Notes under the pieces: model-generated
Databases searched by the model: none
What the model was told of the DNA's origin: nothing
The model's input: the letters and a program-made list of their open reading frames with translations, nothing else
Shown: piece after piece, positions 1-64,000 of the stretch
Layout: each line of letters opens with the position of its first letter
Position numbering within the stretch: position 1 is the first letter of the stretch
DNA from: Andalucia godoyi And28
Lineage: Eukaryota > Protista > Jakobida
Assembly: GCA_009859145.1 (NCBI GenBank)
Contig: VRVR01000031.1
Location: 186,001-250,000, forward strand
Length of the DNA stretch: 64,000 bases
Direction of reading: 5' to 3'
Program-made: the position numbers and the translations under genes

Positions 1-2513
1 GCAGGAAGACCATCCGTTACAAGATTAACCCACAAAAGTTGGACGGGCACAAGAGCCTCGGGCATTCCGAGAAGCGCGGTAAGCACGATGCAAACAACTT
101 CTCCAATGTTGGACGAAATCAGATAGCGAATAAACTGTTTGGTATTGTTGTAGATTGCACGACCTTCCTCAACTGCAGACACAATCGTGGAGAAGTTATC
201 GTCCGCAAGAATCATGTCGCACGCTCCCTTTGCAACCTCAGTTCCTGATCCCATCGCAATACCAATATCCGCAGCCTTCAGTGCAGAGGAGTCGTTAACG
301 CCGTCTCCCGTCATTGCAACCACTTGCGACCGTTCCTGCAACATGCGAACAATTTCCATCTTGTGCGACGGAATCACGCGAGAGAATACGACTGCATTCT
401 GGCATGCAACATTCTTCTCCGCAAGGGACATCGCACCAAACTCTCGACCAGTAAAAGAACGGCCTGCAAACGGGTTGGACGGATCAAAATTCGGCGACGC
501 AGACGATGACAGCGACGACGATGATGAAGAAGGAGCAGACGCAACATTCGCGGCAAGCCCAATGCGCTTGGCAATTGCTTCCGCAGTAACCTTGTTGTCA
601 CCGGTGATCATGACAACGCGAATTCCAGCAGTGTGGCATCGAGCAATGGCACTGAAAACCTCTTCCCGAGGCGGATCCAGCAGGCCCACCATTCCCACAA
701 ACGTGAGACCACTTTCGACACCTGCAAACTTGGCAGGATCCGCGAGCTCGTCTCGAGTAGGTGCTCCTGGCCCGACGCTGACAATCTCACGATACGCAAG
801 AGCAAGACAGCGCAAAGGAGTCTCACCCTCGGATCCGAACCTGTCCATCTCACTTTGAAGTCGCAGGCGACCAGTCGCAGACAAGTCCACAACCGAGCCG
901 TCGGAGCGCAACACATGTGAAGAGCGTTCAAGAATCGCTTCGGGAGCTCCCTTGACAAGCAACAACTGGTATGGAGTACGCTTTCCGGAAGACTGAGGAG
1001 TAACGATGACGGACATGGACTTTCTCTCTCGCGTAAATTCGAGAGTGGTTGTTGTCGCATAAAGTTGAGATAAAACCGAACTGGCAGCAAGCGGATTCGA
1101 CGTGGAAGAACGAGCCTCGATTCCCTGTCCGCTTCCTTCCAACAAACCAATCTTCTCGACAAGAACACGAAGCGCAGCTTCAGTGGGCTCACCCACACGT
1201 TCAAAAGCGGCTGACTTCTCACTGTACCGAACAGACGACTCGTTGCACAGTGCTGCAATTCGCGCAATCCAACGGAACACGGGGGCAGCAGCAGCGATGG
1301 AAGCAGACGGAAGATGTCCAATGGTCGGGTTGTACTGCGTATCGGAAACGTCGACTTCCTGAAGTTCCTGAGTCAATGTCGGAAGAGCGTACAACACTTT
1401 AACGGCCGACATGCGGTTCGTCGTCAATGTTCCCGTCTTGTCAGAGCAAATGACAGTGGTACAGCCAAGAGTTTCGACGGACGGAAGCGAGCGAACAATT
1501 GCATTTTTCTTCGCCATCTTGCGAGTTGCAAGAGCCAAACAAGTGGTGACAACGGCAGGAAGGCCCTCAGGAATGGCTGCAACAGCGAGGGCAACAGCAA
1601 TCTTGAAGTAATAGACGGCGCCTCGCAAGACTCCGCCGTGAGACGGATCCCAAAAGTGATTCACATTCAGAACCCACACGGCAATGCAGATGTACATGAT
1701 ATACTTTGCCAGATCCTCGCCGAATTCATCGAGCTTCTCCTGCAACGGAGTCTTGTTTGCTCCAACATCCTCGACATCCTGCTGAATCTTTCCGAGCTCG
1801 CAGTTCATTCCAGTGGCAACCACGACAGCAATACCTGAGCCGTAGACAATCGTCGTTCCAGAGAAGAGCATGTTCGTCTGACTCTGCAGCTCAAGGGATC
1901 CAGAGTCCTTTCCGCTAGCAACGATCGCATCCGGGAACTTGAGAACCGCGTCGGACTCACCGGTCATTGCGGATTGTTCCGCACGCAGCGTGGTTGAGGA
2001 GAGCGAAACAAGTCTGCAGTCAGCCGGAACCTTGTCTCCAACTCGAAGGACAAGGATATCACCAGGGACCAGTTCCGATGCCAGCACCGTCGATCGAACA
2101 CCAGAGTCACGGATGACCGTCGCATGCGAAGCAGCATATTCCTTCAGTGCCTCGATTGCAGCATCTGCCGACGACTCTTGCCAGATCCCAACAACAGCAT
2201 TTGCGATCAGGATTGCCAAGATCACAAGGGGCTCAACAAAAGCAGAGTTTCGCTCTTCAGGATCCGATTCTGTTAGTGCCAAAAGAAACGAAACTACAGC
2301 TGCAGCAAGCAAAATGCGCACAAGCTTGTCTTCAAACTGCTCAATGATCTTCGCCAGCAGAGACTCAGGCTCCTTAGCTTGCAGCGCATTCGGCCCATAC
2401 GTGCGGCGACGAGCAGCGAACTCAGCAGACGTCAGTCCAGTCTCTGCATTCACCTTTAGAATCGACAGGACAGAAGACGCCGGCAGCCGGTACGCGGGAA
2501 CGTCCCAATTCAT
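1..2513 (-). CDS. P-type IIA Ca2+-ATPase (SERCA-like), 3' part runs off the window
   Basis: Manual translation from ATG 2513 (in-frame TAA at 2580-2582 upstream): MNWDVPAYRL...YGPNAL...QFEDKLVRILL...TGES...AAIPEGLPAVVTTCLAL...CSDKTGTLT...QLLWVNLVTDGLPA at the window edge. Absent from the ORF track because no stop lies in the window. Confidence 0.95.
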   Translation of the reverse strand, partial: MNWDVPAYRLPASSVLSILKVNAETGLTSAEFAARRRTYGPNALQAKEPESLLAKIIEQFEDKLVRILLAAAVVSFLLALTESDPEERNSAFVEPLVILAILIANAVVGIWQESSADAAIEALKEYAASHATVIRDSGVRSTVLASELVPGDILVLRVGDKVPADCRLVSLSSTTLRAEQSAMTGESDAVLKFPDAIVASGKDSGSLELQSQTNMLFSGTTIVYGSGIAVVVATGMNCELGKIQQDVEDVGANKTPLQEKLDEFGEDLAKYIMYICIAVWVLNVNHFWDPSHGGVLRGAVYYFKIAVALAVAAIPEGLPAVVTTCLALATRKMAKKNAIVRSLPSVETLGCTTVICSDKTGTLTTNRMSAVKVLYALPTLTQELQEVDVSDTQYNPTIGHLPSASIAAAAPVFRWIARIAALCNESSVRYSEKSAAFERVGEPTEAALRVLVEKIGLLEGSGQGIEARSSTSNPLAASSVLSQLYATTTTLEFTRERKSMSVIVTPQSSGKRTPYQLLLVKGAPEAILERSSHVLRSDGSVVDLSATGRLRLQSEMDRFGSEGETPLRCLALAYREIVSVGPGAPTRDELADPAKFAGVESGLTFVGMVGLLDPPREEVFSAIARCHTAGIRVVMITGDNKVTAEAIAKRIGLAANVASAPSSSSSSLSSSASPNFDPSNPFAGRSFTGREFGAMSLAEKNVACQNAVVFSRVIPSHKMEIVRMLQERSQVVAMTGDGVNDSSALKAADIGIAMGSGTEVAKGACDMILADDNFSTIVSAVEEGRAIYNNTKQFIRYLISSNIGEVVCIVLTALLGMPEALVPVQLLWVNLVTDGLP

Positions 2514-2624
2514 ATCTGTAACGAATATGAAGCACCCCCAAGCAACGACAACAACAGCAACAAACCAAAAAAGTAATTTTTAAAAACAAAAAAGAGAAAA
2601 CAAAAAACAAAAAAGATGAAGTTG

Positions 2625-2626
<2 letters not shown>

Positions 2627-2665
<39 letters not shown>

Positions 2666-2685
2666 AGAGAAAGAGAAAGAGAGAG
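2627..2685. repeat. (GA)n microsatellite
   Basis: Long GAGAGA run upstream of the Ca-ATPase start. Confidence 0.9.
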
Positions 2686-2826
2686 ATGGTACGAAGACAC
2701 AAAAAGGTTGGCGACTTTTTGTTTTCTGTTTTGTTTTGTTTGACAGTGCAAGTTTCACGAGCTGTCGACGTGGAATGCTTGGGGGAAGCGTCAGCATCAA
2801 GCCGTAGTTGAATACCTAAAGTTCGA

Positions 2827-3664
2827 ATGACAACCCAAACGTCTTGTGGGACAGGCGATAGCATGGTTGAGTTGACAGCCGTCGACCTCCGACGAAAAAT
2901 GGATTGTTTCTGTATTGGCGCAGCATGCGAGCCCAAATTCTTGGGAGAGGTATGCGTTTGGAGGAGAGCATTTATAATCATTATTTTAGTATATTTAAAA
3001 TAAAGGATTTCTGTTGTTCTTTTCCTTTTGTTTTATGTGATGTTTTATGTTATTGTTGTTGTTGTTGCAGAGCACAGATATTTGATTTGATTACGAGCCT
3101 ACTGCGCATAGAGAGATTTTCGGAGATGCCGCGAAAGATTGAAGAAAAGGAATGGAACGCGCTGAAAGATCGGATTAAGAGAATGCTGTTTGAAGAACAA
3201 AGATCCAACATTGCCCAAGGCCGTCGGATGAGCTGTATGCCTTCTTCTTCTGTCCTTTCAGTTTCCTTCTGTTCGCCGTTTCTTGAGCTTGACAAACAAC
3301 AAAGAAACCATCATCTGTTAACTAACATTTTTGTTCTGTTTTTGTTATGATTGATTACGGGCTGCTGAAAAAATCAAAACAAACAGTTATTGATTCTCCG
3401 GAGAGTGTAACGGAGCGAAACAAGGCGATAGTGGACCAGCTTGTGCTTGATCTCAAGGCCTCCAAACGCATGCGGTCTCTGTCGCTTACGGCGGCTTCTC
3501 CTCGAACACCCCTCTCGCCACTGTCCTCCGCTTCTCGATTCCCAGTGTCAGCATCAGCCTCAGCATCGACTCTCTCTCGCAAATGCTCCATGAAACTCTC
3601 GGATTCACAGCAACTGCAGCTCCTCAATCTGGATCAGATCTGGCACAATTTGCAAGAGTCATGA
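2827..3664 (+). CDS. Hypothetical protein, 3 exons (2827-2949, 3078-3234, 3387-3664; about 185 aa)
   Basis: GTATGC donors at 2950 and 3235, CAG acceptors at 3077 and 3386, ACTAAC branch-like motif near 3321. Exon phases (0, 1) join into one open frame ending at the 3664 stop. No family recognised. Confidence 0.55.
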
Positions 3665-3732
3665 GTAGACAAGATGAAGAAGAGGGTGGTAAAGCATTGC
3701 CTCACTTCCTGCTCACCCGCTGTTCCTTCTTC

Positions 3733-4209
3733 TTACTCCACGAATGGATCCAGCCTCATTTGGGTGTAGCAGTGTTTCTGACGAAATCGGGGGTCGTGGC
3801 ACTCCCTGAAGCCGAGCTTGTGGTAGCACCAGACTGCGGCGATGTTATCCAATCGGACATTCAGCACAATCGACATTCCCCGTTCGCGCAATTCTTGCAT
3901 GACAGGCTCCAGCATTGCACAGCAGTACCCCTTTCCTCGTTGAGCATACGAAATGAACGCTCCGTGCAAGTACCGCGTCGTAGCATCGCCTGCGAATGTT
4001 GCGATAAAAAAGTACCCCACTGCAACATCGTTCTCTATGAATATATATCCTTCGTTCTCGGCAATCGCAACAGCCTTGCTCGGCATCCACTGGGGCGCTT
4101 GCAGATCGTCCCGAAAAAACGTTTCGCGCGGCTTGACTTGGGCAACGCACTCGGCGAACCGCAGCAGATCTTCATTGGTGCACGAAGACCGCGCAACTTT
4201 GAAATACAT
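3733..4209 (-). CDS. GNAT-family N-acetyltransferase
   Basis: Motif A-like ISYAQRGKGYC and motif B-like NIAAVWCYHKLGF; first in-frame ATG at 4209, start uncertain. Confidence 0.8.
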   Translation of the reverse strand: MYFKVARSSCTNEDLLRFAECVAQVKPRETFFRDDLQAPQWMPSKAVAIAENEGYIFIENDVAVGYFFIATFAGDATTRYLHGAFISYAQRGKGYCCAMLEPVMQELRERGMSIVLNVRLDNIAAVWCYHKLGFRECHDPRFRQKHCYTQMRLDPFVE

Positions 4210-4449
4210 CCACACGCAGAAAGACAAGTCGTTGGTGCATTCCGAAGATGCATTCCAAGAAAAAAAAAAAAACAAGAAAAGAAAGCAAGGAAGGAAAGAA
4301 AAATAAATAGAAAGGGAGCTTCCTTTTTTTATGAAGTGCAGGAGTGCTCGCTCAGCGTCGTTGTTGTGTCCGAGACTCGGAGGAGAGCAGAAATCAAAGT
4401 AATTGGAGTAAACGGTAAAACACGGTGGTGAGAATATGATGATTTATTT

Positions 4450-5088
4450 TTAAGAGTCCTCTTCGTCGTCTTGGAGGGGTTGCTTGGTCGCTTCTTCGAG
4501 TTCAGCTTCCATCTGTGCCTGTGCGTCGGCATCGAGGTGGACTTCTGCAGGGAAGAGTGCGGTTTCTCCGACGAATGAAAGATCGTTTCTTCCGGTAAGC
4601 TTCTTTGCGAGCCAGAGGAAGGGCTTTTCGAACTGGTAGTTTGATTTTGCAGAGATTTCATAGTACTGCAAGTTCTTCTTGCGGTGGAAGGTGACGTTCT
4701 TGGGCTTGACTTTGCGGTCCTTGACATCAACCTTGTTTCCACAGAGTACGATGGGGATGTTGTCGCACACCCTCACGATGTCGCGGTGCCATGTAGCCAC
4801 ATTCTTGTACGTCTGGCGCGAAGTAACATCGAACATGATGATTGCACACTGGCCTTGGATGTAGTATCCGTCGCGCAGTCCTCCAAACTTCTCCTGTCCA
4901 GCAGTGTCCCACACATTGAAGCAGATATCTCCGTAGTTGGTCGTGAAACGAATGGGATGCACCTCCGCCCCAACCGTCGGAACATACGACTTTTCAAACT
5001 CTCCCGACTTGTGACGCTTCACAAACGTCGTCTTGCCGACGGCGCCATCGCCTACCAAAAGACACTTTGCAGTCGGAATCTGGGCCAT
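4450..5088 (-). CDS. RAN: GTP-binding nuclear protein Ran
   Basis: [56 protein letters not shown], acidic tail DDEEDS. Confidence 0.97.
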
Positions 5089-5523
5089 TTCTTCACAAAA
5101 CTTGCACTTGTACCAAGAAAGAGACTCGAAATATTATCACCCTGTGGACACAGAAAGAGACGGGCAGAAAGAAGTAAAAAAACAAGGGAAGAGAATTTAA
5201 CCCAAAAAACAAAACAAAACAAAACAAAACCTATATATGCAAATTAAAAAAACAAAAACAAAAACAAAGAGGTAAGCGTCGCGTGTGACGTCGTCATTCA
5301 GCTGATGAAAAATCAAGTGTGTGCAAATTAGGAGAACCAGAGGGACTTACAGGGGAGGCTGCACCGTGGTAAGCGCGACGCTGACAGGTCAGTGCCTCTG
5401 TTAAGCACTGGAGACGCGCCTTCCCCCCCTTTTGCCGCTTAAAACGTCCGTAGATGAAGATTGCTGTTCCACGTCCGTAGTGACTTGTTAGGCGACGAAG
5501 CGTACTCTTTTGAATGTTTTTCA

Positions 5524-6126
5524 CGCCTACATTATATACACTGAACATGCATATCCACGAATAGACATGCATATTCAGTCTTGCATCCCGTTGCCGGGAA
5601 GGGGATAGGCCCCAACACGCCTCACGGCGCTCTTCAGATAGATGCTCCGCGCTCCGTTCCCAATCTCGATCAATCGGTGAGCCACTTTCTCAGCGTGGCA
5701 CGTTGTTCCTGAGAAGGGTGCATTTTGATGCTGACGGTCCTAGCAGCAGGCGCTTTCGTGTCCGCAGTTGCAGCGATTGATGCAACTGGAGATACGAGGG
5801 TAGGAAGAGGCGGTCGGCGTAGTGACACGTGGTCTCTTAGGAGGTCTGCGGGACCTAGGAGGCCCTGTATCGAGCGGCGTAGGCGTAGGCGAATGCGTCA
5901 TCCCAGCACACTCACGCCCATATTTGAATAAAAAGAGTGAAACCAAAAAAAGTGAAACCCACGAATGATAGAATAGATGGCTACGGATGCTGCGTTAAAG
6001 AGTGTCGAAAATGCGGAGCCTGTGTCACCGGCTGAATTTTGGCCGAGCGTGCGTAAGCACGAATTCACCGTGTCTGTTTATGTGTACTTCCGTATGCATG
6101 ACAATGACCTGTCATTATTCACGGTT
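5524..6126 (-). repeat. Dispersed hairpin-rich non-coding element, copy 1 (inverted relative to copy 2)
   Basis: Block-wise near identity to the reverse complement of 42133-42621; several hairpins; carries two private insertions. Confidence 0.9.
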
Positions 6127-6414
6127 CTGTCGTGCATTATTTCCTTTCGTACTTTTCTTTTCGTATTTTTCCTTTGCCATTTCCTATTTTTTTCTTCTTC
6201 TTTTCATTTCTTGTTTGATTAGCTTGTCTTTTTTTCTTTTCTTTTCCCCCCTTGTTGTTCGTTTGCAAGGGGTTTGTTCGTTGGCTGTGAACTCACTTAT
6301 CCGTATCCACAGCAGTGCAAAAAGATGCCATCGGATCGTCTGGCGGAACTTCGCCGAGTATGTCCCATCCATCCATTTTGAGCTGTCTTTCTATTGCCTC
6401 TCTGTTTTTGATTT

Positions 6415-6454
6415 CAGAATTCCAGAATTCCAGAATTTCAGAATTTCAGAATTT
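6415..6454. repeat. Short tandem repeat (CAGAATTY)x5
   Basis: cagaattc cagaattc cagaattt cagaattt cagaattt upstream of the syntaxin gene. Confidence 0.8.
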
Positions 6455-6559
6455 GGTGATTTTTAAAAAATAATAATTTTTATTTTAATAATTTAAAAAA
6501 ACAAAATGATACTCACTGTTGTTCTCGGTTTGTTGTTTTTTGTCGATGGTGTGCGATAG

Positions 6560-7507
6560 ATGCGAGCTGCGAAAGATGTAGAGTCTCAGGAGTCAACGTC
6601 ACATGGCGGCGGTGGTGGCGGAGGAGGGGGAGGAGGAGGAGGCAAGGGTTCGGATGATGGGTCGGCAGCAGCGGAAGCGTCCGAGTCTGAGATTGCGACG
6701 AGTGCTGCGCTGGATGATTTTTTTGCGCAAGCAGAGGGAGTTCAGACGAGTCTTGGGAAGGTGGATTCCAATATTACGGCGATGGAGAAGCTTCAATCAC
6801 AGATCATGAACAACACGATCCCGGAGAAGCATGCAAAATATGCAGACCAAATGGACGGTGTCATGGATGAGACGAGTGCGATACTGAACGGGGTGAAGAA
6901 GGCACTGGACGAAATGAAGACGACGAGCGATGCAAAGACGGCAAAGGACGGGGTTTCGTCAATGTCGCGTATTCAGGAAAACCAGCATCGGCAACTCTCC
7001 AAGGAGTTCGTAGAGGCGATTAAGAGGTTTCAGGCTGCACAGACAGGGTTCCGGGAAAAGACGCGGGATCGCATTCGTCGAGAAGTGACGATTGTGAATC
7101 CAGATGCGACAGAAGACGAGATTGAGGAAGCTGTGGAGTCCGGCGGTCAGTCAGTGTTTGAAAATGGAATGCAAGGACAGAAGCATGCGGAAGTGCGACA
7201 AGCGTACGAAATGATCCAGGAGCAGCACCGCGACATTCTGAAGATCGAAGAGTCGCTTGCTGAGCTGCATTCCATGTTTGTGGACATGGCAGCACTCGTC
7301 GATATGCAGTCCGAAGTCCTCGACAACGTTGAAAAGAACGTCGGAAAGGCCCTGGACTATACCGAGCAGGGTGTCAATGAGCTCAAGAAGGCGTCCAAGT
7401 ACCAGAAGGCCGCCCGCAAGAAAATGTGCTTCCTCATCGCCATCTTTGTTGTCATCGCCGTTGTCATCGCCGCATCTGTTGTTGGCGGAACTCAAACACA
7501 GGCTTGA
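6560..7507 (+). CDS. Syntaxin (Qa-SNARE, plasma-membrane/syntaxin-1-like)
   Basis: Habc-like helices, SNARE motif IQEQHRDILKIEESLAELHSMFVDMAALVDMQSEVLDNVE, C-terminal TM segment. Confidence 0.93.
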   Translation: MRAAKDVESQESTSHGGGGGGGGGGGGGKGSDDGSAAAEASESEIATSAALDDFFAQAEGVQTSLGKVDSNITAMEKLQSQIMNNTIPEKHAKYADQMDGVMDETSAILNGVKKALDEMKTTSDAKTAKDGVSSMSRIQENQHRQLSKEFVEAIKRFQAAQTGFREKTRDRIRREVTIVNPDATEDEIEEAVESGGQSVFENGMQGQKHAEVRQAYEMIQEQHRDILKIEESLAELHSMFVDMAALVDMQSEVLDNVEKNVGKALDYTEQGVNELKKASKYQKAARKKMCFLIAIFVVIAVVIAASVVGGTQTQA

Positions 7508-7695
7508 CAATCTTGTCCGATGATCTTCTTCTTCTTCTTCTTCGTTTTCTTTTTTCTTTTTTCTTTTTTCGCTTTTCTGTCTCTTCTCTTTCTTCTGTTG
7601 TTATTGTCATTGTTTCTTTGTTTCTTTATTTTGTTATTATATGAATGATTTTCTTCTTGTCATAAAGAACTTGCCAGTTGTCTTCATCTTGTGAA

Positions 7696-8316
7696 ATGGA
7701 GGAAGAGGCGCGCCGGATCGTTGAACTGACATATGTCGAGTACGATGCATCGGTGGGGTTTCCGTCTCTGATGCTCGCACTTGGCGCACTCGTTCCTCAG
7801 TTGGTTCTCGTTTCACTGTTTGTGCTCGTGTACTTTGGCCCCTCCTTGCGCCGACGCCAAGCGGTCTCGATCCTACTGGGTCTGATCGCCAACCAGGTGC
7901 TCAACCACGTCCTGAAGCTCGTCGTCAGGGAGCCGCGGCCGACACACGGAGTTCAGATCAAGTCCCACTATGGCTGGCCGTCTGCCCATGCGCAATTCAT
8001 GGGGTTCTACACGGCATTCGTCGCGTGTCTCATGCATCTTCAGCGCCACTCGTCCAAGTCATCCGCACTCGCCCACTCCATCCTGAACATCCTCCTGACC
8101 ATCCACGTTGTCATCTCCCGAGTCGCTTTCGGATTCCACACCACAAACCAGGTCATCTGGGGCGTCATCGTGGGTTTGCCTGCAGGGTTTGGATGGCATC
8201 TGCTTTTGCAGACTTGGGCAAACTGGTCCACTGCAAAGTCCCTCCTCGTCGCCAGTTCTCCTTCCAATCACTCAGCCCTTGCGAACTCTGCGCGTCGACT
8301 CAACGGGCAATCATAG
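7696..8316 (+). CDS. DOLPP1: Dolichyldiphosphatase-like PAP2 phosphatase
   Basis: LTYVEYD N-terminus; PAP2 motifs KLVVREPRP, PSAHAQFM, SRVAFGFHTTNQV. Confidence 0.85.
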   Translation: MEEEARRIVELTYVEYDASVGFPSLMLALGALVPQLVLVSLFVLVYFGPSLRRRQAVSILLGLIANQVLNHVLKLVVREPRPTHGVQIKSHYGWPSAHAQFMGFYTAFVACLMHLQRHSSKSSALAHSILNILLTIHVVISRVAFGFHTTNQVIWGVIVGLPAGFGWHLLLQTWANWSTAKSLLVASSPSNHSALANSARRLNGQS

Positions 8317-8463
8317 CAGAGCGGCGACGTCGTCTTTCACCGCATGCTCCTTTTAGAAACCTCATTACCATTATATGTACACACACTCTCCCCGCAACAC
8401 CACAATGCAGAAACGAAGAGGAATGGAAGAAAAAGAAAGGCAAAAAAAAAAAATATCGAACGC

Positions 8464-8536
8464 TAACCGAGGTGGGGATTGAACCCACGATCTCCGAGGT
8501 GTAAACTCGGCATCCTAACCACTAGACGACTCGGTT
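8464..8536 (-). tRNA. tRNA-Val(UAC)
   Basis: 73-nt cloverleaf: acceptor AACCGAG/CTCGGTT, discriminator A73, anticodon arm CCGAG-TT TAC AC-CTCGG, T arm GTGGG-TTCAATC-CCCAC. Confidence 0.9.
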
Positions 8537-8655
8537 TTGAACATCACGGAATCGACAGAATGCGAGACATAAAGAATTTGTCTACAACTACGGTCAGCAG
8601 AAGAGACACGAGTAAAACAGGAGAGGGAATAAGTGAACCAGAGGGAAGAGAGCGT

Positions 8656-8832
8656 TTACTGCTTTCGAGTTTCTGAAGTGGTGCTGTTTTGAGCCGGAGA
8701 AATATCGCTGATTGTGTCGCGGGAATCTGCCGTCTCTTGCGACCGTTTCCCCTTTGCGAGGTTCTGATCCGTCTTTTGCTCCACGAGATTCTTGTCCTTG
8801 TTGTTCATGAAGTGGCTCTGTGCTGCTCCCAT
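8656..8832 (-). CDS. Possible small N-myristoylated protein (58 aa)
   Basis: ATG after a pyrimidine-rich spacer; MGAAQS fits the M-G-x-x-x-S motif; short and no homology recognised. Confidence 0.3.
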   Translation of the reverse strand: MGAAQSHFMNNKDKNLVEQKTDQNLAKGKRSQETADSRDTISDISPAQNSTTSETRKQ

Positions 8833-8864
8833 TGCGTTGCTTGCAAGAGGGACGGGAAGAAGAA

Positions 8865-8895
<31 letters not shown>

Positions 8896-9085
8896 AGGGA
8901 GAAAAAAAAAGGAAGCGGGAGACAACACGAAATTGAGGGTCGGACGACGCGGGAAACGTATGTCAACGAACGTAGGCAGCCGCACAGTCGAACTTCCACT
9001 AGGGGCACGCTTTTTTCTTGGATTGGGAAGGGCAGAACGGACAGACGAATGAAGACTGATTCTCCTGCGACTCACTGCATCTCGT

Positions 9086-9158
9086 TCCGCTATAGCTCAG
9101 TAGGTAGAGCGCTCGGCTGTTAACCGGTAGGTCCTAGGTTCGATCCCTAGTGGCGGAG
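9086..9158 (+). tRNA. tRNA-Asn(GUU)
   Basis: TCCGCTA/TGGCGGA acceptor, TAGCTCAGTAGGTAGAGC D arm, CT GTT AA loop, GGTTCGATCC T arm, followed by a T run. Confidence 0.95.
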
Positions 9159-9287
9159 CTTTAATTTTTTTTTCTTCTGTTCCCGTGCTCGTTGTTAGTC
9201 TGTTCTTATTTTTTCATTTACGAGCGTTGAGGAAAGGAATGCAGCACAAATGACAAAAGCTGCTGCACCAGGCCAAGCAGAGGGGAG

Positions 9288-11177
9288 TTAATTTACACTT
9301 GGGGATGCGGATGCGGATGCATAGAGCGATGAGACGGCCCGGTCGACTGCTCTTTTGTGCCCAGTCCGCAGCGCAAATTCGCCTACGACGACGCACAAGA
9401 GCAGAACGACCATTGTGAGTGTGTATCCGTTACGTGCGACACACTTGTGGAGCGCGGGATCGAGTGTTTTGAAGAGCCAGGGGGAACAATCTGGATCGAC
9501 ACACGCATACAGCGGATCCCAGAAGAACTGCTCCCCTGTACACTCGGCTCTTACTTCGCAAAACTCTTCTTCCTCTTCTTCTGCTGCCACTTGAATGTGA
9601 ATGTTGTTGTTGTTGTTGTTGTTGAGAGAGCGCGACGAAGATGTGGAGTTGGAAAACAGACCGATGCGCCGGTTCACAAAGTCCACAGCCACTATCCCAC
9701 CAAGCGCCTCGATGACCCGGGTTCCGAGCACGATTGGCGGCAACGCTCCATACGCAAGCTCACTTCCCCCGTCATTCCACCCCGATCCAAACGACGATGA
9801 CGGAGAAGATGACAGCCATGAGGATATGGAAGAGGAGGAAAGGATGCCGGCACTTGAGACTGCGGCGATGCATACTCGTACTCGATCCTCCATGATCAAC
9901 TCTCCGATCGCAATGCGCACCCTCTTTGCACTCGCACCTGACCCCGAGGGCGATTCCGAGAGCACAAAAGAAAGACGGGGCATATGACGCGCATCCTCGA
10001 TTGAAACTGGCCGCCGCAGCCTGCAAAGTCCCGTTCCGCTGCTCACTCCAAATGCGGATTCGATGGCAGCAGAGCAGTCCAGAAGGGGGATGCGACGAGC
10101 AAGAAGGAGCAGCATGTCGGCAGGCAGAGCAAGGCACTCGGTGGATGTCCGCAGCGCAAGAGGCCATCCACGCGACACATTCCCCAGGAAAGACACTCCG
10201 CCTCCGCCTCCGCTTCCACTTCCAGCTGAGCCGCTATTACTCCCACACATTCGCAGGTCATAGGCTGCAAGGCGGACATCCAGTGCCGACGACAGGGTTT
10301 GCATGACCTGAAGACTCCGCTCGGACCATTCCAGCTGGTTGTGGAGTAGCCTGAGTGGGAGGTGCGACCCAGTCGGCGCCATCTCGTCGATATCGCCGAT
10401 CCACGGATACGTCAAGAGCGCGGAGGAGAGAGAGAGGATGAATCCAGATGGAAAAAGAAGCGGTGTTGCAAAGAGACTGCCGGTTACATTTCTCGGAGTC
10501 CAGTACCAATCTGACTCGCGGCGTGCTTCTTCCACGCGTCTGTCCACTGGGATTCCAAACAACGCCGGCGCAATCCTCGACATGGGCATGGCGGGTGTTG
10601 GCGTAGGGGAGGCAGCAACGATGGAGAAGTTGAGGAACGGAAAGCGCGACACGGCAGCGTACGCATGATTTGTTGTTGTTGTCGTTGTCGTCGATGATAG
10701 TGATAGCGATGCTGGCGATGATGACGAAGCAGGGAGAGGCGGAGAAGGGTCGGTGGGGATGGAGAGGTAAGAAGCGGGCGGGACGGCGGGGGAGGACGGG
10801 CAGGCGGGATAGAGGGTAGGATTAATACAAGCAGCTGAATGCAGAGAGCAGCACAAGAGAAGCACCGCGGCAGAGGCCGGCGAATCGGGGGCCATCGAGT
10901 CTACATACACTCGCACTGCAGTCGTCGCAGATGTTGCCGTAGTGGGTGAAGGGAGAGAGAAAGACAGAGTAGCCGTATAGAGATGTAACGAAGACGAGTG
11001 GCGAGTAAGCGGATAGATCGCACCATCCACTCGGATGCACATGAGCATCAGCATCAGCATCATCACAGCAAGAAGCGGTCCTCTCCTTCGTCTCCGTTCT
11101 AACGCTCGTAATCCTCGTAGTGGTGGTGAGAGACGGACAGCCATATGAATCACATCTCGGGTCATTTTCCTGCTCAT
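9288..11177 (-). CDS. Type I membrane protein with degenerate aspartic-peptidase-like fold and Cys-rich juxtamembrane domain
   Basis: Hydrophobic leader, VRVYVDS, MPRLSFVL, IVLGTRVIEAL, VDFVNRRIGL resemble pepsin-fold motifs; Cys-rich segment, then C-terminal TM. Confidence 0.6.
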   Translation of the reverse strand: MSRKMTRDVIHMAVRLSPPLRGLRALERRRRRGPLLAVMMLMLMLMCIRVDGAIYPLTRHSSSLHLYTATLSFSLPSPTTATSATTAVRVYVDSMAPDSPASAAVLLLCCSLHSAACINPTLYPACPSSPAVPPASYLSIPTDPSPPLPASSSSPASLSLSSTTTTTTTNHAYAAVSRFPFLNFSIVAASPTPTPAMPMSRIAPALFGIPVDRRVEEARRESDWYWTPRNVTGSLFATPLLFPSGFILSLSSALLTYPWIGDIDEMAPTGSHLPLRLLHNQLEWSERSLQVMQTLSSALDVRLAAYDLRMCGSNSGSAGSGSGGGGGVSFLGNVSRGWPLALRTSTECLALPADMLLLLARRIPLLDCSAAIESAFGVSSGTGLCRLRRPVSIEDARHMPRLSFVLSESPSGSGASAKRVRIAIGELIMEDRVRVCIAAVSSAGILSSSSISSWLSSSPSSSFGSGWNDGGSELAYGALPPIVLGTRVIEALGGIVAVDFVNRRIGLFSNSTSSSRSLNNNNNNNIHIQVAAEEEEEEFCEVRAECTGEQFFWDPLYACVDPDCSPWLFKTLDPALHKCVARNGYTLTMVVLLLCVVVGEFALRTGHKRAVDRAVSSLYASASASPSVN

Positions 11178-12012
11178 TTTCTTCTTCTTCTTTGTTTCTG
11201 TTTTCGATTTTTCCAAAATGTGCAAACAACGATTAACGAGGAAAGAAAAACAAATTAATAATCGTAGAAAACAATAAATGAATGAATATGTTAAAATTTA
11301 AAAAACCAAGGAAACATCACTCAAACGAGCTCAAGTCGGAGGTGGAGGACGGAAGAGATGCTAGAAGGAACGGAGAATTGATGCTTGAGGAAGGGAAAGT
11401 GAAGGCAAAAAACACGCGCGAAAAAAAATCACTCAACTTTTTCTGCAGTGACAGACGAACTCGGGGAACTGGCGATCCGCGCGTGTGTGACACTGACAAA
11501 CCATCTGAGGATTTGACGATTTCCGTGTCTCGGAAGCACAGTCGGTAGATTTATACACACATATATATATATGTATATGGATCTCTTTTTTCATTTTTTT
11601 TAATAATTAAAATAACTAACTAACAACTAACTAACAAACAAACAAATTAATTAATTAAGAATCATTGGTTTCCCCTGAATTCTGTTCTCCACGTTTTTCT
11701 TTTCTTTTCTTTTCTTCTTCTTCTTCTTCTTCTTTCTTTTAAAAATTAAAAATTTAAATTACCGATTCACACGCACGAAAGAGACGCGGCAACGAGTGAG
11801 TTGCTTCTTTGTTTCGTCTCTTGGCTTCCAACGTGCAATTTACAGAACACGGATCGTCGGAGAAGCAGGTGGTTGTGGGATCGGTACTGCGATTGGTGTC
11901 GTTGCTGTTTGTTGTGTGATATAGGAAGAGAGTGCGAGGTGACGGTGGTTTCTTCTTCTTTTTTAATTAATATTTTATTAATAATTTTTAATAGATTTTT
12001 TGTTGCAAAGGA

Positions 12013-12703
12013 ATGTCGAGGAGCGTTCCATTTCCTCACGCTGTTGCCACAAGCGCTCCTGCGATTACGTCTTCTCCTGCAGCAGCAGCAGCAGCAGCAG
12101 CAGCAGCTGGGGGTTCCAGTAGCGGTGGAGGATCGGGGGGATCGTCGTCTCTGAACACGAGTAGTGCATTGTCGTCTGCACCAAGTTTTGCTCATTTGCA
12201 ACACTTGATGCATCCTTCTCACTATGCTGCTGCGTACTCACATGCACACGGAGTCTCAGCACAGCCCTCGTCGTCTTCTTCCACTGTTATTCCTACGACC
12301 ATGACTCCGGCTACGTCTGCGTCTGCGTCGCTGTCGAATACGCCTTCGACTGCGTTTTCCGTTCGTCAGTGGCCATCGTCGGCAAGCGCTGCAGGTACGT
12401 CTGCACTGGCATCAATCGACGCATCGGCATTTATGATTCCAAACATGCATCTCCAGACCCATCCGTCGTCGTCGCTGTCTTCTTCTTTCAACTCCAGTTC
12501 CAACTTCAATTCGAATTTTAATACCAGTGGCAATGGGAGTGGGAGTGGGAGTGGGAGTGGGAGTGCGGGCAGTGGGAGTGCGGGCAGTGGAAATGGGATC
12601 ATATTTTCGTCGATTTCGAATGCACAGATGGGTGCCCTTGGTGGAACTGCCAGTGCATCCCATTCATCGTCACCCACCTCTCAAACGCAAACGCAAACGC
12701 AAA

Positions 12704-12767
<64 letters not shown>

Positions 12768-14799
12768 AGCCCATGCGCAGACGCAGGTCCAACTGCAGAA
12801 TCAAGTTCAGTTTGGAAGTGCGAGCTTTCCAGCGGGTGTAGGTGCCTTGCTGAATGGATCATCAGGCCACGGTCTGCATCTTCCGTCCAGTACGAATATG
12901 AATGGGGGGTATGGCAGCCAGAGTCTGCAACAGCAATTTCCAAAGACCAACATCAATAATAGTAACAACAGTTCCAATAACAATGGCAATAGCAATGGCA
13001 ATAGCAATGGCAATAGCAATATCATAAGTGGTGGGTCCGAGTTCGAGTCGCTGCATGGCCAGTTGCTGCCTCCGGTGGGGGTTGTAGGTCTTTTTGGAGG
13101 ACCACAGGGGTTTCATACGTATCCGTCTAGTGCATCGCAGCAACTTCAGCAACTCGATGTGAATGGATCCATGCAGCCTATGGGACTCGGAATGGGTACT
13201 GGCATGGGTACTGGCATGGGCACGAACATGGGTATGAACATGGGTGTGGGAATGGGCGTGGGAATGGGCGTGGGAATGGGCGTCGGAATGGGGATGGGTT
13301 CCGGATTGGGAATGAGTCCAGGAATGAATATGGGCATGATGTCGAATGTACAGACCAATATGCTGCACTCGATGAATGCAGCAGGAGTGACAGGAACGAA
13401 TGGAATGTACCAGCAAGGATCCGGAACTGGTACCGTGTTTGGACCTGGGAATGCCGTTCTGCTGAACAGTGGTCTGTACTCATTGTCGGCCGCGAGCGGG
13501 AGTGGTATGGGAAGGGGGACCGGTGTCAGCAGTGGGAGTGGGGGTGGTGGTGGTGGTGCCAGTAGTGGCGCGCGTGGAAATGCAAATGCCAATCCGCCAC
13601 CGAGTTTGCACTCAATGGTGCAACAGCCACAGCAGCAACACAACATTAATGCTGCTCCGCCACCTTCTGCAGGGCATGGATTGTCGTCGCATTCTCTTGG
13701 ATTCCACAATTCTTTAATGGGGACGGCGAACGGCCAGAGTGTTTCCGCTTCGAGTTCTCGAATGTCATCGCCAATTTCACTGCAGCAGCATCAACAGTAC
13801 CACCTTCAGCACCAGCAATCTCAGCCACAGCCGCCAACACAGCAACAGTATCCTGGGATTATCCAGTATGGTTCAGGAATCACACTGCGACCGCCGTTGG
13901 ACATTCCGTCGTCAGAATTTGTGATGATCGTGTCGGAAATTAACGCATATGTACGTAGGAATTGGAGGTTTGACATGAACACAAACGAATTGTTTGCAGT
14001 GTACATGCGTAATAATGTGGAGCAGATGTCGCGCAGCTGGAGATCGGGAGATCGTGGCCGAAAGACAGTGCAAGCGCGCCTTCGTCAGTTTGTGAGACGC
14101 AAGAATTGCGCGATCACAGTGACAGTTGCCGAGTCGCTTATGGATGTTGCTCAAGCAGCTTCGTTTTCACGCATGCAAGCGCGCCGTCGACCAGCCACGA
14201 AAGCTTTGCTTGCGGCAGCTGCAGAAGAAGAAGAAGAAGACAGAGAAGGAAGAGAGGAAGAGGAGAAGGAAGAAGGAGAAATAGAAGCAGAAGAAGCTGA
14301 AGTTGAAGCAGAAGCAGATGCAGATGCAGTAGAGGAAGAAGGGGGAGGGGATGGTGACAGGGAACATGATGGGGCCGAGCACAATAGAGAAACAGAGGAT
14401 CAGGACGATCAAGATCGGAAACCGGCCAAGATCAGGAGATTGGACGATAGTAGGGCTCGTATGAACGAATTTGAAACCGAGAATTCGAGCCATCATGGGA
14501 AAAAAGAAGCCGTGCGGACACCGATAGTTCAAAGGCCTGGGAAGAATGGTTCGGGCGCGGACGCAAGTGCCGTTGCAGGTCAAAAGGCACGGACCTCGCC
14601 AGGTGAGGTTCGTCCGTCAGATGACGCCTCTTCCTCCGCGTCGTCTTCCACTGCTTCCAACAGCAGTCCATTTGACTCCACCACATGGATGCCGGTTGTT
14701 GAATTTGCACGTACGAACCAGCTTTCTGCTGCATGGATCCTAGATGCAATTCGCAAGACGTTCGAAGACCAGCAGCACCGCGTTCCGTGCGACTTGTAG
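12013..14799 (+). CDS. Low-complexity protein (Ser/Gln/Asn/Gly-Met repeats, acidic tract), unknown function
   Basis: 928-aa ORF with ATG start, flanked by AT-rich spacers; one compact basic/helical segment around aa 625-730. Confidence 0.75.
12703..12770 (+). repeat. (GCACAG)n coding repeat, Ala-Gln tract
   Basis: Tandem hexamers inside the 12013-14799 ORF. Confidence 0.9.
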
Positions 14800-15083
14800 A
14801 TGCCCTCACGATATCTATCATCCCCATGTGATACACTCGTTCTGAGAAAAGAAGGGGGATGGGAGGGGAATATCAAAAAATTTCCATTCAAAACACCGCA
14901 ACAAATCGAATCAAATGCCAGAATCTGCTTGTTCGGATGCGTGGATTTCGGAATCACTGCCATACAGCAAAACACATAGAGAGTAAAATCGAACAAGGAC
15001 AGTCGCATGAACGATTAAAAAAACAGTCATAATGAATACTTGGTGTTCTTTGTATGTCTTTTTTTTATTATTACTTTGCTCGT

Positions 15084-16997
15084 TCATCTACCTGCGGAAC
15101 GATCACGCTTCTTGAGCACAAGGAATTCTTGGACCGAGTTCCAAAACGTGGTGAGGATCTGATTATCTTGGAACCTTCTCGCGCGAGAGATCTTCAACAC
15201 GTGGACTTGTCTCCAAGCTGCAACCACTGGATTCACCGGTTGATCATCAAACTGCAGAGCAAAAGCACGGACGGCAGAAAAGAATTCCGCTGTGGACTTC
15301 CCAAGCGGAAGTCTGTTCTGCTCCCATTCTCTTCCGAGCATGAACACCGCCACAATGCGATCGTAGTCAGACGGAGTCATCTTTTCATTCATTTCCATGA
15401 CCTGGAACTTTCGCAACGTGCCATCTGGCATCGGGCGTGTGATATTCAAGCTGGAGGGCTTCGAAAGACCCGCGGCTTGCATCTCGTCGGCGCGTTGTGT
15501 CGCTGGGACGTACGTCATGTTCTCTAACAGATCGCGAGCATTGTACATGTTGATGAGCGACGACGCAGCAGAGGGAACCAAAATAAGTGGATATTGGCTC
15601 CCAGATCGAGAAGAAGAAGAAGATGAAGGATGAGTCGGCGTTGTCGATGACGATGACGATGACGATGGAAGAGGTGCTCCACGCGGCCCGGGAGTCCTGG
15701 GAGCACCTTGTGTATGCAGCGATTGTGCGGACGCTGAAGACGGTCCAGCCAGCTGTGACGACTGAGCCTGCTGCATTCCCGCAATATTGGTACCGGATTC
15801 AAATTTCACAAATTCGCCAATATCCTCGCCCACTGCCTTCTGCCATTGCTGTTCACGAGATTGGACATACTTGCGTCCGCCAGCATCTGCCTCTTTTCTG
15901 TTTGCTGCTGCGCCCGCAGACTTGCTCCGGACACGCTCGGCTTCATCTGCCTTGATCTGCTTGACAATGCCATTCGCAAACCGGAACTGCTCTCCATTCA
16001 TCACAGAGGCTCCGTTTGGACCCGTTGATGACGGCAGCACACGCTCCATACTCACTGCTGGGAACACCTCCATCTGCAGCAACGCCGCATCCGCTCGCTG
16101 GCTCGATTTGACCACTGCCTGCACCTGTTTTTCCTTTCCAGCAAAGAACCGTCCTTGTACAATACCTGGCTGGCTCTGGCTGCTGTTGCTGTTGGTAGCG
16201 GTGGCGGTGGCCGATGCTGCACCGTCTGTGCCATCTGCAACGGCGTTCGCAGCAGCAGTGATGAGCGACTTGTACGACATGGAGCCATCTGCAATCGCTG
16301 CGATTTTCTCCAGAATAAGATTTCGGACCACATCCGCATCTTCTGCCGACATTCCGCCCACAGGCGCCGAAGCACCAGAGATATGCATGCTTGCATCACC
16401 AGCGCCGCCGAGCTCGCCCTCGTCGATGCCCAATCTCTTCTTTTTGAGCTCTCTTCCCTCTTTCTTCCTTCCCTCTGCATCCCTCTTTTCGCCAATGACA
16501 GCGCTCTTATTATCGTATGCCTCGTCGTCTTCTTCGTCGTCGTCCGCCTTCTCAATCTCGATCTTCTCGATGACTCCCGCGGCAGAGACCACCGCGCGCT
16601 TCACCGGCTTTTGAATCCCCGGAATGCGGATCATGGCTTCTGCAATCGACGGGAAGATATGGTCGGCCGTAGACTTTGTCGCATCCGATCCATAAAGCTC
16701 CTTCACAATCGCACGCCGCGTCAGAGCAATCAATCTCTGGTAAGGAGTCGCGGACCCCTGCAGCCGCGTTACGCTCTTCATGTACTCATGGACCGAGTCC
16801 GACAGATGCAGCAGCAAAAAGTACACATTCGCCGCATTCAAAATCGAATACTCCACATTCCGGTCGTTCGAAAATGGAAGAACAAGCAGCGCTGTCCGCG
16901 GAACAAGAATATCGGACACTACTATATACGAATCTAGCGCGTACATCGGAAGCCGATTCTGCACCGCATTCGCAAACAGCGAAAGAACACTCGTCAT
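15084..16997 (-). CDS. CDC73: Paf1 complex subunit Cdc73/parafibromin
   Basis: C-terminal domain PLILVPSAASSLINMYNARDLL...DYDRIVAVFMLGREWE...ISRARRFQD...FWNSV. Confidence 0.9.
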   Translation of the reverse strand: MTSVLSLFANAVQNRLPMYALDSYIVVSDILVPRTALLVLPFSNDRNVEYSILNAANVYFLLLHLSDSVHEYMKSVTRLQGSATPYQRLIALTRRAIVKELYGSDATKSTADHIFPSIAEAMIRIPGIQKPVKRAVVSAAGVIEKIEIEKADDDEEDDEAYDNKSAVIGEKRDAEGRKKEGRELKKKRLGIDEGELGGAGDASMHISGASAPVGGMSAEDADVVRNLILEKIAAIADGSMSYKSLITAAANAVADGTDGAASATATATNSNSSQSQPGIVQGRFFAGKEKQVQAVVKSSQRADAALLQMEVFPAVSMERVLPSSTGPNGASVMNGEQFRFANGIVKQIKADEAERVRSKSAGAAANRKEADAGGRKYVQSREQQWQKAVGEDIGEFVKFESGTNIAGMQQAQSSQLAGPSSASAQSLHTQGAPRTPGPRGAPLPSSSSSSSTTPTHPSSSSSSRSGSQYPLILVPSAASSLINMYNARDLLENMTYVPATQRADEMQAAGLSKPSSLNITRPMPDGTLRKFQVMEMNEKMTPSDYDRIVAVFMLGREWEQNRLPLGKSTAEFFSAVRAFALQFDDQPVNPVVAAWRQVHVLKISRARRFQDNQILTTFWNSVQEFLVLKKRDRSAGR

Positions 16998-17194
16998 TAT
17001 CCACCCTTTTTCTCAACCGCCTCTTTCCCTCCCCACCAAAAACAACAACAACAACAACAAGCAAACAATATCAAAGTACAACCTTTTCCGCAGTAATGAA
17101 AATTAATTAATTAATTATCAATAAAACACCCAAAGAAGCAGAGCAAAGGAGCCACAAAAACCCAACATTAAAGAAGGCCAAAAGACTGCGCGCG

Positions 17195-17229
17195 TCAAGT
17201 ATCAAGTATCAAGTGTCAAGTATCAAGTG
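17195..17229. repeat. (TCAAGTR)x5 heptamer tandem in a divergent intergenic region
   Basis: tcaagta tcaagta tcaagtg tcaagta tcaagtg between CDC73 and the EamA gene. Confidence 0.85.
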
Positions 17230-17488
17230 TCTTTTTTTGTTGGTGTGCAGCAGACTACAGTCAGTCAAGCCTTTTTTTTTTGAATTGCGCGGATAAAAGT
17301 GAAAAGGACGTTTCCGCGAGATTTTACGAATGATCAGCTGGGCGAAAGTGGATGATTTTTCTTAATTAAAAAAAGTATTTAATTTTTTCATTTTTTAATT
17401 AAAAATTTCTTTTTGGTGGGGAATGGTTTCCGCGGTGAATTGTGCAAAAGGTTCAAAAAAAGGGGCCTAATAACAAGGAACAGCAAGG

Positions 17489-18631
17489 ATGAAGCTGCGT
17501 TGCTCGGGGCCGCTATCCACGAGTGCGTCGTACAAGATTGCGGCGCTGATATTTATTTCGGTTCAGATTTTGTTTGCGGTTTACACACTGCTTTCTGCGC
17601 GAGCACTGTCTGGCTCAAGCTCTTTTCATCCATTGTTCTTCATTGTGCTGCGGGGACTGTTTGCGACACCGCCGATGATGCTGCTTGCGTATCTTGCGGA
17701 TCGGCATGTGCCTCGATCGTGGAGCAGCTTGAAGGGGCCGTCTATGCTTGGGATCCTTGGGTTCGGGTTTTCTCAAACGACGTATGTGTATGCGATCATG
17801 TGGTCTTCTGCACTCACGGCCTCCTTGTTCCAACAGCTGATTCCGATCGTCACGACGATCACGTCGGTTATTCGAAAACAAGAGACGATGAGCCTGCGCA
17901 AGGGACTCGGAGTCGCGACGTCCTTCATCGGATGCTCTATTATCATTTTGAATCCGTTCGACGGCACGTTCAAGGCAGATATTGAACCCTGGGGTATTGT
18001 TGCAATGGTCGTCAACATCACTTCGAACTCGGTGTACTTGTTCAAACTGAAAAAGGTCCTTGCGACTTCCGGTATACCGACGCTTACAGTGACTGCGATA
18101 TCCTTCTTGTCGGGCCTCCTGTTTCTCACGCTCATTGCGCTTCCAGTTTTCTTGTTTATTGAGACGGACGTGGATGTGTGGAGACCGCTGAGAGAACCAA
18201 CGGCTTTGGGGATATTCACCGTGGTCTACGCTGGGCTGGTTTCTTCGTGTTTGTCATTCTCGATATCCAACATTGGAGTCAAGATGTCCGACCCGATGTT
18301 TTCGGCGCTCTTCAATCCGCTGCAGCCGGTGTTTGTGGCGATCTTTGGCCTTTTGGTCTTTGGCGGAACACCGTCCATTGGGCAACTTGTCGGCGGACCT
18401 TTGGTCCTTGGAGGACTGTCGCTCGTGCTCTATGAAAAGCGACGAGAGGCTCGTGCAAGGGATACTGTTCTGAAACTCAAGGAAGCAGGATCGATGCCAG
18501 ACACAGATGAGCAGGAGATGAACGAGACAAGAATCGCAGATCGCTCGCTGTTGAACGACCAGGATGTCCCCGACTACGACGAACACGAACATCAGCACGA
18601 GCACGAAGGCCAGGGCGAATGCGAATACTAG
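17489..18631 (+). CDS. EamA/DMT-superfamily transporter (WAT1-related type)
   Basis: About 10 hydrophobic segments in two repeats; LIPIVT, KGLGVATSFIG, FNPLQPVFVAIFG, GQLVGGPLVLGGL. Confidence 0.9.
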   Translation: MKLRCSGPLSTSASYKIAALIFISVQILFAVYTLLSARALSGSSSFHPLFFIVLRGLFATPPMMLLAYLADRHVPRSWSSLKGPSMLGILGFGFSQTTYVYAIMWSSALTASLFQQLIPIVTTITSVIRKQETMSLRKGLGVATSFIGCSIIILNPFDGTFKADIEPWGIVAMVVNITSNSVYLFKLKKVLATSGIPTLTVTAISFLSGLLFLTLIALPVFLFIETDVDVWRPLREPTALGIFTVVYAGLVSSCLSFSISNIGVKMSDPMFSALFNPLQPVFVAIFGLLVFGGTPSIGQLVGGPLVLGGLSLVLYEKRREARARDTVLKLKEAGSMPDTDEQEMNETRIADRSLLNDQDVPDYDEHEHQHEHEGQGECEY

Positions 18632-19558
18632 GTGCACAGCAAAGTGTTCATGTAAGTTATTGTTGAAAAAAATGTCTTCTTATAGACGTCTGTACGCCTA
18701 CGCTGCACACTATTTTGCAGTTTGTGATGCAAGTCCGTCGTCCGATTGCGGATCTTCTGTTGCATTCGCAGTGGCGCTCGACGCATTGTGCACACCATTG
18801 GCGAACCTTTTCTACCGTTGCAATCTTTGGATTCGAGTGTATCTGAAGCACCAACACAAACGATGTAAATTCGAAAAGTGTCTTTCGATCCTACATGAGG
18901 CAGTTTTAAGAAAGGTATACGTTGGTGTTTTTTTAAAATTCCGAGTCGATGGAAGATAAAATGAGAACAGAGAAGATGACCCGTCGCACATAACGTTACC
19001 GCAGCGCTTGCAGCAGCTGTGGGCGCATCGGGCCTGCACACCTCTGTGTCGCGACGGCGGAGACAGCTTTGTGTATCAACGTTGAACATCAAACAGTACG
19101 ATTTTCTAACCGCAGTCAACTTGAGAATTTCTTCGTTCTTCGCGTTTTTTCCTTTTCTTTTTATTATTTTCTGTTTTTTTATTTTTTATTTTTACTGTCG
19201 ATCCCTCAAGCAGCACCCTTCACCAAAGACAGAAAAGCATCTCATGGCTCCGAAGAGGGACAGCCTAGCCGATGACCGATAGGTTTTTTGGCGAACGGCG
19301 GAGACGACCACACTTCAGCAAAAGCAAGCGCGCTGCGTCACACCGCACGTAGATACTGCTGCCCATTTTTTGTTTTAGTCGACAGCTGTCAACTCATCCG
19401 TGCTATCCCGCAGCGATCACGAACGCATCAAACGCGAGAATGTTGGAGCTGGATAATAATGATAATGATGATAATGATGATAATGATGATAATTGTTTTT
19501 TAAAAAAATAATTAAATAGAATTAATTCTTTTCTTTTTTGTTGGCGGTATCAATCTAG

Positions 19559-22237
19559 ATGAGCGCTGGGGCAGGCCCAGTTGTTGGGAAGCTTCATCGC
19601 TTTGTTGAGCTGGTGTTTAAAGGAAAACGCGAGCTGGCGGTGTTCAAAGGATACGCATCGAAGCGAAAGTGCCTTGTGAGTCTTGCGGCTGGAGACGAAC
19701 TAGCAGTCGAGACTTCCAAACTGACGTTTGTCGTGCCATTTATTCCCAATACAGCAGTGCTTTCGCTCCAGGATTTCAAAGTCCAAACGGATAAATTGCA
19801 GAAGCAGCTTGCGCTGAAGCCGCTGGACCAGTACGACGCATTGCACAGAGCGTTCGGTACAAGGGCGTTTTCGGCTTCGGATGCTGCATCCGTCTTGTTC
19901 AACCAAGGGCTTCCAGCCGATAGAAAGGACTCGACTCCCGTTTCGGGGGATGGTGCTGAGGCTAGTGGCTGTGGCGGCGGCGACGGAGATAGCACGCACG
20001 AGATCGTGGAGAATGCACAGGACAGCAATGTTCCAGCACGTGCGTTCATGGAAGCGTATGCAGTGCATCTGATGCTGCTTGACCAAGACGTGTTTTTCCG
20101 GCCGAAGCGAAGCAGCGATCGCGAGTCGTTGTTCCTTTGCCGATCGTCGGAAGATGTTCGCTTAGCGGTGCAGCGTTGCGCAGTGGCACAAGATCGCAAA
20201 GTTTTGAATCTTCTTTGTTGCTTGAGAATCTGTGGGCGACTGAAGGAGCTAGTGAAAGAAGGTGTGCTCCCGCTTGCGGATACTCCTGTTCCGTCCGAGG
20301 ATATCCGGCGCGTTCTGTTGCACGAAATAGCCAAGAATCCAAGCAAGTACGGGCCGATGTTCAAGGATTCTGCAATGACATCGTGGAATCCGGACCTTGA
20401 TCAGCACTTCTTGCACACTCTGCAGATGTACGCATTGTTCGGACATCTTGTACAACCTCATAACTTGCATGTCGCACTTCCGTCAACGCCCATCCGCGTG
20501 CCTTCGGTTTTGATGCGAGGAAAGGGCCACATGTCCGATTCATTTGACTACATTCAGCTTGCCGACTATCTGGACGATATGCGGCACATTCCAAATGAGA
20601 TACTTCGGCCGCTGCGACGGAGACCCGGTCCTCAGGATGCCCACAGACTGTGCGTTGATCTTGGCATTTTGGATGAAGTGCAAAACATGTCGCTCTTTCT
20701 TACTCCGTTGCAGTTGGATTTCATGAAACATCACGAGGATAGTGCCGGGGAATTGGTCGCTGGTGTTCCGTCGGTCGGCTCCACCCAGCATCTGGATTAC
20801 ATCATGGGGTCACCCGACAAGCCGTATGACTGGGGTGATTTGGTAGCCTATGCTATTGACGACGCCAAGACAAGGGATGTTGACGATGCCGTATCCTTGC
20901 TGGAGGATGGTTCCATTGTTGTACATATTGCAGACCCTGGTAGGTTCTTCTCTGTGGCGAGTGAGTCTACTGACAAGGTCCACTCCATGGCGTTTGACCG
21001 CATTACATCTGTTTACCTCCCTGAAAAGACAATTCCTATGCTGCCGTCGTCCCTTTCGGAAGGCTTGTTCTCGCTAGCGGCTGACCGTCCTTGTGCCGTT
21101 CTTTCGTTCTGCGCTCGCCTGTCTTCTGATGGCACCATTTTAGAGTCAAGAATTGTGCCGGCTGTCGTTCGTCGCATTGTCCGATTAACGTACGAAGGAG
21201 TGGACGGCCTGTTGGCGGCGTACCAGGGAGCTGCTGATGGAGCTGCGCCACATTCCGTCAGAGTACTGACTGCTCTTCACCGATTTTCCGTGGCGAGAGA
21301 ACGGTTCAGGAAGGCAAGCGGTGCGATTGCAGTTGATCTTCCGCAGTGTGAATCCAGGGTCTCCTATGTCCAGACGTCTCCGAGCCGACGGGGTGATCCG
21401 CAGGTTGTTTTGGATGTGCAGAGACCGTATCTCTCGAAATCGAAGAGTCTTGTGCAGGAAATGATGGTCCTGGCGGGAAGCATTGCCGCAGCATTCACGT
21501 CGCAGTTTGCTGTTCCTGTTCCGTACCGTGTGCAAGCGCAACCGTTGCTGGATGCAGGCATATCAGCGGAATTGCATGCTGCCTCCGTCGCTTCTTTCTT
21601 GCCGGATCCTTCGAAAAACGTTTTGGGATACTCAGAAGCAGAGCTGCGCCACATTGTGTCTGGCTCGCAAATGGTCCGTAACATGACGGCAGCGATCGTG
21701 CAAGTGGAGCCTGGTCCTCACGCTGGCCTTGGGCTTCCGGGATATGTACATGTCACGTCGCCAATCCGGCGATACGGAGACCTTGTTGTTCAGAGCCAGA
21801 TCAAGTCGTTCTTGCGGAATGACACAACTGCGGGGCTTCCATTCTCCGCGGAGTCCATATCGCAGATCGTTTGCCCGCAGATGGACCGAGTTTCGCAATT
21901 AGCAACCCGACTGCAACGCGAGTCGGAGCGTTTCTGGCTGTGCTTCTACCTGGACCAGATGCTGCAGCAAGCGCGACAGAAGGGTGAGAAGTTCGTTTTG
22001 TGGGGACTCGTTACTTCGCTGGACGCATCCGATCAGCGAGGTATCTTCGGTGCAGACATCATGCTGCTGAGCCTTGGTATGCGCTGGCGGTTAGATGTCC
22101 AAGAATCCGACGCGGTTGCTCCTGGCATGGTACTGCCTGTGGTTGTGAATGAGGTTTTTGCAGATCGCAGCTTTGTGCAACTCTCTCTTCTTCGCACCCC
22201 TCCGTCGGCAACAACTCCCGTTGCACTATCTCCTTGA
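19559..22237 (+). CDS. Ribonuclease II/R family exoribonuclease (RNB domain)
   Basis: AIDDAKTRDVDDAVS, VHIADP, TSVYLPEKTIPMLP, HVTSPIRRYGDL. Confidence 0.93.
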   Translation: MSAGAGPVVGKLHRFVELVFKGKRELAVFKGYASKRKCLVSLAAGDELAVETSKLTFVVPFIPNTAVLSLQDFKVQTDKLQKQLALKPLDQYDALHRAFGTRAFSASDAASVLFNQGLPADRKDSTPVSGDGAEASGCGGGDGDSTHEIVENAQDSNVPARAFMEAYAVHLMLLDQDVFFRPKRSSDRESLFLCRSSEDVRLAVQRCAVAQDRKVLNLLCCLRICGRLKELVKEGVLPLADTPVPSEDIRRVLLHEIAKNPSKYGPMFKDSAMTSWNPDLDQHFLHTLQMYALFGHLVQPHNLHVALPSTPIRVPSVLMRGKGHMSDSFDYIQLADYLDDMRHIPNEILRPLRRRPGPQDAHRLCVDLGILDEVQNMSLFLTPLQLDFMKHHEDSAGELVAGVPSVGSTQHLDYIMGSPDKPYDWGDLVAYAIDDAKTRDVDDAVSLLEDGSIVVHIADPGRFFSVASESTDKVHSMAFDRITSVYLPEKTIPMLPSSLSEGLFSLAADRPCAVLSFCARLSSDGTILESRIVPAVVRRIVRLTYEGVDGLLAAYQGAADGAAPHSVRVLTALHRFSVARERFRKASGAIAVDLPQCESRVSYVQTSPSRRGDPQVVLDVQRPYLSKSKSLVQEMMVLAGSIAAAFTSQFAVPVPYRVQAQPLLDAGISAELHAASVASFLPDPSKNVLGYSEAELRHIVSGSQMVRNMTAAIVQVEPGPHAGLGLPGYVHVTSPIRRYGDLVVQSQIKSFLRNDTTAGLPFSAESISQIVCPQMDRVSQLATRLQRESERFWLCFYLDQMLQQARQKGEKFVLWGLVTSLDASDQRGIFGADIMLLSLGMRWRLDVQESDAVAPGMVLPVVVNEVFADRSFVQLSLLRTPPSATTPVALSP

Positions 22238-22351
22238 TCGCTGCGCTATACATTTTCCATTTTCCCCACAGTCTATTTGTTGCTCATATTTACTGTACAG
22301 AATGTATTCAAACTTGGAATAAAGCGACAACCGCTTTTTGCGTATTCTTCC

Positions 22352-23914
22352 TCACGCAATCCTTGAAAGAACAGCCTTGCGGATGGCTTCTTCGTTCACA
22401 GCCGAGGCATACTTCTTGTCTTCAGCGCTCTCTAAACGATCGCGAGCAAGTATGATCTCCTTCCATCGTTGCTCCCGAACCTCGCGAAGTAATTTCTCAG
22501 ACGCAAATTTCTGTGCTTTCTGCGCCAGAATCCGCTGCTTGATCTCTGCTGCAATGTTCTCCTTCAGCATGTCTACCTGTTCAGAGTAATATTTTTGCTG
22601 AGCAGCCTTTGCTACGCGCTGATGAGCCTCACGTTCGCGTTCCTCAGCCTTCGTGATTGCCTTCTCAACCAACAAGCGTTCCTTTTCCAGACGGAGAATG
22701 TCGTGCCAGATGTTCTTGAACATTGTTTCCTCCTTTGACTTGCGGCGAATCATGACGGCCTTGGTCTCTCGTTCTTGCTCCACTTTGAACCTGTCTTCAC
22801 GCAAATGATCCACTTTCTTTTGCAGCATCGCATTGCGAAGCGCAAGCTCCTCGTCAACCTTGGAACGCATCAAGATCATCTTCTGCACATCGGCGGTGAT
22901 CTTGTCCAACTCCAAGTGAAATGGAGATGACTTCTGTTTACCCGCGCCGCTGGCCCTGGAAGAAGCAGATGCTGGCCGAGCGGACAACACGGCACGTCCA
23001 CGAGCATCTGCTGTCTTTGGACGCTCGCCATTTCGTCCAAACGCTGCATGAGTACCAGCACCGCTGCCGCCGTGGGATGTCGCTGAGCCTCTCGAGTTCG
23101 AAGAAGGTTCCGCCACCTTTGGAGTCGGAAAGTGCTCCTCGGACGAATCGCTGGTTCCTGTTCCTGTTCCCCTCCTTGTCCTCGCCTCCTCTCCTTCCGA
23201 TAGCAAGACGTGCGACTTAGAGGTAGCCGATTTCCTGCGATCTCTTTTGCGGTCATCTGAATCACTTTCCGACGACGAGCGCTCCTCCGAGTCCATTGCT
23301 TCAAACTGGCTTTTGAACGCCATTGAGCCGGACGGCGCCTTATTCACTGCCGACTCTTCGGAGTCGCTGTCGAACCGCACGCGGTCATTTCGTGGAGAAG
23401 CTGGTACGTCGCTGCTGCTCGCGCTCGAATGCGGCTCAAGCCCAAGGTCTGCATTTTGACTTTTGAATCTTTGTTGCTTTTGTACAAGATCCATCAACTC
23501 CTGGTGACCCTGATCCGAAGTCACATGCTGGTCTTTGCCCGCTTCTCTGCTCTCAGAAACAGCCTTTGCGTACTCAAGAACACCGTAAATTTCATAAATG
23601 ATGTCAATCATTGCAAAGACAGTTTCTGGCTTCTTGTCGACGAGGTCCGACGCAGCAATATGCGGGAGCTTCGTCCCAATGACCTGGGCCACAGCATCGA
23701 TGACCTGCTGAGAATTCCACAAGTGATCCCGCCGCGACACAGGGGGTCTTACGATCGACGCAATTCGCACACCAATCATCTTTTCAAAAAGCACAACAAA
23801 CATCGAATCCGAACACGCATCCACAGAAGACACCGCTCGCGAAACACCCAGTTTATCCAGCAATTCATTCACTCGATTAATGTGAATAAGTTCGGAGGCT
23901 GAACTTCCCTTCAT
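22352..23914 (-). CDS. CEP95: CEP95-like centrosomal protein (N-terminal DUF5745-like domain, C-terminal coiled coil)
   Basis: SMFVVLFEKMIG...HLWNSQQVID...LPHIAASDLVDKK...MIDI N-terminus; coiled coil with QQKYYSEQVDMLKE. Confidence 0.65.
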   Translation of the reverse strand: MKGSSASELIHINRVNELLDKLGVSRAVSSVDACSDSMFVVLFEKMIGVRIASIVRPPVSRRDHLWNSQQVIDAVAQVIGTKLPHIAASDLVDKKPETVFAMIDIIYEIYGVLEYAKAVSESREAGKDQHVTSDQGHQELMDLVQKQQRFKSQNADLGLEPHSSASSSDVPASPRNDRVRFDSDSEESAVNKAPSGSMAFKSQFEAMDSEERSSSESDSDDRKRDRRKSATSKSHVLLSEGEEARTRRGTGTGTSDSSEEHFPTPKVAEPSSNSRGSATSHGGSGAGTHAAFGRNGERPKTADARGRAVLSARPASASSRASGAGKQKSSPFHLELDKITADVQKMILMRSKVDEELALRNAMLQKKVDHLREDRFKVEQERETKAVMIRRKSKEETMFKNIWHDILRLEKERLLVEKAITKAEEREREAHQRVAKAAQQKYYSEQVDMLKENIAAEIKQRILAQKAQKFASEKLLREVREQRWKEIILARDRLESAEDKKYASAVNEEAIRKAVLSRIA

Positions 23915-24440
23915 TTTCTCACCGTGCCTTTTCCTCCTCCTCCTCGCCCTATTTCTACAATCAGTTGAATACAAATAACAATAACAATAACAATGATGAT
24001 TATATAATCAATCAACAGCAGTTCAAAATTATATCCGTATATGAATGAAGGAAGAAAAAAAAAGAAAAAAAAATAATATCTAAGAAACCCAGAGTCGTCG
24101 TCAGCATAGTCAATCGTCGACATTGAGAACGGTTTCTGTTGTTTTGCCAAAAAAGGCACACATGCCTAAAGCAGAAAAGCGCCGATTTTTCCCAATTCAG
24201 AAATGGTCCGGCAGAAAGAAGCGTTTTTTATTGTTGCGGGCTTTTTTTTGCAGAAGAAGGGGGGGGTTGTAGGTATCTGCTGTAGTTTCCCAGCTGCCGT
24301 AACGCTGCCTTTTTTGCGCGGGTCGCCTGCGCAGCACTGCTGAGGATTATGGTGACAGCAGGGAATTAATATTTGCGAATCACAGGGTGTGAGAGGGAGA
24401 GGAGGGGGGAAAGATAGAGAATAGGAAAGAAGACGGCAAG

Positions 24441-26480
24441 ATGGAGGTGATAGTGAATCCGTCGAATTTGGCGAGTCGGTTTGCGGAGATGGCGAATGAG
24501 CCGAGTGTTCGATCGTCGTTTGTGCTTTTTTCAAAGATACTTGACTGTCATCCGCTTGATCGGTCTGTGTTTGTGCATCATTACCGGACCGTTCTTTCGA
24601 AATTGTGCAAAGGGGTATCGTGGCTTGATGTCGGCAGCCGCCAAAAGGAGTTTTCACAGCAGCTGTGGAGTGTTTTCAATCGAACCTCCAAGTTTTTCGA
24701 CATTCTAGTTGAGCTGCAACGGATGAAAAACCGCGGGTTTGAGTTTCGGTTTGAGACGAAGCTGCTTCCTGAGCCTGCGCTGCTCGAGTTCAAGGTGGAC
24801 ACCAGAAGGCATTTTCTGGCCGAGTTTATGGAACCGGATGGATCGCACATCCTGGTCGGTGCTCTCGACTGCTTTGTCCTGGAGCTGCTTTACTACATCT
24901 CACAGCGCACTGTCTTTGCTCCGAACGGCAGCCGAAGACCCGAGGACAAGGTGTTTCCAATTGACATTTTGATGCTAGATGAAGTTGTTCGGCTGTACGT
25001 AGTCATGTTTCCAGAGAATGTGAACCGACTTGTGTGTTTTGCAAACATGTTTCTGTTCCAGTTATCGCACTATATTCTTCCGCAAAAGAATCCAGCAGGA
25101 CTGGCTACGCTGGATGTGTATCGGCTGCACCGTGTCCTGAAGGCCGGGAGATGCTTCTTGGTCGCGCTGCGCGGTGGCCCGCAAAATCGACATGCTGCAG
25201 CACTCAATGTCCATTCCCGAGGCGGTTCGTCGCGGGTCTTTCAGTCGTTTCTCGCCAGTTCATCATCATCGCCGTCGTCATCATCATCGTCGCTGTCTGC
25301 TGCAGAAAATGCGAGTCCAGGAAAGGGATCCTCGTCTGCATCGTCTGCATCCCCGACACCTCGAGTGGCACTCACAAATGTGTTTAAAGAACTGGATCGT
25401 GATGTCTATCTGTGCGTCAAGTTTGTATTTTCGTGCTCGGATTTCACATGGGAGGATCGGTCGCTGCATTTTGTTTTCAACAATCTCCAGAACCAGGCGG
25501 TCAAGCTGTGGACCGAATGGGTGGGGCCAGCAATGGTGTGCGGCGAACGGAAACCGTGGAATGGAAAGCCGGTGTATGTCGTGGATGCTCCAGCAAAGTT
25601 TTTGATCCAGGATCGTTTCTGGAATTTTACAGGGCTCTTGCTGACGTACTTGTCCAAGATGCCCACGGGCATCATGAAGTGTGGCCGATCTGCGTCGCTG
25701 AAGCATGTTCAGCGCGTTCTGGATTTCATTCGCCAGATCGTCATTTTCAACGACGACGGGGTTCCATTCCTGAAGGTGTACGAATCGTTGCCTGTCCCGA
25801 AGGCTGTTGTCTGTTTTGACGAAGCGCTGCGAAAGGATTCCTGGCTGGATCGGTCCTTTACCGGTAGTCCAGGGGCGCTCTTTCACTCTGCGTATTTCCA
25901 CGAGAGGCTGTTCAAGTTCTGTCTTGCCATCCGATCCTGCCCTGCACCCCATCCGATCTTTGAAGAGGACGATTCAGACGACGACGAAGACGGATCCATC
26001 AGCACGTCTGTTTCGCGCCGCATCGTTCGTCCAGTCAAGCGATTGTTCGTGTACGGTTCTATTGATGATGACAAGCGGAGAAAACGACGTGTTTTAGCAT
26101 TGGACATTGTGCAGGCTTTTGGAGGCCTTCCACCGCAGTATTCTCTAAAGTCCGTTCGCTTGCCAGAAGACTCTGTAATGAAGAACGTTTACGCGGAAAC
26201 GGATCCAGATGGCAGACTCACACGCGATGGAGCCTTGGATGTTCTGGATGGCAAAAAGATCTTCCCTCCGAACCTCCACCGGCGTTCTATGCTTCGCTCG
26301 CCGGTGCACCCGTTGGAAATCCCACGAAGCTTCGAGATCGCCTGGATCGTCAGTTTGACGGCAGTGCTTTACTCCAGGTTTGGTGTCAACATGCGATTTC
26401 TCGCAGACCGCGATGTGCTTGCTCGCTATGTGTTTATGAGCTGCATGGCGTGCTTGCTTTACTTCATCTTTATTCGTTAA
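24441..26480 (+). CDS. Sphingomyelin phosphodiesterase 4 (SMPD4)-like protein
   Basis: C-terminal PLEIPRSFEIAWIVSL...VNMRFLADR followed by a TM segment resembles the SMPD4 C-terminus. Confidence 0.55.
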   Translation: MEVIVNPSNLASRFAEMANEPSVRSSFVLFSKILDCHPLDRSVFVHHYRTVLSKLCKGVSWLDVGSRQKEFSQQLWSVFNRTSKFFDILVELQRMKNRGFEFRFETKLLPEPALLEFKVDTRRHFLAEFMEPDGSHILVGALDCFVLELLYYISQRTVFAPNGSRRPEDKVFPIDILMLDEVVRLYVVMFPENVNRLVCFANMFLFQLSHYILPQKNPAGLATLDVYRLHRVLKAGRCFLVALRGGPQNRHAAALNVHSRGGSSRVFQSFLASSSSSPSSSSSSLSAAENASPGKGSSSASSASPTPRVALTNVFKELDRDVYLCVKFVFSCSDFTWEDRSLHFVFNNLQNQAVKLWTEWVGPAMVCGERKPWNGKPVYVVDAPAKFLIQDRFWNFTGLLLTYLSKMPTGIMKCGRSASLKHVQRVLDFIRQIVIFNDDGVPFLKVYESLPVPKAVVCFDEALRKDSWLDRSFTGSPGALFHSAYFHERLFKFCLAIRSCPAPHPIFEEDDSDDDEDGSISTSVSRRIVRPVKRLFVYGSIDDDKRRKRRVLALDIVQAFGGLPPQYSLKSVRLPEDSVMKNVYAETDPDGRLTRDGALDVLDGKKIFPPNLHRRSMLRSPVHPLEIPRSFEIAWIVSLTAVLYSRFGVNMRFLADRDVLARYVFMSCMACLLYFIFIR

Positions 26481-26682
26481 ATGCAGCTGCTTGATTCGCC
26501 AGTATAAAAATAAAATAAAATAATAATAATAATAATAAAAAGAGTCTCCTTCCTGTGGAACGAGCAAACTCCTCTCGACTTTCTTTTTTAAATGGATGTC
26601 ATCATGCTTGCTGCAGCATGTTCCGGCTCTGTATGTACATTCCCGACCCTCCTTTGGATTTGCGGGCATGGGCTCGAAATCT

Positions 26683-29589
26683 TCAAAAGTAGTCATCATC
26701 GTCTCCGCCGTTGTCGCTCTTTGCAAAACCCGAGGACTCGGCCTCTGAAACCGTGTCCTTGTGGAGATTGTCAGACGACGCAACAGACTTTTGAGAAGGA
26801 GTTGGCGACACCACTGCCGGACGTGCAACGGAAGCGGATCCTTGCGACGCCCACGCTCCACCGCTCGAGCTGGAAAGAGGCTGAGACTGGGATTCCCGTT
26901 GCTTGCGCACCAATTCAAGGTAGTAGTTGATATCCTTGGATTCTGTGACGTCTACAGAGTCCGTAACCTTCGGCGCAGGCAGTCGATCTTCAGCAGCGGC
27001 AATTCTTGGGGATTCGTCACCGGCGGAAGGGGCAGGTTGTGGCTCAACGCTGGACCGTGCGGGCAGCGCTTCCACTTCAGGAATATCATCGACTGCGATT
27101 GAATCGTCGTCGCTCTCACCACCCATTCTATCAGTGCTTTGTCGCTCACCAGAGTTTTCAGAATCGGATAGCACAGGCGAGAACGCGGCCACCCTGTCAC
27201 GGTCGTCCATTCGAGACTCTGGACGCGCAGGAACAGGAGAATGCGCCCGTTCGATATGCGGTGACTTTTCCTGTCGGAATTCGGCAACGGTGCCAATTAA
27301 GTCCTCTGACGGAGACGACACTCGCGACTGTTGGTCCATTACGTTATGCTCAGCAACCAAAGGAGACGGCGCCACATCGGAGTTCTCATGGGCTGTACCT
27401 TCAACAACGGCACCACCATGAAGCGGCTCGGGCGCTTCTTCGGGAGTCTTCGCGGTTTCGCTGTTTATCGCAGAGGCAACTGGCGAGAGATCCTCGACGA
27501 CAGACGAAGCAGCGTACACGGGAACTGCAATTGACGAAGAGGGTGGAGCAAGCGATGCTGCGGTCATTCGTGCCTCCCGAAGCTGGGATCGCAACGCGTT
27601 GCATTCCTCTTGACTGAATCGGAGATCTTCGCGCGCAGCCTTCACATCGGACTGCAATCTTACGATTGTTCTTTCCGACTCTTGGATGGACCGTTCGAGT
27701 GACGCAATTCTGTTCTTCAACTCCGCAGCCTCCAATCGCAACCGAGATATCTCTTCGTTCTTTTCCCGCTCCAACGACGACAACGACAATGAGGAGGAGG
27801 ATGCGGAGGAGGTTGCATTGGAGGTGGCCATTTCTGCCTGGCGTTTCCATGTATCACGATCCAAAAGCGTGTCTTCATAGCGTCGTTGTGCGGCATCTCG
27901 CGCGCGTTCGACATCATCAATCCTCCTTTTCAGCCCGGACAACTGCACCTCGAGGTCTCCTGCAGCAGCCGAGTCTCGTCGTCTGGATTCCGAAGCTTGC
28001 TCGCGGTACGAGTTAATTTCCGCTTCGAAGGACCGCACGATGCGCTGCGATTCATCCAGAGAAACGACAGCTGCCATGTACTTTGATCTCCAGTCGGAGC
28101 CTTCCCCGCGCAGCTTTGCAATCTCTCGCTGCTGCTCATCCGTTTTTTCTCGATACGTATCCACCATGGTTCGGTACTTTTCAATTTCCTGGAACTTTGG
28201 TTGGAAGTATTGCTCAGCGTCTCGTTGCAGTAAGTTACGCTCCATGGACAGCTCTTCATATTTCCGCAATGCATTCTCCTTGGCGCGCTGCTCTTCTTCG
28301 AACCTTCGTTCCATGAGTGCCATTTCTGTTTCCATCTCTCGCAAAATCGCCTCGCGTTTTCGGAGCTGCACGTTTTCCTGGCGGTATTCCTTGACATCGT
28401 TCTCTAGCATCTTGACTGTCGCGCGGGCTTCCTCCAGCGAGGTCAGAATCGACGCATTTCTGCACTTCACGTCGGTGCATTCGGTTCTTACTCGCGCCAT
28501 TTCTAGCCGCTCATCATCGAACTGCGCCCTTTCCTTTTCCAACAAGGCCTTCTTCTCTGCCCACTCCGCCTCGAGCTTTGCAACCGCATGATGAATCCCC
28601 GTTGCAATCCGAGCCTGCATAGCGTCCTTTTCCTTCAGCAGCTCCGATTCCCTCTCCTTCAGTTTGAAATCCGCCTCTCGAATCGCCGTCCACGCGATTT
28701 CTTCCCGTCTCTTGATCTCCTGCTCTCGTTCATCAAGCCGCGCCTGATATTCGAGCAACCGCTGACGCGCCGCGAACATCTCCTGGTCCCTCTCCAGCGC
28801 CAGTCGATCATTGCGTTCCTGAAATTCCTGCTCTCTCCTTGTTTGCGCATTCACACGCGATGCAAACTGCTCTTCCATATCTGCTCGAATCGTCGCAAGT
28901 TTCACTCTGTACTTTTCGACCTCTTCTGCTCGGATCTTGTTTGCCTCGATCGACGCCCACCGCTCCATCTCGCTCTGCAGCCTCTTCGCGTACCGCGCCT
29001 CAGCTTCTCTTTCCATTTTCCCCATTCGCTCCTCAATCGTCATCTGGATGCTGTGCTCTTCAAGCTGCATTTTGCTTGACGAAGCAGTTTCAAGCTGCCG
29101 AAACCGATGTTCCAACGGGTTCATAATGTGGCCATCCGACGTCTGTGTCTCCACGCTATGTGCGCTCAGTCCGCCCGTTTTCGACACAGAGTAGACGATG
29201 TTCTCAAGCTGCGAAATCGACGTGTTTCGAAGCATCCACTGCGGAACCGACAACACAGAGCTCGCATCTGACACATGGTCGCCACACCCGGCTTCCGGCA
29301 CAAACACCGACCTCGACAAGTCGAACTTCTGGTACGAAAGATACTCGGACACAAGACAGTCAATCGCACGCAGCTTCAATGTGCGTCCTCTCTTCAACGA
29401 CAACGACGACGACGACGAAGAAGAAGACTGCTGTCGAGGCTCAGATCCGGCACCAGATGAAGCAGCATCCGGAAGTGACGGAACCGACTCGAGAATCACT
29501 CGGCTCCGAAGCGACGCTTTCAGTGCATCCAAAGAACCATTCTTGACAAGTTTGTCAAAGATCCTCTGTTGAAACTCAGCAACATCCAT
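26683..29589 (-). CDS. OFD1: OFD1-like centriolar protein (LisH + coiled coils)
   Basis: LVKNGSLDALKASLRSRVI, AIDCLVSEYLSYQKFDLSRSVFVPEAG (LisH), long coiled coils. Confidence 0.8.
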   Translation of the reverse strand: MDVAEFQQRIFDKLVKNGSLDALKASLRSRVILESVPSLPDAASSGAGSEPRQQSSSSSSSSLSLKRGRTLKLRAIDCLVSEYLSYQKFDLSRSVFVPEAGCGDHVSDASSVLSVPQWMLRNTSISQLENIVYSVSKTGGLSAHSVETQTSDGHIMNPLEHRFRQLETASSSKMQLEEHSIQMTIEERMGKMEREAEARYAKRLQSEMERWASIEANKIRAEEVEKYRVKLATIRADMEEQFASRVNAQTRREQEFQERNDRLALERDQEMFAARQRLLEYQARLDEREQEIKRREEIAWTAIREADFKLKERESELLKEKDAMQARIATGIHHAVAKLEAEWAEKKALLEKERAQFDDERLEMARVRTECTDVKCRNASILTSLEEARATVKMLENDVKEYRQENVQLRKREAILREMETEMALMERRFEEEQRAKENALRKYEELSMERNLLQRDAEQYFQPKFQEIEKYRTMVDTYREKTDEQQREIAKLRGEGSDWRSKYMAAVVSLDESQRIVRSFEAEINSYREQASESRRRDSAAAGDLEVQLSGLKRRIDDVERARDAAQRRYEDTLLDRDTWKRQAEMATSNATSSASSSSLSLSSLEREKNEEISRLRLEAAELKNRIASLERSIQESERTIVRLQSDVKAAREDLRFSQEECNALRSQLREARMTAASLAPPSSSIAVPVYAASSVVEDLSPVASAINSETAKTPEEAPEPLHGGAVVEGTAHENSDVAPSPLVAEHNVMDQQSRVSSPSEDLIGTVAEFRQEKSPHIERAHSPVPARPESRMDDRDRVAAFSPVLSDSENSGERQSTDRMGGESDDDSIAVDDIPEVEALPARSSVEPQPAPSAGDESPRIAAAEDRLPAPKVTDSVDVTESKDINYYLELVRKQRESQSQPLSSSSGGAWASQGSASVARPAVVSPTPSQKSVASSDNLHKDTVSEAESSGFAKSDNGGDDDDYF

Positions 29590-29905
29590 TCCTTTTCTTT
29601 AAAAAATAATAATAATAAATAATAATAAACAGAAAAAGAAAATAATAATAATAATGAATACATGTATAAACTGGAGAAAACAGCAACAAACGCAAAATGC
29701 AGAGAACATTCATAGTCTAATATAGGAAGCAAGTTCATTATAGTGCTTAACGATACTCTTGCATCACGTGAAATGGGTTGATGCTGCACTCGCATTGTTT
29801 TTGTTGTTGTCTGAAAATGGTGTTTTCTTGTTCTTGTTCTTGTTCTTGTTCTTCTTTTGTTTTCTGTTGGTTGGCGGAGAGTCAACGAGCGCGGGGGTGG
29901 TGGTG

Positions 29906-30235
29906 ATGTCGAAGCATAATCCGGATCTTGTGATGTGTCGACGGCTAGTTGGGATTGGGGCTGCTCGATTATGCGACAAGTGCGATGGCCGATGTCCGAT
30001 CTGCGATTCGTATGTCCAACCGACTGTAAAGGCCCGGGTTTGCGACGATTGCAATTCCGGTCCGGCACAGGGCCGATGCATCATTTGCGGAGGCCCTGGG
30101 ACCGCAGATGCTTTCTACTGCAGGTCATGTGCTGCTCTTGAAAAAGATCGCGATGGATGCCCCCGAATCATCAACGTTGGTGCCGCCAAAGCTGACATGT
30201 TTTACGAGCGCCGAAAACAGCTCGGAAAATCGTAA
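29906..30235 (+). CDS. PHF5A: SF3b subunit PHF5A/Rds3
   Basis: [11 protein letters not shown]...[15 protein letters not shown]...DAFYCRSC...[14 protein letters not shown]...FYERRK; ATG at 29906. Confidence 0.95.
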
Positions 30236-30295
30236 TAAATCGACTGTAGATAGCATCGATCTCCTTTTTGTACGGCAGGTGTGGCGGCTGCTTCA

Positions 30296-30311
30296 CCGCC
30301 AAAATTCCCGC
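30296..30311. promoter_or_regulatory. Double E2F-like site upstream of p31comet
   Basis: CCGCCAAAATTCCCGC: TTTTGGCGG on the minus strand plus ATTCCCGC on the plus strand, about 85 bp before ATG 30395. Confidence 0.4.
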
Positions 30312-30394
30312 ACCTTGTTGCTCTTGCTATTCTTCAACCCATTTTTGCTTCAGTCTTTCGAATCCTTCTTTGAGATGATGCAGATTGCAAAACC

Positions 30395-31497
30395 ATGAAT
30401 GATGAAAAGAGAATTTCCATTCTGATTCCCAAGAACCCGCCTTTGGAATTGGTAAAGCTGACCGTTAAAGAATGGGCAAAGCAGATTCTGTATTTGCGGA
30501 ACCAAATTCCTTCGTATGAAGCCACTTGACTTTTTTAAATTTCTTCTTCTTCATTTTCATCTCTTTTTAATTGCATGTTATTTTTTGATTCCTATGCAAT
30601 TGTATGTATGGCGCGATCTCCTAATGCGGATGCTCATAATACACGCACATGTACAGACCAGTTGATGCAATTGTTGCAGAGTACCAGGAGTTTCAGCAAG
30701 CGAGAAATTGCACAGACACCGACGACGGCCTCCACAAGCAGAAGAGGAGGATGATTTCGCATGCTGAGCGAAACTTGCAACGATTTGCAAAGAGCGTGCA
30801 AATTTGCATGTCTGCGATAGAGGACTTTGTTGATGGGATCTTTGGTTCATGTTCTTCATCATCATCATCCTCGATGGCTACGAGGGCTCCTCCTGTCCAT
30901 CGTCTTTATTCAGCAGTATGTGTGCTGGGCTCGTCGATCCACAGTGCGCAGGAAGTGTATGTGCTGCATTTCCCCAGCATCACGACCGGTTCTGTGCCGA
31001 GTCCGCAAGTGATCGGTAACGCAGTTCGACGCATTGTCCAGCAGATTGTCATGAATGGCGGATTGTCCGATTCTGCAGTTGCAAAGCCCACTCGATGTTC
31101 GTTGCTGATGGTCGCTTCGAAGCCGGATGAGCACCAAAAGCGGTCGAGCATGTTTCATCGCTGGAGAGTGCAAGCTGCGCCGTCTTCGTTGTCTCCTCAC
31201 GCTCTCTTCAATTCCTGGCGCAAAAGAAAAGGATGCAAAGTATCAGAATTCCAAGTCGTGGTTGCCGGATCAGAATCAGAATTGGCTGTCCAAAGTCCGA
31301 GTCCGAGTCCAAGTTCGCTTCCCAGTTCTAGCCAGGGTCAGACCGCGGATTGGACAAGTGCGGACATCGTGGATGCGAACGTGTGCATGTACGTGTGCAA
31401 GGAAAAGCTAGTGGGATTGCGCATCAAGGATGTGAACGAGGACGGGTTCGAAGATTCTTCGGACAGTGAATTTGACGATGGGTTTGGGGAAGTCTAG
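30395..31497 (+). CDS. MAD2L1BP: p31comet/MAD2L1-binding protein (HORMA), 2 exons (30395-30513, 30657-31497)
   Basis: Exon 1 ends VKEWAKQILYLRNQIP (p31comet-like ILYxRxQIP). A GTATGA...CAG intron of 143 nt joins in frame to the 30649-31497 ORF containing VLGSSIHSAQEVYVLHF and VRRIVQQIV. Confidence 0.75.
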
Positions 31498-31546
31498 CTC
31501 GCAATCGCAGCAGCAGTGGGTACTGTTTGATAATCAAACGTGTACG

Positions 31547-32350
31547 TTACGGTGACTTCTGTGCACAGACCAGACAGTACTGGACCAGCGCGGGTACATT
31601 GGTGTTGAGATCCGTGGTTCCGAAAGCATTGAGCAAGTCCCTTGTCAGATCCGGGATTGGATCGAGGCCCTTCCCGCGCATTGTGATGACGGGCGAGACC
31701 GTGGACTGCAACTTGAGGAAAGATCCAATGGTGTACGTTGCCGGAACCTCGAACGTGAACCTCTTTCTGTTTCCCAAAGGAGCGACATCGAGTTCTTCGT
31801 ACAGACTGTCGACAAGATGCATCTTTGGGTTCTTGTACGGCTGCAACGTGACGTCCCAAAAGTGGTTGATGACCTTTGTTGCCTCCTCTGCGTCGACGAA
31901 CCGGGTCCGCGAGTACGTGAAGAAGGATGCTGTGCCGCCTGCAACCAGCACCCGATTGCACTCCTTCATGAATGCAGGAATATCAAACCAGTGGATTCCC
32001 GCAGCAACGTTCACATGGTCCACAGCTGCATCCGGCATCCCAGACTCTTCGGCTTTTGTACGCCGGTACGTGATGTTCTCGGCCGGAAACGCGTGCTTCA
32101 GCTGCTCCTCCGATGCATCCGTCGCAACTACTGCCGAAAAGTACCGCGCGAGTTGGATCGCTGCTTGTCCTTGTCCCGTCGCACAGTCCAGACACACCCC
32201 GACCCGCCCGCTTGCGTCCGCACCATCACCTGCAACTCCACGACCCATATAACTCAATATATGGTCATACACAATCTGAGGATGTCGAGGACGGTTCGCC
32301 GCATACGCAGAGGCAGCAGGCGAAAACAAGTCTGTAAAATCCTGTGACAT
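31547..32350 (-). CDS. Class I SAM-dependent methyltransferase (Methyltransf_11-like)
   Basis: YAANRPRHP, CLDCATGQGQAA, TDASEEQL, AAGIHWFD. Confidence 0.92.
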   Translation of the reverse strand: MSQDFTDLFSPAASAYAANRPRHPQIVYDHILSYMGRGVAGDGADASGRVGVCLDCATGQGQAAIQLARYFSAVVATDASEEQLKHAFPAENITYRRTKAEESGMPDAAVDHVNVAAGIHWFDIPAFMKECNRVLVAGGTASFFTYSRTRFVDAEEATKVINHFWDVTLQPYKNPKMHLVDSLYEELDVAPLGNRKRFTFEVPATYTIGSFLKLQSTVSPVITMRGKGLDPIPDLTRDLLNAFGTTDLNTNVPALVQYCLVCAQKSP

Positions 32351-32673
32351 TTTTCCTTTTCCTGTTTCTTCTGCTTTTCGTTCCTCCTCTCTCTCAAATT
32401 CTCAATAACAAAAAACATCAGCAAAACCACCCCAAAATGCAGACCTTGTGTTGGACGAGTTTCTGAGCTGACCCGCTACGGCCGGCCAGACGCTTTTTCC
32501 CTCCCCGCAAAACGGTTCCCCGATTTCCCCGACAAAAAGCATGCTCGGCTTTTCCTTCCAACTTGCGGGCCGGGGATCGCTGGGGCGCCGTTGACGGACG
32601 GGGTTTTATCTGTCGGTGCCTGGTAGAATTACCAGTAAGAATAGATACGTAGGGTTTCGGTAAGCGGAGAGCC

Positions 32674-33360
32674 ATGACGGCCTTGGCGAGCGTGCGCAGG
32701 CTGACGAAAGACGACGTGGCAAGATACAGGGCACTTCGACTACGGGCGTTTCAAGAGTCGGCGAGTTCATTCAGCGAGAGTTTTGAAGACGAGGTGAATC
32801 AACCAATCGAGTATTTTCAACGTGTGATGATGATGAGGTGCGACGATGGCGACGGCGACGGCGACGGCGACGGCAATAACGACAGCCAAGAACATTTCAC
32901 GCTTGGTGCATTTGCAACAGCCATGGCAGCTGCCTCCCATCCACCGGTGTCCACTGCAGTGTCCCTGTCAGCGCCAGTGGCCGGGCGAGTGCCAGGGTCA
33001 GTGGCTGGGTCGGGGTCCGGATCACAAGAGGATGAGCCGGTGCTTATTGGGATTGCAACGTTTAAAAGGGACGGTCGATCAAAAGCGCGCCACAAGGGCT
33101 ACATTCACACAATGTTTGTTGCGCCAGAGCATCGAGGCTGCGGAATCGGGCAGTCCATTCTGAGACAGCTGATCGAGCAGGCGAGATCGCTGGATGGGCT
33201 GGAGCAAATGCATCTGTGGGTGCTGCAGCCACACACATCGGCTGCGCGAAGAATGTACGAGCGCGTTGGGTTCGTGATGCAGGGCACTGTCGTTTGTCGT
33301 GATTTAAAGATCGGTGGGGTGTATGTTGATGCAGCGTACATGAGCCTTGGCTTCTCATAA
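32674..33360 (+). CDS. GNAT acetyltransferase, bacterial-like
   Basis: RRLTKDDVARYRALRLRAFQES..SF, KARHKGYIHTMFVAPEHRGCGIG, ARRMYERVGF; low-complexity insertion. Confidence 0.9.
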   Translation: MTALASVRRLTKDDVARYRALRLRAFQESASSFSESFEDEVNQPIEYFQRVMMMRCDDGDGDGDGDGNNDSQEHFTLGAFATAMAAASHPPVSTAVSLSAPVAGRVPGSVAGSGSGSQEDEPVLIGIATFKRDGRSKARHKGYIHTMFVAPEHRGCGIGQSILRQLIEQARSLDGLEQMHLWVLQPHTSAARRMYERVGFVMQGTVVCRDLKIGGVYVDAAYMSLGFS

Positions 33361-33504
33361 TAAAAAAATAAAAACACAAACACAAGCACAAAACGCCAAC
33401 TGGTCTGGTAACAACACACGTGCGGAGACGGGGCAATGCTGGACAAGTACGATTAAAAAACCTTAAAAAAGAAACAGTATGTATAAACATATTCATTTGT
33501 CATG

Positions 33505-34401
33505 TTAAATCTTGGGGACCGTCCAGACACAGTTGGACTCGATTCCGAGGTTGTCCGAGTGCATCTTGATTCTGGCAAAGCCGCCATCGGCCCAGTAGGT
33601 ACCCCACGAGTTTCGGAGGACCCAGAACTCCTCCTTGGAAGCGGCATCGACGCCGAATCCAACGACGGAGATGACGTGGTTGATGGAAATAGACGGCAGC
33701 ACCTCGGAGTAGATGCTTCCTCCTTTGAATGCTTCAAAGTTTGCAGTTGCATCGATCTCGCAGGCGATGGGTCCTCGCGCATAAATCTCAGCCTTCATTG
33801 CATCTGCGCCGGAAATGGAGCCAAACTCTGCAGCGTAGTACTTTGTGTATGACGTCACCGCCGAGCATTTTCCAGGGAATCCATATGCGCAAGTCTTGCA
33901 GTATGCCTCATCGTTGCACGTTCCATCTTCTGCGCGGTACGGAGCACAGGTCTCATCGCCCATTCCATGTGCATTCAGATACTGCGCAGTGCACAGAAAG
34001 TCGCCACCATGGCACGATCCGCAGACGGGGCAATCCAGCAGAGTTTGACGAGAAATTGCAATTTCCGGGAAATCAGCACGTCGAGCAATCTTCAGACGGT
34101 CGCTGAATGCAGAGACCGATGCATGCAGCCAGCACGATCCGCAGTATTGAGGAATATGTTGGTTAATGCTTGGCGTAACCCAGTTCGTCTGCGTCGTTCC
34201 AGAAAGAGACGCATTGCGCCAGTCCCATGCAGAAGGCACATCGGCAACTGACAAGACTTGATGCGGCAGCGGAGTCACGATGACCTCCAGCGGTGCTCCA
34301 GGAAGACGTCTGGACACGACCTCGGAGCGACGACCCGCAACACTGCTCACCGTGCACACAACCAGCGTAGCCACAACACACAACAGCACTGCAGCCCTCA
34401 T
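33505..34401 (-). CDS. CTSZ: Cathepsin Z/X-like papain-family cysteine protease
   Basis: Signal peptide, short prodomain, WDWRN, NQHIPQYCGSCW, INHVISVVGFG, RNSWGTYW. Confidence 0.93.
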   Translation of the reverse strand: MRAAVLLCVVATLVVCTVSSVAGRRSEVVSRRLPGAPLEVIVTPLPHQVLSVADVPSAWDWRNASLSGTTQTNWVTPSINQHIPQYCGSCWLHASVSAFSDRLKIARRADFPEIAISRQTLLDCPVCGSCHGGDFLCTAQYLNAHGMGDETCAPYRAEDGTCNDEAYCKTCAYGFPGKCSAVTSYTKYYAAEFGSISGADAMKAEIYARGPIACEIDATANFEAFKGGSIYSEVLPSISINHVISVVGFGVDAASKEEFWVLRNSWGTYWADGGFARIKMHSDNLGIESNCVWTVPKI

Positions 34402-34512
34402 CCACAACCAAAAAACAACAACAGCAACTCAAAAAAATCCCTCTCTTTTTCCTACTGATGATCTCTCCTGAAGAAACTAAAAAGAAACCGAAAGTTCTCA
34501 TACTTCAACGTT

Positions 34513-34606
34513 GAGGACTGACTTGGAAACTCTGTTCGGAATTCCTTGCGGGGGAATGACATGTCACCGGGTCAGTCCCGGTATGTGTCACCGCCGGTCA
34601 GTCTCC
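34513..34606. ncRNA. Candidate ~95-nt structured element (three-way junction)
   Basis: Closing stem GAGGACTGAC/GTCAGTCTC, internal hairpins ATTCC..GGAAT and TGACA...ACCGGG-TCAGT-CCCGGT...TGTCA; strand unresolved. Confidence 0.3.
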
Positions 34607-34709
34607 AGTTGTTATTCAAACCAATGCTGTCAAATGACGCATATAGTGTCCGATGTGCTGAGAACCGCAGGATGGACGTACGTACGGAGTCTCTGCAGCA
34701 TATGGCTTC

Positions 34710-35870
34710 ATGCGTGATGATGTGAATCGACGGACCACTCGCACGCCGTGGTGGTGTTTTCACTCGTGTCTGCATCACCTTGCGGTCTCCAGCGGGCTGC
34801 TCGCAGTTCTCTGGCACCAATCGTACTTTCTGCCCGCGAGCCGTCCCTGCCCCAACCTCGCCAACTTGGAAAATAGCAATCTTGATCTTCCTTTTGCGTC
34901 GTATCTGATTCCGACGTCGCACAACTCGTACCTCCTTCATTGTTCTCAACTCTGGGGCACGGTCTCCGAGCATGCATACGCAGACTTGATTGAGCGAGCG
35001 AATTGCAAGTGCGTGGAAATCGATGTCGTCGATGATCCGCAGGCCGACTCTTCGTTTGCAGTCACGCATCGGCACACTCTCTGCAGCAAAGTCCCGCTTT
35101 CACGAGTTCTCGCCCAGATCCGCGAGTCGTATCAACGACTTTGCCAAGCAGCACAACCACCATCATCTTCGGCGTCGCCATCGTTTCCGGAGAACGGGGA
35201 TGACTCGCCACTCATCCTGTCCATCGAGGTTCGAACGCCAAGAATCGGCGCATTGTGCGATGTTATCCGACAGCAGCTTGGCTCTCTGTTGTTTGAATGG
35301 CCATACGAGATCGACAGGGAGTCTCCGATCACACCCGGTTCGTGTCGCGGTCGGATTCTCATTCAGAATGCAGTGGGCGTTCCGCTGTCCATCTCCTGCA
35401 TTCCGTGCTTCAACGTCGCAGAAACGCATCTGAGGTCTGTCAGCGAGGACATCCAAGATATGTACAAGACGGTGCACGAGCGTCCGATTGACGAGGGGCA
35501 TCGAATTGTGCGAGTGTATCCTGGCTGGTGGCGAATGTGGTCCTCCAATATGCGCTGGGACATGCGCTTCGACTACAACATGGTAGGCTGGAACTACCAG
35601 AAGCGGTCCCTCTTTCCGCTTTTCAGCCAGCGAGCGGTGCAATCCTCTGCAGACGCGGAACGTTCTTCTTGGTGGGACCCAAGAACGGCTACACAGCTTG
35701 CGGGATATGTGCTGAAACGGCATTCCATACACTTGCGCGGCCCGCTTGCGTGGTGGACACTGCCCGAGTCTCTTGGGCCTCCTCCGTTGATGGAGTCGGT
35801 TCTTCGAGAGCAACTTCTTTTTCAACGCGAGTTCCGTGACTCGCCCTCGCCCTCTGAAAATGCAAAATGA
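34710..35870 (+). CDS. Minimal phosphoinositide phospholipase C (X-Y catalytic domain only)
   Basis: SHNSY, CVEIDVVD, THRHTLCSKV, ILSIE (X box); VRVYPG..WSSN..MVGWNYQK (Y box). Confidence 0.8.
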   Translation: MRDDVNRRTTRTPWWCFHSCLHHLAVSSGLLAVLWHQSYFLPASRPCPNLANLENSNLDLPFASYLIPTSHNSYLLHCSQLWGTVSEHAYADLIERANCKCVEIDVVDDPQADSSFAVTHRHTLCSKVPLSRVLAQIRESYQRLCQAAQPPSSSASPSFPENGDDSPLILSIEVRTPRIGALCDVIRQQLGSLLFEWPYEIDRESPITPGSCRGRILIQNAVGVPLSISCIPCFNVAETHLRSVSEDIQDMYKTVHERPIDEGHRIVRVYPGWWRMWSSNMRWDMRFDYNMVGWNYQKRSLFPLFSQRAVQSSADAERSSWWDPRTATQLAGYVLKRHSIHLRGPLAWWTLPESLGPPPLMESVLREQLLFQREFRDSPSPSENAK

Positions 35871-36176
35871 CGAGGAAAATGAATGCAGGAAGTTTTACTT
35901 CAAGCAGAGGAAAAAGCAGAAAAACCGCCATCATAATAATAACTATAACTGTATAAAAAAGCAAGCAAACAAACACACAAACAACAACAACAAAAACAAC
36001 AAATACACGCGAACGAAAAACGAACAAAACGAATCATGGCACAGACAGCCACCTTGACATCATAAAGGTATACATCAGAAACAGAATCCACACCGGACAG
36101 GGGGCGGGGTGGGTGGCGACGTTGATGATGACGGTTGTTCATGGCATCACACTCCAAGAGGAACCGCAGTGACCGC

Positions 36177-38780
36177 TTACGGATTCTGGGATTTTCCTGG
36201 CCAGTTGCGCTGATCAACGTCGGCGACCTGAATTGCGGACAGGATCCACATATTGAGCATGGCTTCCCATTCAAAGATACGGAATGGAAGCGCAAGAGAG
36301 GATGGTGCCTTCCAGACGGGAGACCCCTTCGGAACGAGCTTCTCAACATCGCCTACCATTGACTGATCCTCCGGTCCGAACAACAACAAGTACGCCTTCG
36401 GATCCGAGAAGTCCTGCTGGAGGGGCCCGTGCGGGAACTCGAGAAAGTCCGTCGAGATGGGCTGATGCGCGAAGATTCCTTCCGAGAACTTGAGGGACAG
36501 GTTGAATCCGGCGACAGGCCACGGGTGACCTGCAAGGACATGCACGGGCCGAGCCTTGCTTGCAACCACCGACGTCCAAGCATTGTCTGGCAGCAGTCGA
36601 TACGCCTCCTGTACCGCCTTAAAGATCTTTTGCTGCTGCTCCGGCAGATCGAAGATGCGGGGAAGATCCTTGTCAATCTTCTCGTCGTCGAATGCAGAAA
36701 ATACAATCTGCAGCGCCGCAACGTATCCACACAGCGGTCCAATAGTCCGGATGAAGATTCCCGATTCATCTGCAGCTGGAATTCGAACAATCGTCACGTC
36801 CGCGGCGGACTCGAGCTCGGCGTTACGCGCCGCAGTCACGACAATCGTCTGCGCAAAGCGAGACCGGATCTCGGGCTTCAATGCCATTGCAGAGTGCGGG
36901 GACAGTCCCTGCGAAAACACAACCAAGGTCGTTGACTCCTTGTCAACTTGCAGCTCAGGAATCGCCGAATAAGGAACAACATCCGCAAGCACCTTCTTAC
37001 CGTGCAAAACGTACTTGCGAATCAAAAACTGCAGGTACAATGCGTGTGCCTTGGACTCGCCAGTGCCAGTCAGCACAAACCGAGCGCATGCGGACTTGTT
37101 CAGTGGTTTGGCCATGTTCAGACGCTGATCAATGCCATACGATGCAAGCATACTCTTGAGAATACGCTCGGAATCCATCGTTCTGTGCAGCAGCAGATGG
37201 TGTCCTTTGGGATCTGCGCTGTCCTCGACGTTGAGAATGCGATGCACCCGGATTCCTGCCTTGTCTAGCGCAGACGACCAAGAATCGCGAGCCAAATCGG
37301 AATGCGAAATCAGCTGGCAGGACTTGACACCACGGTGCAGCAACAGCTGCACAGTCGCATCACGGTCTGCGTAGTCTCTGCCTTCCGAAACACCCAGCAG
37401 TTTGAAGATCTCTGCCTCCGCCTGTTCCGAAGTCACATTCGCATTGATGGCTGCATGGTTTTGCATCATGTAGGATGCTGCAAGCGAACCAAAACCAACT
37501 CCGCGACCGTCGTGCGGATACAACAACAAGAATCCAGCGCCATGGCGAACGATGGCCTCAATGGACCGGCGGAAGATCTTTCGAGGGCGAACGGACGGAT
37601 CATTCTTGTCCAGCGGGAATCTGTTCCAAAGGGATTCCGACTGCAAACGAACGACAGGAAGGCCCAACGGATCGACCTCGGCACACTCGTACTGCAAAAG
37701 GACGAACTCGGTATTGAGCACGATATCACGATACACGTGGATTCGGAACCAGTTGGGCTTCATGCGCAGCGGGCCTGGAATTTCCTGTCCTTCCGGAACG
37801 CGAATCAGATGACGGCCTCCGCGAATCCACTCATGCTCCACGTTGGGGCCAAGCTCCGATTGCAAAGCATCGTACTCGGCTTGCGACAGGACAACGCGAT
37901 TTGAAACAGGCCTCATTGGCAGCAGGTATGACGCCATGTAGATAAACCGCTGTGCGTTCGGCACGACATGCGGTTCGAACGGGGCGATTGGATAGATGCT
38001 CTGAGGCAGCTGCGCAGCGAATCGTGGCAGCTTCACCTTGGTCAAGAGCAGATGGTGCCCGCTCATCGCCTTTGACTTCAGATAGGCAGCGTTGAACGGC
38101 CCTGGCGTGAACTCAAGGTTAACAATCTCGGTGATCTTGAATCCAATTGAAGTCAAGCCCTGAATCTTGTCCGGGTTGTTCGACAACAGCACCCAGTCTA
38201 CATCCGTTCGCAGCCCCATGAGTTTGCACGCGTCGCCGATGGAGCGATAGTCTCTGTAGTCCGGCTTGACACCCATGCACGCATACGCCTGGAAGGTGTT
38301 GATTCTCTCATGCGTGAACTGCGTCAGCTGAATTCCACGGGCTTTGATGTTGTACCCGGCAGCGCGTCCTTCTTGCAACAAGTACCACAAAATGCCTCCA
38401 CAGTCCGACTTTGCAATGCGTTCAAGCGCACCATGAAGCTGCTGCACGCAGTCGCAGTCCACTCCATGCAGCGTCTCGGACGAAATGCACGATGAGTGCG
38501 CCCTCGTGTAGAGCCTCTTTGAGTTCCGGATGTCTCCGCGGCCCGAAACCACCGCCATGGTGTACGCATTCGTCGTCACGTCCTGGAACACAAGCATTCG
38601 AAAAGTCCCTACGCGAGTTGGAAGGTCTGCTGCAGAGAGGAAAATCGTCGTTCCATGCATCGGACGCTGCTTCAGAACCTCTGGAGACGGATTCACAAGA
38701 TCAATCCCAGACGGATTCAGAAGCGAATAGTCCGGGGTAAACGGACCCGGTGACTTTGGCGATGCGGTTGGGCTGTCCAT
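36177..38780 (-). CDS. Fusion enzyme: GTP cyclohydrolase II-like + degenerate cyclohydrolase + GlmS-type double SIS (867 aa)
   Basis: RAHSSCISSETLHGVDCDC, QEGR, DYRDY, LLSNNPDK, NAAYLKSKAMSGHHL; second copy VVRLQSES...HDGRGVG...RDY; SIS motifs TGTGES, FSQG, LKFSEG, EFPHGP, DVDQRNWPGK. ATG at 38780. Confidence 0.85.
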   Translation of the reverse strand: MDSPTASPKSPGPFTPDYSLLNPSGIDLVNPSPEVLKQRPMHGTTIFLSAADLPTRVGTFRMLVFQDVTTNAYTMAVVSGRGDIRNSKRLYTRAHSSCISSETLHGVDCDCVQQLHGALERIAKSDCGGILWYLLQEGRAAGYNIKARGIQLTQFTHERINTFQAYACMGVKPDYRDYRSIGDACKLMGLRTDVDWVLLSNNPDKIQGLTSIGFKITEIVNLEFTPGPFNAAYLKSKAMSGHHLLLTKVKLPRFAAQLPQSIYPIAPFEPHVVPNAQRFIYMASYLLPMRPVSNRVVLSQAEYDALQSELGPNVEHEWIRGGRHLIRVPEGQEIPGPLRMKPNWFRIHVYRDIVLNTEFVLLQYECAEVDPLGLPVVRLQSESLWNRFPLDKNDPSVRPRKIFRRSIEAIVRHGAGFLLLYPHDGRGVGFGSLAASYMMQNHAAINANVTSEQAEAEIFKLLGVSEGRDYADRDATVQLLLHRGVKSCQLISHSDLARDSWSSALDKAGIRVHRILNVEDSADPKGHHLLLHRTMDSERILKSMLASYGIDQRLNMAKPLNKSACARFVLTGTGESKAHALYLQFLIRKYVLHGKKVLADVVPYSAIPELQVDKESTTLVVFSQGLSPHSAMALKPEIRSRFAQTIVVTAARNAELESAADVTIVRIPAADESGIFIRTIGPLCGYVAALQIVFSAFDDEKIDKDLPRIFDLPEQQQKIFKAVQEAYRLLPDNAWTSVVASKARPVHVLAGHPWPVAGFNLSLKFSEGIFAHQPISTDFLEFPHGPLQQDFSDPKAYLLLFGPEDQSMVGDVEKLVPKGSPVWKAPSSLALPFRIFEWEAMLNMWILSAIQVADVDQRNWPGKSQNP

Positions 38781-39478
38781 GAGCAATAAGATTTTAATAT
38801 AAAAAAACCAAAAAAGTACGCAGGACAGAAAGCAGAGACCAATATCAAAAACAAAAACAAAAACAAAAACAAAAATAACAATAACAATAACAATAACAAT
38901 AATGATCTCAAGATAGTAAAAGAAGAGAGACGCGCGATCTTGAATGGAGGAGGATAAGTGGAATACGGAAACAGAGGAGCCCCCATTAAAGACGTGTCCG
39001 CGAGTGTGTTTTTTCTTTTTCTTTTCTTGGATTTGAGAGTGATGAAGCATCAAGCCGCTCCCTCTCCCCCCCCCCCCAAGAGGTTTTACGACTGCGCAGG
39101 AGTTGAAGAACTTGCAGCTTCATGTGAGTTTGTGTGGCTGTTTGCGGGCATTTTTCATGGTCCGAATCCCTGTGATCTTTCATTAAAAGAAGGAATCACT
39201 CCGATCGTTGCTTTCCTTCTTCTTCACGTTTGAATACATACATATATATGTAAATACCAAGATCAAGTCACTTCATCCGTTTCTTCTTTTATTTTATATA
39301 ATAGATTATATATTTTAAATCGACTTTTCCTTCCTTCAACCTTTTTCTTTTTTCATCCTTGATTTATTGGTGAATTTCACGTTTGCCTGCACTTTTTGTC
39401 TGCTGTTTTTATTTTTGAAAGACTGCTTTCTTCTTTTTCTCCTGTTTCCACCACCACTCCTCCTCTTTTTTTGTTGAA

Positions 39479-42007
39479 ATGACGTACAAGTTCAAGGTCC
39501 GCTTTCGTAACGAAGTCCGCCGATTTTCGCTGGAGCGTCCTGTGACACTGCATGCACTGTTTTCGCGTCTGGTGATGATGTTTTCGCCTTTTTATCCTCA
39601 GTTTCCATCGTCTGCTACTGCCGAAGAAGCAGGGGCGTTGCTTGTGACGTATTTTGATGGGAACGATCAAGTCACGATTCGGGATGACCAGGATCTCGAG
39701 GAAGCGCTCGTCATCGGGAAGCCGGTTCTGGAGCTCACCGTCCATCTTTCGCAAGATGCACGGACCCAAAAGGGAGAATCAAGCGGCGAGTCATCCGACA
39801 GTGAGGCCCATTGCCACGCAAAGTCCCGGCATACCCACGGCCATCACGGCCATCACCGTCAACACGGTCATCACGGACGCGGCCATGGACGTCACAATCC
39901 CTTCATGAACCTGATTGACGGACTTCTCGGCGGAATCGGAGGAGCTTCAGGTAACGACGAAAAGAAAGAGGACCGTCCTAGACATGGATTTCGTCACGGA
40001 CACTGTTTTCGTAGTTTTTTCCACCCCGAGGTGAACAGGAATGCATCCGAAACACCGGCTCCCTCTGCACCCTCGTCTTCCTCGTCTTCTTCTGCTGGCT
40101 CGTCTTCTGCCGCCGCTTCTAGTTCTGGAGCTGGGGCGGCGTCCAATGCGAGTGGATCGACTGGACCGTCGCATCGCGAGGAAAAGAAGCCAAAAAACAC
40201 AAGCGAGTATCCTGAGTTTGCTCCGGATCTGATTTCTGATTTGGAAATTGTGCTGAATTCATTTGCAGCGAATCCAGAGCAGGTTGGTCATCTGCTTGAC
40301 ACGGGGCTTCCGCTGACTGTTCTGGCTCGACTCCAGTCCCTTGGAATGCCCGCACGTGTGCTTCGTCACCGTGTGAAACAGTTTGCGCATGAGTTCTTTT
40401 CCACGCGCGAAGGCTTGTTGATGAACATGAGGCAGACTGTGTTCTCGCCCGCGTTCTTTGGTGTCCTTTGCGGCTTGAATACCCCGGCAGGACAGGAGTT
40501 CATTCGCGGTGTTGTGTCGACATTTGGATTTGGAATTTCCATACCAGAAGAGTTTGATGTGATGACGCTCCTTCCTACCATCATGTCACAGTTCGGTCAT
40601 CATGGACGGCGTGGTGCGTGTCCTTTTGATTTTTTTGACGCGATGCACGGCAGCACCCAGGATGGCAATGAAGGTCCGTCCACTTCCACCGCAGAAGCGC
40701 CTCTGCAGCCGGAGGTTGCCGTTCCTGTGAAGAAGGTCGATGCACCGGCTCAGCAGCAGCAGCAGCAGACGCCTCGGATGGAGGAGAAGAGCGCCGTTCC
40801 TGCTCCGAGTTTCCATGTGCCATTGTCAGCAACATCATCGACATCGTCCTTGTCATCTGCCTCCACTTCTCCTTTCCAGCCCCGTGCGTCGACGAGCGAC
40901 GTAGATATGGTGCACTCGTGGGAAGTTGTATCCAATGACGATGACGATTCTGCAAAGTTTGAGAACTTGTCACGCAAGGTCGACTTGCTGTTGAAGGACG
41001 AAGATGATGTCTCGGAGAACGGGAACGTCACGTCTTCCGAGCTCGTCGGATCCTCCTACACTGCTGTGGGCGACTTTGAGTCGTCGGCTGTGAGCACCGC
41101 ATCCAGCGCTGTTCCCGTAGCGCCGGGCTTGTCCGCGTCCTCCGCCTCCGTGACTCCCACGACTGTCTCGTCCACATACTCCATGGCAGCCTCTCAGGAC
41201 AATACTGCCGCAGTGCTTCTCCCCGTCTCTCCTGTCGCTGCTGCACCTGCACGTGTACCTGCGCCCACTCCTGTTCTTGTCCCAGCACCAGCACCAGCAC
41301 CAGCACCAGCACCAGCACCAGCACCAGCACCAGCACCAGCACCAGCACCAGCACCAGCACCAGCACCAGCACCAGCACCAGCACCAGCACCAGCACCAGC
41401 ACCAGCACCAGCACCAGTACCAGTACCAGCACCAGCACCAGCAACAGTTTCGAGCAAGGTGACTGTCTCGAATGCAGCATCCAAGGCGACCGCGAGCTCA
41501 GCGTCTGTTGTGGATTCCGACCTTCCGCGCTGTGCCCTTCTGTCGTTCTCCATCTCTCCATCAAAGATTGTGCAGCCCGCATCTCCCGTGACGCTTGAAT
41601 GGCGTTTCCGAAACACTGGAAGCGTTGCATGGTCGGAGGGCTGTAGGCTCATGCTCGAGTCCGGAGATGTAGTTCCAAAAGCACCGATGTTTGTGGAGCT
41701 TCCGTCTGTTGCACCTTCGCACATCTGCACCGTTTCCGTTCGTGGAAGCGCACCCGACGAGCAAAAGTCAGTCAACTCCGTGTGGAAACTGGTGTCGCCA
41801 GACGGCCAGTGTTTCTATGTGGCACGCTCGCTGTTCCGCGCAGAGTACAAGGAGGAAATGAAGCAGCTGATCCAAACCATCCGCGAAATGGGCTTCTTGG
41901 CAGTCCCGGAACGCCACATCTTTGAACTCCTGACTGCCAGTCACGGTGCTCTAACGTACGAAGTTGTCAACGAGCTTACTCGCCTGGAATCCATGTTTTC
42001 GAAATAG
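39479..42007 (+). CDS. NBR1/p62-like autophagy receptor (PB1, LIR-like motif, FW/Ig-like domain, UBA-like C-terminus)
   Basis: PB1 YKFKVRFRNEVRRF...TYFDGNDQVTIRDDQDL; SWEVV near an acidic run; WRFRNTGSVAW...WKLVSPDG; IREMGF. Confidence 0.75.
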   Translation: MTYKFKVRFRNEVRRFSLERPVTLHALFSRLVMMFSPFYPQFPSSATAEEAGALLVTYFDGNDQVTIRDDQDLEEALVIGKPVLELTVHLSQDARTQKGESSGESSDSEAHCHAKSRHTHGHHGHHRQHGHHGRGHGRHNPFMNLIDGLLGGIGGASGNDEKKEDRPRHGFRHGHCFRSFFHPEVNRNASETPAPSAPSSSSSSSAGSSSAAASSSGAGAASNASGSTGPSHREEKKPKNTSEYPEFAPDLISDLEIVLNSFAANPEQVGHLLDTGLPLTVLARLQSLGMPARVLRHRVKQFAHEFFSTREGLLMNMRQTVFSPAFFGVLCGLNTPAGQEFIRGVVSTFGFGISIPEEFDVMTLLPTIMSQFGHHGRRGACPFDFFDAMHGSTQDGNEGPSTSTAEAPLQPEVAVPVKKVDAPAQQQQQQTPRMEEKSAVPAPSFHVPLSATSSTSSLSSASTSPFQPRASTSDVDMVHSWEVVSNDDDDSAKFENLSRKVDLLLKDEDDVSENGNVTSSELVGSSYTAVGDFESSAVSTASSAVPVAPGLSASSASVTPTTVSSTYSMAASQDNTAAVLLPVSPVAAAPARVPAPTPVLVPAPAPAPAPAPAPAPAPAPAPAPAPAPAPAPAPAPAPAPAPAPAPVPVPAPAPATVSSKVTVSNAASKATASSASVVDSDLPRCALLSFSISPSKIVQPASPVTLEWRFRNTGSVAWSEGCRLMLESGDVVPKAPMFVELPSVAPSHICTVSVRGSAPDEQKSVNSVWKLVSPDGQCFYVARSLFRAEYKEEMKQLIQTIREMGFLAVPERHIFELLTASHGALTYEVVNELTRLESMFSK
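41282..41442 (+). repeat. (CCAGCA)n coding repeat, Pro-Ala linker
   Basis: More than 25 tandem hexamers inside the NBR1-like ORF. Confidence 0.95.
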
Positions 42008-42132
42008 TCTCGCTCTGTATCCATTCTCGTTGATGTCCATCTGTGTTCTGTATATGTCTCCTCCCCCATTCTTCTTTTTTGCCTCTGGTTCGTCTTGTAA
42101 ATTTCACTTTCGAATTCCATCAAAACGATTCA

Positions 42133-42621
42133 AACCGCTGAATAATAACACGTCATTGTCATGCATACGGAAGTATGCATAAACAGACACGGTCAATACT
42201 GGCCGACACAAGCATGTGTTTCACAGGAATTCGTGCTTACGCGTAGCCATCGATCATTCGTTGGTTTCACTTTTTTAATTCAAATATGGGCGTGGGTGCG
42301 CTGGAATGACGCATTCGCCTACGCCTGCGCCTGCGCCGCTCGATACACGGCCTCCTAGGTCCCGCAGACCTCCTAAGAGACCACGTGTCACTACGCCTGC
42401 TGCTAGGGCCGTCAGAATCAAAAATGCACCCTTCCCAGGAACAACGTGTCACGCTGAGAAAGTGGCTCACCGATTGATCGAGATTGGGAACGGAGCGCGG
42501 AGCATCTATCTGAAGAACGCCGTGAGGCGTGTTGGGGCCTATCCCCTTCCCGGCAACGAGATGCAAGACTGAATATGCATGTCTATTCGTAGATATGCAT
42601 GTTCAGTGTTTAATGTAGGCG
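42133..42621 (+). repeat. Dispersed hairpin-rich non-coding element, copy 2
   Basis: Reverse-complement homolog of 5524-6126; UUCG, GUGA, GCAA and GGAA-looped hairpins on this strand. Confidence 0.9.
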
Positions 42622-42660
42622 CTGCGCCTCCTCTCCATCGGTTGTAATTTTATACCGCGC

Positions 42661-42672
42661 TTTCGCGCCAAT
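42661..42672 (+). promoter_or_regulatory. E2F-like site upstream of the deoxynucleoside kinase gene
   Basis: TTTCGCGCCAAT, one mismatch from the DHFR-type TTTCGCGCCAAA. Confidence 0.45.
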
Positions 42673-42941
42673 CGGTGAAACGAAATTCGTTTTCATTTTT
42701 CCTGAATTCCATATATACATATATATTTCATTCTTCGTTGTGTTGTCTTTTCGTTAGCTTTGGGGCTTTTCCTCCTTTCTTTTGTTTATTCTTTCAAGTT
42801 TCTTCTTCTTCTTTTTATTATTATTATTAATTTGTTGAAAGCTGTCGTTAGCGTAGTTGAAGCATAGAAGAAGTGTTGAGCGTTGTTGTGGGTTTTTTAA
42901 ACTTTAATATTTATTTTAAACTTCTTTTCTTTGCACTGAGA

Positions 42942-43637
42942 ATGTCGTTTGCGTCGGTGTCGAACCAGCTGTCACAGAATGTTCCGCATCTTGAGCACAT
43001 GTTCATTTCGATTTCTGGATTGATCGGGGCTGGGAAGTCGACGCTTGCGACGGAGCTTGGGAAAGAACTCAACTTGCCTGTTCATTATGAAGAAGTGATT
43101 GACAACATTTATCTTGCGGATTTCTACCAAAACCCTGCGAAATATGCATTTCCCCTGCAAGTCTATTTACTGAATAAGCGTTTTGCACAGCAGCAGCAGA
43201 TCATTTGGTCTGGGAAGGGGGCAGTGCAGGACCGGTCGATCTATGAAGACTCTGTGTTTGCAAGGATGTTGTACCGCGCAGGCCTCATGGAAGAGCGCGA
43301 CTACCAGACGTATGTCTCGTTGTTTCAGAACATGTCGAATTTCATGAGACGTCCCAATCTCATTGTGCATTTGGAGGTTTCTCCAGAGGAGTCGCTCGAG
43401 AGAATCAAATCGCGGTCGCGGGACTGTGAGACCACCATCTCAATCGAGTATCTCCGCAACTTGCACGCCGCGTACGAAGAGTTCCTTGAGGACATCGCCC
43501 ATGTCATTCCCGTTCTCAAAGTCGACTACTCGCGGTTCAGAACCGCTTCAGAAATGGCCCGTGTCATCCGCAAGGAGTTCACCTCCATGCTCAACATTCG
43601 TGATGTGTCGTGGAGAGAACCGTCTCCTGCGATGTAG
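42942..43637 (+). CDS. Deoxynucleoside kinase (dNK family)
   Basis: ISISGLIGAGKST, FPLQVYLLNKRF, QDRSIYED, RIKSRSRDCE; ATG at 42942. Confidence 0.92.
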   Translation: MSFASVSNQLSQNVPHLEHMFISISGLIGAGKSTLATELGKELNLPVHYEEVIDNIYLADFYQNPAKYAFPLQVYLLNKRFAQQQQIIWSGKGAVQDRSIYEDSVFARMLYRAGLMEERDYQTYVSLFQNMSNFMRRPNLIVHLEVSPEESLERIKSRSRDCETTISIEYLRNLHAAYEEFLEDIAHVIPVLKVDYSRFRTASEMARVIRKEFTSMLNIRDVSWREPSPAM

Positions 43638-43776
43638 CACACCGTTTCTTTTTTGTTGTTGCAAGAATTCACTTCTTTTATCCGCGTTGTAAGCACCTTC
43701 TAGTGCAATTAGTCAAGTACACATTCAAACCAAACTATTCTTTTCTTTTCTTTCTTTCTTTCTTTCTCTGCGAGGG

Positions 43777-45888
43777 TCAAAATTCCTGCTCGCTTAGCTG
43801 ATGCTCAAGCTCATGGATGGAGTTTCCGAGAAACGACAGCCGTGAGTAGAGCTGACTCCGCCGCTCATCATTGCTAGATGCTGATGATGAAGATCGACAG
43901 TGGTCTGACAGATCTCTGCGGGTTGTCGTGGCGTCCTCGCGTACAGCACGCGCCACCAGCTCCTCGTCGACAAGATCTTCTAGTTCGGCTTCGGCTTTCC
44001 GTCGAGCGTCAACATCTTCGCTGCAATTGTCCTCAATCGCGTCCGCGTCATCCTCCTCCTCCACATCCCCAATTTTGGAAAATAAATCATCGTCATACTC
44101 TTGCAGTCGAACCATTTCGGGAATACCCGTCAGCGAAGGAGTACTTCTCGACGAGAATGTAGGCGACAGCACGCGCCGAGTTGGACTGTGCAGCGACACC
44201 TGTTCAGCCTCTCCGAGGCCCAGTGCAGCCATCCAGGTGCGGCTTTCATTTGCCCGAGCAGCTTGAGCACTCAGAGGATGTTGAGACTTCTGTAAGGCAT
44301 CTGGGGAAGACGGAGCCTTGTGGTTATGTCGAGGAAGGACAGAAGCGACAATGGACGGTCGCTTTGTAACCGCATACGATGCGGACGATGCCGGCCGCGA
44401 GGAGGATGCAACACTTGAAGCAAGATCGAGCTCCTTTGAGGAGTTCGAGATTGTGGAGGCCACGGATCCTCGTCGCACGTCCAAAAATGCCCTCTCGATT
44501 TCCGCAAGAATATCATTCGTCTTGTCGTTGGACGTTGCAGAACTTCTACGATACGAAGTCTCCAAAGCATTCTTTGGGGCAGCGGGTTGTGGCCGTGAGC
44601 TCCGTGAGCCCGGGGAGCCCGTAAGCGACGAAAGAGACTCGGAAAGTATATCAATTCGTGGCTGCGATCTTGCAGCAGAGATCGGCCGAGTCGCTGAGCC
44701 AGGCCTGGACGAACCCCTGGGCTTGCTAGAGCCATTCATTGCGCTCGATCGAGGAGATGGCGTTTCCATGTGCACATCTGCTTTTCCCGTTCCAAACTCC
44801 GAGGCCTCTCCGTGACGCGCAGCTTGCTGAATACGGGGAGAGGACATCCGGGGACTTGAGACCGACGGAGGTGCGTTGCTGTCCGTCTTCGACATTAACC
44901 GTTGCAAGTCGGCCAACGCCGAGACCATTCGTTTGCACACGGCATGATCTTTTCCGAGGGCCCTACGTCCCCACGCGTAGCCTCTGCGCATCATTTCTCT
45001 CGATTCGCCCACATGGTCATCCCCAAGCGCCTCCAACAGTACTGCAGTGTTCCAAAATCCGAGCACCACAAACAGCGCATTCTTGTTCCCCATCAGCCCT
45101 GTCTCGGTGTCCGCATTTTGCCGCATCTTTTCCTTCTTCTTCATGAACCGCAACGAAGTGTGCAGCGCAGCTTGTGCATGCTGCAGCGCCGATTCCAGCC
45201 GTTTCATTTTTGACAGGATGAATGCCATGATGAGATGCGACACGACCGCAGGATGTTTCGCATGTTCTGAGGCATGTTCAGTTTCGAGCGCAAGCGACTC
45301 TTGCGCATGTTGCAAGGCAAGATGCCACTTTTGGCGCAGCGAGAAGTAGTATGCAATATTTTGCAACGTGGTGATGCGAAGCACAACACAAAGATTGCGG
45401 TTCCCACACTTTTCCGAGGTTGTCCACAGCAGCGCTTTTCGAAGCAACTGCAGGGATTCCTGCTGATGCAGATCGCTCTGCAGCAACCGGAGTGCGATTT
45501 GATTCAGTGCGGCAGAAAAGTCCGAGACATACATGTTCAGCTCCGGAGACCCATACGGTAAAATTGATACCCACAGCTCCAGGCATCGCTCGAGGTACTG
45601 CACCGAGCGCTTGTAGTCTCCCTGATCCTGCAACACGCGAGCAATCTTCTGCCAGACATGGATCGACGCAACCACGCCCGTCGCAGTCTTCCCCATCGGC
45701 CCACCCGCAGCGCGATCCACCTCCATCATCATTTTCGCGGACTCACCATTGCGGCTCTCAATCGCCAACCGCAACACATCCAAGCACGCAGCAGAATCAT
45801 CCAGAAGAAACAGACTGCACGCGGTCGCACTCGAACTATCCGTTCGAAAAGAATCCGAACTCGCTAACCCCCAACTGCCACGATGCAT
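43777..45888 (-). CDS. TPR-repeat protein with disordered C-terminus
   Basis: KIARVLQDQGDYKRSVQYLERCLEL, TLQNIAYYFSLRQKWHLALQHAQESL and similar helical repeats. Confidence 0.75.
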   Translation of the reverse strand: MHRGSWGLASSDSFRTDSSSATACSLFLLDDSAACLDVLRLAIESRNGESAKMMMEVDRAAGGPMGKTATGVVASIHVWQKIARVLQDQGDYKRSVQYLERCLELWVSILPYGSPELNMYVSDFSAALNQIALRLLQSDLHQQESLQLLRKALLWTTSEKCGNRNLCVVLRITTLQNIAYYFSLRQKWHLALQHAQESLALETEHASEHAKHPAVVSHLIMAFILSKMKRLESALQHAQAALHTSLRFMKKKEKMRQNADTETGLMGNKNALFVVLGFWNTAVLLEALGDDHVGESREMMRRGYAWGRRALGKDHAVCKRMVSALADLQRLMSKTDSNAPPSVSSPRMSSPRIQQAARHGEASEFGTGKADVHMETPSPRSSAMNGSSKPRGSSRPGSATRPISAARSQPRIDILSESLSSLTGSPGSRSSRPQPAAPKNALETSYRRSSATSNDKTNDILAEIERAFLDVRRGSVASTISNSSKELDLASSVASSSRPASSASYAVTKRPSIVASVLPRHNHKAPSSPDALQKSQHPLSAQAARANESRTWMAALGLGEAEQVSLHSPTRRVLSPTFSSRSTPSLTGIPEMVRLQEYDDDLFSKIGDVEEEDDADAIEDNCSEDVDARRKAEAELEDLVDEELVARAVREDATTTRRDLSDHCRSSSSASSNDERRSQLYSRLSFLGNSIHELEHQLSEQEF

Positions 45889-46500
45889 ATGTATATAAAT
45901 ATATAAATATATATATATATATACACCCCTCCGCCTCTACCACGCCCTCTATCACCTCTTTCTTGATTTAATTTATATAAAGAAAACAAAAACACGGAAA
46001 CCAGGTAACTGAAGAAAACCACACAAAAATGAAAAAGAATGTGTGGCATAGGAAGCTTAATGGGTTTAGTGGTTTTTTGGTTCGATACAGTTGTCGATTG
46101 AAATTATAGAGACTGAGCAAACGTCGGAAAAAGCTTTTTGCAAACAGATTAGGAGGGGAACACGCCGCAGCATCAATGCATCACGTTGCTTGGGGGAGGC
46201 TTCCAAAGTGGTTGGCAACTGTTCTTATTGTGTTTTATTTCGTTTTCATCGTCTTGACAAAATGCTTTGAAAACGGTTTTGTCGGGGCATTTTCTGCGTC
46301 GGGCATTTCAAAAAGCAAATCGGGGTTTTGGAAAGACGATTGTGAGCACCGTTGTCGTTTATTTCCCTTTTCTCCCGAGTCGTTTACTTGGGTCTACAGA
46401 AGTGCGGGGGTCAGAAACCGAGAGTGTGACTGAGTGCGTGTGCGTGTGTGTGTGTGTGGGCGTGCGTGCGTGCGTGTGTGCGTGAAGAGAGAGATTTGCC

Positions 46501-47094
46501 ATGAGTGATGCGCTTCTTTTGCATGCTGTTTCGAATGGGGATCACGACCAGGTGCGAGCGTTGCTTGCGGAGGGAATGGCATCTGCAAACACAAAATCTG
46601 CAACGGGGTCGACCGCGCTGCATCTTGCTGTGAATCGGAGCATGGCCTCGATGGTGGAGCTTCTTATTCCGTATGTGAACGACCCGAGCGTGTCGGAGAA
46701 GCCGGAGTGCGGTGGTCTAACGCCGCTGCATGCCGCGTCGCAAAGTGGGAATGTGAAGATCATTGAGCTATTGTGCGATGCAAAGGCCGAAGTGAACATC
46801 ATGGACTCGCTTGGATACACTCCGTTGCACTGGGCTGCAAAGAAGGGGCATTTGGATGCCGTAAAAGTGCTGCTGAGCCGCGGGGCCAACCCGGAAATAC
46901 AGGATCTCATGGGGAAAACAGCGTACTACTGGGCAAGGGAGTTTGGGCACAAGCAGATATGTGAGTTGCTGCCGGTCTTTAAGTACGATGTTTGGAAGGC
47001 GACGGAGACGCACGAGGCTCGGTTTGGGGTCAAGAAGGACGATGATGATGGCGATCCAAAGAAGAAGAAGGACGCAAAGAAGAAGAAGAAGTAA
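46501..47094 (+). CDS. Ankyrin-repeat protein
   Basis: GSTALHLAV, GLTPLHAAS, GYTPLHWAA, GKTAYYWA. Confidence 0.93.
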   Translation: MSDALLLHAVSNGDHDQVRALLAEGMASANTKSATGSTALHLAVNRSMASMVELLIPYVNDPSVSEKPECGGLTPLHAASQSGNVKIIELLCDAKAEVNIMDSLGYTPLHWAAKKGHLDAVKVLLSRGANPEIQDLMGKTAYYWAREFGHKQICELLPVFKYDVWKATETHEARFGVKKDDDDGDPKKKKDAKKKKK

Positions 47095-47286
47095 GCACGT
47101 AAATCAGTCCGTCCGTCTTGCATGTAAATAAGAAGAATTAATAAAAAAAAAATAAAGGATGAAAAATGGGGATATTTTTACATATCTTTTCTTGTTCGTT
47201 GCGTAATAAATAATGAAGCATGATAGATTTTGTGCGAAGCAGCCACACAGAAAAGAAAGAACGAGAGAAAGAAAGAAAGAGAGAAA

Positions 47287-49212
47287 TTACAGGTAGCGAG
47301 ACAATATAGAGACAACGGCTTCGGGATGTACTGTGGTCACGGATCCGTCGGGGAGTCGCTGCGAATCTGAGGGAGACGCCGTCCACACAGCATAGTCAAA
47401 ATCAAGCCATTTGGAAAGATGCTCAAAGACGCGCCATGTGCTCTCCCGGAAGATTTCAAAGCACAGGGGCTTGCGTCCCGTGATATGCTCCGGTAGCAGG
47501 TACAGAATATTCGCTGTTCCTCCGCCGTGCATCGCAAGCCAGACGTGATGCCGTCGAATAAGCAACACTTGTTCAAGGAAGGGCAGGTTGGCCATGTCGA
47601 CGATCGAAACGTGAACTTCGGGATGTGCCTTCTTCACCTCGTCGGCCAAATCATCTTCGTTTGCAATACGCCGGTCCATAAACGTATGGCCTTCATAGGG
47701 TCTCCGTGACGACAGCAGAACTAAAACGGGAGACTTGCCCGCCACTGCCACATTCTGCTCGTGCTGCACAATTCGAGTCATGAGTTCTAAGAATGCAGGA
47801 GAGCGGATTGCCACGACAGACCGCTGTTGCAGCATGGACCGTATCCATTGGTTGAAGGAATTTCGCATGAACGATGCAAAGTCCTTCGCAAGATTCATGG
47901 ATGAATCACATGATAGATCCGCGTGCATATCCGCGAAGAAGTAAGAATGGTAGCCAGGAGGAACGAAGAAGGCATTCCGGTAGCCGATGGCGGAGGAGCT
48001 CAGTCCTTCCTTTGTCGCGTCCGTGAATTCTGTTAATTCCGTGGACTTGGTGGCGCGCATCATGTTCTTCCACAGTTGATCATACGGGCTTGGGCCATGA
48101 TTGTCCAGCAGGACTACTCTCCAATTTTGGTCATCCAGTCCAAACATGCGAATCGTGGCGTGCACCATTGTCATATCCGTCATGGAATGGAAGGTATTGC
48201 GATGTTCCTGATACTCGCGAGTAACAAACAGCACCGGATCTTCAATCCACAACACATCTTCTTCTGCAAACCTGCTCGAGGGCCTGTCTTCCTGATCATC
48301 TGTGCTACTATCGCTGGAGCACTCGAAAGAGGAGAAGATATCTTGGAAATGGTCCTTTGAAAGATCAGTGAACCACTGCTGGCTCGCAGACGCCAGCCTG
48401 CAATTGATCCCTTGCAGTGCCCCTTTTCTGTAATCAAACAGCGTCTTCTCCTTGGACGGCATCCAATCCCTGTACTTTAATTTTTCCAGCGGTAGCCGCT
48501 TTCCGTAGTCGATAATTAAATTGGAGGCACGGCACCACGTGTGCGGATGCGTCGCCGGTGGCGCCCAGCCCGGGCTCGCCATTCCACAGTCCACGGTCGT
48601 CGAGCTCGCACGACCCCTCCCTTTGCCACCCGCACCCGCACCGGCACCCGCACCGGCACTGTCGGACGAAGAACGCGGTGACACAAGAGTCTGCGACGCA
48701 TCGAGCCACGTCTTCAACCACCCGTAGCCCATCTTCCGTTCACAATCGCTCCAGCTAGACATTGGCGCGCTCACCGACGAGCTCTGGCCTTCGTCGCTTC
48801 CAAAAACATGAAATTCCGAATAGTCGACTTCTGAGTGATCCATGATCGACGACTCGACGCGCGGCCTCTGTCCTTTTTCCTGCTTCTTCTGTGCTTCGGG
48901 TTCAGCTTCGGGTTCAGCTTGCTGTGGACTCTTTTGAGTCTTTGGACTGCGCTGCTTCAAACCCTCTGATGGGACAGCGGGAGGAGGAGGAGGAGGAGGT
49001 GTTGGCGGCGGCGGTTGTGTCTCTGGCTTGCGCCATCGTGGGGCCAAAGGTGGCGGTGCATACTTGCTAGCAGCTTCAGCTTCTGCCCGCAATCGTCGCA
49101 GCGAACCTGGCACAATCAGATTAAACAACAGAATTGCAACGAGAATAATCATCAAGAATGAACCGGGATTCGGCATCGAGCGAACTCGGAGCAATGGACT
49201 CGACAACACCAT
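47287..49212 (-). CDS. Glycosyltransferase family 61-like (type II membrane)
   Basis: N-terminal TM, Pro-rich stem, NTFHSMTD, SSRR...RRIANE, EQVLLIRRHHVWLAMHGGGTANILYL. Confidence 0.8.
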   Translation of the reverse strand: MVLSSPLLRVRSMPNPGSFLMIILVAILLFNLIVPGSLRRLRAEAEAASKYAPPPLAPRWRKPETQPPPPTPPPPPPPAVPSEGLKQRSPKTQKSPQQAEPEAEPEAQKKQEKGQRPRVESSIMDHSEVDYSEFHVFGSDEGQSSSVSAPMSSWSDCERKMGYGWLKTWLDASQTLVSPRSSSDSAGAGAGAGAGGKGRGRASSTTVDCGMASPGWAPPATHPHTWCRASNLIIDYGKRLPLEKLKYRDWMPSKEKTLFDYRKGALQGINCRLASASQQWFTDLSKDHFQDIFSSFECSSDSSTDDQEDRPSSRFAEEDVLWIEDPVLFVTREYQEHRNTFHSMTDMTMVHATIRMFGLDDQNWRVVLLDNHGPSPYDQLWKNMMRATKSTELTEFTDATKEGLSSSAIGYRNAFFVPPGYHSYFFADMHADLSCDSSMNLAKDFASFMRNSFNQWIRSMLQQRSVVAIRSPAFLELMTRIVQHEQNVAVAGKSPVLVLLSSRRPYEGHTFMDRRIANEDDLADEVKKAHPEVHVSIVDMANLPFLEQVLLIRRHHVWLAMHGGGTANILYLLPEHITGRKPLCFEIFRESTWRVFEHLSKWLDFDYAVWTASPSDSQRLPDGSVTTVHPEAVVSILSRYL

Positions 49213-49266
49213 CTTCTTCCTTTTCTTTTCTTCTTCCCCTTTCTCCCACGTTCTTTTGCCTTTCCT

Positions 49267-49301
49267 TTTGCTATTTGCTATTTGCTATTTGCTATTTGCT
49301 A
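49267..49301. repeat. (TTTGCTA)x5 heptamer tandem
   Basis: Directly upstream of the GT61 start codon. Confidence 0.85.
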
Positions 49302-49671
49302 TTTGCCTTCTTCGCTTTTTGTCATAGTCATAGTTGTTGTTTGTTGTGAGGCAATGGGCACGTCTTGGACTTGAGGCTTGAGACTTGGCGTGGCATTGGA
49401 CCACGTTCCACTACAGTTGGCAGAGCAGCTCCCGGTTGCTTACCCCTCAGAACTGCACAAAAAGAAAAAGAAAAAGAAAGGTCTGCGGGAAAACTGCGAA
49501 TGACGCGACATGCCGAGATTGAGAAGCATCGGACGCAAACGACGTACACGCAAGAGAATAGCGGTCTTTCGTACGAACATAGCATTCTATATTTGAAATA
49601 GAAGAAGAAAGGAGAAAAGAGGAAAAGAAGAAGAAGAAGGAGGAAAAAAAAAAAGAAAAAGATTAATCGTA

Positions 49672-50904
49672 ATGCTGCCTCGGTCGTTTGCGGGGTCGAG
49701 TGATCTTCGGTTCAAGCTTTCTCGAAAAATATTCGAATCTGCCTCTGCATCTGCGTCGTCTCTGCTTGATCGGGACTCGTCGTCATCGTCGTCATCGTCG
49801 CCTCCGCCTCTGCTACCGGGTTCGCCTGTGCGTTATGCAATCGAAAAGAATGCACATGATGAGGACTCGGAGCGTAATCAGAGTCGCCACAGGACACCAA
49901 AGCCTTCTGCGTCAGTAAGCGCGCAAAAGCCGGTTGTCCATTCGCGCAAACGCCAGCGAGGCAACGCATATTCTGAGGCGCAGCAACTCAACAATAATCG
50001 TGATGGTGATGATGATGATGATGGTGATCACGATGATGATGGTGCTGATGAGGATGGAGATGGTAATAATGATGATGATAACAATGACGACGATGACGAC
50101 GACGACGATGATGATGGAGAAGAAAAAGAAGATAGGGCTGATCGTGGGAAAAAGATTCTGAATAATAACAAACGACGAGTCGGTCAGAGTCCTCCAGGGA
50201 AGAAAAAGGCCGCAGGATCTGCTCCAGCTGCGAAGATTGTGCCCGTTGTTTCCCGGCGTCGCAATGGGCATGCCGGGGAAGGCAGTGCCAATGCCAATGC
50301 CAATGGTAATGGTAATGATGGCGATGACGATGATGACAACGACGAAGAAGATGATGACGACGATGATGACGAAATGGATGATGTGGATGCTGAAGAGCAG
50401 GAGGAAAATTTCAGAACGGGAGAGCTTGTCTTGAAGAAGAAGAATCGAAAGTACATACCGACGCAGGATGAGCTGATTACGAATGAAGCTCTGGTTACGA
50501 ATGTTCGTGGATACCGTGCGAAGATGGCTGCGGCGGAAGGTGGCGTGGATGAAGACGAAGAGGCTGCACGGAGACTGGAAGCCAAGCGCAAGCGAAGGAT
50601 GATGGAGGAAAAAAGAATGGAGCTGCAACGCACGCAGACCATCGAACGTCTTCTGCAGAGATCGCAGAAGAGTACTCAAAAGGGAAGAAAAAAGGAGACG
50701 GATATCACCGAGAGTATGACGGCGGCGGCAAAGTCTGCAGAAATTATCGAGCAAGAGCAGCAGCTCAAGGACCGCAAGAGCGCCATTGTCGCACAGGGAG
50801 AGCTGAAGCCTGGATACTTTCGATACATCGACAGTCGGGATAAAACAGTCTTGGTGCTTCCCATTCCCGATGCACCACCATCTGTGGACTACGCCGAGTC
50901 GTGA
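49672..50904 (+). CDS. INO80 complex subunit B/Ies2-like (PAPA-1 domain)
   Basis: EEAARRLEAKRKRRMMEEKRMELQRTQTIERLLQ...FRYIDSRDKTVLVLP; acidic N-terminal half. Confidence 0.65.
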   Translation: MLPRSFAGSSDLRFKLSRKIFESASASASSLLDRDSSSSSSSSPPPLLPGSPVRYAIEKNAHDEDSERNQSRHRTPKPSASVSAQKPVVHSRKRQRGNAYSEAQQLNNNRDGDDDDDGDHDDDGADEDGDGNNDDDNNDDDDDDDDDDGEEKEDRADRGKKILNNNKRRVGQSPPGKKKAAGSAPAAKIVPVVSRRRNGHAGEGSANANANGNGNDGDDDDDNDEEDDDDDDDEMDDVDAEEQEENFRTGELVLKKKNRKYIPTQDELITNEALVTNVRGYRAKMAAAEGGVDEDEEAARRLEAKRKRRMMEEKRMELQRTQTIERLLQRSQKSTQKGRKKETDITESMTAAAKSAEIIEQEQQLKDRKSAIVAQGELKPGYFRYIDSRDKTVLVLPIPDAPPSVDYAES

Positions 50905-51027
50905 GAATGTCGGTATGACCGTGACTGTGAAAAATCATCATGCATGTAAAAAGTATACGATTATTTACAATGGCACATGGAAGGATAATACACGCAAAAA
51001 TGCAGGAGCAACGACCATGACGTTGCG

Positions 51028-51924
51028 CTACACAGCCGTCAGCAGGACCAAGAGTTCGTGCGCTCTCGAGCGTACAAGCTTGTTTTTTGGAGCTGCAGAC
51101 TCTGCGTTGAGACCCTGCATGGGAGTGCGGACAAGGTCTTCGTCGAGTTCTCTGTGCTGACTGCACAGCTCGTGCAACGCAGACTCGAGAATCCGCCTTT
51201 GCTGCAGCGAAATACTCATTTGCAAGTCAAACGAACGCTCCATAAAGTCCAGCCCGAGCACAACAAACTCGCGCATTCGCAAAAACGAAATGCACTTGTT
51301 CACCAACAGCATGCACCACGGTTCCTGGATCGTATCAAGCACAGAAGGGCCCGTTTGACGCATCAGCCGTGCAACCATGACATCATCTCCGTTTTCCAGC
51401 GCAATCGAGTACGCATCCTCAATGCTGCCTTCGTCCAGCGCAGACAGGACTTTTCGCCAAACAGATTTCGGATCCATGAATCCAATCTCGTGGATGGCCT
51501 CTTCTCCGCCCCACAGATCACGAGCCGAGTTGGCGAAAGACGGACCCTCTTGTGCGTCCATGCCGTCCAGGTCGAGCGCTGGGACACTCGAGTTGCGCGT
51601 CCCACCGCCGTTGGATGTCTGCTCGTCGGGCATTAAGCTCCGAATCCGAGACGAGGATGCTTTTGCAGCATCCTGAACCCGATCCAGATGCGTGGACACC
51701 CGCGTCAGATGCATGTCCACGGCTTCAATGGAGTCGCGCGTGGACTGGAAAAACGGACCAAGGAGCTCAAACATGCGACGATTCGAGTCCAAGAGGTATG
51801 AGAGATTCTGCTGGATCGATCGAGAGCCGTACTCCTCGGAACTCTTGTGCGCCAGTCGTCCATTCTCCGATTCAAATCTCTCGGAAAACACTTCGGGAGT
51901 CAACGGAAACGAGCAGATACTCAT
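51028..51924 (-). CDS. Protein with TORTIFOLIA1/SPIRAL2-like C-terminal domain
   Basis: WRKVLSALDEGSIEDAYSIALENGDDVMVARLMRQTGPSVL preceded by a coiled coil; upstream exons possible. Confidence 0.6.
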   Translation of the reverse strand: MSICSFPLTPEVFSERFESENGRLAHKSSEEYGSRSIQQNLSYLLDSNRRMFELLGPFFQSTRDSIEAVDMHLTRVSTHLDRVQDAAKASSSRIRSLMPDEQTSNGGGTRNSSVPALDLDGMDAQEGPSFANSARDLWGGEEAIHEIGFMDPKSVWRKVLSALDEGSIEDAYSIALENGDDVMVARLMRQTGPSVLDTIQEPWCMLLVNKCISFLRMREFVVLGLDFMERSFDLQMSISLQQRRILESALHELCSQHRELDEDLVRTPMQGLNAESAAPKNKLVRSRAHELLVLLTAV

Positions 51925-52543
51925 CTTGGTTACCGCATACAACGTCTTTGAGAATTTGTTAAAACCCGACACAAAACCAAACAAACAGTTCAAACGGCGC
52001 TGAACATCGAAAACAACATCAAATCGGAAGTTTACGTTTGTCTAACCCGATATGGGGGACGCGATGTGTTCCTACCGTAGTCAAGCTCAGAATTCCTCTT
52101 ATTCATTCTACTATTCCTTCTGTTTGTTTGTGTTTTACTATCGAACCGTCAAGCGGACAAAACATCGCATGGCTCCAAAGAAGGATCTTTCCCAACAAAC
52201 GCAAACTCGGTAATGTCCGAGGATAGCGAGAACAAAGAAATTCGTTGACCCCCCTCTCATCGGAGGCGGAGAGCAGCAAGAAGAAGCGACGACCCTTTTG
52301 ATGCAGATCATTCTGCACTGAAGAGTTGGTGCTCGCCCCAAATGGGATCTGTCGGCGGTGACAGCTTAGCCGATGATCAATGATGATTCATGTTTTTGGC
52401 GAGCAGATGCATCCTCTTGTGAGCTGGTTTTCTTCTTCTTACAGCTGGCATCAGCGACAATCCTGCAAGCTTGGAAGCCCAGTCTAGTCCATGCCCATTC
52501 TACGAGGTCTTCATAGCGTGGGCTTTTACAACGTATCAGTTCG

Positions 52544-54056
52544 CTACAATCGTATAAAGATCTTTGCTTTGTACAAGACGCCAGCAACGGTTGTCCACAG
52601 CAAGACGTGGACAAACGACCAAAGGAAGTTCGCGAGCTGGTCTGATGCGACCCAGGTTTTGAACATGTTTTCGTACAGATAAAGCCACAGTGTTTGGCCG
52701 TCGGAAACAGTGATGTTGTCCATGAAGAGAACGCCCAGGAAGACCATACCGACGAAAACGACGAGCGGATTTGTGCCGAGCCATCGCAGAGGCTGCACAA
52801 GCCGCAGAACAAGTCTCGAGGGGAAAATGTCACAAAGCGCCGTGCAAAAGCACAACACAGCGCCGCTGAATCCGCTTGTAATCAGCGTGAACGAAACGCT
52901 CCATAGCTTCTTGTTGAACGGTGTTGCGTACTGCAGCCAGTATGCACAGGAAATCAGCACAAAGGCAAACGTCATCCACATTGCGCAAAGCCGTTCCATT
53001 GTGATCTTTGACTTGTACCTTTGCCAGATGAGGCCAAATTCATATCCAAAGAGCCCAGTGACACAGGAGGTGAGCGTGGACCAGAGGCCTTCCGGATCCG
53101 TCGGATGAATCCTATTGCGACACTCAAAGCAAAACCGGAGAGGCGGTTGAAAAAGAAAGACACAAAGTAAGCCAAGGAGAAGATCGACAAAGCAGGAGGG
53201 AGAGGCGAGACGTCAAAATAAAAGAAATATATAATGAAAAAAAAAAAGACACATACATGTACTTTCCGTACACTTCCCGATCGATGTACCCACTTGGATT
53301 GCACGTCGGCGAAAGGTCTCCTCGATCTGTTCACGAGTGCAGGTCAAGCGGAAACCCAAACAACAAGTCCAAAAAAAGAAGAGAAGAGACGAGGGATTAG
53401 CAATGTAGCAGCGACGGGGGGATGATGAGACGGGATGGCTCGAAAGCCGTACAAAGATCACGATACATACCGCAGTCCGAGTAGTCAGGCACCTTGATCG
53501 AGTACATGACAATGGCATACAACGCAAGGAACAAGAACATGACGAGCCTTCTTCCAGCGTCGTTCAGGAAAACAGCGCCAAGACTAATGACACCATAGAC
53601 GATCCCAAGCCTTTGCAAGACGCCCATCACACGAAACGGGGTCTTGAATTTCCGAGCCTGCACATTGAGCCACAGCCCAATCAAAAACAAGAGCGCGGCT
53701 CGTCTCAGAATGTTAAACAGCAGCGCCCAAGTCTTGCTTTTCTTTGACAGCGAAAATGCAGCCGACATTCCCATAATGAACAAAAACGACGGGAAAATGC
53801 AGTCTGCAAGCTGGATTCCTTCCCACTCCGTTTCATCAAACGGAGGGAAAATCGGCTTGGAAAAGTCTCCCTGATTGTCAACAATAATCATACCAACCAT
53901 GGTCGCACCGCGGAAAACATCCAGCGCCAGCAGCCGCGCTCCCAGCGTCGCATTTCCTTTTGTTGGTTCTCCTGAATTAATGCTCTGCACACTCGACGCA
54001 GGGCCGCCAGCAAGAGGAAGCAGCGGCCGCGATTCATTCAGATTCAACACCGGCAT
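52544..54056 (-). CDS. HGSNAT: Heparan-alpha-glucosaminide N-acetyltransferase (HGSNAT)-like, 3 exons (54056-53471, 53326-53257, 53111-52544)
   Basis: RLLALDVFRG, ADCIFPSFLFIMG, GVLQRLG. Splicing gives DCDRGDLSPTCNPSGYIDREVYGKYMIHPTDPEG...NKKLWSVSF. Both introns GTATGT..AG (144 and 145 nt) with consistent phases. Confidence 0.88.
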
Positions 54057-54329
54057 ATCCTCAACAGCAAAAAACCCCCAAAAATCCAACAGCCAAAAAA
54101 AAAAGAAGAAGAAAGGACGGGAGAGAAGAAATACATATATATATATATATATATATATAACGGAAAGAAGGAATGAAGGAAAAGGAATGCAACGTTGTAT
54201 ATTGATTTACCAGACGTGATGCTCCGCAGCGGAAATTATCGGGCTTTTCGTTTGCGCATGCTTTTCCCGATGGAGAGGTTTTTGCATGATGTGCCATGCA
54301 CGCTAAGCCAAGCAGGCCGGCCCGCCCGC

Positions 54330-54343
54330 TTTTCGCGCCAAAA
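54330..54343. promoter_or_regulatory. DHFR-type overlapping E2F site
   Basis: TTTTCGCGCCAAAA matches TTTSSCGC on both strands; in the divergent spacer about 185 bp before the SNF2-RING ATG. Confidence 0.55.
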
Positions 54344-54525
54344 ATATAAACAGACAATGACAACCCAAAACCCAAAAACCCATTTTCTTCTGTCAAACAG
54401 AGTCATTGTTTTCCAGTTGTGAATCGTTGTTTCTTTTCCTTTATTATTTTCCATGGTGAGGGTTTTCTTCTTCTTGGTCGTCTTTTGATTCCTATTTTTT
54501 TCCTCTCCTTCTTCAGCTCCGTCCA

Positions 54526-56976
54526 ATGTGCTCTGTTCAGCAGACGCAGTATGTCGGAGTGCACTGCTCCAAGAATATTGATCCCGATGCGTTCGACACT
54601 CTTGAGAGTTCGTACATACGACTCTCGTATTATGCTCCGATATCGTTCTACTCCTCGAAACGAGTTCGACATCATCTGTCAGGACCCTATGCGGGATACG
54701 AGCTTTCATCCTATGACCTGTCTTTGGAAAATCAGAGAATTCTGCTCGAGTACATGACTGCGTTTCTCAGAGAAGTCAAGCGGATGGAAGGCTTCTTTTA
54801 TCCGCTCCTGGATTTTTCAAAGTTTGACCAGAATGGAGTGTATCCCCCGTCTCGAGGAACGACTCTGTACTATTTCGACAACATTCCTTCGTATCTCAAA
54901 GCGCCAGATGTGATTCATATTTCCTTTGTGACGAGCAAGATCCACATCTCCTTTGTTCCTTTGCATGGCTTCTCACTGGCGAAGTTCCAGACGATTCCGC
55001 TGAAAGTTTGGCTGAATCCATTCCCGCTGCCAAGCAGTTCCGACTGCCATTCCACTACCGATACGTTGCTTCCGTACCAGTCTGCGATCGTGAATCGCAT
55101 TTTGAAACAGGAACGCGAAATGAAGCAGTACGAAGTGTGTATTTTGGACGGAGTCGCACGACTTCCGTTCACCCTGCACTCATTTTCCATTCATTCTACA
55201 GTCTTGTGTTGCCCGCCAGGGACTGGAAAGACCCGTATTGCATGCTCGATCATTGGTACAACCACCCAGCCATGCTTGATTGTGTGTCCGCCGCAGGTGA
55301 TTTTGCAGTGGAAGAACGAGCTGAATCGTATGAACATCCAGCTCCTTGAGGACGGAGGATACGTCAAATTAGTGGACTTTGCGCATGCGGCGGACTCCGT
55401 GGATCTTCTCACGCTTCCCGACAAAGTCAAATTTGTTGTCATCGACGAGTTTCAAGAGTTGTTTCGCTCCTCGACATTGACAAAGTCGGTCGGGCTTGAG
55501 ACGTTCCGAGAGGAGCACAAAGCTTTCTTGATTTTGATCAGCGCGACGCCACCTGCTCCCCAATCCCTTCCCGATTGTTGTCTCACCATTCCGGCGTTCC
55601 GCACCGATGTTTCCTCTTTTCGAGATGCGGTTCTGAAGCAGATTTCGTATGCAGTCTCTCCGGACGAAGTCAAGAAAGAAGCAGTCGCGGTGGGATTGCA
55701 GTTTCCAGAAATTGTGTGCTGCACACATTTTGTAGAGCTGAACAAAATGCAGCGGCTTTCCTACGATCTTCTCAACATCATGTTTGAGGTTTTTGTGTAC
55801 CGCGTGCGCCATACAACCCATCGCCTGCAGCAAGGGTACGGAAACCGTCGCTGGGTGAATGAATGCCTAGAGGCGCTGAAGAAGGGCTTCAAACGGATCG
55901 ATTTCGTGACCGTTCCGGACGCCATGCAGGGTTTCGATACTAGCATTCACAATGGCAAGCTGTGGAAATTTTTCAATTTTGATACGATTCGAACAGATCA
56001 GCTGCTGTGGTCGTTTTCAGATCCGACCGCCTTTTTCCGATCCAAGTTGCGCATCTGCAATCTTGCCAACGAAACGGATTTCAAGCGGAATTATTCAATT
56101 CAGAGCATTGCAAAAAAATTGAATGTGCCGGTGGAAGATCTGCTGACCAGTTTGAATATCAAACCTTGTGAAATGATGGGCAAGTTCATGCAGCAGACCA
56201 TGCTGCGTTTCATGTCCATGTACTCGCAAAATTCAAGGGAGGAGAGCCAGAACCGCAGAAAATCCCAGCATTCAGGCGAAGCGGACGACGGAAGCTGCCC
56301 CATTTGCTTGGACGAGTTCGACCCCTCCAAGAGCTATATCATTCTCCATCCCTGCGGCCACTTCTTATGCCGCAGCTGTTCGATGTACTACACGTCCGAG
56401 GATTGCCCAATGTGTCGGACGTTTATCGAGGACCGGAAAATGATGACTAAGGACACGCGGCCGGTCGTTAGCGCACACATGAAGCCAGTTGCTGACGCCC
56501 CCACTGTGGCAGATGCGGAAGGGTTTGGGAAAGTGCGTGCGCTCGTCGATTTATTGCAGACCTTCACGGAAGGGAAGAAGTCCTCTGTCGTCCATTGCGA
56601 GACGTGCCAGGCAGTGGATTTTGTGCGAGTTGTATGTGAGCAGAACCACATACCGCACATGATTTATCGTCCGGGGGACAATCCAGACGTTCTTGAACGG
56701 TTCAAAACGGCAGTTGAGAAGTCGCCGCACCATCTTCTATGTACCAGTGTGTCTGGCATCGACTTTCCCACCGTGAAGGCTGCCGTAATGTTTGCGACGC
56801 TTGAAAAATGGATCACAAAGCCGGTTGAGGCGATGGAAGATGAGATCCAGTTCATGTGTCGAGTTCGCCGGCTGGGAAGCCAAGAGAAGGTCGAATTTCA
56901 TCGGTTTGTGACACGAGGCACGGTGGAGGAAATTCTTTTCTGGCGTGTCTGGCATCGATACTCGGCCTTGATGTAG
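54526..56976 (+). CDS. Divergent SNF2-like helicase with inserted C3HC4 RING (Rad5/Rad16-type architecture)
   Basis: LLPYQ (Q motif), CCPPGTGKT, LIVCPPQVILQWKNEL, VVIDEFQ, ISATP, RING CPIC..CGH..C..C..CPMC, HRFVTRGTVEE. Confidence 0.8.
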   Translation: MCSVQQTQYVGVHCSKNIDPDAFDTLESSYIRLSYYAPISFYSSKRVRHHLSGPYAGYELSSYDLSLENQRILLEYMTAFLREVKRMEGFFYPLLDFSKFDQNGVYPPSRGTTLYYFDNIPSYLKAPDVIHISFVTSKIHISFVPLHGFSLAKFQTIPLKVWLNPFPLPSSSDCHSTTDTLLPYQSAIVNRILKQEREMKQYEVCILDGVARLPFTLHSFSIHSTVLCCPPGTGKTRIACSIIGTTTQPCLIVCPPQVILQWKNELNRMNIQLLEDGGYVKLVDFAHAADSVDLLTLPDKVKFVVIDEFQELFRSSTLTKSVGLETFREEHKAFLILISATPPAPQSLPDCCLTIPAFRTDVSSFRDAVLKQISYAVSPDEVKKEAVAVGLQFPEIVCCTHFVELNKMQRLSYDLLNIMFEVFVYRVRHTTHRLQQGYGNRRWVNECLEALKKGFKRIDFVTVPDAMQGFDTSIHNGKLWKFFNFDTIRTDQLLWSFSDPTAFFRSKLRICNLANETDFKRNYSIQSIAKKLNVPVEDLLTSLNIKPCEMMGKFMQQTMLRFMSMYSQNSREESQNRRKSQHSGEADDGSCPICLDEFDPSKSYIILHPCGHFLCRSCSMYYTSEDCPMCRTFIEDRKMMTKDTRPVVSAHMKPVADAPTVADAEGFGKVRALVDLLQTFTEGKKSSVVHCETCQAVDFVRVVCEQNHIPHMIYRPGDNPDVLERFKTAVEKSPHHLLCTSVSGIDFPTVKAAVMFATLEKWITKPVEAMEDEIQFMCRVRRLGSQEKVEFHRFVTRGTVEEILFWRVWHRYSALM

Positions 56977-57533
56977 CGATAACAGCAGACAACCGCCAAC
57001 CGATTCGCTGCCGTAAAAAAAAAAAACAATATAAAACATGACAAAAAGGAAACACAAAGAGAAGGAAAATCCCGGATCGGGAATTTTTTCCTTCAGCTGT
57101 TGTAATGCGTCCGACCAGCTCCTAGCCTCGTACACCAACTCCGAAAAAGGAAGCAGTTGACGCCGGGAATGTGAAACAGCAGTGCAACCTCAGCAGCAAC
57201 TCCTTTCTTGATGATTCCCCTTTGGCTTTTCTCGTCGTTTTTTCCCTTTCTCCCCTCTTTTCCGATTCTTTTCCTCTGCTTCCTTTCGCGTTTTTTTCGC
57301 GTTTGCAACTTCCCCCCATTCCCGCTTTCTCGTATTTGCCATCTCGCTGTTTTACCAGGTCCAAAACATTACCGTCTTCTTTCTGCGTTTTTCTTCAAGC
57401 GCGTCGCTAATCGAGTTCTTGTGTGAAGCGTCGACTCTGGGGTTTCCCACGCTCGCGATCTCTGTGCACTTCTAGAGTCTTTTTTTATATAGTTATTTTA
57501 TATTGTGATTTTAGTGTTTTTGAAGTATCTCAG

Positions 57534-58766
57534 ATGGAAGTTCAGCATCAGCAGGTGGTGGGAACGGTTGTCGCAGATGCACGCAGCAATTCAAACTGGA
57601 ACAGCAGCAACGGTCTCGGGACGTTCCCGAATCGTGTGTCGGAGATCATTCCGGGAAAGATTCTTATGGGTCCATTTCCGTGGGATATCGAGAATTTTGC
57701 GTATCTTAAACAGCAGTTTGGTGTCACGCGCATTGTGAATTGCACGCTGGAGGACTATGCAGCGTGTCTTGATCCCCCAACGGTCTCGTTTGTGGACAAG
57801 ACGTTTGCAGTGCATCACATTCCAATGGACGATGCTCCAATGCAGACATTCACGCAGTATCTGGATGATCTTTTTGCGTTTTTGGAGATCTATTCTGATG
57901 AATCCGAAGCAGATATCGTCCAGTACTATAATGATGAGAACCCTATCAACAATATCCACAGCCATAGCCACAGCCACAGTCGTGGGATCTCCTGCCCAAA
58001 TCCAATCAAGAGCCATATGAGCTGTAACGGCTTCAACAAGAGCAAGAATAATAGCAATAGGGCTCATAACACCAACAACAGTAATAACAACAACAACAAC
58101 AACAGCAGCAGCAACAGCAACAGCAGCGGCGGCGGCAATGGCAGTGACCGTGAGGGCATGGACAAGAGCGAGGCGATGACTGCTCTTGAAGACCAAATAA
58201 CACGGATCCACGTCGCGGATGAAAATTCGATCGATCCGTCGCTGTTGTGTCCCCACCAGGTGATCTACATCCACTGTCTCATGGGGGTCAGCAGGTCAGC
58301 GGCGGTTCTGTTGTCGATACTAATGCGTGCATTTGGGCTTCCTCTCCGAAATTCTCTTGAGCTTGTCAAAAAGCGAAGGTCCGTTGCGGCGCCGAACCAC
58401 GGATTCTTCTCACAGTTGCTGCGGCTTGAAGAACAGTGGATCCCAGATGCCTATCCAAGCATGACATACGAGGATTATGCAGGAAACACGTGGTCGGCAC
58501 AGACCGCCGTGCTTAACGCAAAGATTGTTGAAGACTACATTGACGACGACGAAGTCGACGGCGATGATGACGGTGATGATGACGATCGCGAACATGCAGG
58601 CAAGGGCGGGATTGGCGGTGCGTTTGGACATTATTCCAAAAAGTACTGGGGCAGTCCTTTTGGGCCCTTTCCAAACGACAATGACAAGGATGAGCTGGAA
58701 GAGGACATGGACGACGGCGAAGAAACACGTGTCCAAGATGACGAGGATGCCGACGATGATGCATGA
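57534..58766 (+). CDS. Dual-specificity protein phosphatase
   Basis: SEIIPGKILMG, IPMDDAP, IHCLMGVSRSAAV, PNHGFFSQL; ATG at 57534. Confidence 0.92.
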   Translation: MEVQHQQVVGTVVADARSNSNWNSSNGLGTFPNRVSEIIPGKILMGPFPWDIENFAYLKQQFGVTRIVNCTLEDYAACLDPPTVSFVDKTFAVHHIPMDDAPMQTFTQYLDDLFAFLEIYSDESEADIVQYYNDENPINNIHSHSHSHSRGISCPNPIKSHMSCNGFNKSKNNSNRAHNTNNSNNNNNNNSSSNSNSSGGGNGSDREGMDKSEAMTALEDQITRIHVADENSIDPSLLCPHQVIYIHCLMGVSRSAAVLLSILMRAFGLPLRNSLELVKKRRSVAAPNHGFFSQLLRLEEQWIPDAYPSMTYEDYAGNTWSAQTAVLNAKIVEDYIDDDEVDGDDDGDDDDREHAGKGGIGGAFGHYSKKYWGSPFGPFPNDNDKDELEEDMDDGEETRVQDDEDADDDA

Positions 58767-59197
58767 ATAGGCAAAGAAAGAATGGAATGATGTGCGAGAT
58801 GACTTTCATGGGATAGAGACGAGATGTGTGTGTACAGAATACAGCAGTAATTTCAGTGATGATATTTAAAAAAAACAATGACGACTTCAGGCTCCCCAGC
58901 GTCTTCTCGATAGCAATATTGAATCGTCCATCAATACTTGGACGACGGATTTTTTTTTTTCAAAAGACAGAAAAACGAACGTAAGAATTCGCGAGCTGAG
59001 CCTGCCAGTTCCTCTCGATCGGGCATGTTTTTGATTGACAAACAGCTCCTCTTGCATTTCTGCGGGCGATTTTGACGATTGGCATCCAAATTCCTATCGT
59101 TTTCGTTCCTCTTTCTCCTTCTGAATGTAACTGTTATTTTAATGCTCAAAATAAATAAATAAGTAAATTCTCTTTGTTGTTTGATACTCTCAGACAT

Positions 59198-59217
59198 AAA
59201 TAGATAAATAGATAGAT

Positions 59218-59248
<31 letters not shown>

Positions 59249-59249
59249 G
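59198..59249. repeat. (TAGA)n/(GAAA)n microsatellite
   Basis: Immediately before ATG 59250. Confidence 0.85.
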
Positions 59250-61121
59250 ATGGGAACAGAATGTCAGCTTCCCGCTCTAGGGGCTTCGGTGTTGCTCGCG
59301 TGTTTTTCATTCATATTGCTGGTGCTAGGATGCAACCGCCGCGAGAATCATTCCGATTCGGTGTCAAAGCCAGTGACACTAGAGTATGGCGGGAAGACGT
59401 ATATAGGAGGGTGGCCATCAGTGAACAGCGACATGCAGATTGCTACGGCTTGCTTGGGACTTGCCGTATCTGCGCTTTCCATTGCATTTCGACAACGAAT
59501 TCGCATTGAAACGCTCTTTGCTCTCTGCGTTGTTTCGCTTTGCGCATTCGCAGTTGGGCTGGCAGCCTGCATACTGGATGCACAGGAAGTCCAGAGTGCG
59601 ATGGATGACTGTAAAAAGAATAGCGCGGCGACAAACTGCGAGAATTCAGAGTACGTGTATGTCGCGGTTTCCGACATTTTTGTTGCGTTTCTGAGTTTTT
59701 GCGTAGCGGCGCTGTTTGCAGCCGAGGTTGGACGAAAGCAGGACGAAAAGGTCGCCCCGCAGAACACGCATTCAAAGCTGGAATGCCCAGATGGCGTTGC
59801 TCCGACAGTTGATCAACCATCTGTGCACACGAGGCTGCCAAGCAACCTCGTAGTCCAGGCTGTCACAAGCGCCCCGGCAGCAATGGGCGGCCAGACTGCT
59901 CATCATGGACAATCTGGCCAACAGCATGCAGACGGCACAAAGAAGCAAGAGTCAGTCGTTGCACCCGTTGGTGCTCCAGGTGGTGACACTCCAGAAAAGA
60001 AGACACCGCAATTTGCAGATCCCGTTTTGGAAGCGCCATCGCAAGCCGTCGCTACACAGGATCTGCCACCACAAAATCCTCAGCAGGAAGTGATGCAACC
60101 AGCACAGAATGCCAACGTTGTCGAAAGTGTTCTTACAGAGGAGCCTGCCGCGGCCGATTCGTCATCAGAACGTACGTTGCCAGCAGAATCTCGAGCGCCC
60201 CTTCAGCGTACGGCGGAGTGCGACGTCACGAGCAGCAGGCCGTCGTTTGCGTCGGAAAATGGCTCTGTTTCACAATTGTTGCCACGGCTGGCTTCAAAAT
60301 CGAGCATGTCGCCGACACCCGAGGACGCATCGTCGGCTGGAGCCACGCCGAGGAGCGCGGAAAGGGAAGTGAGCGGAATCCCACCAAGCTTGCAGGGTGT
60401 AACACCTTCACTTGGCGCCGTGTTACGTTCTGGAGAGGAAGGAAGAAAGGGAGTTCTTGTCGTGGATTCTCTTCAAGGCCAGAGTGCCATGCAGGCGTTC
60501 ATTGCGGACGGCGACTACATTACGCATATTGCTGGCCAGTCCGTTGAGAACCGATCCGACGTTAATCTCATCTTGGCGAACTACAATCCTGGGGATGTTG
60601 TGGATGTTGCAGTCTTACGTGGGACGGGCCTCGGAGAAGAAGTTTCTCAGCTTGAAATCGGTGGTCAAGGTCTGTCGCTGCTGCAGGTTCGAAAGTTCAG
60701 AGAGCAAGCAGGAATGCCCGTTTGCCCACGTCCTCTTTGGACCACTGAATCTGCACTTGCAGCAATCACGATCTTGCGTCCTTGGACTGGTTTTCTCTGC
60801 AAGCATATCGGCTCGGAGCTGCAGATCACCGCAATTGCAGAGGAGTCCCCTGCAGCGAGGGCAAAGCCTGCCCTCGAGAAAGGTATGGTGGTCGTGGCGA
60901 TCGATCGGAAGAAAGTGGACTCCTTGCAGCTCCTCGAATCTGAGCTTTCCACAAAAGCCGCCGGCGAGGTGGTTGTCTTTGAATGCCGTCGGTCGGGCGC
61001 TTCGCAGACATCTTTCTTTTCTCAAGTGGAGCTGGGAGTTGAAGGAAGATCTGTATCTGAAATCCGCTGTCTCCGTGAACTCGCTGGATTCAAAGCTGTT
61101 TCGCAAACCGGCAGGAGCTAG
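59250..61121 (+). CDS. Four-TM membrane protein with two C-terminal PDZ-like domains
   Basis: Four hydrophobic helices in aa 1-160; GVLVVDSLQGQSA..GDYITHIAGQSV and LQITAIAEESPAARA..GMVVVAIDRKKV. Confidence 0.7.
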   Translation: MGTECQLPALGASVLLACFSFILLVLGCNRRENHSDSVSKPVTLEYGGKTYIGGWPSVNSDMQIATACLGLAVSALSIAFRQRIRIETLFALCVVSLCAFAVGLAACILDAQEVQSAMDDCKKNSAATNCENSEYVYVAVSDIFVAFLSFCVAALFAAEVGRKQDEKVAPQNTHSKLECPDGVAPTVDQPSVHTRLPSNLVVQAVTSAPAAMGGQTAHHGQSGQQHADGTKKQESVVAPVGAPGGDTPEKKTPQFADPVLEAPSQAVATQDLPPQNPQQEVMQPAQNANVVESVLTEEPAAADSSSERTLPAESRAPLQRTAECDVTSSRPSFASENGSVSQLLPRLASKSSMSPTPEDASSAGATPRSAEREVSGIPPSLQGVTPSLGAVLRSGEEGRKGVLVVDSLQGQSAMQAFIADGDYITHIAGQSVENRSDVNLILANYNPGDVVDVAVLRGTGLGEEVSQLEIGGQGLSLLQVRKFREQAGMPVCPRPLWTTESALAAITILRPWTGFLCKHIGSELQITAIAEESPAARAKPALEKGMVVVAIDRKKVDSLQLLESELSTKAAGEVVVFECRRSGASQTSFFSQVELGVEGRSVSEIRCLRELAGFKAVSQTGRS

Positions 61122-61238
61122 TCCCACAGCTCGTTGTTCCCCCAAAAATCTCTAGACGTATCCATCTTGCAATGAATCACTGTTTATTATTATTATTATT
61201 ATTATTATTACGGATCCAACATGGACAGCTCCTTTGCA

Positions 61239-62846
61239 TCAATCAACATCTTCGCCGTCTTCTTCAGAAACCGATGCATCGTTCTCGTTCTCGTTCTCGT
61301 TCTCGTCATATCCTTCCCAACGTCCAGCTCGAACGGCAGCAATGATCTGCTGAACCTCGAGTGTTTCTTGCTCATTGAGCTCCGCAGCATCAGCATACGG
61401 GGACTCGTGGACAAACAAAGAGCGCCCAAAGGGCAGAGCGGGATCCTTTCGCTCTGGCGGTTCAACATAGTCCCACGCAACGATGTTGCCGTCCCATCCC
61501 GAAGTGACAAGAAGTGGCAAAAAAGGATGCCAGGAAACATCCCGAACGATGTAAGAATGGAATGTCTTGGAAGACACCGTTCTTCCGGAGAGAATGTCGT
61601 ACACCACGACAGATCCATCGGCAGAGCCAGTATAAATGTACTGCTGCCCGGTTGTTTCTCGAGGAGAAAAACGCGCACGAATAAGAGTACCAGTCAGCGT
61701 GTGCGAGCCGCAATACGTCATTACGGACGTGTCGCTTGGGTGGACCGGTGCATCTTCAATGTTAAAGCCCACATTGCCATAGCGATAGTCATGATGGAGC
61801 AGACCTGCTGCCTGAACATCATCCTGCGAAATGGTCGAAGACGCACGACGAAGATCCCACAGTTTAATCGTTTGATCTTTGCTCGACGACAGGAAGTACC
61901 GTCCGTCTCCTCGAGAATCCAAGTACGCAACACCCGCCAAATGGCCCATGAACATCCCGGAAGGAACATGAAATTCCGGAGATCTCCTATCCCACAGACA
62001 GATGAGTCCGTCGTCGCCGCCGGAAACAAAGACATTTCCCGTCTCGTCTGCAACCGCCAGAGCATTTGCGTCGTCCGTGTGCCCCCGTCGCACCCGGATT
62101 CGCTCTCCATTCACGACATCCACCTCGAACAAAAATCCACCCGAAGTCCCACACACCACAGTTCCTGTCCGGGCCGCAAACCGGACGGAAAACACGCACA
62201 TTGCTTCGTCGGCACCGAACTCGTCATCACTCACTCCGAGGTCAATCGACTTGCCCCGCAGTTGCTGCGGGCTCCCAAGCCCGGACCGCTTGGACAGAGA
62301 TACGCTGTTCTCTACCGAACCATCGCTTGTCGCAGGCTCCTCTGCTGGTGGAGCATCTGACTTTGCCATGGAGAAGCAGTACAAAGAAGACCCCCAATGG
62401 GCAGAAACACCGACGGAGTCGTCGGGGCTGAACGCAACATCCGCAATTGCCCATCCACTAAAAGGAACCGACAGGCTTAGAAACGGACTGGCTTTCCGCT
62501 TCTCGGACATGGCCTGCTCGATCTCTGCCGTCTCAAACAACTTCACCTGGTTCGTCTGCTGAGCAGCCATGAACACGTCTCCCGAATGCGAAAACGCGCC
62601 GCAAAAGACCCGCGAAGATGCATGATGTACACACTGCGCTGGATGGTTTGGGATGAGGTTCGACAGCACTGCCCGGTACGGCGCAGGCGAGCGCGAGGAC
62701 GATCTCAGCGCAGACAGAACATCCGAGCCGCCTCCACCGCCCCCACTACTACGATCGCCGCGGCCCTGTGCCGAGCACAAAGAGGAGTGTTCCTGTCGAA
62801 GAAGCGTCTGCTGTCCAGCTGCATGCCGCGACACTGTAACTGGCAT
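61239..62846 (-). CDS. DCAF11: WD40 protein DCAF11/WDR23 (LEC14B-like)
   Basis: SRVFCGAFS, GHTDDANA, SGGDDGLICLWDRR, DSRGDGRYFLSSSKDQTIKLWDLR, TLIRARFSP..TGQQYIYTGS, VRDVSWHP. Confidence 0.9.
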   Translation of the reverse strand: MPVTVSRHAAGQQTLLRQEHSSLCSAQGRGDRSSGGGGGGSDVLSALRSSSRSPAPYRAVLSNLIPNHPAQCVHHASSRVFCGAFSHSGDVFMAAQQTNQVKLFETAEIEQAMSEKRKASPFLSLSVPFSGWAIADVAFSPDDSVGVSAHWGSSLYCFSMAKSDAPPAEEPATSDGSVENSVSLSKRSGLGSPQQLRGKSIDLGVSDDEFGADEAMCVFSVRFAARTGTVVCGTSGGFLFEVDVVNGERIRVRRGHTDDANALAVADETGNVFVSGGDDGLICLWDRRSPEFHVPSGMFMGHLAGVAYLDSRGDGRYFLSSSKDQTIKLWDLRRASSTISQDDVQAAGLLHHDYRYGNVGFNIEDAPVHPSDTSVMTYCGSHTLTGTLIRARFSPRETTGQQYIYTGSADGSVVVYDILSGRTVSSKTFHSYIVRDVSWHPFLPLLVTSGWDGNIVAWDYVEPPERKDPALPFGRSLFVHESPYADAAELNEQETLEVQQIIAAVRAGRWEGYDENENENENDASVSEEDGEDVD

Positions 62847-62998
62847 CTTCCGTTTCTTCCTTACAACGGCTATTTTCTTCTGTTAGAAATCAGCACGTGC
62901 AAATCCTCGGAGTCCCAGAACGCTTGACCTGGAAGAAACAAGACAAAAAAATATAATAAAATAATAATAATACAACACTACTGTTGTGAATCGCAGAT

Positions 62999-63367
62999 TC
63001 AATAAAACTCGACTTTGAAAAACACACCAACTTGAGTCCGCGGGTTTTCGTGGTTCTTGTGAAGGGATGCAAATTGCCCCGATCCGGTGGGCATTCCCCG
63101 CAAATGCCCCGACAGCCGCTCGCAGAACGCACGTTGCGGCGACGAAACCGAAACGGGATCCTCATATTGGGGATTCAGCTGCATTGTCGGCGAAAATTCC
63201 CCTTTGTGAGCGCCAGTCGATGTGTGGTTGGTTACCCATGCTTCGAGCCGGTTAACCACGCCCTCCTGCACTGCAAGCACCTTTCTAAAGCGCGACATAA
63301 ATGGGTAAACGGAGTCCGTCATTTGCTCAGTGCGTCGTTCAAAAATTGCTGATTTTAGCAGTGCCAT
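62999..63367 (-). CDS. Hypothetical protein (possibly an exon of a larger gene)
   Basis: Open frame of coding-like composition ending at an AT-rich spacer; no family recognised. Confidence 0.35.
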   Translation of the reverse strand: MALLKSAIFERRTEQMTDSVYPFMSRFRKVLAVQEGVVNRLEAWVTNHTSTGAHKGEFSPTMQLNPQYEDPVSVSSPQRAFCERLSGHLRGMPTGSGQFASLHKNHENPRTQVGVFFKVEFY

Positions 63368-63667
63368 GAAGGAGCGTTTCCTCAAATGCTTTTCGATATG
63401 GAGTGGCGATGCAAGATTTTTTTACTGTAGCCCTGAATGTGCGCAGATACTGTTTGAATTGCAGGAGGCGCGCACCTTCAGTGTTCAACGAGAGGCGTAT
63501 ACGGCTTTCTGCGGAATCACTTCTACCTGTTGCATGACTTCTGTGATGCACAGTAATAGTAATTCGCGGCTGTTTCCGGCTGCAGTCATACGGTTGATTA
63601 CTTGACCACTGTGCATCCGTACTGAGAAAATTAGTGTGTTCTTTTTTTTTTAAACACTAAACGTCCA

Positions 63668-64000
63668 CTACGGTCCTCCGAGACGACGATCACATGGAGA
63701 TTGGAGAAGCAAAGACCCCGATTGAAGCGTCCTACGGGTCCTTTTCATCTTTTGGGTAAATCCACTGTTGTTCGTATGTGCGAAGGGGGAAAGGGGTGAC
63801 AAATAATTTCTGAACAACGCAGTGCACCACCACCTTGACCTGTTTTTTCTGAAGAGTGTTGACGGGCGTATCGGCAGATGCGTGCGATCGCTTTTTCCAC
63901 AAACAGCTGCTTCACTTGAACACCATTTTTGGAACGCCGTTTTCTGCAACAGTGGTCCCCGTCTTCTTGAAAGTGCTGGCTTTTTGTTGTTGTATAAACA
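63668..64000 (-). CDS. Possible 3' end of a gene entering from the right edge
   Basis: Frame is open from the window end to the TAG at 63668-63670; no motif recognised. Confidence 0.3.
   Translation of the reverse strand, partial: CLYNNKKPALSRRRGPLLQKTAFQKWCSSEAAVCGKSDRTHLPIRPSTLFRKNRSRWWCTALFRNYLSPLSPFAHTNNSGFTQKMKRTRRTLQSGSLLLQSPCDRRLGGP

Follow-up and report, generated by a model that had tools for sequence, protein, structure and literature searches.

Two copies of a short repeat in nuclear DNA of the jakobid protist Andalucia godoyi are probably decayed derivatives of a TnpB/Fanzor transposon

On the basis of the comparisons described here, we propose that two inverted copies of a short repeat in the nuclear genome of Andalucia godoyi are probably decayed, internally deleted, and non-autonomous derivatives of a TnpB/Fanzor (OMEGA) DNA transposon. 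Both copies lie within the 64-kb stretch of genomic DNA that we analyzed (here referred to as the window). The original prediction, made from the sequence of this stretch, had presented them as an unclassified structured non-coding element. Our analysis moves this apparently unclassifiable element into a recognizable class, as the wreck of a Fanzor/TnpB transposon, and the remnants most likely do not represent a novel type of structured RNA. Fanzor/TnpB-type elements are thereby placed in a jakobid, a member of a group that is important for early eukaryote evolution. The finding is of interest chiefly because no such element had been reported from jakobids; our search of the searchable literature gave no mention of Fanzors in Andalucia.

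The window consists of gene-dense eukaryotic sequence with ∼50% GC, almost free of introns, with genes on either strand. Its GNAT gene (32674-33360) corresponds to positions 218674-219360 of VRVR01000031.1 in assembly GCA_009859145.1, and VRVR00000000 is the nuclear genome of A. godoyi, described as compact and 20 Mb in size (PMC7050145). Additional genes in the window encode a PAP2 phosphatase, Cdc73, an RNB exonuclease, and two tRNAs. The proteins encoded in the window are without close relatives and are otherwise known from EukProt only; the best match of the deoxynucleoside kinase (dNK) is 73% identical. Copy B of the repeat (42133-42621, plus strand, 489 nt) is located between an NBR1-like receptor gene (39479-42007) and the dNK gene (42945-43637). 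Copy A (5524-6126, minus strand, 603 nt) is located between a Ran gene (4450-5088, minus strand) and a syntaxin gene (6560-7507, plus strand). The paper on the A. godoyi genome contains no description of this repeat (PMC7050145), and neither synteny with the window nor the element was seen around related dNK genes (L001 and L002).

Where does the repeat begin and end? Copy B is the reverse-complement homolog of copy A, with ends exactly as they were first placed. Homology starts at AACCG (42133 in copy B, 6126 in copy A) and stops at AATGTAGGCG (42621 and 5524, respectively), in both cases abruptly, and the termini of the element read AACCG(C)TGAAT... on the left and ...AATGTAGGCG on the right. 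Searches with blastn (word size of 7) and with an nhmmer profile revealed no homology in the flanks of either copy and no third copy within the 64-kb window. Nor did further DNA copies turn up when metagenome contigs (two patterns), contigs of GTDB genomes, and viral contigs were scanned for exact patterns.

The two copies are not equally conserved along their length. Identity reaches 95 to 97% in the 3' 230 nt and drops to about 90%, with many indels, in the 5' half. The matched blocks include 192 nt at 97% (42421-42612 in copy B, 5535-5726 in copy A), 230 nt at 95%, 137 nt at 90.5%, and 65 nt at 91%, and the stretch at 42198-42260 can hardly be aligned to copy A. The difference in length between the copies (603 versus 489 nt) is explained by other indels and by a segment of 67 nt that is present in copy A alone (5749-5815, minus strand). 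This segment contains an 8-bp hairpin, CAGTTGCA..TGCAACTG (5765-5788), as well as a stop codon that breaks the open reading frame (ORF) discussed below, and it marks the region of internal deletion. Quantification of the indels revealed 15 events in the 5' 250 aligned nt versus 2 in the 3' 227 nt (p=0.005). The best-conserved block (42394-42621, plus strand), with 3.5% substitutions and 2 small indels, comprises the codons for the C-terminus of the former ORF, with its TGA stop at 42570-42572, and the right end. Given the sharp ends, the non-homologous flanks, and the uneven distribution of indels, the architecture of the repeat fits that of an internally deleted element.

We confirmed that there are no terminal inverted repeats (TIR) between the ends of the element, no direct repeat abutting the ends of either copy that could represent a target site duplication (TSD), and no Pol III boxes, and we also found no poly(A) and no tRNA-like head. 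Two candidate TSDs, TCCATC for copy B and AGTACG for copy A, were discarded; they lie 11 to 21 nt outside the homology, and the intervening sequence is non-homologous.

We then asked about coding capacity. The claim that the copies have no shared ORF is correct superficially, but both copies retain frameshifted coding remnants in common. Copy B has an open ORF of 88 aa (42306-42572, plus strand). Copy A has the same ORF beginning and end, interrupted by the stop codon in its extra 67-nt segment. The putative N-terminus of the ORF (42306-42398, plus strand; starting at 5901 in copy A) consists of an ATG and ∼31 codons common to both copies (MTHSPTPAPAPLDTRPPRSRRPPKRPRVTTP). It is proline-rich and includes RSRRPPKRPRV, a basic cluster that resembles a nuclear localization signal (NLS). 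By analogy with Fanzors, about 60% of which carry an NLS (PMC10530073), this ORF start may represent the disordered, NLS-bearing N-terminus of the parent nuclease gene.

A phmmer search with the 88-aa ORF against 1.84 billion representatives returned three matches, only one of which is real. This match (P0136) is the EukProt Andalucia_godoyi protein ANDGO_01483, an 82-aa "hypothetical protein" that is 73% identical to the 88-aa ORF over its last 44 residues. The other two matches are internally repetitive proteins and look spurious. ANDGO_01483 represents a third copy of the repeat, located elsewhere in the same genome and known at the protein level only, and it ends at the same MQD-stop. Three copies are known, one of them as protein only, and the element may have been mobile in the past.

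The alignment of ANDGO_01483 with the window copies exposed what these copies have lost. In tblastn, residues 1 to 15 of P0136 match a remnant in frame a (42424-42468, plus strand; MHPSQEQRVTLRKWL; 5723-5679 in copy A), and residues 43 to 82 match 42450-42569 in a different frame, with the same arrangement in copy A. A segment of 19 nt (42450-42468, plus strand; 5679-5697 in copy A) belongs to both matches and thus corresponds to ANDGO_01483 twice, in two frames; therefore, the third copy holds 100 nt that are missing from both window copies. The 100 nt were apparently lost by deletion between two similar direct repeats of 19 to 21 nt, of which the 19 nt form the junction. The missing 100 nt encode GAEYTSKTCGRCGEIHARRGAEAAKC, a zinc ribbon. 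The ORFs of the three copies differ in frame upstream of their common C-terminus and are chimeras across deletion junctions.

What protein did these remnants encode? In the TnpB/Fanzor family, the RuvC-III motif RD.N(G/A)A.NI comes after the zinc ribbon. The sequence EYTSKTCGRCG of P0136 appears to be a TnpB/Fanzor/Cas12 zinc-ribbon motif, which the 100-nt deletion has removed from both window copies. Bao and Jurka described [TS][TS]xxC..C as a signature of TnpB/Fanzor (PMC3627910). The motif of P0136 is imperfect: YTSKTCGRCG is followed by 13 residues and a single Cys, a degenerate second knuckle where CxxC is expected, and the Glu ahead of the zinc ribbon is 5 residues from the first Cys and not the 6 of the "Ealt" spacing of Fanzors (PMC10711439).

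The window copies, in turn, preserve a probable remnant of the RuvC-III motif (42476-42515, plus strand), identical in copy A (5671-5632). The motif is split by a frameshift of 1 nt: frame b reads SPIDRDW, with DRD at 42476-42484, and frame c reads NGARSIYLK (42489-42515), the two being one extra G apart within the GGG at 42486-42488. With the extra G removed, the window reads DRDWNGARSIYLK / IDRDWNGARSIYLK, which includes the RuvC-III motif RD.N(G/A)A.NI. This 1-nt frameshift is common to all three copies (P0136 reads LIEIGNGA), and therefore their ancestor was already defective.

We compared these remnants with the Pfam family PF07282 (Cas12f1-like TNB, formerly OrfB_Zn_ribbon), the model of which has a length of 60 and a gathering score of 26.3 bits. 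The native frames of the window copies have no Pfam match, and P0136 alone matched PF07282 with 18.3 bits (E=0.0026), under the cut-off. We then used a composite of the zinc ribbon of the third copy and the frame-corrected C-terminus of the window, with a correction that was picked after the frames had been inspected. The composite matched model positions 24 to 60 of 60 with 31.1 bits (E=2.7e-7), over the gathering score. All five controls stayed under the cut-off: the score was 18.3 bits without frame correction, 20.6 bits with frame b continued, 17.8 bits with the segment shuffled, 20.9 bits with DRD changed to ARA, and 21.6 bits with NGARSI scrambled.

When the composite was compared with PDB sequences at E<=10, 10 of the 18 matches were TnpB, Cas12f, Cas12m, or the mimivirus Fanzor2 (TnpB-like protein L79), the best being 8hr5_A (E=0.036), aligned over the zinc ribbon and RuvC-III. 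In its native frame, P0136 had only sub-threshold matches in PHROGs, NCBIfam, and PDB. Those to Cas12f1 in PDB (E=4.6) and to Cas12e in NCBIfam (E=0.25) are at chance level singly and involve the same residues as the match to PF07282. Since the composite joins two loci and its frame correction was chosen post hoc, we regard the evidence for a TnpB/Fanzor-type nuclease as strong but not conclusive.

Little of the nuclease survives. The rest of the element has no domain match in any frame, and a six-frame Pfam scan did not return RuvC or OrfB_IS605. The Asp of RuvC-I (DPG in Fanzors) and the Glu of RuvC-II are absent. The element measures 489 to 603 nt, compared to an intact ORF of ∼400 to 900 aa; about 90% of the nuclease ORF is missing, and ∼80 codons survive. 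These remnants cannot be assigned to either Fanzor1 or Fanzor2. As this case illustrates, a frameshift-aware comparison with a sister copy can tell where a short non-coding repeat comes from when scanning its native frames for domains does not.

Could the resemblance to TnpB/Fanzor be coincidental? The repeat would then be a dispersed repeat of another class, such as a solo LTR, a MITE, a SINE, or an unclassified repeat. The sub-threshold score of the native-frame protein, the lack of any family match for the window copies alone, and the weak matches in other libraries would be expected under this explanation. Nonetheless, we consider it unlikely. The zinc ribbon (from the third copy) and RD.NGA.NI (from the window) are independent of each other and are found in the right order and spacing, and it was the two motifs jointly that reached the E value given above, with none of the five controls exceeding 21.6 bits. 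In addition, a MITE would have TIR and TSD, an LTR would have TG..CA ends and TSD, and a SINE would have a Pol III head and an A-rich tail; none of these, and no tRNA-like part, is present in the repeat.

The long hairpin and the smaller stems listed in the original prediction are all present at the positions given there. The right-end hairpin (42568-42607, plus strand; 5540-5579 in copy A) has 18 bp and a UUCG (TTCG) loop and begins at the stop codon. On the plus strand, it includes two G-U pairs in copy B and three in copy A, and the distance from the hairpin to the right boundary is 14 nt in copy B and 16 nt in copy A. The left-end hairpin (42161-42180, plus strand; 6080-6099 in copy A) has 8 bp, ATGCATAC-GGAA-GTATGCAT, and lies 28 nt inward of the left boundary. 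Two transitions in copy A (at the positions of 42176 and 42177) abolish pairing of the left hairpin in the plus sense and preserve pairing on the other strand.

From the differences between the copies, it had been argued that pairing is always kept on the same strand. Our tally did not bear this out: the changes are split 4:3 between the strands, with 42559 (in CCCG-GCAA-CGAG), 42176, and 42177 favoring the opposite strand. Any transition within a stem leaves a G-U pair on one of the strands and an A-C mismatch on its complement; each of the four transitions on which the argument was based thus amounts to a coin toss. In RNAalifold analysis of the two sequences, there were no compensatory pairs between copies on either strand. 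The consensus energy of the 3' block was -82 kcal/mol on the plus strand versus -68 kcal/mol on the minus strand, and the consensus accommodated five one-sided changes on the plus strand versus three on the minus strand, in a method that itself selects such structures.

The inference drawn was that of either a structured RNA family or a non-autonomous element. The non-autonomous part is supported by the sharp ends, the third copy, which is more complete, and the wreck of a nuclease gene. The structured RNA part fared differently. That the copies belong to a functional family of structured non-coding RNA genes unrelated to transposons, including one of retrozyme or viroid type, appears improbable to us. 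Such a family would account for the folding of the whole element, with z scores of -4.1 (plus strand) and -1.7 (minus strand) for copy B and of -2.6 (same sense as the plus strand of copy B) and -2.2 (opposite sense) for copy A. It would also account for the pairing that the plus-strand consensus keeps at its five one-sided changes, and for three GNRA/UUCG loops on the plus strand, a number matched or surpassed in 25 of 2,000 shuffles. However, the conserved block without its hairpin (42394-42560) had z scores of +0.3 to +0.7 on both strands compared to shuffles: all of the excess folding energy is confined to the palindromic hairpins at the ends. The number of short stems does not exceed chance expectation, and the special loops represent 3 of 18 small hairpins versus a window background of 6%, a difference that is not significant. 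These considerations, the lack of compensatory pairs, the 4:3 split, and the coding remnants of a transposon nuclease that can be recognized in the sequence all weigh against an RNA gene. The better folding of the plus strand and its tetraloops are suggestive of structure at most, and two sequences are insufficient to establish one.

Searches for known RNAs pointed the same way. A scan of the whole window against Rfam 15 at gathering scores returned two tRNAs only. A corresponding search of both copies and their flanks at E<=10, ribozyme families included, gave chance matches to miRNA, CRISPR-repeat, and sRNA families, on the hairpin only, and no core of a hammerhead, HDV, twister, or similar ribozyme. 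We found no support for the suggestion of a retrozyme- or viroid-like element.

Several specific RNA genes were also considered and dropped. An snRNA-like gene on the minus strand, with a putative Sm site AUUUUUG (42418-42424) followed by a hairpin, has no Rfam snRNA or SL RNA match and no conserved promoter, and its site is reduced to AUUUUG in copy A. The possible hammerhead at CTGAAGA-ACGCC-GTGA-GGCGT lacks a GAAA downstream of its stem. We also set aside a Pol III gene terminated by T-runs.

Somewhat more doubtful still is the idea that intergenic DNA, for instance, a promoter module, was copied locally by segmental duplication or gene conversion and has no mobile-element history. The window does contain just two copies, 36 kb apart, each located upstream of an equally oriented gene, and copy A has a TATA-like TATATAAT close to its 3' end. 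However, copy A lies between divergent genes, so that in any orientation it would be "upstream" of one of them, and the TATA-like TATATAAT is not conserved in copy B. The flanks without homology also speak against such a duplication, as does the third copy, which is more divergent, differs in its indels, and lies at another gene model. A promoter module in its own right was considered and dropped, and the candidate promoter word ATGCAT/TGCATGCA is only ∼2-fold enriched in the window.

Least probable of all is a genuine family of small proteins (82 to 88 aa, as the annotation of ANDGO_01483 would have it) with copy A as a pseudogene: the frame is open in copy B and the third copy is an annotated gene with the same MQD-stop, but the frame is broken in copy A by the stop codon in the 67-nt segment, the three ORFs are the frame-discordant chimeras described above, and copies A and B differ by 3 non-synonymous versus 1 synonymous change over their 50 common codons.

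How could a TnpB/Fanzor transposon have given rise to these copies? In the scenario that we favor, the parent would have been a DNA transposon with a gene for a TnpB/Fanzor RNA-guided nuclease. Large internal deletions would have reduced the copies to the left end, the ORF start, the ORF C-terminus, and the right end. Each copy would have kept the left end (42133-42305) with its small hairpin, the ORF start with the NLS-like basic cluster, the last ∼50 codons of the nuclease (42424-42572), with the RuvC-III motif split by the 1-nt frameshift, and the right end, with the long hairpin from the stop codon followed in copy B by the 14-nt tail to the boundary. Such an anatomy is typical of non-autonomous DNA transposons that arose by internal deletion.

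In TnpB/Fanzor systems, the transcript that serves as guide (omega or right-end RNA) covers the stretch between the 3' end of the ORF and the right end (PMC10432273; PMC10711439). The best-conserved 3' ∼230 nt of the repeat match the location where these families encode the omega-RNA, and it is the sense strand of the ORF that folds better. By analogy, we infer that the conserved 3' block may encode, on the plus strand, an omega-RNA that was formerly, or is perhaps still, transcribed. We think that the impression of a "structured RNA" would then have a real basis. In intact relatives, the omega-RNA from this region directs the nuclease toward the empty donor site. The window copies themselves cannot make the nuclease and are remnants, not genes. 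At most, they might produce an omega-RNA-like transcript or serve as a substrate for a transposase encoded elsewhere.

The likeness to Fanzor/TnpB (OMEGA) elements, a group with non-autonomous and TnpB-only derivatives, includes the C-terminal order of [TS][TS]xx, zinc ribbon, and RD.N(G/A)A.NI, recognizable across copies (PMC3627910), the NLS-like cluster at the N-terminus, and an ORF end that abuts the right end of the element, the site of the guide RNA in those families. A relative within Discoba, Naegleria lovaniensis, has Fanzor2 (Fz2) loci with omega-RNAs (PMC10432273). Unlike in these elements, the surviving codons are frameshifted, the zinc ribbon has been deleted from the window copies, and RuvC-I and RuvC-II are absent.

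As to how the element may have moved, an HUH enzyme, which had also been suggested, may or may not have mobilized it; the architecture resembles both IS200/IS605 and Helitron2 elements. IS200/IS605 elements combine the Y1 HUH transposase TnpA with TnpB and insert 3' of a fixed tetra- or pentanucleotide. The repeat is similar to them in that it has no TIR, no TSD, and subterminal hairpins on the same strand (42161-42180 and 42568-42607), the right one 14 to 16 nt from the end, and in that its TnpB-type gene reads toward the right end. The AACCG at the left boundary is in the position of a target or TAM motif, and it could be either such a motif or the first bases of the element itself, which are indistinguishable with two copies. 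The best inverted match between the ends (first 60 nt versus last 130 nt) is an 8-mer, CATGCATA, inside the hairpins; such a match was attained in 52 to 61 of 500 shuffles (p of about 0.1). In contrast to IS200/IS605, no Y1 transposase gene, or any other transposase gene, is present in the 64-kb window, and the family is unreported in eukaryotes (PMC10711439).

A quite speculative extension, to which we give little credence, would make the repeat the eukaryotic equivalent of IS200/IS605, transposed in single-stranded form by an HUH enzyme, with the omega-RNA of the 3' block used in trans by an intact Fanzor located elsewhere in the genome. Subtelomeric scaffolds with "transposon/viral-like sequences" were omitted from the A. 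godoyi assembly (PMC7050145) and could be the home of an intact Fanzor gene. If intact relatives and a transposase are present in the same genome, the architecture of the repeat would help explain how OMEGA systems are mobilized in eukaryotes.

Non-autonomous Helitron2 elements with Fanzor1 are represented by CRe-1, CRe-2, and CRe-3 of Chlamydomonas (PMC3627910). The repeat has in common with Helitron2 elements the hairpins at both ends, the lack of a classical TIR, a sense Fanzor remnant close to the 3' end, and the frequent occurrence of internal deletions. However, our comparison of the ends did not reveal the asymmetric terminal inverted repeats that define Helitron2 (a 5' terminal repeat complementary to a repeat just before the 3' hairpin). 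Nor are the flanks T-rich, and a RepHel gene is absent from the window. Canonical Helitrons, which insert between A and T, differ further in their 5'-TC...CTRR-3' ends, which the repeat does not have.

A third type of comparison involves eukaryotic IS607-type elements with Fanzor2, which encode a serine-recombinase TnpA. These, too, fit with the lack of TIR and TSD, and the Fanzor2 type is known from the discoban Naegleria. Recombination of IS607 requires a GG dinucleotide that matches between its two ends (PMC10711439). On the same strand, the repeat has a GG near the right end (GTAGGCG) and none at the left (AACCG); a CG core at both junctions would be a candidate instead.

In the predicted consensus fold of the repeat, the conserved 3' block is closed by a 7-bp helix in which CGCCUGC (42394-42400) would pair with GUAGGCG (42615-42621) on the + strand of copy B, the plus-strand member of the pair. 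The first of these sequences adjoins the internal deletion zone, and the second makes up the final 7 nt of the element. Neither side of the predicted helix differs between copy B and copy A, its reverse-complement homolog.

Copy A carries a 67-nt segment (5749-5815, - strand) that is missing from copy B. This segment contains an 8-bp hairpin of its own, CAGTTGCA-TCAATCGC-TGCAACTG. A 1-nt deletion lies 28 nt downstream of the segment, and the two changes sum to a net gain of 66 nt (22 codons), so that the reading frames outside this stretch are kept. Such a frame-keeping gain suggests that internal deletions occurred stepwise in the repeat family.

On the - strand, we also noted an Sm-site-like motif, AUUUUUG, at 42418-42424 (AUUUUG in copy A), with an 11-bp hairpin, GGUCUCUUAGG...CCUAGGAGGCC, downstream of it. 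Since this motif and hairpin region matched no snRNA or SL RNA family, their combination is probably due to chance.

Next to copy A, the 5' untranslated region (UTR) of the Ran gene possibly contains a 120-nt intron at 5231-5350 (- strand). The candidate begins with GTAAGT (5350-5345), continues through a pyrimidine-rich tract, and finishes with TATAG, which ends at 5231. Its length falls within the 55 to 756 nt reported for A. godoyi introns (PMC7050145). If this intron is real, Ran transcription would start near the right end of copy A.

Public annotation of the A. godoyi genome is partial, because the majority of the window proteins were found in EukProt only; the NCBI record for VRVR01000031.1 has just two called genes across 20 kb of this gene-dense region. 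The only Rfam matches in the whole window were tRNA-Val(TAC) (8464-8536, - strand) and tRNA-Asn(GTT) (9086-9159, + strand), a divergent pair spaced by ∼550 bp. The NBR1-like gene (39479-42007) includes, at 41207-41470 (+ strand), a long tract of (CACCAG)n/(GCACCA)n that encodes ∼35 Pro-Ala repeats, and the hexamer tracts at 12680-12805 resemble this tract. Finally, a 958-amino-acid open reading frame (36177-39053, - strand) has an unusual architecture, in which a domain of GTP cyclohydrolase II, an enzyme of the riboflavin pathway, is joined to a SIS domain at the C-terminus.
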